21,616 nucleotides of DNA from Candidatus Woesearchaeota archaeon (GTDB lineage: Archaea; Nanobdellota; Nanobdellia; Woesearchaeales; UBA10216). Under the pieces are notes generated by a model. It had not been told where the DNA came from, ran no database searches, and worked only from the letters and a program-made list of their open reading frames with translations. The stretch lies in the NCBI GenBank assembly GCA_016180085.1, contig JACPBX010000029.1, forward strand, positions 1-21,616. Direction: 5' to 3'. Positions within the stretch are counted from its first letter, which is position 1, and every line of letters begins with the position of its first letter. Below, in pieces: positions 1-21,616 of the stretch. The position numbers were made by a program, and so were the translations under genes.

Positions 1-1353
1 GTTGGTCGCAGAAATAGTAGTATCCACCAGCTCCCTGTACTCGCTGTGCAACCGCTTCAGCCTTCCATCATCCTGTGCCTCAATAACAATGCACACTTCA
101 GGAAGGTTATTGCTTTTCCTAAGCATGACCCATTCGAGGTCGTTGAGGAAGAACTTTATGCCGTCTCTTGTTAATGTTGCGTTTGGGTGCTGTTTCTTCG
201 CGGCTGCGACCAATTTTTCAATGATTTTTTCTTTCTTTTCGTGAGTGCCGCAGGTTACGTACTCCTTAACCATTGGAGCAAATTTTACGTTGTCCGCCAT
301 CTGAGAGAGTTTCTCGCTGCTGTTGCTGAGAATCTCAGCCATTTTCAGCCCGCACAGGAAGCCGTCGCTGAAAGGGAAATGCTCGAACCACATGTGGCTG
401 CTCATCTCTCCCCCATAAACAGCACCGCTGTCGTGCACTGCCTTCCCGATGAAACTGTGGCCAACATCGCTCCACACAAGCTTTCCGCCAAGGCTTTCCG
501 CCAGCTGCTTCAGCTCGCTGTTGCAATCTACCGTGATTACTACGTTTCTTCGCTGCTGCGGCTGCCGCGGAAGAATTTTCTTGATGAAAATGGCGGAGCT
601 TATGCTGCCGTTCAATTCCCTGCCTTTGTCGTCAACTATTACTGATCTGTCGCAGTCGCCGTCAAGGGCAACGCCGAAATCAGCGCCTTTTGCAGCGATG
701 ATGCTGCCAAGCTCTTTCAGGTTCTCGCCTTTCGGCTCAGGCCTTTGCTTGTTGAAGTCAGGCATTGGCACGGCATGGACTGGTATGACATTAAGCCCAA
801 GCTCCTCATACAGTCTTGGGATGATTACAGCGCCAGAGGCGTACAGGCACTCGACAGCAACTGTGATTTTTTTCCCCGGATTCAATTTTAGTATGCTTCG
901 CAGGAAGTCGCGGTAAGGGCTGTAGCCATCTGCCTTTTTGACACTGCCTTTTCCTCCAATGAACTGCTGTTGCTCATAAATCCTCTTCATTTCCTCGTAC
1001 TGGTGCAGGAACGACAGGCCGTTTGGCTCGACAAACTTGAAGCCTGTGTATTCCGCGGGATTGTGGCTTGCCGTAATTATGGCGCCGAACTGCTTAAGGT
1101 GAAACGCATTGAAAAAAAGCATGGGGCTCGGGCACTCCCCAATGTCAGTCACGGTGCAGCCAGCTGAAACAAGCCCCCTGATGAACGCCGGGGCAATCTT
1201 TTTTGAAGAATACCTTATGTCCCTGCCAACAACAACCGGCTTTCCCTTTATTATTGTGCCGAAAGCCTTTCCTATGTTTTCAGCTGTTTCGTCATTCAGC
1301 TCTGTGTCAATCAGGCCGCGTATGTCGTAAGCGTGGAAAAAGCTTGTGTCCAT
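1..1353 (-). CDS. Phosphomannomutase/phosphoglucomutase (alpha-D-phosphohexomutase), C-terminus runs off the window edge
   Basis: Manual translation from ATG at 1353: MDTSFFHAYDIRG..., catalytic ITASHNP (~1050-1075), metal-binding DGDCDR (~645-665), C-terminal DGIKF...RKSNNLP. No stop before position 1, so it is absent from the ORF track. Confidence 0.95.
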   Translation of the reverse strand, partial: MDTSFFHAYDIRGLIDTELNDETAENIGKAFGTIIKGKPVVVGRDIRYSSKKIAPAFIRGLVSAGCTVTDIGECPSPMLFFNAFHLKQFGAIITASHNPAEYTGFKFVEPNGLSFLHQYEEMKRIYEQQQFIGGKGSVKKADGYSPYRDFLRSILKLNPGKKITVAVECLYASGAVIIPRLYEELGLNVIPVHAVPMPDFNKQRPEPKGENLKELGSIIAAKGADFGVALDGDCDRSVIVDDKGRELNGSISSAIFIKKILPRQPQQRRNVVITVDCNSELKQLAESLGGKLVWSDVGHSFIGKAVHDSGAVYGGEMSSHMWFEHFPFSDGFLCGLKMAEILSNSSEKLSQMADNVKFAPMVKEYVTCGTHEKKEKIIEKLVAAAKKQHPNATLTRDGIKFFLNDLEWVMLRKSNNLPEVCIVIEAQDDGRLKRLHSEYRELVDTTISATN

Positions 1354-1390
1354 TTTTATCACATTTTTTGCCAAATAGAAAAATCAATAA

Positions 1391-2151
1391 TCAGATGATG
1401 TCTTTCCATTCCTTTATTGCCTTCTCGTAAAGCTCCAGCGTGCCGGTGTTGTACCACTGGCCTGAAAAAGGATAGCCGAAGAGTTTGCCTTCCTGAGCAA
1501 GCTTTGGAAAGACATCCTTCTCAAGCATGGAAAAGCCATCGCTTTTGATATAATCAAGCACTTCAGGCTCCATCATGTACAGGCCTGAGTTAATCAGGTT
1601 TGACGGTGCCTCGTCCTTTTTTGGCTTCTCAACGAATTCAAGTATCTTGCCTCCCTGCATCCTGGCAACGCCATACATGCTCGGGTTGTCTACGGTTGTT
1701 AAAGCAATTGTCAAGTCTCTGAAAGGAACGCCTTGGCAAGCCTCAAAGGCCCTGCCGTGCCCAGGGCCTTGGCCTCCTCAACATAGCTCACGTTAACCCC
1801 AAACCGCCTTCCATCGCCAATGGCGTGCTTTATCTTTTCTCCCTTGTAGCCGATGGACAGGACTATGTTCTTTATGCCGAATTTCTTGAAAAGGTCGAAC
1901 TGGTGCTCCAACAGAGTTCTGTCGTGAACCAGGACAAGCGGCTTTGGAATCTCAAAGGTTATGGGCTGAAGCCTCGTGCCCACACCACCGGCAAGTATAA
2001 CAGCTACCTTGGGCATATCTGCACTTCCGAGAGCCTGCATGAGAAGAAGCTCAACAGCGTGGCTCCTGTTCTTAATCCTGTGGCCGTCAACCTTGCGGTC
2101 AACCTCGGCCAGCACGCTGCCATCAAGCGTAAGCGTTACCCTTTCTTTCAT
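1391..2151 (-). CDS. Sugar-1-phosphate nucleotidyltransferase (mannose-1-P guanylyltransferase-like) with N-terminal ribbon-helix-helix domain; frameshifted at ~1714
   Basis: ORF 1711..2205 (likely start ATG 2151, MKERVTLTLD) has LAGGVGTRLQPIT..PKPL and EE..LGTAGPL. ORF 1391..1714 continues with TIAL..V..PS.YGVA, FVEKP, INSGLY. The NGD-containing segment between them is missing. Confidence 0.88.
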
Positions 2152-2194
2152 TCCAGAACCCCTGCCACGTTTCGCACTGCAATGGGCAGTTCCG

Positions 2195-2202
2195 TATTTA
2201 AA
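2195..2202 (-). promoter_or_regulatory. Putative TATA box for the nucleotidyltransferase-PMM operon
   Basis: TTTAAATA on the minus strand ~45 nt upstream of ATG 2151. Confidence 0.45.
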
Positions 2203-2245
2203 CATTTCGCTTATGTGAGAAGGTAAGACAACATATGAAGCTTCA

Positions 2246-3520
2246 TCATAGAAGCCTGCCTTTAAGGTGTGTGACTGCGCAGTCAGTTACTTTTATCTCA
2301 ACAAGCTTGCCGAGCAAATTATCTTCGCTCTCAACCAGGACAGGCTTATAGGCAAAATTCCTGCCAACATAAGTGCCGGGAAGCTTGCCCTTTTCATCAA
2401 CAACAATTTTTCCCCTCCATCCTGCCCATTTCCGGTTGTTCTCAAGAGCGATTTTCCTTGCAAGGTTGTGGAGCTTCCTGCTCCTGCCCATTACAATGCT
2501 GTCCGGCAGCCTTTCCATGCCCGCAGCTGCCGTGCCTGGCCTCGGCCAGAACCTTGAGATGTTCACAACGTCAGGCCTTGTTTCTTCAACGACAGCGATG
2601 GTTTCGTTAAAATCCTCTCCTGTTTCTGCCGGGAAGCCGCAGATGATGTCAGTTGCTATAGTCACTTGTGGAAGCTGAGCCTTAAACTCTCCAACTATTT
2701 TCTTGAACGTCTCAACCCTGTAGCCTCTCTTCATCGCCGCCAAAACTTTGCTGCTGCCTGACTGTAGCGGCAGGTGGAGGAATTTGAAAACCTTGTCGTG
2801 CTTATAGGCATCAATCAGCGGCTGTAGCAAATGGCTGGCCAGTGTCGGGTTCATCATCCCAACCCTCACTGAGAACTCACCTTCAACTGTGCAGATGTTC
2901 TGCAGCAGCTGAGGCAAATTGGTCCTTCTGTCAAGTCCGTAAGTGCCAGTGTCCTGGCTTGTGAGCCATACCTCACTGCATCCGCTTTTCACAGCCTCCT
3001 CAACACTGTTGCGGATTGTGCCCATCGGGTAAGAGAAGGTGTTGCCCCTTGCAAATTTTGTTATGCAGAATGAGCATGCCCCGAGGCAGCCATCGTTAAT
3101 CTGGATTATGCTTACGAGATTGTTTACGTTTATTTTTGGCAGTTCAGCTTTATTCAAGCTGCTGTTGCCGCCAACCGCAACCGGTTTTCTGCCTTCAACG
3201 ACATCAACGATTTCATTTATTTTGCGAGTTCCGATAATAGCAGCAGCTGGTGCCAGTTTTCTGACGCTTTCAGTCTGGGCTTCTGCCATGCATCCCGCGA
3301 CTATTAACTTTTTTTGGCCATTATTCTCCTCTAGCTGCCTTATTCTGGCCCTTATTTTCTCTTCAGTAGGGCCCTTGACTGTGCAGGTGTTGACAATGAC
3401 AGCATCGGCATCTTCAGCTGCAGCCACCATTTGATGGCCGCTTTTATTCAGCAAGCCCGCCATTATCTCAGAATCATTCACGTTGGCAGAGCAGCCGTAT
3501 GTCTCAATGAAGACTTTCAT
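2246..3520 (-). CDS. mtaB: tRNA t6A37 methylthiotransferase (archaeal e-MtaB/CDKAL1-type, MiaB-like radical SAM)
   Basis: N-terminal UPF0004 motifs ETYGCSAN, NTCTVK, AGC; radical SAM CxxxCxxC (CLGACSFC); SQDTG, R.GMMNP, HLPLQSGS, TDIICGFP; C-terminal TRAM domain. Confidence 0.9.
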   Translation of the reverse strand: MKVFIETYGCSANVNDSEIMAGLLNKSGHQMVAAAEDADAVIVNTCTVKGPTEEKIRARIRQLEENNGQKKLIVAGCMAEAQTESVRKLAPAAAIIGTRKINEIVDVVEGRKPVAVGGNSSLNKAELPKINVNNLVSIIQINDGCLGACSFCITKFARGNTFSYPMGTIRNSVEEAVKSGCSEVWLTSQDTGTYGLDRRTNLPQLLQNICTVEGEFSVRVGMMNPTLASHLLQPLIDAYKHDKVFKFLHLPLQSGSSKVLAAMKRGYRVETFKKIVGEFKAQLPQVTIATDIICGFPAETGEDFNETIAVVEETRPDVVNISRFWPRPGTAAAGMERLPDSIVMGRSRKLHNLARKIALENNRKWAGWRGKIVVDEKGKLPGTYVGRNFAYKPVLVESEDNLLGKLVEIKVTDCAVTHLKGRLL

Positions 3521-3625
3521 GCTGGCGCTGCAGGTGGTAATGGTTTTAAATAGTTTTGCCGCTCAGCGCTCAGCAACTGATTCACAAACTATTTATACAT
3601 CCTTACAAGCATTCTATTTGAAAAA

Positions 3626-3940
3626 ATGGCATCTTCTCGCGAAAAAGTGGAACTCTCAGGCTTCAAGGGCGTTGATGACTCTGCAATGGCCGTTGTCAAC
3701 GACAGAATCAGCTACTATCTGAGCAGGTATTCCAAGATATGCTCTGGCTTTGAAAGGCTCGCTGTAAGGATGAAGAAGGTGCACGCCCAGAAGCACTCAG
3801 AAAAATACGAAATGCACGTTTCGGCTTTTGACAAGGGCAAAATCTTCACTTCAACAGTGACAGGCAAGGACATGATGTTCGCTCTGGAAACAGCGCTTAG
3901 CAAGGTTGAGAGCGAAATAAGCAAAACCATAACGCTGTGA
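3626..3940 (+). CDS. HPF/RaiA (ribosome hibernation factor)-like small protein
   Basis: 104 aa with a beta-alpha-beta-beta-beta-alpha pattern (KVELSG / VVNDRISYYLSRY / LAVRMK / YEMHVSAF / IFTSTVTG / DMMFALETALSKVESEI) typical of the HPF fold; recognised by eye only. Confidence 0.6.
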   Translation: MASSREKVELSGFKGVDDSAMAVVNDRISYYLSRYSKICSGFERLAVRMKKVHAQKHSEKYEMHVSAFDKGKIFTSTVTGKDMMFALETALSKVESEISKTITL

Positions 3941-3994
3941 GTTTTGTGAATACTTTTAAATAGGCTGCTGAATCCCGAATTCTTCCACGGCAAA

Positions 3995-5356
3995 ATGGTA
4001 CTTGAGAAGCTTGGAGAATCGCTGAAGGATGCTCTGCAGAAAGTTGCTAAGAGCATCTTTGTAGATGACACTCTGGTGAACGAGTTGGTCAAGGAACTGC
4101 AGAGGGCTCTTCTGCAGTCTGATGTGAACGTAAAGCTCGTGTTCGGCCTCAGCCAGCGAATCAAGGAGCGAGTCCTGAAAGAGGAGGTTCCTGGAGGCCT
4201 GACAAAGCGCGAATACCTTGTCAAAGTAGTTTACGAGGAGCTTGTAAAGTTCCTTGGCGGCGAGGAAAGCCAGATTGATACCTCTGCAAAGCCGACAACA
4301 ATAATGCTTTCAGGCCTGTTTGGCTCCGGCAAGACAACGACAGCAGGAAAATTAGCCAGATACTTCTCAAAACGGGCCCTGAAAGTAGCCCTTGTGCAGC
4401 TTGACGTTTACAGGCCGGCAGCATTTGACCAGCTCCAGCAGCTTGGCAGGCAAATTACCGTGCCTGTTTTCGGCAACAAGTCCGAGAAAGATCCGCTGAA
4501 AATTTACGGCAGCTGCGAAAACGAGCTTAAGAAATTTGATGTTGCGATTGTTGACACTGCAGGAAGGGATGCACTTTCAACACAGCTCATAGATGAGCTT
4601 AAATCCGTTGCCGATGCCATTAAGCCGAAGGAGAACCTTCTCATCATCAGCGCTGACATCGGGCAGGCAGCAGAGAAGCAGGCAACAGCCTTCCACGAAG
4701 CGTGCAAAATCACCGGTGTCATCATTACCAAGCTTGAGGGCACTGCGAAGGGAGGGGGGGCACTCAGTGCATGTGCTGTTTCTGGCGCTCCTGTCAAGTT
4801 CATTGGTGTTGGTGAGAAGATTGACGACCTTGAACGGTTTAACCCTAAAGGGTTTGTCGGCCGCTTATTGGGAATGGGCGATATTGAAGCCCTGCTTGAA
4901 AAGGCAAAGGAAGCAATGACAGAAGAGGAAGCCAAGGACATTAGCGAGAAATTCCTCAAGGGGGAGTTTACTTTGCTTGACCTTTACGAGCAGATGCAGG
5001 CCATGAAGAAGATGGGTCCCATAGCAAAGGTCATGGAAATGATACCCGGCTTTGGCCAGCTCAAGCTGCCGAAGGACATGCTTGAAGTGCAGGAAGGGAA
5101 GCTGAAAAAGTGGAAATTCGCGATGGACAGCATGACGAAGAAAGAGCTTGAAGACCCTGAGCTTCTTACCGCAGACAGGATTGACCGCATAGCAAAAGGC
5201 GCAGGAATCAGCAGCGGTGAGATAAAAGAGCTTCTGAAGCAGTACAGGCAGAGCAAGAAAGTTGTAAAGATGTTCAAGGGAGCCAGCCCCAAGAAGATGC
5301 AGCAGATGCTCGGCAAGATGGGCGGGGTGAAGGGGCTGGAAGGATTCAAGGCTTGA
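3995..5356 (+). CDS. srp54: Signal recognition particle 54 kDa protein
   Basis: ALLQSDVN, G1 GLFGSGKTTT, DVYRPAA, DTAGR, TKLEGTAKGGGALS, GTGE-like GVGEK, Met-rich M domain (FTLLDLYEQM, DRIAKGAG). Confidence 0.98.
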   Translation: MVLEKLGESLKDALQKVAKSIFVDDTLVNELVKELQRALLQSDVNVKLVFGLSQRIKERVLKEEVPGGLTKREYLVKVVYEELVKFLGGEESQIDTSAKPTTIMLSGLFGSGKTTTAGKLARYFSKRALKVALVQLDVYRPAAFDQLQQLGRQITVPVFGNKSEKDPLKIYGSCENELKKFDVAIVDTAGRDALSTQLIDELKSVADAIKPKENLLIISADIGQAAEKQATAFHEACKITGVIITKLEGTAKGGGALSACAVSGAPVKFIGVGEKIDDLERFNPKGFVGRLLGMGDIEALLEKAKEAMTEEEAKDISEKFLKGEFTLLDLYEQMQAMKKMGPIAKVMEMIPGFGQLKLPKDMLEVQEGKLKKWKFAMDSMTKKELEDPELLTADRIDRIAKGAGISSGEIKELLKQYRQSKKVVKMFKGASPKKMQQMLGKMGGVKGLEGFKA

Positions 5357-5392
5357 TGTGAGTTCTGTTTTTCTGCAACAGATTTATAAATC

Positions 5393-5400
5393 GTTTACAA
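5393..5400 (+). promoter_or_regulatory. Putative TATA box downstream of srp54
   Basis: TTTATAAA preceding the structured non-coding region. Confidence 0.4.
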
Positions 5401-5407
5401 ATCTCGT

Positions 5408-5467
5408 AGGGTTGATAAGGGCGCGAGCACTTGCCTTGTCCACCTTCAAGCGAGGGTTGATAAGGGC
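5408..5467. repeat. 15-bp direct repeat AGGGTTGATAAGGGC (5408-5422, 5453-5467)
   Basis: Exact duplication at 45-nt spacing. Confidence 0.9.
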
Positions 5468-5503
5468 CCTATTTTGGGGTATGGGGACTTCCTAAGTCCC
5501 CAT

Positions 5504-5519
5504 TGCCGGGATCGCATAA
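5504..5519 (+). repeat. Duplication of the tRNA-Ser(GGA) 5' end (TGCCGGGATCGCATAA)
   Basis: Identical to 6512-6527. Confidence 0.92.
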
Positions 5520-5611
5520 ACTTCTGAAAATTTTCCAAAATTTTCGTAATTAGCACTGGACACTGGACAAATGCCCGGCGAGAGTATATAAGCAACTTCT
5601 TCAAAAGGCTC

Positions 5612-5752
5612 GGAGGACCGCAGAGCTGCCAAATTATGCTTTTCCCTCCCTGCTGGCGAGGTCGGGCTTGCGCCCTAAAAGCAATTAGGCAGCTCCGCTC
5701 AGCGTCCTCCTCACCCGAGACCGAGATTTCTCAGCAAGGCGTGAGAAATCTC
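5612..5752. ncRNA. Unidentified highly structured non-coding region
   Basis: Nested perfect stems: GGAGGAC/GTCCTCC (5612/5704), GAGCTGCC/GGCAGCTC (5623/5688), GCTTTT/AAAAGC, GGGC/GCCC; plus an 11-bp hairpin at 5723-5752. Confidence 0.5.
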
Positions 5753-5783
5753 AACGCTTGATTGGGGTTTCAGAGGTAAAAAA

Positions 5784-6479
5784 ATGAATATTGCAACAAG
5801 AAACAAATTAAACATTATTTCGCGTTGGAAAAAAATTCAAGAAAAAGAAAAACATTACATTGAACAGGTAGGCACTCAACACATACATCTAAAAGCTCGG
5901 ATTCTGGGGTACTTAGCCGGAGATGGCAACATCTATATTGGAAAAACTATTCATAATCGTCATTACAGCATAAGATTCTTCCCGGATCACTCTTCATTGC
6001 TGGAACCATTTTGCGAGGCTTTTGTAAAGGTTTATAATAAAGCGCCTATAATTAAGCAACTAAAGAATAAGTATTGTGTAACTGTGGATTCAAAAACAGT
6101 TCTCTTTAATATTATTTCATCGGCGCGTTTTGGGGTGGTTAAATGGGAAGTTCCATTTGCCTTTCTTAGTAATGAACAATCAAAAATAGAATGGTTAAGA
6201 GCATTTTTTGACGCAGAAGGCTATGTTGGAAAAGACCATATAAAAATCCAAACGGTAAATAAAAAGGGAATGAACCAAGTTATGGAACTCTTGGAGCATT
6301 TTGGCATCCAAACTAATATGTATGAGTACAAACCCAAAAATAGCAGATGGCGCACAAATCATATACTAATCATCCACACGAAAGTTTCAAGAATTAGGTT
6401 TCTTGAAAAGATAGGTTTTAACCATAGTCAGAAAAAACAAAAGTTGGAGCAAACACTAAATTTTATAAAGGAATCATAG
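5784..6479 (+). CDS. Free-standing two-motif LAGLIDADG (intein/DOD-type) homing endonuclease
   Basis: Motifs ILGYLAGDG and WLRAFFDAEG, C-terminal RFLEKIGF...KKQKL; visibly more AT-rich than the flanking genes. Confidence 0.9.
   Translation: MNIATRNKLNIISRWKKIQEKEKHYIEQVGTQHIHLKARILGYLAGDGNIYIGKTIHNRHYSIRFFPDHSSLLEPFCEAFVKVYNKAPIIKQLKNKYCVTVDSKTVLFNIISSARFGVVKWEVPFAFLSNEQSKIEWLRAFFDAEGYVGKDHIKIQTVNKKGMNQVMELLEHFGIQTNMYEYKPKNSRWRTNHILIIHTKVSRIRFLEKIGFNHSQKKQKLEQTLNFIKES
6462..6469 (+). promoter_or_regulatory. Putative TATA box for tRNA-Ser(GGA), embedded in the endonuclease 3' end
   Basis: TTTATAAA ~44 nt upstream of the mature tRNA 5' end. Confidence 0.4.
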
Positions 6480-6512
6480 TCCAATACTTACGCCGGGCTA
6501 GGCCTTACAGAT

Positions 6513-6616
6513 GCCGGGATCGCATAACCTGGTAGTGCGCAGATAAGAGAAACTTAGTGTAACCCTGGAAAGGCTGTTCCCGCAAGGGTATCTGGGTTCA
6601 AATCCCAGTCCCGGCG
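6513..6616 (+). tRNA. tRNA-Ser(GGA) with a 20-nt non-canonical intron at 29/30 (6543-6562)
   Basis: Acceptor GCCGGGA/TCCCGGC+G; anticodon stem CAG|CC-CTGGAAA-GGCTG; long variable arm; T-arm CTGGG-TTCAAAT-CCCAG; BHB-type motif with GCGC/GTGT central helix and TAAG/CTTA intron stem. Confidence 0.93.
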
Positions 6617-6661
6617 TTAAGCAACGACGGGCTGGGGCTCCAAGCCGCTATGGCGAGGTTG

Positions 6662-6675
6662 TCCCAGTCCCGGCG
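6662..6675 (+). repeat. att-like copy 1 of the tRNA-Ser(GGA) 3' end (TCCCAGTCCCGGCG)
   Basis: 14-bp exact match to 6603-6616. Confidence 0.9.
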
Positions 6676-6748
6676 CTTTCTTTTTGTTGCAATTTATTAG
6701 TGATAAATAGTAGAAAGGTTTATAATTGATTGCTGAATAACAAAATTC

Positions 6749-7492
6749 ATGGTAGAAGGCAACATAGAATACATTGACTCAATAGCAGCCGTTGTTCGCG
6801 GTGAGAAAGTGCAAGCAGTAAAGGCTGATGAAGATACCGGACTTGCGCAACTGCGAGTTCTTTCACTCACTGAAATGCTGGAGGCCATGTGGGCATTCAT
6901 ACCTCGGATAAATGAGTGGCGCAATGTCAACAAGGAAAGCGGTAACGGTATTGCCCCGGGCGGATTCAGAGGAACATATTCAGAAACAAATACTAAGATT
7001 CTCAGAAGTCTGGCAAAAGAGTACGGTGAGTTACACGTGTATCATAGTCATACACTTCCAGGCTTGTTAAAAGGTGGCGAGCCGTATCCAGCAAGCTTTG
7101 CGGGTGTAAAAAAGCTAATGCAGGTACACGCTGCTAGTGGAGTTCCCACAGATGGAGATATTATTGTAGCACATACAATACACCTGATGATTGACGAAGC
7201 CCCCATTACCAGTGGGGTCATACATCCGTATGGCGTCACAACGTACCAGCTTGATGACTCATTAAAACCGAGCAGGGCTGAACTAGAAGGTATAGCAAAC
7301 GCTATTTATGGCAAAATTTCAAGACCGCTGTTTTTTGAAAGAAATGTAACGGATGTCCGTAAATATCGCGGATTAGATGAAGAAGGAAGATACGCATTCA
7401 TTGGCGATGCAGTTGAGCGAGCTCTACGCGGCGTAGCGGATATGCTTACTACAGACTTTAAACGCATGCCTCGGATTGTATTGAAGTCATAA
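6749..7492 (+). CDS. Hypothetical cassette protein, possible JAB/MPN-like metalloprotein
   Basis: 247-aa ORF; HVYHSHT followed later by PTDGD resembles the JAMM HxH...P(S/T)xxD motif with an insertion. Confidence 0.55.
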   Translation: MVEGNIEYIDSIAAVVRGEKVQAVKADEDTGLAQLRVLSLTEMLEAMWAFIPRINEWRNVNKESGNGIAPGGFRGTYSETNTKILRSLAKEYGELHVYHSHTLPGLLKGGEPYPASFAGVKKLMQVHAASGVPTDGDIIVAHTIHLMIDEAPITSGVIHPYGVTTYQLDDSLKPSRAELEGIANAIYGKISRPLFFERNVTDVRKYRGLDEEGRYAFIGDAVERALRGVADMLTTDFKRMPRIVLKS

Positions 7493-7565
7493 AGGCAAAC
7501 TGAATCAAGAAGGTCGTTGCATTACTAAACTGTAAGAGAAAAATGAACTGAATGTTCAGGGCTCC

Positions 7566-7578
7566 GTCCCGGCGCTTT
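7566..7578 (+). repeat. att-like copy 2 of the tRNA-Ser 3' end (GTCCCGGCGCTTT)
   Basis: 13-bp exact match to 6667-6679; 9 bp match to tRNA 6608-6616. Confidence 0.8.
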
Positions 7579-8806
7579 ATTTTCCCGTGCTTAAACTTCT
7601 CAGAACCTGTGCCCTTCTCAAAGCTTCCGCTTTTTTCGCGTAATTAAGCTCAGCTGCTTTTTCATAAGCTTCTGCTGCTTCTTTATGCCTGTTTGATTTT
7701 TCCAGCGCAACGCCCAGGTTATAGAATGCTCTGCCGTTGCTGTTGTCAACCTTTACTACCTGCTGCAAAATCTTAACAGCCTTTTCAGGATGACCGCCCT
7801 GCTCGTAAATTGCCCCGAGATTTGTCAGGGCGTTAAAATCGTTCGGGTTCCTTTTCAGCCCCTCGACTATAACGTCCCTGGCTGCGTTAAGCATTCCCTT
7901 CCTTGAGTAGGCAACCCCCAGGCTAAAGTAAGGTGATGGGTAATGCTCGTTCAGCTCTACGGCTTTTTTGAACGTTTCAATAGCGCTGTCCAGTTCGCCC
8001 AGCTTGCTGAGGCAGACCCCAAGGCTTTGGTAAGCCTCAACGAATTTGCTGTCAAGCTCAATTGCTTTTTCAAAATACTCCTTCGCCTTTGCAAAGTTTT
8101 CAGCCTCTCTTTCCACTGTGCCCATCTCCATCCAAGAACGCGGGTTATTAGGGTCTGCTGCGATCTTTTTCAGACCAATCCTGCGGTAGTGCTCAGGCTT
8201 CGCCTTTAGGTAATCTGCTGATTTCTTTTCCTTGAAATGGTGGATAGGCACGTCAACAACTGCATACTTGCCGCCGCTTCTTTCAATAGATGGCTCAACA
8301 AGCTCATGAGCAATTCCCTCAAACTTTATTTCTGTCCTGTTCCTGAACAGACGGACTATTAGGCGGGGAACCCATCCTGTAAACCCTTCGCTCTCTTCGT
8401 ATGTGTCATTTATCGTCCAAAGAAAATCCTCGCGGTAGGTGTTGTTGGTGTAGTTTCTTTGCACGAGACTGTAGCCATCGTATTCATTATCAGAAATCAG
8501 CCGCTTTATTTTGTCAAAGTCAGAAGCTGCTATTGCCTCGTCGGCATCCAACACAAGAATCCAGTCTCCTCTTGCATGCTTTATTCCTTCGTTTCTGGCT
8601 GCTGATGTGTCATCGTTCCATTCAAAAAAGTAAACCTCCGCACCCAGCTTTTTGGCAATTTCAACTGTATCGTCACTGCTGCCTGTGTCAATCACTATAA
8701 CTTGGTCAACAAGCCCTTTGACAGAGCTGATGCATTTCTCAATCCAAGCAGATTCATTCTTCACAATCATGCACAGGGTAATAGTGAGGTTTTTATCCGC
8801 TACCAT
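7577..8806 (-). CDS. GT2 family glycosyltransferase with C-terminal TPR repeats
   Basis: Likely start ATG 8806 (MVADKNLTITLCMIVKNE); DTGSSD, ARNEGI, WILVLDADE, HELV; multiple TPR repeats. Confidence 0.92.
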   Translation of the reverse strand: MVADKNLTITLCMIVKNESAWIEKCISSVKGLVDQVIVIDTGSSDDTVEIAKKLGAEVYFFEWNDDTSAARNEGIKHARGDWILVLDADEAIAASDFDKIKRLISDNEYDGYSLVQRNYTNNTYREDFLWTINDTYEESEGFTGWVPRLIVRLFRNRTEIKFEGIAHELVEPSIERSGGKYAVVDVPIHHFKEKKSADYLKAKPEHYRRIGLKKIAADPNNPRSWMEMGTVEREAENFAKAKEYFEKAIELDSKFVEAYQSLGVCLSKLGELDSAIETFKKAVELNEHYPSPYFSLGVAYSRKGMLNAARDVIVEGLKRNPNDFNALTNLGAIYEQGGHPEKAVKILQQVVKVDNSNGRAFYNLGVALEKSNRHKEAAEAYEKAAELNYAKKAEALRRAQVLRSLSTGK

Positions 8807-8903
8807 AACATATGCGGTTGCCCAAGCGATTAAATAGTTTTCCACTGGGCACTGGACACTTGTGCGGCAAAGCTTTTTTAATCCTATCCTCTTCCTGAAG
8901 CCT

Positions 8904-9992
8904 ATGCCGCGAATAATAATGCACATGGACCTTGACGCCTTCTACGCTGCAGTTGAGCAGCGCGAGCATCCGGAATGGAAAGGGCTGCCTGTTGTTGTTG
9001 GCGCAGACCCCAAGGGAGGCAAAGGCCGTGGCGTTGTAATGACCTGCAGCTACGAAGGGCGAAAGTTCGGCATAAAGTCGGCAATGCCAATCTCAAAAGC
9101 GTACAGGCTTTGCCCAACCGCAATATACACGCCGCCAAACTTTCCCCTTTACACCGCAGCATCCGAAGCTGTGATGAACATTCTCCGCAGCTTCAGCGAC
9201 AAGTTTGAGCAGGTCAGCATTGACGAAGCATTCATTGACGTAACAGCAAAGGTTAGCAGCGGCGATAAAAGCGAAATAGACAAATTCGCAGCTGCAATAA
9301 AAAACGAAATTGGTGAAAAGGAAAAGCTGAGCTGCAGCATCGGCGTTGCCTCAAACAAGCTCGTTGCGAAGGTTGCGTCAGACTTTAAAAAACCTGACGG
9401 CTTGACAATTGTCGAGCCCGGAAAGGAAAAGGATTTCCTGTCACCGCTGCCTGCGCGAAAGCTGATTGGCGTTGGCGAGAAAACAGAGGCAGTTCTGAAA
9501 GGGCTGGGCATCAGCACAATCGGCGAGCTGGCCGCTTTGCCGGAAGACTTCCTCCACAAAGAATTTGGCAAATACGGCCTTTACCTCCATGACGCAGCCA
9601 ACGGCATTGACAACAGCGAAGTCGAAGAAAATTATGAGATAAAGTCCATAAACCGGAACTTCACCTTTGAAGAGGATACCAAGGACGACCAACTCATCTT
9701 CGCAGCCATTGACGAGATGCTGGAGGACGCACACAATGCTCTTGCAGCGAACAACTTTTGCTGCAGAACCGTTGGCGTAAGGGTAAGATTTGAGGACTTT
9801 GAAACGCACACCAAAGAAAAAACGCTGAGCGAGGCAACAGCAGACATCAACACAATTAGAAAAGTTGCAAAACAGCTGCTGCAGCCGTTCTTCTCTGACA
9901 AAAGAAAGATAAGGCAGGTTGGGATAAGGATGGCTCACCTGGAGCAGAAAAGCAGCAGCCAAAAGCTAGTCAGCGAATACTTCCATCAGTAA
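8904..9992 (+). CDS. dinB: DNA polymerase IV (Y family)
   Basis: Likely start ATG 8904; HMDLDAFYAAVEQ, SYEGRKFGIKSAMP, SIDEAFID, SIGVASNKLVAKVASDFKKPDG, little-finger domain. Confidence 0.97.
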   Translation: MPRIIMHMDLDAFYAAVEQREHPEWKGLPVVVGADPKGGKGRGVVMTCSYEGRKFGIKSAMPISKAYRLCPTAIYTPPNFPLYTAASEAVMNILRSFSDKFEQVSIDEAFIDVTAKVSSGDKSEIDKFAAAIKNEIGEKEKLSCSIGVASNKLVAKVASDFKKPDGLTIVEPGKEKDFLSPLPARKLIGVGEKTEAVLKGLGISTIGELAALPEDFLHKEFGKYGLYLHDAANGIDNSEVEENYEIKSINRNFTFEEDTKDDQLIFAAIDEMLEDAHNALAANNFCCRTVGVRVRFEDFETHTKEKTLSEATADINTIRKVAKQLLQPFFSDKRKIRQVGIRMAHLEQKSSSQKLVSEYFHQ

Positions 9993-10001
9993 ATTTTTTA
10001 A

Positions 10002-10598
10002 ATGAGTGTCGGCAAAATCCTATTTATGAGGCTAAAATTGCTTTTCGTCACTGTTGCAATTGTTGCCTTATTAATATCAGGTTGCTCAGCTGAAAAAGAA
10101 AAAATGAACACCCGCGTCATTCTGGAAACAAGCAAAGGAACAATAGAAATAGAGCTTAACCAGCAGCAAGCACCAGTTACTGTTGCAAACTTTCTCGCAT
10201 ACGTTAATGAAGGGCATTATGACGGCACTGTTTTCCACCGCGTAATTCCTGGCTTCATGATACAGGGAGGCGGGTTTACTCCAGATGGCACCCAGAAGCC
10301 AACCAGAGAGCCCATCAAGCTTGAATCAAACAACGGCCTCAAGAATGAAATGGGGACAATCGCCATGGCAAGGACGTCAGTGCCCGACAGCGCAACGAGC
10401 CAGTTCTTCATAAACGTGGCAAACAACGACTTCCTGAACTACGCGCCGGGCAACGACGGCTACGCTGCGTTCGGAAAAGTGGTGAGCGGCATGGAAGCTG
10501 TAAACGCCATAGCCGCTGTAGAAACCGGCAACAGGGAAGGCAACTCTGACTGGCCTGTTGAGGATATCGTCATCACGAAGGCGTACGTGAAAAAATAG
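10002..10598 (+). CDS. Cyclophilin-type peptidyl-prolyl cis-trans isomerase with signal peptide/lipobox
   Basis: FHRVIPGFMIQGGG, GTIAMART, SATSQFFIN, YAAFGKV; N-terminal hydrophobic stretch ending LLISGC (start may be ATG 10026). Confidence 0.95.
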   Translation: MSVGKILFMRLKLLFVTVAIVALLISGCSAEKEKMNTRVILETSKGTIEIELNQQQAPVTVANFLAYVNEGHYDGTVFHRVIPGFMIQGGGFTPDGTQKPTREPIKLESNNGLKNEMGTIAMARTSVPDSATSQFFINVANNDFLNYAPGNDGYAAFGKVVSGMEAVNAIAAVETGNREGNSDWPVEDIVITKAYVKK

Positions 10599-10696
10599 TA
10601 TAAACCTTTAAAAAGCGTTCCGCAGTTGTTTCTCGATTGACCCTTTTCGGGAGAAGGAATCCGTTTTTGGATAAACCCTTTTTCTAAAAGGGTTTT

Positions 10697-10829
10697 GCCC
10701 CGTTCGTTCAGTCCGGTCAAGGACACGGCCCTTTCGCGTGACCTTTTACTCGCTTGCGAGCGAGCAAAAGCTCAACCAAAAACGTCACGAGGTAAGGCCG
10801 GGACCCGGGTTCAAATCCCGGACGGGGCA
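10697..10829 (+). tRNA. tRNA-Glu(TTC) with a 58-nt canonical 37/38 intron (10737-10794)
   Basis: Acceptor GCCCCGT/ACGGGGC+A; anticodon stem CGGCC/GGCCG; BHB CTTT/GAGG plus GTGAC/GTCAC; T-arm CCGGG-TTCAAAT-CCCGG. Confidence 0.95.
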
Positions 10830-10846
10830 CCTAATCCTTATACCGA

Positions 10847-10892
10847 TTATAACCCTACAAAATGCAAAGTTTTAAATATTTGTAGGGTTACC
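10847..10892 (+). promoter_or_regulatory. Fic operon promoter: TATA box (10871-10878) flanked by a 12-bp inverted repeat; first copy of a degenerate direct repeat
   Basis: TAACCCTACAAA (10850-10861) / TTTGTAGGGTTA (10879-10890) around TTTAAATA. Confidence 0.65.
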
Positions 10893-10900
10893 TTCTTTAT

Positions 10901-11884
10901 ATGGTGTTTGTCAGCAAGAAGGGCATTAAGGGCAAGATGAGGTATTACCTAGAGAAGTCAGTGCGGCTTCCTGGCGGCGCTGTGAAGAAGTTCTCAGTTT
11001 ATCTCAAGGATTATGAGCCTAAAAGCGGATTAAGAGGTCTTGATAGCTATGTTGCATTGCTTAATGCAAAAGCGCGTGCAACTGTGATAAACCATGTCGC
11101 AGAGTTCTACACGAAATCGAGCATTTTTAGCAACGGAGTCATTAAAGGGCTTGAAGAGGTAAAACTGGCTTACAACGGGCTCAGAAAGAAAATAAGCAAG
11201 AAACAGCTTCAGGATGTTATAGATAGATTTACTGTCAATTTCACGTATGAGTCAAACGCTATTGAGGGTAATTCATTAACTCTTAAAGATGTGGCAATTG
11301 TCCTGCATGAGAAAAAGGCTATAGAAGGAAAGGACCTCAGGGAAATTTATGAGGCTTTGAACACGCGGGAGGCAATGAAGCTCATATTCAACAACAAGCT
11401 TAAGATAAGTGAACATGACATAATTAAATTGCACAAAATCCTTGTACGGAACACAGATGTTGCTTTTGGCTACAAAAAGCTGCCGAATTTCCTCTTAGGG
11501 CGTGACACGCAGACTACTCCGCCTGAAAAGGTGGAAGAGGAGATGCGTGAGCTGATAACCTGGTATCATGAAAATGAAAGAATGCACCCGCTCGAAAGGG
11601 CATCAATTTTCCATGGCAGGTTCGAGACTATACACCCCTTTGAAGATGGAAATGGCAGGGTAGGCAGGCTGCTGATTAACATAATGCTGATGGACAACGG
11701 CTACCCGCCACTTATCATAAGAAAGACACACAGGATTGCTTATCTGGCCGGTTTAGAGGCGTTTGACCATGGTTACAGCGACAAGCTGAAGAGACTCCTT
11801 ATTGACAAATACAAAACAACTTACAAAAAATTCTTTGAAGTATATGTCCAGTATTTGAATTTTGAGAAAAAACAAGGGTGGTAA
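10901..11884 (+). CDS. Fic family protein (class II, with intramolecular inhibitory motif)
   Basis: Canonical HPFEDGNGRVGR motif; N-terminal (S/T)xxxE(G/N) motif SNAIEGN. Confidence 0.95.
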   Translation: MVFVSKKGIKGKMRYYLEKSVRLPGGAVKKFSVYLKDYEPKSGLRGLDSYVALLNAKARATVINHVAEFYTKSSIFSNGVIKGLEEVKLAYNGLRKKISKKQLQDVIDRFTVNFTYESNAIEGNSLTLKDVAIVLHEKKAIEGKDLREIYEALNTREAMKLIFNNKLKISEHDIIKLHKILVRNTDVAFGYKKLPNFLLGRDTQTTPPEKVEEEMRELITWYHENERMHPLERASIFHGRFETIHPFEDGNGRVGRLLINIMLMDNGYPPLIIRKTHRIAYLAGLEAFDHGYSDKLKRLLIDKYKTTYKKFFEVYVQYLNFEKKQGW

Positions 11885-12275
11885 CGTGCTACACAGTCAG
11901 AAGGAAAAAATGGCAAACAAAATGAAGGAAGGCGCTCTTTATTGTGCAAAATGCGACTCTGAGATGAGACTGGCGCTGCTTCCAAGTTACGAGTACCTAG
12001 AAGGTCACCCTCTTAGCAATGTGCAGGCTTACAAATGCCCTAAATGCGGCAACGTGTTCTTCACTGAGGAACAAGCAGCACGCATGAAGCAAAGGACAAA
12101 TGCGCTTATTGAAAGCACCTTCGGCTTCCACAGAAAAATAACCGTTACAGGCAGGAGTCTGGCAGTAACAATTCCACAGGAGCTGGCCAGCCATATGAAC
12201 CTTAGCAAAGGCGTAACCGTAAAAATAATCCCATCAACAGGCTGGCTCACGATAAGGAAAGTAAAGGCATTATAA
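11862..12275 (+). CDS. YgiT/MqsA-type zinc ribbon fused to an AbrB/MazE/SpoVT DNA-binding domain (putative antitoxin/regulator)
   Basis: CAKC...CPKC; C-terminal RKITVTGRSLAVTIPQELASHMNLSKG.V; real start probably GTG 11886 or ATG 11910. Confidence 0.8.
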   Translation: MRKNKGGNVLHSQKEKMANKMKEGALYCAKCDSEMRLALLPSYEYLEGHPLSNVQAYKCPKCGNVFFTEEQAARMKQRTNALIESTFGFHRKITVTGRSLAVTIPQELASHMNLSKGVTVKIIPSTGWLTIRKVKAL

Positions 12276-12312
12276 TTCTACAAAATCGAAATGTTTGAAT
12301 ATTAGGGTTACC
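12270..12312 (+). repeat. Second copy of the degenerate direct repeat flanking the Fic module
   Basis: TTATAAttCTACAAAATcgAAAtGTTTgAATATTAGGGTTACC aligns with 10847-10892. Confidence 0.75.
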
Positions 12313-12370
12313 AGACTAACATTATTTCTTGGTAATCTTTATAAGCTAAACGTAACGTTCTTCCCTTTAT

Positions 12371-12500
12371 GCCGGGAGTGGACGATCCGGTGCGTCCGTC
12401 CGCCTCGAATGACCCACGGAGACAACATGTCGACTGTGGCTCAACCAAAAAGTGAAAGCGGATTGCGAAAGCTATCGGGGTTCAAATCCCTGTCCCGGCG
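12371..12500 (+). tRNA. tRNA-Ser(CGA) with a 47-nt 37/38 intron (12410-12456) and atypical D-arm
   Basis: Acceptor GCCGGGA/TCCCGGC+G; anticodon stem TCCGC/GCGGA with loop CT-CGA-A; variable arm with GAAA loop; T-arm CGGGG-TTCAAAT-CCCTG; BHB central helix is imperfect. Confidence 0.85.
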
Positions 12501-12632
12501 TTTTCTTCTTGGTTTAAAGTACGACCGGTTTTAGCGGCGGAATATATCAGCCATCTTGGCTAAAGCCGGGTTATAAAAAATAAATGTTATATTTACAAAA
12601 GAGTTAAATAATAAATCTCATTACAAGCTATA

Positions 12633-13310
12633 ATGAACAAACAAACTCAATTTAATCGAATAAAAGAAAGCCAGTGCCCTCTGGACAACAGAGTTCTTGT
12701 CGCTGTTGATGAGTCATATTCCGATGCGCGGCCCGGCTTGACTTACATGGCGGTCGTTTGCTCGCTTCCAAGACCTGATTTAAATCCCGCTTTGTTGTCA
12801 CACAGGCGTGATTCCCAACACCGCATTACACCCGATCTTGCGTGGAGAATTTTTGTTAATCCTGCCGCGTATGACTTGATTGTGGTTGGCATGGCTGTTA
12901 AGTCTGGTACAAAAAAGGGAGAACAGGTCAAGTTTTGGTCTCACGGTATTAGATACGGCATAGAACTTGTTGAAATGAAGTTGGAAGAGCTCAATGTTCC
13001 CGGTAGTATCGACCAGGTTTTTGTGGACGGTGAAAAGCCAAAATATTTCAGGGATGAGCAATGGAATGAGCAATTTGGATCATTACGGCTTGCTTTTACA
13101 CCGAAAACCGGGGGGCGAAATGGATATAATCTTAACCTTGATTGCTGTGCTGCACGGTTGCTTGCCGTGGCTGATGGCCTTGCAGGACAAATTAGGTATA
13201 GCGTTGATGGTAGATGGCATCGGGATAAGGTTGTAGCAATAGTTGCGGCTCGCCATAGTCCCTTAGCACAGTATGCCCCTGCACTACCTGACTTTGAACT
13301 TAGAATTTAA
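12633..13310 (+). CDS. DUF3800-like (RNase H-fold) cassette protein
   Basis: N-terminal VAVDES, central VFVDG and C-terminal LLAVADGLAG match the DES...D...QxADxxA pattern of DUF3800; recognised by eye. Confidence 0.55.
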   Translation: MNKQTQFNRIKESQCPLDNRVLVAVDESYSDARPGLTYMAVVCSLPRPDLNPALLSHRRDSQHRITPDLAWRIFVNPAAYDLIVVGMAVKSGTKKGEQVKFWSHGIRYGIELVEMKLEELNVPGSIDQVFVDGEKPKYFRDEQWNEQFGSLRLAFTPKTGGRNGYNLNLDCCAARLLAVADGLAGQIRYSVDGRWHRDKVVAIVAARHSPLAQYAPALPDFELRI

Positions 13311-13388
13311 GCAGCAGAATCCAAGCAGGACATCAGCCTTTTGAATGGCGGTCAGATTGGGTGCGACGTCGCACTGCTCGTCCGCCGT

Positions 13389-13400
13389 CCTGTCCCGGCG
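13389..13400 (+). repeat. att-like copy of the tRNA-Ser(CGA) 3' end (CCTGTCCCGGCG)
   Basis: 12-bp exact match to 12489-12500. Confidence 0.88.
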
Positions 13401-13408
13401 CTTATAAT

Positions 13409-14659
13409 TCAGGCTATGCCTGCTAGCTCTTTTTGTTGCTGCCGCTGCTGTCTAACCGCCATTAGCTGCTCGTAAACTGCCAGGATTCTTGGCGCAACAA
13501 CGTCCCAGCTGAAGTTTTCAACAACAATCCTCCTGCCATTTTGCCCCATTCTGAGGCGCATCTCCTCATTGAGAACGAGCCTTTCAAGTGCTGCGGCAGT
13601 TGCTTCTATGTCCCTTGGCTGCACGAGGATACCTGCCTCTGCCACGAAGAATTCAGAATTCATGACCTCTTCCCCGTACTTGCGGAATCCGAGCAGCACG
13701 TCCCGTGGCCCTGGAATGTTTGTGGTGACAACGGGCTTTCCTGAAGCCATCGCCTCTGGAACCACAAAGCCGAAGCTTTCGCCGTCAGTGGGCGTTGCCG
13801 CGAATATGTGTGCAGTTGCGTAGTACCTTTGCAGCTCGATTGTGGGAACTCCGCCAACCAGCACTATGTCCTTGTTGTCAACTGCGCCCAGCAGTTGCCT
13901 TGTCATCGCGTCAGGCTCTCCTGGCCCGACAACCAGCAGCCTGGTGTTTGAGTATTTTGGATTCAAGTGCATCTGGCTGAAAGCAGAAACGAGGTAGTAA
14001 AGGCCTTTTCTCCTTTCATTATTGCCGAGCCTGCCCACGAAAAGGATGTTTACCTTGCCGTCAAGATATTTCTCTATGCCTCCAACTTTTGGGCTGAACC
14101 TTTCAGTGTCAATGCCGTTAGGTATGACTGTGTAATTCCCAGGGAGGTAGTGGTTGGCCTTTGCCTTTGCCGCCTCTGAGACTGCAAGCCTCACGTCAAC
14201 CTTTTGAATCAGCTTATCAATCCCAAAAAGCCTTGCAAGCATGCTATAGAACCAGGTAACAGGATTAGGCGAAGTGTTGGAGTGCGACGTTGTCACCAAC
14301 ACGGTTGATTCGGTGTTTACATACTTCGCCGCGAGGGGCCCGAGTATGGGCGCTTCAGGCGAATGGATGTGCACCACGTCAAAGTTGCCGTTTGACAGAA
14401 ACTCATGCAGCCTGCCCTTGTTCCAGAAGGAAAAAGTGAACCTGGAAACGGTTCCTATGCCTATAGGCAGTGGGACAGTCCTGCCCATGTTGACAAAGTC
14501 TACGCCCTTATGGTCCACGTAACAGTTTTCCCTTGAAGCTGGGGCCAGGACTGTAACGCTATGCCCGAGCCTCCTGGCGTGATGTGCAAACTGAAGAACA
14601 TGGTTCTGCACACCGCCGGGGTATGCTATGTCATACGGGCAAACAAGGGCTATTTTCAT
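13409..14659 (-). CDS. GT4 family glycosyltransferase (PimA-like)
   Basis: MKIALVCPY...PGGVQNHV, IPNGID, ILFVGRL...RKG, ESFGFVVPEAMASGKPVV. Confidence 0.92.
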   Translation of the reverse strand: MKIALVCPYDIAYPGGVQNHVLQFAHHARRLGHSVTVLAPASRENCYVDHKGVDFVNMGRTVPLPIGIGTVSRFTFSFWNKGRLHEFLSNGNFDVVHIHSPEAPILGPLAAKYVNTESTVLVTTSHSNTSPNPVTWFYSMLARLFGIDKLIQKVDVRLAVSEAAKAKANHYLPGNYTVIPNGIDTERFSPKVGGIEKYLDGKVNILFVGRLGNNERRKGLYYLVSAFSQMHLNPKYSNTRLLVVGPGEPDAMTRQLLGAVDNKDIVLVGGVPTIELQRYYATAHIFAATPTDGESFGFVVPEAMASGKPVVTTNIPGPRDVLLGFRKYGEEVMNSEFFVAEAGILVQPRDIEATAAALERLVLNEEMRLRMGQNGRRIVVENFSWDVVAPRILAVYEQLMAVRQQRQQQKELAGIA

Positions 14660-14772
14660 TCATCCACCGCTTAACCAGCAAAACAGCAACATTTTATAAA
14701 TATTTACAGTTAAACAGCCGCGGCAGCCTGATTTTCCCTATGCAAACGGTCTTTATGACGCGATAAGAATAG

Positions 14773-14962
14773 TGTCGGGGGCGAGACTTTCAAGCCTCTT
14801 TGCAACAGCTTTTTGGTTGAGCTTTTTGCTTGCAAAAAGGTCATTTGAACTCGCGACAATGGCGTCTCTCCGCCTTGTTAGAGGTAAGGTCATCGCTGCC
14901 TTCGCAGCTCAGAGCTCAAAACGTATGAGCGCCACATTCTAACCAGGCTGAATTACCCCGAC
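14773..14962 (-). tRNA. tRNA-Met(CAT), probably elongator, with two introns: 37/38 (14866-14923, 58 nt) and 59/60 (14787-14843, 57 nt)
   Basis: Acceptor GTCGGGG/CCCCGAC+A; D-arm ATTC/GAAT; anticodon stem TGGCG/CGCCA with CT-CAT-A; T-loop intron has a perfect BHB central helix TTCA/TGAA. Confidence 0.9.
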
Positions 14963-15020
14963 ATGAGACAAGCGGCATCTTGAGCAGCTTTTAAAGGTTT
15001 TTAATAAAGAACTCGGGCTT

Positions 15021-15458
15021 TCACAGCGAACTTTTTATTGCAGCCGCAACCTTTTCCTTCTCAGCGTCATTGTTGTAGGGCTTCTGCGGCCATGTCTTCA
15101 GGCCATCGTCCTTGTAACGGGGAATTACGTGCAGGTGGGTATGCATGACAACCTGCCCTGATGCCGGCCTGTTGTTCATGCCAATGTTTATGCCGTCAGC
15201 CTTCGTTGCCTTCATTACAGCAGGCGCTATTTTCTTAGCCACAGCAATAACGTTCCGCAACTCAGAGTCTGGAGTGTCAAAGATGTCAACGTAATGCCTT
15301 TTCGGAACAACAAGGGTGTGGCCGGAATGTATCGGGAATATGTCAAGGAAAGCCAGGGTATTGCTGTCCTCGTAAACCTTGTACGCAGGCAGGCCTCCTT
15401 CAATTATCTTGCAGAATATGCAGTCGTCTGTTTGTTTAGCATTATTTGCTGCTGCCAT
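15021..15458 (-). CDS. HIT family nucleotide hydrolase
   Basis: CIFCKI, FLDIFP..GHTLVVPK, GQVVMHTHLHVIPR histidine triad. Confidence 0.96.
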   Translation of the reverse strand: MAAANNAKQTDDCIFCKIIEGGLPAYKVYEDSNTLAFLDIFPIHSGHTLVVPKRHYVDIFDTPDSELRNVIAVAKKIAPAVMKATKADGINIGMNNRPASGQVVMHTHLHVIPRYKDDGLKTWPQKPYNNDAEKEKVAAAIKSSL

Positions 15459-15505
15459 TTTTCATCAGCTGCGACAGTTGCGGTTCTATAAAAATTTTTG
15501 TGTTA

Positions 15506-16402
15506 TCAAAACCACGGCAGGTCTTTCACAAGCCTGACAAGCGTGCGGATGTTGTGGCCGTACATTGTTACCAGCACGCCAATAACTACGAGCGTGCCTC
15601 CGAAGAGCTCGTTAAGCGACGGGAGCGTCTGGAAGATAATCAGAGCGTATACGACGACAACGAACGGGTCAAGCGTCCTGATTATTGCAACCTTTGAGAC
15701 GTCCAGGAGCTCAAGCGCCTTGTAGAAGAAGACAAAGCCGAGAACAGCGTTAACTGCTACAGCAATGGTAAGGAAGGGCAGCTGGCTCAGCGGGAAAGGC
15801 TGGAGCTTTGAAAAGACAACAGCGTATATGAGCAGAAACAGCGCGGTGTAAAGCGTCCTTAAGCTAACAAGCGCCAAAGGGTTTATGCTCTTGACGTAAA
15901 CCTTCGACAGCACCTGGTGCACGGCTATCGCGAAGGAGGCTGCAAGCGCCACCACCACTCCCATTGTCAGGTATTCGCCGTTGGCAAAGCTTATCGTGAA
16001 AGCGCCACCCAGCGCAATCACCATGCCAGCTACATCCTGCATGTGCAGCTTCTCCTTCAGGAAAAATATTCCCAAGAATATGATGAAGATTGTGCTGAAC
16101 CTTACCAGGAATGCAGTCAGGGTTGGGCCTGCAATGCTTATCGCCTGGAACCAGAAAGCTGCGGCAACAGCGTTAGCCCCTCCAATGACCACGCCGTCTT
16201 TCCAGTGCTCCCTAAACGTCCTCAGGGTTTTCGAAGCGTTCCTTATCAGCAGCAGGGTAATTGAAGCTACAAACGCAATCCCGAACCACAGCGTGTTCAG
16301 GGTTTCAGGGTTGGTGTACTGGAGAAAGTGCTTTGCAAGGATGAAGCCTGTTGAAAGAAACAGCGATGAGAGAACAGCGTAAACTAGTCCGGCGTTTTTC
16401 AT
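15506..16402 (-). CDS. EamA/DMT family transporter
   Basis: About 10 hydrophobic segments in two repeats; FFLKEKL, FYKALELLDVSKVA, DPFVVVVYALIIFQTLP. Confidence 0.9.
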   Translation of the reverse strand: MKNAGLVYAVLSSLFLSTGFILAKHFLQYTNPETLNTLWFGIAFVASITLLLIRNASKTLRTFREHWKDGVVIGGANAVAAAFWFQAISIAGPTLTAFLVRFSTIFIIFLGIFFLKEKLHMQDVAGMVIALGGAFTISFANGEYLTMGVVVALAASFAIAVHQVLSKVYVKSINPLALVSLRTLYTALFLLIYAVVFSKLQPFPLSQLPFLTIAVAVNAVLGFVFFYKALELLDVSKVAIIRTLDPFVVVVYALIIFQTLPSLNELFGGTLVVIGVLVTMYGHNIRTLVRLVKDLPWF

Positions 16403-17139
16403 GACTGGTGCGCAAGACCGCCGCTATTTAACTGTTGCGGTGGCTGCGGCGGAAGTGCTCGGCGCTCCATGTATTGAATTATGTCCCTGGCAGGAAGGAT
16501 GTCTCCTTCGGCCTGGTATTTTGCGATTTTCATTACTAGTTCTCTTGAAACAAATTCTGCTCTTGTACCTACCTCATTACCTTGCGAATGGTGGACAACA
16601 CTATCCCAAGGCAGCTTTGTTCCAGAGTGGCTGAAGATGCTTAATTGGGAACCTTCTTTAAGCACCACGCTTACAGCAGTCATCACAGCGCGTAACTGCT
16701 GAACATTCCAAGCGACAACGTATAGCGCCTGAATTCCTTGTTTTGCTGCATAATCAACAAGCGATTCTGATTCAGAAAGGTTATTAACGTTAATAACGCC
16801 ATTTTTCTTCATCGGAAGCAAAGGAACCGGCCTTATATTTCCACGGCCAACAACGGCCTCAAGTGCCGTGCTCCATCTCGTATACCCTTGGAAGCCAGTG
16901 CTGTCATCATCGCTTCCTATGAGTAAGTATGAATGTGCCAGCCTTTTTTGTTTAAGCTCTGCAGCTCCACCGAACACAGACGCCTGATTATCCTGCGTAT
17001 TTGAATAGAGAAATGCAGAATCAAGGGGCGGATGTTTTTCAGTTTCATAAAGCAAAAGTTCCGCTAGCTCAGACAGTTTATGATCTAATCCAAGCTCTTT
17101 CACGCAATGATGTATTCTTTCAACTAAGTCACGATCCAT
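16399..17139 (-). CDS. Hypothetical protein, possibly YdcF/DUF218-like
   Basis: Start moved to ATG 17139 because the track ORF extends into tRNA-Ala; NNLSESESLV..A...LYVVAW..QQLRA and HSQG motifs are reminiscent of DUF218-like proteins. Confidence 0.55.
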   Translation of the reverse strand: MDRDLVERIHHCVKELGLDHKLSELAELLLYETEKHPPLDSAFLYSNTQDNQASVFGGAAELKQKRLAHSYLLIGSDDDSTGFQGYTRWSTALEAVVGRGNIRPVPLLPMKKNGVINVNNLSESESLVDYAAKQGIQALYVVAWNVQQLRAVMTAVSVVLKEGSQLSIFSHSGTKLPWDSVVHHSQGNEVGTRAEFVSRELVMKIAKYQAEGDILPARDIIQYMERRALPPQPPQQLNSGGLAHQS

Positions 17140-17183
17140 AATGGCAGGGAATGCAGCTTTGTTTTTAAACTTTAAGAATAAAA

Positions 17184-17429
17184 TGGTGGACCGGTCGGGA
17201 CTTTCATAGCCGTTTTCCCCCAGGGCTCCACGTCGTCGCAAGACGACGGGACCAGTCGAGTTTTCCTCGACTTGGTTTTTGCGAAGCGCACTGAGCAAAA
17301 AGGGCTGATTTGAACCCGAAGCCTTAGCGGATGCTTAAGCAATTGCCGAAGCCTCACCGCGGCCAGCGGCGCGTTAGTCTGGAGGGCTTACACCTAAGTA
17401 GGCCCCTTACCAGGTTTAACTACCGGCCC
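17184..17429 (-). tRNA. tRNA-Ala(GGC) with encoded CCA and three non-canonical introns: 21/22 (17377-17407), 43/44 (17325-17354), 59/60 (17201-17308)
   Basis: Acceptor GGGCCGG/CCGGTCC with G3:U70 and A73; anticodon stem CGCCG/CGGTG; three perfect BHB central helices (CTGG/CCAG, GCGG/CCGC, TTCA/TGAA). Confidence 0.92.
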
Positions 17430-17496
17430 GGTCCGACATTAAGGGGCAAAATGGTGGTTTAAATAGTTTGTTGCCTCAGATAAGAATCTGGTTCAG

Positions 17497-17931
17497 TCAC
17501 AGGTGCCTTGCCCAGAAGTAAAACTCGTCCAGTTGCTGAAATGACTGTCCGATTTTAATGCCCGCTCCGGCTGCCAATGCCTCGGCAATGTAAAAGCTTC
17601 CCGCTGCCATGGAGTTCTCTCCATTGTGAAGGGCTACTTCAGCCGCCCTAAGCTCGCCGTAAACTAGTGCACGATGTTCGAAAAAGTTCGCCCTGTCTTC
17701 TAATCCAAATTCCCTTGCCATTCTTGCTTCCCAGGCGTTTGATTCTTTGAGGTTCCAGTAAGCTGAGAGCCGCAGCACGAATGTTTTCCTATAAGGAAAG
17801 CCGTCATCAATCTTTCCCAAAGACGATTTAACCATGCCGTCCAACATGCTTAGCGCTACTAAAGGTTGCCTGCCAGTAAGAGCAGACAGCACACTTCCAA
17901 AAGCCGAATCAGTCAGGTGTTCAAGAGGCAT
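17497..17931 (-). CDS. Hypothetical protein
   Basis: 144-aa ORF filling the gap between tRNA-Ala and the gltX promoter region; no recognisable motif. Confidence 0.6.
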   Translation of the reverse strand: MPLEHLTDSAFGSVLSALTGRQPLVALSMLDGMVKSSLGKIDDGFPYRKTFVLRLSAYWNLKESNAWEARMAREFGLEDRANFFEHRALVYGELRAAEVALHNGENSMAAGSFYIAEALAAGAGIKIGQSFQQLDEFYFWARHL

Positions 17932-18021
17932 AGCTGCCTTCGAAGGAACAGGCAGGGATTTATAAATTTCATGCCTAAAGCAATGTGGTAAACTTTAAAT
18001 ACGCTCATCAGAAACCTTTCT

Positions 18022-19684
18022 ATGATGGCGCTGCCGAAAGACATTGAAACCACGATAAGGAAGTACGCCCTGCAGAACGCTGCCCAGTTCGGGGGCAAGG
18101 CTGCATCCGGCGCTGTGATTGGCAAGATTCTGGCCGAGAACCCTTCCCTGAAGCCTGCGATAAAGGAAATAGCTGCTGCTGTCAGTGCTGTGCTTAAATC
18201 CGTCAACAGGCTTGATGTTGAAAAGCAGGTTGAAGAGCTTGGCAAGCTGGCTCCTGAGCTGCTTGAAAAGAAGAAAGCAGAGAAAAAGGATTTGCCTGAA
18301 CTGAAGAATGCGATTATGGGAAAGGTAGTGACAAGGATTCCCCCTGAGCCTTCAAAGTACGCCCACATAGGGCATGCGCTGAGCTTTCTCATAAATTACA
18401 TGTACGCAAAAAAGTACAATGGCAAGTGCTTTGTTGGAGGACATTAAGTACCTGGGGATACAGCCTGTTAAGGTTGTCAGCATCAGCAGCGACCTGCCCA
18501 TGCTTTATGAGCAGGCTGAGAAGCTGATAAGGCAGGGTAATGCGTTTGTATGTTTTTGCAGTCAGGAGAAGATGAGGGAGCTTCGCCATGAGGGGTTTGG
18601 CTGCAGCTGCAGGAATGATGACACCAAACGCAACTTGGATGAATGGAAAAAAGTGCTTGGCAAAAATTACAAAGAAGGCGAGGCCGTGTTAAGGCTGAAA
18701 GGCGATATGAGCTCGCCCAACCATGTTATGCGCGACCCGGTGCTGTTCAGGGTGACTTACAAGGAACATTACTTGCAGGGCGCAAAGTACTGCGTCTGGC
18801 CCCTGTACGACTTTGCAAATTCGGTGGAAGATGGGACTATGGGCATTACACATGTTATGAGGAGCAGCGAGTTCGGCACAATGAGGATAGAGCTTCAGGA
18901 CAGGATCAAAGACCTTCTCAAGCTGCCCAGGCAAACCATAATCCAGTACGGAAGGTTCAATGTCAGGGGAGCTGTGACCCAGGGAAGGGAGATAAGAAAG
19001 CTTATGGAAACCGGCGCCATTAAAAGCTGGGATGACCCGCAGCTTGTCACGATTAAAGCGCTCAGGAGGAGAGGGATACAGCCTGAGACGTTCTGGGAGC
19101 TTGCGATTGAGGTCGGGCTTTCTCCAACCGAGACAAACTTTGACTGGCAAATGATTTCAGCCTTCAACAGGAAGGTGCTTGACCCGAAATGCAGCCGCTA
19201 TTTTTACGTCGAGAATCCGCAAAAGGCAACTGTGAAGGGCGCTCCTCAAAGGAAGGTGGAGCTTAAGCTGCATCCTGATGCTCCGGAAAGGGGCAGCAGG
19301 CAGTTTTTCGTCAGCGATGCTTTTTACCTGTCAAAGAAAGACCTTGACGCCATTTCAAAGCTGAAAGGCGCTTCACTCGTCAGGCTGATGGATTGCCTCA
19401 ACTTCAAGAAGTCCGACAGCGGCTTTGTGTTTGACTCGGTTGAATACGAGCGCTACAGGATGAGCGGCAGCACCATCATACACTGGCTGCCTGCAGATGA
19501 CAAAAGCCTTCTTAGCGTGAAAGTGCTGATGCCTGACGGAAGCACAAGCAAAGGCCTGGCAGAGTCAGCTACTGCTGGACTTAAAGCAGGAGAAATTGTG
19601 CAGTTCGCGAGGTTCGGCTTTTGCAGGCTTGAAAGCAAGAACGAGCATGCAAAGGAGCTTTCGTTCATTTACTGCCACAACTGA
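18022..19684 (+). CDS. gltX: Glutamyl-tRNA synthetase (archaeal type), frameshifted at ~18430
   Basis: ORF 18022..18447 has RIPPEPSKYAHIGHA (HIGH); ORF 18419..19684 has RDPVLFR, WPLYDFA, ITHVMRS, WDDPQL.TIKALRRRGI, VQFARFGFCR; the RFEDTNP segment is missing at the junction. Confidence 0.93.
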
Positions 19685-19704
19685 GTTTTTGGACGGTGAT
19701 AAAA

Positions 19705-19896
19705 ATGGGTCTTGTAGTAAAAACAAACATATCGGCTGCCGTAAAAGAGATAAGCAGGCAAAAAGGCTACTCAATCAACAATATTGCGGATGACTTTCTT
19801 CCTGCCATTAACGCGAAAGTCAAGAAAGTGGTTGAGGAAGCCATAGAGCGGGCAAGGGCAAACAACAGAAGAACACTAATGGGCAGGGACTTATAG
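19705..19896 (+). CDS. Histone-fold protein (DUF1931-like)
   Basis: NIADDF...VKKVVEEAIERARANNRRTLMGRDL resembles the histone-fold alpha2-L2-alpha3 R.T...D signature; GGTGA RBS precedes ATG 19705. Confidence 0.8.
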   Translation: MGLVVKTNISAAVKEISRQKGYSINNIADDFLPAINAKVKKVVEEAIERARANNRRTLMGRDL

Positions 19897-19904
19897 TTAC
19901 AGGC

Positions 19905-20123
19905 TCAGAGCGACGCCTTCATTCTTCTTATCCGCTCAATCAGGGCCGGAATCTTCGGATGCCTGGGATGCTCTTGCTGCAGTTTCAGGCATGAGGCTTC
20001 TAGGGAATTCAGCTCCCTTCTTACACTAAGCTTACGCCTGAGATTCCCGCCGCTTTCATGGTATGCGAGTAAGGCGTGCCTGAAATAGTGCGTTACGGGG
20101 CTTGAAAACATGGCAGTATTCAC
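19905..20123 (-). CDS. Small hypothetical protein
   Basis: 72-aa ORF directly downstream of and co-oriented with 20134..20613. Confidence 0.5.
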   Translation of the reverse strand: MNTAMFSSPVTHYFRHALLAYHESGGNLRRKLSVRRELNSLEASCLKLQQEHPRHPKIPALIERIRRMKASL

Positions 20124-20133
20124 CTAAAGACGC

Positions 20134-20613
20134 TCATGGCTGCTGCAAAGGATTGCCATGCTGCCTCAGGTGCCTGGTTCTCGGGAATGGCGCGCCTGGG
20201 AATCCAGGAGGAGGCGTCCTTCTTACTTCTGATGAAAGCCTGGTGTGCTTTGCTATCTCCGGCAAATGCTCCCTGTGAAGGTCGAGAAGCGTAAGAAGCG
20301 AGTGCGCAACATCCTTGTTCTGCTGAAGAACTTTACCTGTTTGCTGGAGAATCTCCCTGTTTTGCTCAATGAGCTGCTTGTTGTAAATGGTAAGCTCGTC
20401 AAGCTTCATGAGCACCTGCTGTGTTGGTTCGGCCTTTATTTCGTCCTTTGCCTTTTCAAAAACATCAACTAAGGTCCTCACTACCATGATTAGCTCCTCA
20501 ACGCTGTCTTTCAGCGCCTCTTTCTCAGAAGCAGGCCTTGAGCTTGAGGGCCCAACAATACGTTCAACACTCATAATAGCACCTTTTTGATTGACCTTTT
20601 CTGAAAAGGTCAT
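20134..20613 (-). CDS. Hypothetical coiled-coil protein with Pro-rich tail
   Basis: Heptad-like segment KLDELTIYNKQLIEQNREILQQ; C-terminal PPPGFPGAPFP. Confidence 0.75.
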   Translation of the reverse strand: MTFSEKVNQKGAIMSVERIVGPSSSRPASEKEALKDSVEELIMVVRTLVDVFEKAKDEIKAEPTQQVLMKLDELTIYNKQLIEQNREILQQTGKVLQQNKDVAHSLLTLLDLHREHLPEIAKHTRLSSEVRRTPPPGFPGAPFPRTRHLRQHGNPLQQP

Positions 20614-21073
20614 ACACTCTTTTCACTGAATTCACTAATTAAGCCGTTATTTGGCTGCTGTTGTTTTTAAACTTTTTTAATTTGCAACGGATCAGAAGAA
20701 TTAAACGAATAAAACAAGCAGTTAGAATTTCCAGCCCCAAGGCGTAAGCGAAAAAGAGGTGTGCAAAACGCCTACGCCCAGGAGGCAGGAACGTTAAGTT
20801 GTGATATTTGTGAATGATATTGAACTCTATTCTTTACCTATTTTTGTAAACTTATGCGGTGAAATTAATTGCCCAATTAAATTTCCCCTATGCAGTTAGT
20901 AAGCACTTCTATTATTTAAACTTTGTTAATTATGAGTCCAAACCATTAAGAAAAAGTTAATAACAACGCTTGAAAATAGCCAAATAAAGCTATTAGTATA
21001 CGCTATTGTATACTTGATGGCTGTTTAAACGAACTTAAACGTAGGTAAAGTTAGTTAAGCGAACTTAAGCGAG

Positions 21074-21616
21074 CTAGTAGTCGCCTCCCATTCCTTCAGG
21101 GCCGCCGGGAGGCATTGCAGGGCCTCTGGACTCTGATTTTCCAGAGGCAATCACGTCATCTATCCTCAAAATCATGCCTGCTACTTCGCTTGCGGAGCTT
21201 ATGGCCTGGGTTTTGACCTTCAATGGCTCAAGCACGCCTTCTTTCCAGGAGTCCATGACCTTTCCTGTAAAGACGTCTATGCCTGCCCACTTCCTGCCCT
21301 TGTCATGCTGGCTTTTGAGCTCTGTAAGGATGTCTATCGGGTCAAGCCCTGAGTTCTCTGCCAGGGTCTTTGGTATGATTTCAACAGCATCTGCAAACGA
21401 GTTTACCGCTAATTGTTCCCTGCCTGATAGCGATCCCGCATACCTTCTGAGCTGCAGTGCGAGCTCTATTTCGGTTGCGCCTGCACCGGCAACCACTTTT
21501 CCGCTTGAGAGAGCAGAGGCAACATCCCCAATTGCGTCCTCAACTGCCCTTTTGACCTCGTCAACAACGTGCGCTGTCCCGCCCCTTATCAGGAGCGTAA
21601 CCGCTTTGGCGTTCTT
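21074..21616 (-). CDS. ths: Thermosome (group II chaperonin) subunit, C-terminal part
   Basis: [65 protein letters not shown]-type tail; runs off the right edge. Confidence 0.97.

Follow-up and report, generated by a model that had tools for sequence, protein, structure and literature searches.

A free-standing LAGLIDADG homing endonuclease cassette that probably invaded a tRNA-Ser(GGA) gene in a woesearchaeal genome

We analyzed a stretch of DNA of 21,616 nt, termed the window (contig JACPBX010000029.1, assembly GCA_016180085.1), from a Candidatus Woesearchaeota archaeon whose assembly is a 1.0-Mb metagenome-assembled genome (MAG) of 45 contigs with a completeness of 83%. Downstream of srp54 the window carries an endonuclease gene, a complete tRNA-Ser gene and shorter pieces of tRNA-Ser sequence. 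Empty alleles, in the following list and below, are loci of relatives in which srp54 is followed by an uninterrupted tRNA-Ser gene.

3995–5356, + strand: srp54 (Pfam SRP54, SRP_SPB and SRP54_N), whose synteny with tRNA-Ser is kept in relatives
5384–5391, + strand: native TATA box CAACAGATTTATAAA of the resident tRNA-Ser locus, kept in every empty allele of the congeners
5408–5503, + strand: native 5′ leader with two copies of AGGGTTGATAAGGGC and a 10-bp hairpin (5481–5503), ending 1 nt before the stranded tRNA stub
5504–5519, + strand: outer 5′ stub (direct repeat copy 1), a T plus tRNA-Ser positions 1–15, continuous with the native leader, just like the tRNA start in the empty alleles
5520–5553, + strand: T-rich left end of a promoter-leader module, a possible insulator or terminator; homology to other copies of the module begins at about 5516–5527
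5554–5591, + strand: predicted promoter, a CACTGGACACTGGACA box followed by GCCCGGCGAGAGTATATAA (BRE/TATA-like)
5612–5752, + strand: predicted structured leader RNA, a Y-shaped rod (5612–5710) and an 11-bp hairpin (5723–5752)
5773–5777, + strand: Shine-Dalgarno-like GAGGT preceding the ATG start, conserved among module copies at their 3′ end
5784–6479, + strand: LAGLIDADG homing endonuclease gene (231 aa) of the monomeric two-domain I-DmoI type, according to Pfam, AF2 and Foldseek
6462–6469, + strand: TATA-like box TTTATAAA in the 3′ end of the ORF, a candidate promoter of the inner tRNA
6480–6511, + strand: spacer after the ORF, with a degenerate third copy of the tRNA 5′ end, CGCCGGGCTAGGCC, at 6491–6504
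6513–6616, + strand: inner tRNA-Ser(GGA), called by ARAGORN with introns allowed and apparently supplied by the cassette; direct repeat copy 2 is at 6512–6527
6543–6562, + strand: 20-nt BHB intron at tRNA position 29/30, with 4/4 bp in the central helix and an intron helix of 4 bp (p=6542, q=6563)
6617–6661, + strand: spacer of 45 nt that pairs with the 3′ stub into a predicted hairpin (−30.6 kcal/mol, z −3.2)
6662–6675, + strand: outer 3′ stub, tRNA positions 60–73, forming the second copy of TCCCAGTCCCGGCG and followed by an oligo-T terminator at 6676–6686

The 16-nt sequence TGCCGGGATCGCATAA is present in exactly two copies in the window, at 5504–5519 and 6512–6527, where the chance expectation is 0.01 and 0/100 shuffles reached two; if one mismatch is allowed, the repeat grows to 19 nt. 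Between the two copies the LAGLIDADG gene is the sole ORF of at least 60 aa, with a GC content of 0.34–0.37 in the ORF stretch versus 0.48–0.55 in the flanks. A preliminary description of this DNA had reported the 16-nt repeat, an intact two-motif LAGLIDADG ORF and a TATA-like box, and had called the ORF between the repeats AT-rich; all of these were found at the positions claimed. Its account of a duplicated tRNA 5′ end was equally sound and yet incomplete, as the 3′ end of the resident tRNA is duplicated as well: a second exact direct repeat, TCCCAGTCCCGGCG (14 nt), represents the tRNA 3′ end and lies at 6603–6616 and 6662–6675. The oligo-T terminator stands behind the second of these copies only, and the CTTT…T-rich tail after the 3′ stub resembles the tail of the empty alleles.

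The ORF matches the Pfam family LAGLIDADG_3 (PF14528) with an E-value of 6e-17 and is intact, with both motifs, LAGDGN (D47) and FFDAEGY (E145), present and each retaining its terminal acidic residue. In an alignment of 29 homologues the catalytic D47 was invariant and E145 was conserved to at least 90%. The AF2 model of the endonuclease reached a pLDDT of 94.8 and a pTM of 0.90, and the nearest solved structures detected by Foldseek were PI-PfuI (E 5e-12) and I-DmoI (E 2e-10), with TM values of 0.75–0.80 on the target, together predicting a pseudo-dimeric α-β-β-α-β-β-α fold. Judged from sequence and model, the nuclease is apparently active. It resembles the intron-encoded I-DmoI and I-PorI and the intein-encoded PI-PfuI in fold and catalytic motifs, whereas the genes of these enzymes reside in rRNA BHB introns or inteins that are spliced out. 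The window gene appears to lie in neither an intron nor an intein and has a predicted promoter of its own, in agreement with the free-standing homing-type element that had been proposed.

Default ARAGORN and Rfam scans did not report a tRNA anywhere in the window; with introns allowed, ARAGORN returned a tRNA-Ser(GGA) with a 20-nt intron. By hand, the inner tRNA is complete and contiguous, with a 7-bp acceptor stem, a long variable arm and a G as discriminator, and its intron forms a good BHB motif of the relaxed type. A practical point of such a locus is that its tRNA escapes standard tRNA and Rfam scans.

In contrast to most members of its family, the window ORF terminates 33 nt short of the tRNA. 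Reading through past the TAG at 6477 yields a translation of the form …IKES, stop, SNTYAGLGLTDAGIA, stop, in which the frame reaches the TAA at 6525–6527 and ends with GCC GGG ATC GCA TAA, corresponding to tRNA nucleotides 1–15; this TAA appears to be the ancestral end of the window ORF. The degenerate pseudo-copy of the tRNA 5′ end in the spacer is also found at the locus of the closest homologue (L033; 67% identity, in another lineage), where a TTTATAA box lies at the same distance of about 51 nt before the tRNA.

The preliminary description had proposed a search for an empty allele in relatives, and srp54 followed by an uninterrupted tRNA-Ser gene was found in seven species of the genus (G005, G008, G006, G007, G003, G001 and G009). 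All seven alleles consist of the srp54 3′ end, the same CAACAGATTTATAAA box, a leader of about 50–190 nt and the tRNA-Ser gene, and the native leader of the window aligns with the leaders of G008, G003 and G007. At its left junction the window follows these alleles collinearly through tRNA position 15, and at the right junction the sequence resumes at position 1. Presence and absence are polymorphic at this same locus among related genomes, with seven empty sites; a search of nine congeners recovered no copy of the endonuclease gene, whose best match within the family, 42% identical, resides in another genus (G013). An exact-match scan of metagenome contigs for a same-species empty or filled allele found none, and a scan for the donor-type 5′ part of the tRNA returned only the L033 contig and one unrelated intron-bearing tRNA. 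The larger srp54-to-tRNA gaps of four other genera turned out to contain ordinary genes and no endonuclease insertions.

Relative to the empty alleles, the window contains an insertion, and the inserted unit would span 5520–6661, comprising the promoter-leader module, the endonuclease gene, the spacer, an intron-bearing replacement tRNA-Ser(GGA) and a 45-nt tail. The remnants of the resident gene would be its first 15 nt, on the native leader and promoter, and its last 14 nt, on the native oligo-T terminator. This arrangement probably arose when a free-standing LAGLIDADG homing-endonuclease cassette entered the tRNA-Ser(GGA) gene resident behind srp54.

The preliminary description had also proposed a survey of DPANN genomes for the same architecture, which recurs widely there. 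A profile search of species-representative genomes yielded 55 loci in MAGs of Woese-, Pace-, Nano-, Micr- and Iainarchaeota, and 40 loci with homologues at 34–67% identity were examined, the window and G013 counted in, these relatives being non-independent samples and mostly MAGs. A tRNA-Ser gene started between 63 nt inside the ORF and 44 nt past it in 38/38 loci with readable downstream sequence, and the anticodons of the endonuclease-linked tRNAs were GGA, CGA or TGA. The TAA stop codon of the ORF coincides with tRNA D-loop nucleotides 13–15 in 15 loci, in the frame GCC GNG ATC GCN TAA, and a stranded 5′ tRNA-Ser fragment is present upstream of the ORF in at least 11 loci. The same architecture in about 40 independent assemblies also bears on the possibility of an assembly artefact, a chimeric join at short repeats. 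Repeats are indeed present, and the MAG is split into 45 contigs at 83% completeness; however, the flanks are collinear with those of congeners, and assemblers usually work with k-mers longer than the 16 and 14 nt of these repeats, rendering such an artefact extremely unlikely.

The stranded 5′ fragments end at tRNA position 29/30 in L036, L038, L039, L042 and L043, at 21/22 in L040, L041 and L047, at 26 in L044, at 13 in L033 and at 15–18 in the window. In L041, L047 and L038 the stranded acceptor strand does not pair with the 3′ acceptor strand of the adjoining tRNA, whereas the inner copy pairs perfectly, indicating that it is the inner copy that functions and that the outer piece is a relic. 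A stranded 3′ fragment is kept as well in L047 and L068. In L047 it matches the stranded 5′ fragment, showing that a resident tRNA-Ser gene was split by an endonuclease together with a complete second tRNA-Ser.

These mispaired acceptor strands also speak against an alternative in which the 1008-nt and 59-nt stretches between the repeats are giant BHB introns of a tRNA-Ser driven by the native promoter, in which the outer stubs would serve as exons and the endonuclease would be intron-encoded, a situation known from archaeal rRNA introns. Such a gene would account for the native promoter and leader adjoining the outer 5′ stub and for the oligo-T terminator after the outer 3′ stub; moreover, G005 and G008 have a genuine 59/60 intron, exactly where the 3′ repeat starts, and ARAGORN calls an 883-nt ‘intron’ in L055. 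An explicit BHB rule was tested at every splice-site position that the two repeats allow. None of these slides gave the motif, the best one reaching a 4-bp central helix with 2+2 flanking pairs; for the 20-nt intron, the rule returns 4/4 for the central as well as for the intron helix. By hand, it was likewise satisfied by the T-loop introns at 59/60 in G005 and G008, the latter having a central helix of 4 bp (TTCA/TGAA). Because no BHB motif is found at its ends, the stretch does not qualify as a giant intron, and with the inner tRNA being complete and contiguous we regard this alternative as very unlikely.

Insertion of a cassette with its own tRNA is further consistent with the composition of the inner tRNA. 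Its anticodon stem is CAGCC/GGCTG, it has G22 and it lacks a 37/38 intron, and L033 is identical in all three respects; the congeners, in contrast, carry CAAGC/GCTTG, T22 and an intron at 37/38 (5/5 compared). The D-loop and the variable arm of the inner tRNA are congener-like. Together with the L033-like anticodon stem, this points to a mosaic of the kind that co-conversion predicts, as far as the few tRNA positions that make up this evidence reach. The inner tRNA is the working copy, with a foreign anticodon stem. Introns homologous to its 29/30 intron occur in L033 and in two endonuclease-free congeners (G005 and G001). An intron at 27–30 was counted, by eye and among non-independent relatives, in 16/16 endonuclease-linked GGA-type tRNAs versus 2/12 endonuclease-free syntenic tRNA-Ser genes of the family.

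In the endonuclease tree, sequences cluster according to the isoacceptor of the tRNA-Ser next to them, with 2 label changes compared to a mean of 13 upon shuffling, and the window groups with L033 and L034; L066–L069 were left out of the tree, as their matched range translates with stops. Clades tracking the isoacceptor, and an ORF/tRNA overlap frame shared across several DPANN phyla that implies long coexistence, would also be expected if the endonuclease and tRNA-Ser were an old, vertically inherited, immobile (domesticated) pair and the repeats of the window a local duplication or decay unrelated to homing. We consider this improbable, given that a search of nine congeners did not detect the gene and seven of them have an intact empty site, that the nearest homologue is in another lineage, that the ORF is AT-rich relative to the genome, that the anticodon stem is apparently foreign, and that L041 and L047 hold stranded fragments stemming from different tRNA-Ser genes.

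The 3′ element of the window, i.e., the 45-nt spacer and the second TCCCAGTCCCGGCG copy, may have belonged to the resident gene or to the cassette, or may be the relic of an att duplication. Of 25 genomes from the family, only this one and G013 have its motif, which in G013 lies behind the endonuclease-linked tRNA-Ser(CGA); the 45-nt spacer is homologous to the G013 spacer (5/2000 shuffles scored as high). A derivation of this spacer from tRNA positions 44–59 was unsupported, with 28% of shuffles scoring as high. A 12-mer scan for the 3′ spacer motif in 151 genomes of the order gave counts not above those of the reversed-pattern control; this set includes three unpublished genomes (G155, G144 and G135), on which no claim is based.

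Archaeal integrative elements duplicate part of a tRNA gene, and a 14-nt 3′ repeat around just 45 nt looks like a relic attL/attR pair, so that both repeats might be read as att duplications of an integrase-type integrative element, with the endonuclease as cargo or a later arrival. This origin is highly improbable in view of the gene content between the repeats, where the LAGLIDADG gene is the only ORF and no integrase or recombinase is found, and of the main duplication being that of the 5′ end. In addition, the same small unit occurs in dozens of genomes with its ORF fused to the tRNA 5′ end, and the 3′ element is confined to two endonuclease-linked tRNA-Ser loci among the family genomes.

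Upstream of the endonuclease gene, the segment 5520–5783 (264 nt) is a repeated module, with 81–86% identity to stretches on three other contigs of the genome and many copies in the genus. The CACTGGACACTGGACA box with its BRE/TATA-like element is present in ten copies in the genome, each upstream of a gene. The predicted fold of the leader RNA has a minimum free energy of −69.2 kcal/mol (z −5.5); across 19 copies taken from genus and family, canonical pairs make up 87% of the cells and double changes are found in 16/55 pairs, and the leader had no Rfam match. An ORF follows the module in 19/19 copies, and wherever a Pfam nuclease domain was matched it was of a homing or restriction type, comprising LAGLIDADG_3 (at least nine), an HNH-associated repeat, Mrr-like and endonuclease I/DUF559-like domains; otherwise, one ORF has helix-turn-helix domains only and four are without a Pfam match. 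The module is common to many unrelated homing-nuclease genes. L033, L034 and G013 have a box and a TATA element only (CACTGGACA in L033 and L034, CACTGGACACT in G013), and the absence of the leader there suggests that the cassette of the window is composite. A transposon with terminal inverted repeats was considered and dismissed, as the 15-nt inverted repeat 5573–5587/6484–6498 is absent from the other copies of the promoter module.

The preliminary description had proposed that the element targets the junction between tRNA 5′ end and promoter and supplies a replacement promoter. The stranded 5′ fragments end inside the tRNA at 13–29, mostly at 29/30, pointing to a target in the D-arm/anticodon-stem region, and the target is thus more likely to be inside the tRNA body than at that junction. 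The second proposal holds in part: the internal TATA-like box, at the same distance in L033, is consistent with a supplied promoter, but a whole replacement tRNA would be supplied too.

We propose that tRNA-Ser genes lacking the endonuclease are cut by the enzyme within the D-arm/anticodon-stem region, probably close to 29/30, and that a filled allele then serves as repair template, from which the cassette would be copied and neighbouring tRNA sequence co-converted. Where the locus is new, joining without homology at one end or at both may leave the resident ends stranded as direct repeats. The left end would be joined in this manner where upstream homology is missing, with the resident 5′ part kept up to the point of cutting or resection, and the right end of the window was seemingly joined likewise. 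The filled allele would be immune to further cutting, its outer stub being truncated and the target in its inner tRNA interrupted by the small 29/30 intron. The inner tRNA might be expressed from the TATA-like box in the 3′ end of the endonuclease gene or be excised from the endonuclease transcript. Points against this scheme are the 5′ stub of the window, which ends at 15–18 and not at 29, the presence of the 29/30 intron in G005 and G001, and the early stop of the window ORF.

The closest published analogues are the mobile ORFs (mORFs) of fungal mitochondria, LAGLIDADG or GIY-YIG genes found with a duplicated gene end in atp6, atp9, cox2 and nad3, for example in atp6 of Allomyces macrogynus and in Glomus (PMC3630166). 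As here, a free-standing endonuclease gene is found within an essential gene, next to a foreign segment that it has brought along to replace the native one; the latter is displaced and either unexpressed or decaying, and the ORF commonly shares the reading frame of the host gene. Copies inserted with mORFs diverge more strongly than native copies do (PMC3630166). The window and its relatives share with mORFs the duplicated segment, the apparently functional inner copy and the displaced native copy. They differ in that the host gene is an archaeal tRNA and not a protein gene, that the 5′ end or the whole gene is replaced instead of the C-terminus, that the ORF lies upstream and runs into the tRNA, with D-loop nucleotides as its stop codon, and that a small BHB intron comes with the replacement copy.

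The free-standing homing endonucleases of T-even phages spread by ‘intronless homing’, as does SegB in the tRNA gene cluster of T4: the endonuclease gene is intergenic and adjoins the gene that is cut in endonuclease-free genomes, and break repair co-converts the flanking markers. The intergenic position beside the presumably cut gene and the proposed spread by double-strand-break repair with co-conversion are shared with the present locus, whereas the phage enzyme is of the GIY-YIG and not of the LAGLIDADG type, the host here is cellular and archaeal, and the target gene is duplicated here but not in the phage. Within archaea, Sugahara et al. reportedly described in 2012 a tRNA-Thr(GGU) locus of Caldiarchaeum subterraneum where a stranded 5′ tRNA fragment is followed by a mobile element and a complete tRNA with an extra intron, the element being said to span 1.8 kb, to encode a recombinase and to occupy a single locus. 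The order of a stranded 5′ fragment, an element and a complete intron-bearing tRNA is the same in the window, which differs in carrying a homing endonuclease of a widespread family in place of a recombinase found at one locus. A full-text literature search found no description of the endonuclease–tRNA arrangement in archaea, and the group I introns reported from archaea are all in rRNA genes (PMC6125680).

The locus offers a testable system that combines an apparently active nuclease, its presumed target in the sister empty alleles, a filled allele with stubs on either side, and a small intron located where the stranded fragments of other genomes end. To the recurrent family the window adds a seemingly young insertion with sister empty sites, stubs on both sides, evidence for a co-converted anticodon stem and a composite promoter. 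The origin of archaeal tRNA introns at non-canonical positions and of split tRNA genes is an old open question, and it is a long-standing idea that disruptions of tRNA genes protect against invading elements. Tentatively, and with more doubt than confidence, we suggest that this endonuclease family itself creates disrupted archaeal tRNA genes, by cutting intron-free tRNA-Ser genes near 29/30, stranding the fragments and co-transferring a BHB intron that blocks the site; the support for this is the above count, made by eye, of introns at 27–30. If true, endonuclease pressure would explain the richness of DPANN in oddly placed tRNA introns, and a route for the rise of split tRNA genes would be given.

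Finally, no tRNA-Ser(GGA) other than the inner copy was detected in this genome, whose completeness is 83%. Being severed from the native promoter, the inner copy would depend on sequence within the selfish gene, and the locus thereby illustrates entrenchment, as expression of the host tRNA-Ser(GGA) would hang on that gene.

The tRNA-Ser locus carries an unusually long native leader, the distance from the TATA box to the tRNA gene being about 110–120 nt in the window compared with the usual 25–35 nt. A conserved TATA box lies similarly far upstream of tRNA-Ser in the empty alleles L013, L014, L016 and L019, where srp54 is followed by an uninterrupted tRNA gene. Within the window, the following elements were delineated:

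5408–5503: native leader, in which AGGGTTGATAAGGGC occurs twice and a hairpin abuts the tRNA 5′ end
5481–5503: perfect 10-bp hairpin (ATGGGGACTT/AAGTCCCCAT), directly 5′ of the stranded stub, the outer tRNA-Ser fragment

A copy of this hairpin with 87% identity is present on contig C29 of the same genome. The segment between TATA box and tRNA-Ser could encode a small RNA or provide a processing signal.

In the endonuclease-free allele L110 (genome G019), a partial copy of the tRNA 5′ end was observed upstream at about 1155–1195 (TTTGCCGGGGCAAGC ... TTTGCCGGGATCGC), similar to the degenerate pseudo-copy at 6491–6504 of the window, and could represent the footprint of a lost cassette. The degenerate copy behind the endonuclease ORF also takes part in an inverted repeat, as it can pair with the BRE/TATA region of the promoter in the recurrent promoter–leader module:

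5573–5587 and 6484–6498: 15-nt inverted repeat, 13 pairs and one G–T

This repeat was not found at the remaining module copies of the same genome.

Elsewhere in this genome, CACTGGACACTGGACA together with a TATA box, with the leader missing, is located upstream of genes other than endonucleases:

C3:255, C5:5149, C21:2332, C36:11949, C36:13713, C42:31056 (contig:position): leaderless CACTGGACACTGGACA plus TATA boxes

The genes behind them include two that look BRO-N-like on visual inspection, another that carries a DEDD-exonuclease-like motif, and small unknown ones. These boxes suggest a regulon made up of mobile-element or defence genes.

ARAGORN reported only 23 tRNAs across the whole genome, many with long introns. 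Two tRNA genes of the window were detected only with introns allowed:

10697–10831: intron-bearing tRNA-Thr(TGT)
12370–12501: intron-bearing tRNA-Ser(CGA)

T-loop introns at position 59/60 occur in the tRNA-Ser of L012 (G005), L013 (G008), L023 (G013) and L033, the locus of the closest endonuclease homologue, and all end in TGAAAG, from which a bulge-helix-bulge motif gains its central helix, the 4-bp pairing TTCA/TGAA. Furthermore, positions 8 and 9 of the inner tRNA-Ser in L033 and L042 are separated by an additional insert of 13 nt (as in GCCGGGAT/AATTTTTCCCGAA/CGCAT), which would be a third intron position adjoining the endonuclease gene.

Follow-up and report, generated by a model that had tools for sequence, protein, structure and literature searches.

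Three units follow the two tRNA-Ser genes of the window, the 21,616-nt stretch of DNA that was analyzed, and we read them, at a probability of roughly 65%, as integrase-less miniature integrated elements at an attB site formed by the tRNA-Ser 3' end. Most likely, they are leftovers or hitch-hikers of tRNA-Ser-targeting islands still carried by relatives, and the process behind them is a known one in an interesting variant rather than a new kind of system. This reading, tandem integration followed by gene loss, is adopted because the relatives' islands share the core of the units and both arms of unit 3 and because the genome bin holds only the recombinase XerA. The features concerned are listed in Table 1.

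Table 1. Features at the two tRNA-Ser loci of the window (positions counted from its first nucleotide)
Feature	Position	Strand	Description
tRNA-Ser(GGA)	6513..6616	+	ARAGORN with introns (-i), called 6512-6617; 20-nt intron in anticodon stem
Unit 1	6617..6675	+	59 nt, ORF-less hairpin; closes with a 14-nt tRNA 3'-end copy (6662-6675)
Unit 2	6676..7574	+	899 nt, one ORF; GGGCTCC and, after it, the 9-nt core (7566-7574) close the unit; GC 43.6%
P0001	6749..7492	+	ORF of unit 2, 247 aa
tRNA-Ser(CGA)	12371..12500	+	ARAGORN with introns (-i), called 12370-12501; 47-nt canonical intron
Unit 3	12501..13400		900 nt
Unit 3 left arm	12501..12585	+	Homologous to the stretch from core to integrase start codon in relatives' integrase-bearing islands
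P0002	12633..13310	+	ORF of unit 3, 225 aa
Unit 3 right arm	13307..13400	+	Ends in a 12-nt core copy (13389-13400)

Core repeats and hairpins downstream of the tRNA-Ser genes

The host is a groundwater member of the Woesearchaeota (DPANN) with a genome of about 1 Mb, and the bin carrying the window is 83% complete. Both tRNA-Ser genes are complete and intact; both carry introns, and neither was found by default ARAGORN or Rfam. Their 3' ends form the attachment core, which in tRNA-Ser(GGA) comprises the last 9 to 14 nt and represents the attL side. Orthologues of tRNA-Ser(GGA) sit after SRP54 in relatives.

The 9-mer GTCCCGGCG occurs five times in the window, always on the + strand, versus 0.05 copies expected; 0 of 100 shuffles attained this count, and the entire 1-Mb genome holds only six copies. 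The five sites are the 3' ends of both tRNA-Ser genes and the ends of the three downstream units. Longer exact repeats were identified for unit 1 (the 14-nt TCCCAGTCCCGGCG, at 6603-6616 and 6662-6675) and unit 3 (the 12-nt CCTGTCCCGGCG, at 12489-12500 and 13389-13400). The inserts are thus flanked by direct repeats of the tRNA 3' part of 14, 9, and 12 nt, as is typical of tRNA-targeted elements, and the exact repeats claimed in the original prediction are all in place and beyond chance. The GC content of the units is 39 to 46%, compared to 47.6% for the window. Moreover, window positions 6589-7624, 6656-7624, and 12474-13390 have 100% matches in Logan contigs of other runs; these contigs are collinear with the window, and no alternative junction was found in them. 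As these independent contigs reproduce the junctions, the repeats are not an assembly artefact.

Hairpins had been proposed at the unit ends, and only that of unit 1 was upheld. In unit 1, the copied T-stem/acceptor strand finds its complement in the 5' arm, and folding of the unit gave a z of −3.5, with 0 of 200 shuffles as good; on the other hand, the ends at 13307-13400 (z of −0.5) and 7493-7574 (z of +0.5) folded no better than shuffles. The motifs TTAAGCA, TCCAAGC, and ATGGCG, said to recur in order at unit ends, are indeed common to unit 1 and 13307-13400, and their collinear chain of 20 nt exceeds chance (0 of 5,000 shuffles). Related hairpins make up the 50- to 68-nt units of three relatives (G013, G015, and G034) and the ends of a 142-nt and a 194-nt unit in two others (G005 and G007, respectively). 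The stem of the short units reproduces the duplex of the last 10 to 13 bp of the tRNA gene, a compensatory A-U to U-A swap tracks the CCAG/CCTG type, and in G034 the 5' arm, GCCGGGACTGGG, is the perfect complement of the copied end. Pairing registers vary among genomes, with the discriminator base paired in some and free in others. Across all units, the right ends vary, and significant folding is confined to the short units without an ORF. The conserved hairpin family mimics the tRNA acceptor/T helix, and the mini-element model neither requires nor explains it.

Integrase-bearing islands and arrays in relatives

As originally predicted, the window lacks an integrase (PF00589 and PF16795 gave no match), and tblastn with the island integrases found no integrase remnant in its units. 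As for the orphan tyrosine recombinase proposed to act in trans, the genome bin yielded only XerA, encoded on another contig and scoring 268.7 bits against an equivalog cut-off of 220 and below the integron-integrase cut-offs. In relatives, PF00589 tyrosine integrases of 414 to 440 aa lie directly after the tRNA-Ser core (G034:C5 and G013:C24), and an integrase family on the same core renders action in trans plausible. The G034 island spans 14.2 kb, including GmrSD and a type I restriction-modification (R-M) system, and the G013 island spans 9.4 kb; both end in the core. Small units sit behind both islands, and integrase fragments lie within units of two relatives. These two observations partly bear out the possibility that units are decayed remnants of integrase-bearing islands, which the original prediction itself had named as a finding that would speak against it.

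Unit 3 is tied to these islands at both ends. By blastn, its left arm matches the G013 island (76% over 84 nt, E of 3e-8) and a G034 unit holding an integrase fragment (81% over 59 nt, E of 8e-10). At the other end, the stretch 13323-13400 has homologues in the right arms of the 14-kb island and of small units in other genomes, with 80 to 84% identity over about 80 nt to G003 and G034 ends (E of 1e-14 to 4e-14). The interior is unrelated to the islands. Bounded by att sites, devoid of a recombinase gene, and carrying arms related to an autonomous element, unit 3 has the hallmarks of an integrase-less derivative. Its product, P0002, has an RNase H-like fold nearest to RNase HII/H2, with invariant residues D26, E27, D132, and D181; four distant homologues occur in other groundwater organisms, and no match to Pfam DUF3800 was found.

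Unit 2 displays these hallmarks only in part. No homology of its arms to any island compared was found, and its ties to the family consist of the 9-nt core and a 7-nt relic. The relic, GGGCTCC, occupies 7559-7565 just ahead of the core and is also present within unit 1; the end at 7559-7578 therefore fits the internally deleted copy that had been suggested. The end of the GT2-TPR gene comes 2 nt past the unit 2 core, and it also follows the equivalent boundary in G005. For P0001, no homologue was found among 5.8 billion proteins and no match in Pfam, PHROG, or NCBIfam. P0001 and P0002 are unrelated to each other, as stated in the original prediction for the two units of about 900 nt.

Same-strand clusters of the 12-mer core recur in 8 of 25 family genomes from four genera, with about 0 in the reversed-pattern control. 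Arrays reach five cores, with units of 50 to 1,811 nt and ORFs in both orientations. Their cargo consists mostly of toxin-antitoxin genes (AbiEi/AbiEii, MNT/HEPN, HTH/ParE, PIN-like DUF5615, and DUF2683/RelE-like). Between tRNA-Ser(CGA) and the GT4 gene, the interval is 900 nt here and 142 nt in G005, whereas in G001 it holds AbiE and reaches 1,509 nt; in G007, the 194-nt unit follows tRNA-Ser(CGA), and no GT4 gene was found downstream. Similarly, the interval from tRNA-Ser(GGA) to the GT2-TPR gene ranges from 0.6 to 3 kb, its content being different in every genus member examined. Sister species thus hold different units at orthologous sites. Altogether, the data support the claim of discrete inserts that are foreign, differ in content, and have their junctions exactly at the 3' core of tRNA-Ser.

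In the mini-element model, an island-borne integrase would recombine the element site with the tRNA-Ser 3' end, with the crossover presumably falling within GTCCCGGCG, the only block always common to both junctions. Every integration would rebuild the tRNA and place another copy of the core at the distal end of the inserted DNA, and repeated integration at the same or a neighboring core would build tandem stacks, seen as arrays in relatives. Deletion would then remove the integrase genes and most of the cargo, a route illustrated by the integrase fragments, until one or two genes are left between cores or, as in unit 1, nothing but the arms. Because island-type arms are kept, an island integrase supplied in trans could excise and reinsert the mini-units; against present mobility, no island-type integrase was found in the window or the genome bin. 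The cargo is accessory: toxin-antitoxin pairs in relatives and, here, one RNase H-like and one orphan protein. Points against the model include the lack of an island-like arm in unit 2, the failure to find an integrase remnant in the window's own units, and an identity block of 9 to 14 nt, which is short compared to many tRNA-targeting elements.

Competing readings of the units

A broader reading is tentative. Woesearchaeota may run a cassette economy at tRNA-Ser, in which mini-elements of 50 nt to 1.8 kb are non-autonomous parasites of island integrases, shuffled between the GGA and CGA sites and between genera into integron-like toxin-antitoxin/nuclease arrays; the 50- to 68-nt hairpin might then be a minimal folded recombination site or a co-transcribed, functional tRNA-Ser minihelix RNA.

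That the units are immobile, decaying remains of complete islands, with arms reflecting only recent common descent and no remaining role as cassettes, seems unlikely. The integrase fragments, the internally deleted look of the unit 2 right end, and a genome without an integrase would all suit such scars, as would right-hand cores that are degenerate (a 5-nt relic in G005) or, in G001, G003, and G008, a second core that was not found. However, the arms remain 76 to 84% identical across genera while the interiors share nothing. Furthermore, a 1,811-nt G034 unit at another tRNA-Ser, on another contig, shares with the 14-kb island only the last ~118 nt and the core (98.4% over 128 nt), and the identical left end of an AbiE unit is joined exactly to the core in three upstream contexts, namely, a tRNA and two different unit ends. 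Uniform decay accounts less well for arm conservation and the AbiE contexts than retention or exchange specific to the arms.

Integrons consist of IntI, attI, and attC gene cassettes, mostly single-gene units and many of them toxin-antitoxin cassettes; Ghaly and colleagues reportedly described integrons in archaeal MAGs in 2022. The original prediction envisaged a dedicated integron-like system, in which small circles with a tRNA-3'-mimic hairpin are captured at tRNA-Ser by a specialized recombinase, possibly XerA, in parallel to attC × attI recombination or CTX-phage/XerCD integration. We consider this improbable. The likeness lies in arrays of small, mostly single-gene units (one or two genes) that are toxin-antitoxin rich as in chromosomal integrons, each closed by a recombination site, which may take hairpin form; the strong short-unit hairpins with their tracking base swap, the G034 arm, and XerA as the sole tyrosine recombinase of the bin also speak for it. 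Nonetheless, no IntI/attI/Pc platform heading the arrays was found: they begin at the tRNA gene, and the repeat is the 3' end of the tRNA itself, not attC. GTTRRRY is not common to the junctions, the ORF-bearing units, and with them most unit ends, lack significant hairpins, right ends differ from unit to unit, ORFs face both ways, and Rfam found no known structured element at the units. In relatives, island integrases are located at the identical core, and islands and units have arms in common, which provides a simpler source of recombination. The integron analogy, taken as a separate system, is not supported: no integron-type integrase, attI platform, or common attC-like hairpin was found.

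Least probable is an origin or function at the RNA level. Units and tRNA would then share a transcript, and the additional copy of the 3' end would not be a DNA recombination site but part of a structure resembling an intron or a trailer, either an intron of the T arm whose exon end is duplicated or a tRNA-Ser minihelix matured by RNase P, RNase Z, and the CCA-adding enzyme. Genuine T-loop introns occupy the same place as unit 1 in tRNA-Ser(GGA) of G002, G005, and G008, a T-rich tract follows unit 1 with no T-run after the tRNA at 6616, short units mimic an acceptor/T-arm minihelix, and a structured module of the G007 194-nt unit recurs inside the canonical tRNA-Ser(CGA) intron of G005. Against this reading, the first tRNA copy is already complete, so that splicing is not needed, the T-loop introns are not alignable with unit 1 by eye, and the hairpin registers and discriminator pairing vary. 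DNA recombination is indicated by the island arms of ORF-bearing units and by the integrases that sit at the same core.

Known systems and meaning for DPANN genomes

The integrase-less mini-elements have counterparts among known elements. Cis-mobilizable elements (CIMEs) are integrase-less derivatives that lie beside ICESt1/ICESt3-type elements of streptococci, in the setting of tandem (accretion) integration; they are thought to be deletion derived and to move once an integrase-bearing element joins them (PMC5704250). Like CIMEs, the units are att bounded and stacked at one site, some without any recombination gene. Unlike CIMEs, they are archaeal, located at a tRNA-Ser 3' end, and devoid of conjugation functions; they carry one or two genes and are much shorter, at 59 nt to 0.9 kb here and at most 1.8 kb in relatives, and their mobilization is only putative. 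Prochlorococcus tycheposons are tyrosine-recombinase elements at tRNA genes with nothing but a partial copy of the tRNA between neighboring elements, and their variable islands contain degenerate remnants that bear fragmented integrases and additional partial tRNAs (10.1101/2020.12.28.424599). tRNA integration, partial-tRNA separators, and integrase-fragment remnants are common to both; however, the units belong to another domain of life and another integrase family, have a repeat of only 9 to 14 nt, and comprise single cassettes rich in toxin-antitoxin genes plus a hairpin unit family.

In archaea, integrase loss after integration and tandem integrations are known as "gene capture" (She et al. 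2001; reviewed in PMC8371274), and a 1.8-kb element flanked by tRNA fragments exists in Caldiarchaeum (PMC3293823). The units resemble archaeal integrated elements in using a tRNA gene as attB, in their flanking tRNA-part repeats, in the lost integrase, and in the presence of several elements per locus, whereas those elements are kb-scale proviruses or plasmids of Sulfolobales, Thermococcales, Methanococcales, and Thaumarchaeota. This cited archaeal literature (PMC8371274 and PMC3293823) contains no description of sub-kb cassettes that share conserved arms and form arrays in DPANN.

Two annotation rules for such genomes follow from our data: tRNA-Ser genes may contain as many as three introns, and default tools overlook them; extra copies of the tRNA-Ser 3' end are right-hand att sites of inserts, not tRNA genes. 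DPANN archaea have tiny genomes and few recognized mobile elements. The tRNA-Ser 3' ends are hot spots of accessory-gene turnover in DPANN, the genes involved in relatives being mainly toxin-antitoxin and nuclease genes, with type I R-M and GmrSD on the large islands. A separate puzzle, amenable to testing, is posed by the hairpin unit, which tracks its tRNA. If the small units are still mobilized in trans, no smaller integrative cassettes would be known from a tRNA site, and they would form a natural counterpart of integrons that relies on an ordinary island integrase.

Core-bounded units 3' of the tRNA-Ser genes

Neither tRNA-Ser gene of the window was detected by default ARAGORN or Rfam; both carry introns, so ARAGORN had to be run in its intron mode. 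Even in this mode, only 12 tRNAs were found in the whole genome bin of the window (1.0 Mb, 83% complete; the window is an entire 21.6-kb contig), so standard detection misses most tRNAs of this lineage. In relatives, a single tRNA-Ser gene can contain as many as three introns (loci L036 of G005, L039 of G008, and L042 of G002; also loci of G013 and G034), among them a T-loop intron lying between the exon ends TTCAAA and TCCCAG.

The 9-nt copy of the tRNA 3' end, GTCCCGGCG, hereafter the core, was observed five times in the window against an expectation of 0.05, and a whole-genome search yielded a single further copy elsewhere. With flanking bases included, the repeats measure 14 nt (6603/6662), 12 nt (12489/13389), and 9 nt (7566). 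They bound three units, every one of which has a lower G+C content than the window (see the table). Positions 6589-7624, 6656-7624, and 12474-13390 are matched collinearly, at 100%, by Logan contigs of other runs, in the SRR121134xx series; thus, the junctions are not an artifact of binning or assembly.

Features of the window at and around the tRNA-Ser genes
Feature	Position	Strand	Size or product	Remark
Copy of the tRNA-Ser(GGA) 5' end	5504-5522			18/19 nt identical to 6512-6530
LAGLIDADG_3 ORF	5784-6479			Pfam E 6e-17
tRNA-Ser(GGA)	6512-6617	+		20-nt intron in anticodon stem; ARAGORN with introns
Unit 1	6617-6675		59 nt	no ORF
Unit 2	6676-7574		899 nt	ORF product P0001, 247 aa
tRNA-Thr(UGU)	10697-10831			ARAGORN with introns
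Fic/AbrB-like interval	10846-12303			between tRNA-Thr and tRNA-Ser(CGA)
Fic gene	10901-11884
Zn-ribbon/AbrB-like gene	11862-12275
tRNA-Ser(CGA)	12370-12501	+		47-nt canonical intron; ARAGORN with introns
Unit 3	12501-13400		900 nt	ORF product P0002, 225 aa
P0002 ORF	12633-13310
Core 3' ends	6616, 6675, 7574, 12500, 13400	+	9 nt

P0001 and P0002 are unrelated in sequence, and each is single copy in the genome. The near-equal length of units 2 and 3 is probably a coincidence, since units of 553 to 1811 nt in relatives argue against a size rule. Neither protein matched Pfam, PHROGs, or NCBIfam, and in a word-indexed search of 5.8 billion proteins each matched only itself. P0001 is an orphan across the database searches. 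Four distant homologues of P0002 (29 to 36% identity), all from environmental assemblies, were found among 1.8 billion representative proteins; an HNH nuclease and a phage-type integrase are encoded close to one of them. Residues D26, E27, D132, and D181, an acidic set of the DEDD type, are invariant in this family. A single-sequence AlphaFold model of P0002 was unusable (pLDDT 39). The model built from a five-sequence alignment (pLDDT 75.5, pTM 0.80) matched RNase HII/H2 structures (Foldseek E 6e-5, TM about 0.4 to 0.5) and an RNase_HII cluster of the ESM Atlas (TM 0.57), and P0002 is thus RNase H-like and probably nucleolytic. A DUF3800 label from atlas features was set aside, as it had no Pfam support in the five family members and only the RNase H-like fold was supported.

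Unit ends, hairpins, and neighboring repeats

The unit ends had been predicted to be related to one another and to fold as tRNA-like hairpins. Their relatedness was borne out: the ordered chain TTAAGCA, TCCAAGC, ATGGCG is present in unit 1 and at 13307-13388 (0 of 5,000 shuffles), and the 7-mer GGGCTCC preceding the unit 2 core recurs inside unit 1, which fits the proposal that the unit 2 end is an internally deleted copy. The hairpin held for unit 1 (z = -3.5; 0 of 200 shuffles), whereas the ends of units 2 and 3 folded no better than shuffled sequences.

ORF-less hairpin units like unit 1 make up a family, with lengths of 50 to 68 nt in G013, G015, and G034, three relatives. They lie 3' of both tRNA-Ser genes in G015 and at two loci in G034, and the same hairpin forms the terminal ~50 nt of a 142-nt unit in G005 and a 194-nt unit in G007. 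Six of seven members fold far better than core-fixed shuffles. Because a MAFFT alignment is not structure aware, RNAalifold drew no useful consensus from it for these units, and pairs were instead tabulated from folds of each sequence alone, anchored at the 3' end. The 5' arm of the hairpin is complementary to the copied T-stem/acceptor strand, and in G034 this arm, GCCGGGACTGGG, is a perfect acceptor-plus-T-stem 5' strand. The sole variable position adjacent to the core is an A-U pair in the CCAG type and a U-A pair in the CCTG type (G005 and G007), and the pairing register at the extreme 3' end varies among genomes. The unit 1 hairpin has three candidate readings. It may be a DNA site that recombines in folded form; it may be a minihelix RNA transcribed together with the tRNA, in line with a T-run that is absent after 6616 and present after 6675; or, given the kinship of unit 1 with the type I right arm, it may be an arms-only relic of that arm. 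Derivation of unit 1 from the T-loop introns of relatives was dropped because the sequences are not alignable.

Other repeats were seen around these tRNA genes. The 5' end of tRNA-Ser(GGA) is duplicated as well, and the duplication encloses the LAGLIDADG_3 ORF; on contig C22 of G013, the end of a 42% identical homologue coincides with the 5' end of a tRNA-Ser(CGA), and the motif at the left end (CACTGGACACT ... TAAGCA) is conserved. This arrangement looks like a homing-endonuclease unit targeting the 5' side of tRNA-Ser genes. Between tRNA-Thr and tRNA-Ser(CGA), two copies of a 35-nt direct repeat, 80% identical, enclose the Fic and AbrB-like genes. In G005, the AbrB gene and the second of these copies are retained, with about 4.5 kb of other genes replacing Fic; the equivalent region of G007, following DinB, contains an island-type integrase. 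A structured module, AAGCTTGACCAA followed by two hairpins and TGGGAAA, occurs in the ORF-less unit 3' of the G007 tRNA-Ser(CGA) (L037, 14279-14472) and inside the canonical intron of the G005 tRNA-Ser(CGA) (L036, reverse complement, ~11960-12070), while GCTCAACCAAAAA is common to the tRNA-Ser(CGA) and tRNA-Thr introns of the window. A small palindromic element may colonize introns and trailers alike.

Arrays and cargo in relatives

The comparison set comprised 9 genomes of the same genus and 15 more of the family. Same-strand clusters of the 12-mer core CCWGTCCCGGCG within 2 kb were found in 8 of 25 genomes from four genera, counts that are not independent because the genomes are kin; a reversed control pattern gave almost no matches in the same genomes. 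Arrays at the loci of relatives hold two to five cores: G003 has two arrays of three cores each, contig C8 of G034 has one of four, and on contig C5 of G034 a 14-kb island is followed by four further units. The units are 50 to 1811 nt long and carry MNT/HEPN pairs, an HTH/ParE pair, a DUF5615 PIN-like gene, a DUF2683/RelE-like pair, and an AbiEi/AbiEii pair in three copies (two in G003 and one in G001; 83 to 90% identical). The AbiE unit shows an identical left end-to-core joint in three distinct upstream contexts.

Cargo varies at orthologous tRNA-Ser sites, sister species carrying unlike units at both the GGA and the CGA site. Between tRNA-Ser(CGA) and the GT4 gene, the 900-nt unit of the window has as counterparts a 1509-nt AbiE unit in G001 and the 142-nt ORF-less unit in G005, each ending in a core; the 194-nt unit of G007 also ends in a core, and no GT4 gene was found downstream of it. 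Between tRNA-Ser(GGA) and the GT2-TPR gene, where the window has units 1 and 2, G005 (SRP54 94% identical) carries a 594-nt two-gene unit (L036, reverse complement, 1882-2475) in which only a 5-nt relic of the right-hand core is left, just before the end of the GT2-TPR gene, and G001, G003, and G008 carry 1.8 to 3 kb of other DNA. This two-gene unit is also present 3' of tRNA-Ser(GGA) in G003 (L041, reverse complement, from 1601); by eye, it consists of a short antitoxin-like ORF and a RelE/ParE-like ORF.

Integrase-bearing islands and the origin of the units

Directly 3' of a tRNA-Ser core begin a 440-aa protein on contig C5 of G034 and a 414-aa protein on contig C24 of G013, both with a Phage_integrase domain (PF00589; E 2e-17 and 6e-10, respectively) and a zinc ribbon. 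The G034 island, in record JACPMZ010000009.1, extends over 14.2 kb to the next core and includes genes for GmrSD and a type I restriction-modification system; in the 9.4 kb of the G013 island, a subtilase and surface proteins are encoded. Small units come after both. Members of this integrase family occur widely across DPANN and other archaea, next to various tRNA genes, and the relatives identified through the shared integrase are labeled Candidatus Woesearchaeota from groundwater. The two junction cores of the G034 island differ at an A/T position, and since GTCCCGGCG is the sole block common to both sides, crossover most likely occurs within these nine bases.

Several small units share the ends, or arms, of these islands. 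The left ~65 to 85 nt of unit 3 (12501-12585) is 76% identical over 84 nt to the stretch of the G013 island from core to integrase start, and its left end is 81% identical over 59 nt to a G034 unit in which the first ~47 codons of an integrase survive. Its last 78 nt (13323-13400) is 80 to 84% identical to the right end of the G034 14-kb island, to a 1811-nt unit on another contig of G034, and to two G003 units. The interiors of these elements have nothing in common; between the G034 island and the 1811-nt unit, similarity is confined to the core and the ~118 nt before it, at 98.4% identity. A further G003 unit contains an integrase C-terminal fragment.

A search of the window's genome bin (83% complete) for the orphan tyrosine recombinase that the original prediction had proposed returned a single enzyme of this class, XerA, on contig C20, above the archaeal XerA equivalog cut-off (268.7 versus 220 bits), and tblastn with the island integrases found nothing beyond XerA in this bin. 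Genomic islands often remain unbinned. That prediction had also described an integron-like cassette system. Its small core-bounded units stand, but the finding that it had itself named as refuting evidence, remnants of integrase-bearing islands in relatives, was obtained in part, and the term integron-like therefore holds as an analogy only.

We favor, with a probability of roughly 0.65, an origin in which elements would have integrated site-specifically at the tRNA-Ser 3' end, stacked in tandem, and subsequently lost their integrase. This classical process, known in principle for archaea and bacteria, is the simplest account. The archaeal precedents are tandem integration and loss of the integrase (PMC8371274) and an element flanked by tRNA fragments (PMC3293823); the bacterial ones are CIMEs and accretion (PMC5704250) and tycheposon islands, which have remnants and partial-tRNA separators (10.1101/2020.12.28.424599). 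What is new is the scale and regularity of the units, sub-kilobase to 1.8 kb with one or two genes, together with the retention of both island arms around replaced cargo and a near-identical arm in an island and an unrelated small unit of one genome (G034). Within an origin by integration and integrase loss, the odds that at least some units can still be mobilized are roughly even. Taken together, the small size, the arms kept with cargo swapped, and the near-identical arm suggest that the units are non-autonomous elements relying on an island integrase in trans.

Follow-up and report, generated by a model that had tools for sequence, protein, structure and literature searches.

A dispersed hairpin repeat in tRNA introns of a Woesearchaeota genus is probably a nonautonomous mobile element

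Three unrelated tRNA introns in a 21,616-nt stretch of a Woesearchaeota genome (the window) share an exact 13-nt sequence. We report here that this 13-mer is the 3' arm (GCUCR) together with the A-rich tail (ACCAAAAA) of a dispersed short hairpin repeat. The repeat is probably a nonautonomous mobile hairpin element, which would be multiplying in one Woesearchaeota genus and in some other lineages of the order. Copies that carry the exact 13-mer, termed A-type, would represent a lineage adapted to life in tRNA introns, which fills bulge-helix-bulge (BHB) introns and also creates them.

Results

By string search of the window, the 13-mer occurs at 10770-10782 (+), 12439-12451 (+), and 14810-14822 (-), against a chance expectation of about 6e-4 copies per window by simple arithmetic. 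Neither default ARAGORN nor an Rfam gathering search detected a tRNA in the window, and the Rfam search returned no RNA family of any kind; tRNA genes and intron boundaries were therefore located by manual reading and an ARAGORN deletion scan. Each copy of the 13-mer belongs to a module inside an intron:

10739-10782 (+): A-type hairpin module in the 58-nt 37/38 intron (10737-10794) of the tRNA-Glu(UUC) gene (10697-10829)
12410-12451 (+): A-type module filling the 47-nt 37/38 intron (12410-12456) of the tRNA-Ser(CGA) gene (12371-12500)
14810-14843 (-): A-type module forming the 5' end of a 57-nt intron (14843-14787) in the T-loop (59/60) of the tRNA-Met gene (14962-14773)

A-type copies are recognized by a YGACC 5' arm and an ACC tail, by a C.C mismatch that interrupts the closing stem, and by a GC-rich inner hairpin with a U-run on one side and an A-run on the other. 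Accordingly, the Glu module is made up of TGACC, a U4/A4 stem, a GC-rich inner hairpin, and the 13-mer tail. The inner hairpin of the Ser module differs from that of Glu and lacks the U/A runs. The Met module lies in the second intron of its gene, the remainder of which comprises an A-run-GG partner and a UGAA that pairs with the T-loop. A preliminary description of this DNA had pointed to the 13-mer shared by the Glu, Ser(CGA), and Met introns, to the TGACC preceding each copy and pairing with GCUCA across the C.C mismatch, and to enclosed stems that differ in sequence yet pair; all of these features were recovered in the three introns. Its statement that the motif occurs nowhere outside introns holds for the exact 13-mer in the window, but not for the family, which has two further members in the window outside tRNA introns and structured copies outside tRNAs elsewhere in the genome (C37:333-380 and C3:26885-26973). 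The other relevant features of the window are as follows:

20583-20613 (-): B-type family member outside tRNA genes, a perfect 31-nt hairpin with an AUC-A5 tail, matching the 13-mer with two mismatches
10663-10696 (-): degenerate antisense family copy (E 0.02), the end of which adjoins G1 (the 5' end) of tRNA-Glu
17201-17308 (-): intron of 108 nt at 59/60 in a fourth tRNA with several introns, sharing these modular hairpins but with another end type and no 13-mer

B-type copies are plain 33-nt hairpins with an AUCA tail. The 108-nt intron contains a U5/A5 hairpin and two more hairpin modules; its end type, GCCC...GGGGGAAAAC, also fills the tRNA-Met 59/60 site in three other species of the genus (G005-G007).

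Using a degenerate pattern of the repeat ends, we counted 35 copies in the 1-Mb Woesearchaeota MAG that contains the window (G000) and 3-96 copies in nine other genomes of the genus. Reversed-pattern controls gave 0-3 matches in the genus genomes, compared with up to 96 for the true pattern, which refutes chance coincidence among A/T-rich, low-complexity introns. An exact 17-mer does appear singly in unrelated bacteria and in viral contigs, and simple arithmetic predicts about 139 such occurrences in 596 Gb; a 17-mer scan of all GTDB genomes was saturated with such matches, and two scans of viral contigs returned almost solely unstructured ones. Copies in the genus, by contrast, have a matching 5' arm, found in only 2 of 63 viral-contig matches, and three of them lie exact within 21.6 kb, so that we regard coincidence as having a negligible probability. 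Across the order the distribution is patchy: a covariance model (R1) matched 21 of 121 families, and several of these have 5-9 copies. The copy-rich genomes include G001, G005, G007, G038, G102, and G111.

Across the genus there are 61 structured copies of the 13-mer, about 40 in tRNA introns and about 21 outside tRNAs. Those in introns are all in sense orientation and occupy position 37/38, position 59/60, the D-loop (loci L006 and L033), or the anticodon stem (L020 and C35). To the Glu, Ser, and Met hosts of the window the genus adds Leu, Gln, Thr, Pro, Lys, Asp, Val, Arg, and other identities, and one intron has an antisense family copy nested within it. An E-value search of 20 non-tRNA loci matched no Rfam family. 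In G000 and G008 combined, 14 of 17 A-type copies lie inside tRNA introns, compared with 2 of 44 B-type copies; family copies are interrelated, and Fisher p-values overstate the significance of this difference. The preliminary description had considered that a motif equally common in intergenic DNA would be a generic repeat. The wider family is indeed common outside tRNAs, but the subfamily with the exact motif is strongly enriched in introns.

The minimum-energy fold predicted for the Glu precursor is a textbook hBHBh' structure with a CUUU/GAGG central helix and a GUGAC/GUCAC inner helix, the latter taking up the TGAC arm of the repeat. For Met, the predicted BHB combines 3-nt bulges with a central helix of UUCA paired to UGAA and with an inner helix that includes G.U and A.C pairs, and the BHB-compatible fold takes up the arm together with its U-run. 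Only a relaxed BHB is predicted for the Ser intron. In Glu and Met the TGACC arm is used by both the motif hairpin and the BHB helix, and the two pairings therefore exclude each other. The preliminary description had proposed this mutual exclusion for Glu and Met; the shared arm is present in both, but in Glu the conflict is confined to the outer 3-5 bp. Enforcing the hairpin is predicted to cost about 5 kcal/mol relative to BHB-compatible folds.

Both structures change together during evolution. At the outer closing position, 27 copies have U-A, 16 have C-G, and none is unpaired; a wider set contains 31 U-A, 23 C-G, and no mixed pairs. Overall, the closing stem covaries through U-A, C-G, G-C, wobble, and CAA/UUG versions. 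Among orthologous Glu introns we found UGA/UCA, CGA/UCG, GGA/UCC, UGA/UUG, and CAA/UUG, and the BHB partner changes accordingly; the UGA/UUG versions in G002 and G006 are G.U intermediates. All ten orthologous Glu introns retain the element ends, with compensatory changes, while the remainder of each intron is unalignable. Retention of the ends while the introns diverge is unlike the behavior of a decaying selfish insert, unless gene conversion or reinvasion is frequent. This covariation of closing stem and competing BHB inner helix, together with the conservation of the ends across ten species, could indicate that the hairpin and its ACC-A5 tail are selected as an RNA module, the free copies being by-products. 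Such a module could time or chaperone BHB formation as a switch, or it could bind a protein or an RNA as part of the excised, possibly circular, intron. The uniform sense orientation of intron-resident A-type copies agrees with this possibility, as does the coupling of the tail variant AAGAA to the same stem variant in 12 of 12 cases, which is consistent with an alternative pairing between U-run and tail.

Comparison of orthologous sites points in another direction. In G000 and G001, an A-type copy occupies the tRNA-Met 59/60 position; the position carries the unrelated end type in the three species mentioned above, and it is uninterrupted in the genus members G002 and G003 as well as in G011 and G021. 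The tRNA-Ser(CGA) gene of G007 has no intron. In sister genera, the Glu and Ser sites have either no intron or a mini-intron of 10-21 nt, the 3' end of which matches the 3' ends of the introns in the genus. Relatives lacking an intron at the Met or Ser site within the genus fit a gain after speciation, in a comparison whose polarity is unrooted. Orthologues that lack the intron, and a site where a hairpin of another type takes the place of the module, speak against the module being essential. A functional RNA is also difficult to reconcile with the patchy, multicopy distribution across the order, with the finding that about one-third of A-type copies and almost every B-type copy reside outside tRNAs, in both orientations, and with the absence of C/D boxes and of an Rfam match. 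We therefore consider it unlikely as the main explanation. Of the two readings offered in the preliminary description, a functional RNA or splicing switch and a mobile element in tRNA introns, the latter fits best with the multiple copies, the copies outside tRNAs, the patchy spread, and the empty and differently filled sites.

Comparison of filled and empty Met 59/60 sites showed no target-site duplication, with at most 1 nt of ambiguity, and no consistent duplications were found. No autonomous element sharing the ends was recognized among the enzymes searched for. Y1 transposase (PF01797) is absent from G000, G001, G007, G008, and G009, MAGs recovered from groundwater that are 67-92% complete, but it occurs in G002, a genome nearly devoid of copies; since transposase and repeats do not co-occur, we rejected mobilization of the IS200/IS605 or REP-like kind. 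Reverse transcriptase was found in none of five MAGs, at the same completeness of 67-92%, which argues against retro-mobility. TnpB is present in two of five (G001 and G007), too inconsistently for a mobilizer.

Several B-type copies have positions suggestive of a regulatory palindrome. The copy at 20583-20613 (-) sits 9 nt upstream of the ATG of a codirectional 146-aa ORF, and 7 of 24 B-type copies in G000 have the ATG of a long, codirectional ORF 2-12 nt beyond their end. The U5-N3-A5 center then falls about 26-29 nt upstream of the start, as expected of an archaeal TATA element in front of a leaderless mRNA. Several copies adjoin tRNA 3' ends, where the T-run could terminate transcription, and one Halorussus copy lies after a stop codon. 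An immobile cis-regulatory DNA element (promoter, operator, or bidirectional terminator) that selection maintains at many genes, with incidental copies in introns, would nevertheless leave unexplained the sense-only A-type copies at three or more different positions of tRNA introns, the range of 3-96 copies within one genus, and the difference between filled and empty orthologous sites; moreover, an internal promoter or a T5 run has no obvious benefit in a tRNA gene. We consider this explanation improbable, and more so than a functional RNA.

Other interpretations were set aside. A K-turn or C/D reading of the motif fails for want of GA.AG pairs and boxes. The ACCA following the 3' arm suggested mimicry of a tRNA minihelix, which we rejected because B-type copies end in AUCA and stems vary in length between about 10 bp and over 17 bp. 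A 172-aa ORF beside the 197-aa EndA (C40:45896-46156 region), considered as a hidden EndA beta subunit, has no Pfam, BLASTP, or PDB similarity.

Discussion

In the mobile-element interpretation favored here, an activity acting in trans would copy the element at the DNA level. In tRNA genes, the element would persist only where the pre-tRNA still forms a BHB. At position 37/38, it would insert into the loop of a preexisting mini-intron, directly after the 5' splice site. At position 59/60, it would come with a short 3' piece (A-run, GG, and then UGAA-AG) that would pair with the element's ACC-U-run and with the T-loop UUCA, thus forming a new BHB. In the transcript, the 5' arm would quit the element hairpin and become the inner strand of the BHB, so that the splicing endonuclease would remove the element; the C.C mismatch may ease hairpin opening.

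A bolder version of this proposal, which we put forward tentatively and do not expect to hold as readily, is that the A-type is a portable intron cassette that creates archaeal tRNA introns de novo in the T-loop at 59/60, beyond hitch-hiking in old introns. Such a cassette would be a two-state RNA in which the 5' ACC-U-run pairs either with its own 3' arm or with the downstream A-run-GG. Insertion beside a 4-nt complementary patch would then suffice to generate a spliceable BHB intron.

Short, noncoding, imperfectly palindromic multicopy repeats are familiar as MITEs and as bacterial REP/BIME elements, the latter associated with RAYT and IS200/IS605 Y1 transposases. The family described here resembles them in these properties, in its compensatory stem changes, and in its patchy occurrence among relatives. 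It differs from MITEs in lacking a target-site duplication at Met 59/60, from REP/RAYT systems in that G000 and most copy-rich genomes have no Y1 transposase/RAYT, and from both in its asymmetric A-rich 3' tail and strong tie to tRNA genes and introns. The archaeal tRNA-Trp intron, which holds a box C/D guide RNA (C box RUGAUGA, D box CUGA), is likewise a BHB intron with a conserved structured element that is excised and possibly circularized. By inspection, the motif here has no C/D boxes, nor does it have a K-turn or an Rfam match, and the module is dispensable in orthologues and not bound to one tRNA.

The closest parallel is with transposed tRNA introns of Thermoproteales, in which comparison of close species indicates recent gain (Fujishima et al. 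2010, as related in PMC4090602). In those introns, a BHB is required at the junction, the mechanism is presumed to act at the DNA level, and "transposition" is inferred with no agent identified (PMC4090602). As in Thermoproteales, highly similar sequences reside here in tRNAs of different identity and at several sites, with predicted BHB or relaxed BHB motifs at the exon-intron junctions and with close relatives that lack the intron, again in an unrooted comparison. Unlike in Thermoproteales, what the introns share is a defined module of hairpin and tail, with free copies outside tRNA genes; the family is split into intron-specialized and general subfamilies, the host belongs to a DPANN lineage (Woesearchaeota), and at 37/38 the module seems to enter older mini-introns instead of arriving as a whole intron.

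How tRNA introns arrive in archaea is a standing question; a 2026 census of Asgard archaea describes repeated gains and found no arrival route (bioRxiv 10.64898/2026.10.13.758758). In the genus described here, many intron bodies are copies of a recognizable repeat, which makes the intron-heavy version of this repeat a concrete candidate for the means by which tRNA introns originate and lengthen in archaea. Free genomic copies, an intron-specialized lineage, and orthologous sites that are empty, filled, or differently filled are all found within one genus, which thereby offers a testable system for intron gain. The findings also bear on why tRNA finders miss most DPANN tRNAs. If the A-type is indeed a cassette, tRNA intron gain in archaea would, for the first time, have a defined agent.

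Results

The source genome (G000; 1.0 Mb, 45 contigs, 83% complete) contributes the window as the entire 21.6-kb contig C11. Zero tRNAs were called in it by default ARAGORN and Rfam; the genes below were located by reading the sequence and by rerunning ARAGORN after deletion of candidate introns. The preliminary description had placed an exact 13-mer in three tRNA introns, and we recovered all three sites (10770-82 and 12439-51 on the plus strand, 14810-22 on the minus strand), every copy behind TGACC and a paired stem. This 13-mer marks the A-type element, distinguished by a C.C mismatch, by the insertion of an inner hairpin and by its ACC tail; the commonest form, the B-type, consists of a perfect hairpin of 33 nt and an AUC-A5 tail.

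tRNA genes and further family copies in the window
10663-10696, -, degenerate family copy adjoining tRNA-Glu
10697-10829, +, tRNA-Glu(UUC), 58-nt intron at 37/38 (sequence reading and intron-deleted ARAGORN)
12371-12500, +, tRNA-Ser(CGA), 47-nt intron at 37/38 (sequence reading and intron-deleted ARAGORN)
14962-14773, -, tRNA-Met, introns at 37/38 (14923-14866) and 59/60 (14843-14787)
about 17433-17184, -, fourth tRNA, multi-intron, with a 108-nt 59/60 (T-loop) intron at 17308-17201
20583-20613, -, B-type copy ending shortly before a start codon

The 108-nt intron consists of three hairpin modules also found in long A- and B-type elements. Its ends (GCCC...GGGGGAAAAC) differ from those of the A-type and recur at tRNA-Met 59/60 in genus members G005-G007. 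The tRNA-Met 37/38 intron (14866-14923, -), conserved across the genus in length and part of its sequence, contains GAUGA-like and CUGA-like boxes and has no match in Rfam; it may be a candidate box C/D-type guide RNA.

With Y/R permitted at two motif positions, a relaxed search returned 5-15 matches per genome in most genus members and 0-2 in the reversed control. Structured copies thus recovered in G000 lie within a two-intron tRNA-Leu(CAG) (C36), in intergenic DNA (C37) and, as a long three-hairpin form, next to a tRNA (C3). Of the 75 matches gathered, about 61 are complete, running from YGACC through a U-run, a variable GC-rich hairpin and an A-run to GCUCR and ACC-A5, often then ACG. About 40 of these 61 reside in tRNA introns (at 37/38, 59/60, the D-loop and the anticodon stem), every one in sense orientation and most beginning 0-2 nt downstream of the 5' splice site; in one case a single tRNA holds two. 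Confinement to introns, as originally described, is true of the exact 13-mer at its three window sites but not of the family, since about 21 of the 61 copies lie outside tRNAs. An Rfam search of the latter matched no family.

Counts for the wider family, obtained with a looser end pattern (controls, 0-3), were 96 in G001, 83 in G005, 49 in G007, 40 in G008, 37 in G004, 35 in G000, 26 in G009, 18 in G006, 8 in G003 and 3 in G002. A covariance model (R1, alignment A1) made from 43 copies found matches in 21 of the order's 121 families, with more than one copy in several, a patchy distribution. A complete A-type signature (CGACC-U5 ... A5-13-mer) was also seen after a stop codon in a Halorussus ruber isolate scaffold (L098:1215-1280) and, a single time, in a viral contig (L324, IMG/VR). 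In a multi-copy Ruminococcus repeat (Ruminococcus and Clostridia MAGs: L086, L103, L129), a perfect GAGC-U5/A5-GCUC hairpin precedes the same 17-mer. These resemblances would reflect either kinship or convergence.

The two types differ in habitat. In G000, 8/10 A-type and 2/24 B-type copies lie in tRNA introns, and in G008 6/7 and 0/20 (both genomes, Fisher p ~3e-9, a significance overstated because copies are interrelated). B-type copies frequently adjoin tRNA ends or stop 2-12 nt short of a start codon. Seven of the 24 in G000 end at that distance upstream of the start ATG of a long ORF on the same strand (for example, window 20583-20613 (-), C8:1739, C9:292, C5:6042 and C22:138798), and their U5-N3-A5 centre lies ~26-29 nt before the start, like the TATA box of a leaderless mRNA. 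By its placement, the B-type element may include a promoter or imitate one. In a tRNA-Leu intron of G008 (L300, G008:C2:133414-134178, -), a sense A-type copy is followed by a nested antisense copy of another subfamily. The A-rich tail of one can pair with the U-rich tail of the other, a long additional hairpin is predicted, and a further copy adjoins the 3' end of that tRNA.

Predicted folds gave a textbook hBHBh' (bulge-helix-bulge) for the Glu precursor, with the TGAC arm in the inner helix, a BHB-like fold for the Met T-arm, with an inner helix of ACC and the U-run, and a relaxed BHB only for Ser. Enforcing the element's own closing stem cost ~5 kcal/mol in both Glu and Met. The outermost pair of this stem was U-A in 27 and C-G in 16 of 43 copies, and unpaired in none; in a larger set, 31 were U-A, 23 C-G and none mixed. 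The same inner-hairpin types occur with either state, so the two states are not merely two lineages. The orthologous tRNA-Glu intron carries the module in 10/10 genus genomes. Its outer stem reads UGA/UCA, CGA/UCG, GGA/UCC, UGA/UUG (wobble) or CAA/UUG, and the downstream BHB partner shifts in step (GUCAC, GUCAU, GUUGUG, CGUG), while the rest of the intron cannot be aligned. Because stem and BHB partner both co-vary, one 5' arm appears to be held by two mutually exclusive helices; the paired changes in the ten orthologues support the core of the original 'switch' observation. By these comparisons, the predicted structure of the element is under constraint. Where the stem is UUCUU/AAGAA, the tail is also AAGAA (12/12, over four different end types; for example, G000 C30:4503 and C32:2908, and the G004 tRNA-Glu intron, L198), which would reflect either tail:U-run pairing in an alternative fold or templating of the tail from the stem.

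Outside the genus, tRNA-Glu(UUC) is intron-less in G010, G015, G020 and G022 and has a mini-intron of 12-21 nt in G017, G021, G023 and G040, matching the 3' end of the genus introns (GAAGAA or GAAGCA before A38). tRNA-Ser(CGA) is there intron-less or has mini-introns of 10-18 nt; within the genus, eight genomes carry the module and the G007 gene is intron-less. tRNA-Met 59/60 is uninterrupted in G002, G003 and other genera; G000 and G001 have an A-type copy there, and G005-G007 a hairpin of another end type. Taken together, these orthologues lead us to propose that the module would have entered mini-introns already present at 37/38 and, at 59/60, would have come with a short 3' segment (A-run-GG, 2-nt spacer, UGAA, AG) completing the BHB against the conserved T-loop. 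As an unrooted comparison, these orthologous states suggest gain and turnover.

Discussion

Y1 transposase was missing from G000 and from the majority of copy-rich genomes; it was present in G002, which has almost no copies. Among five genomes searched, none had a reverse transcriptase and two had TnpB. Comparison of filled and empty tRNA-Met 59/60 sites revealed no target-site duplication. A MITE was rejected because no such duplication was visible and no autonomous partner was found, and REP/RAYT for lack of a Y1 enzyme in G000 and most copy-rich genomes; as a box C/D intron RNA, the hairpin element failed the tests for this class.

The only EndA (splicing endonuclease) unit detected in G000 (197 aa, N and C domains; C40:45896-46156 (-), L191:1474-2067) looks alpha4-type. 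According to PMC5829648, introns at 59/60, in the D-loop or with a relaxed BHB belong to the range of (alpha-beta)2 or epsilon2 enzymes, yet G000 has all three kinds, with this alpha4-like EndA the only one detected. An adjacent 172-aa ORF had no detectable similarity to anything.

How tRNA introns arrive is still open according to a 2026 Asgard preprint (10.64898/2026.10.13.758758). In Thermoproteales, similar introns occur in different tRNAs and positions, and transposition by an unknown mechanism has been inferred (Fujishima 2010, as relayed in PMC4090602). By analogy, this is the closest precedent for the woesearchaeotal repeat, which differs in being a defined unit of hairpin plus tail that also exists as free copies, in having an intron-specialised subfamily and in its DPANN host. 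Of the two readings initially offered, an RNA-level function of the module now seems rather unlikely and is kept as the lesser possibility. We favour the other: the hairpin repeat is probably a mobile element, one lineage of which has adapted to introns.
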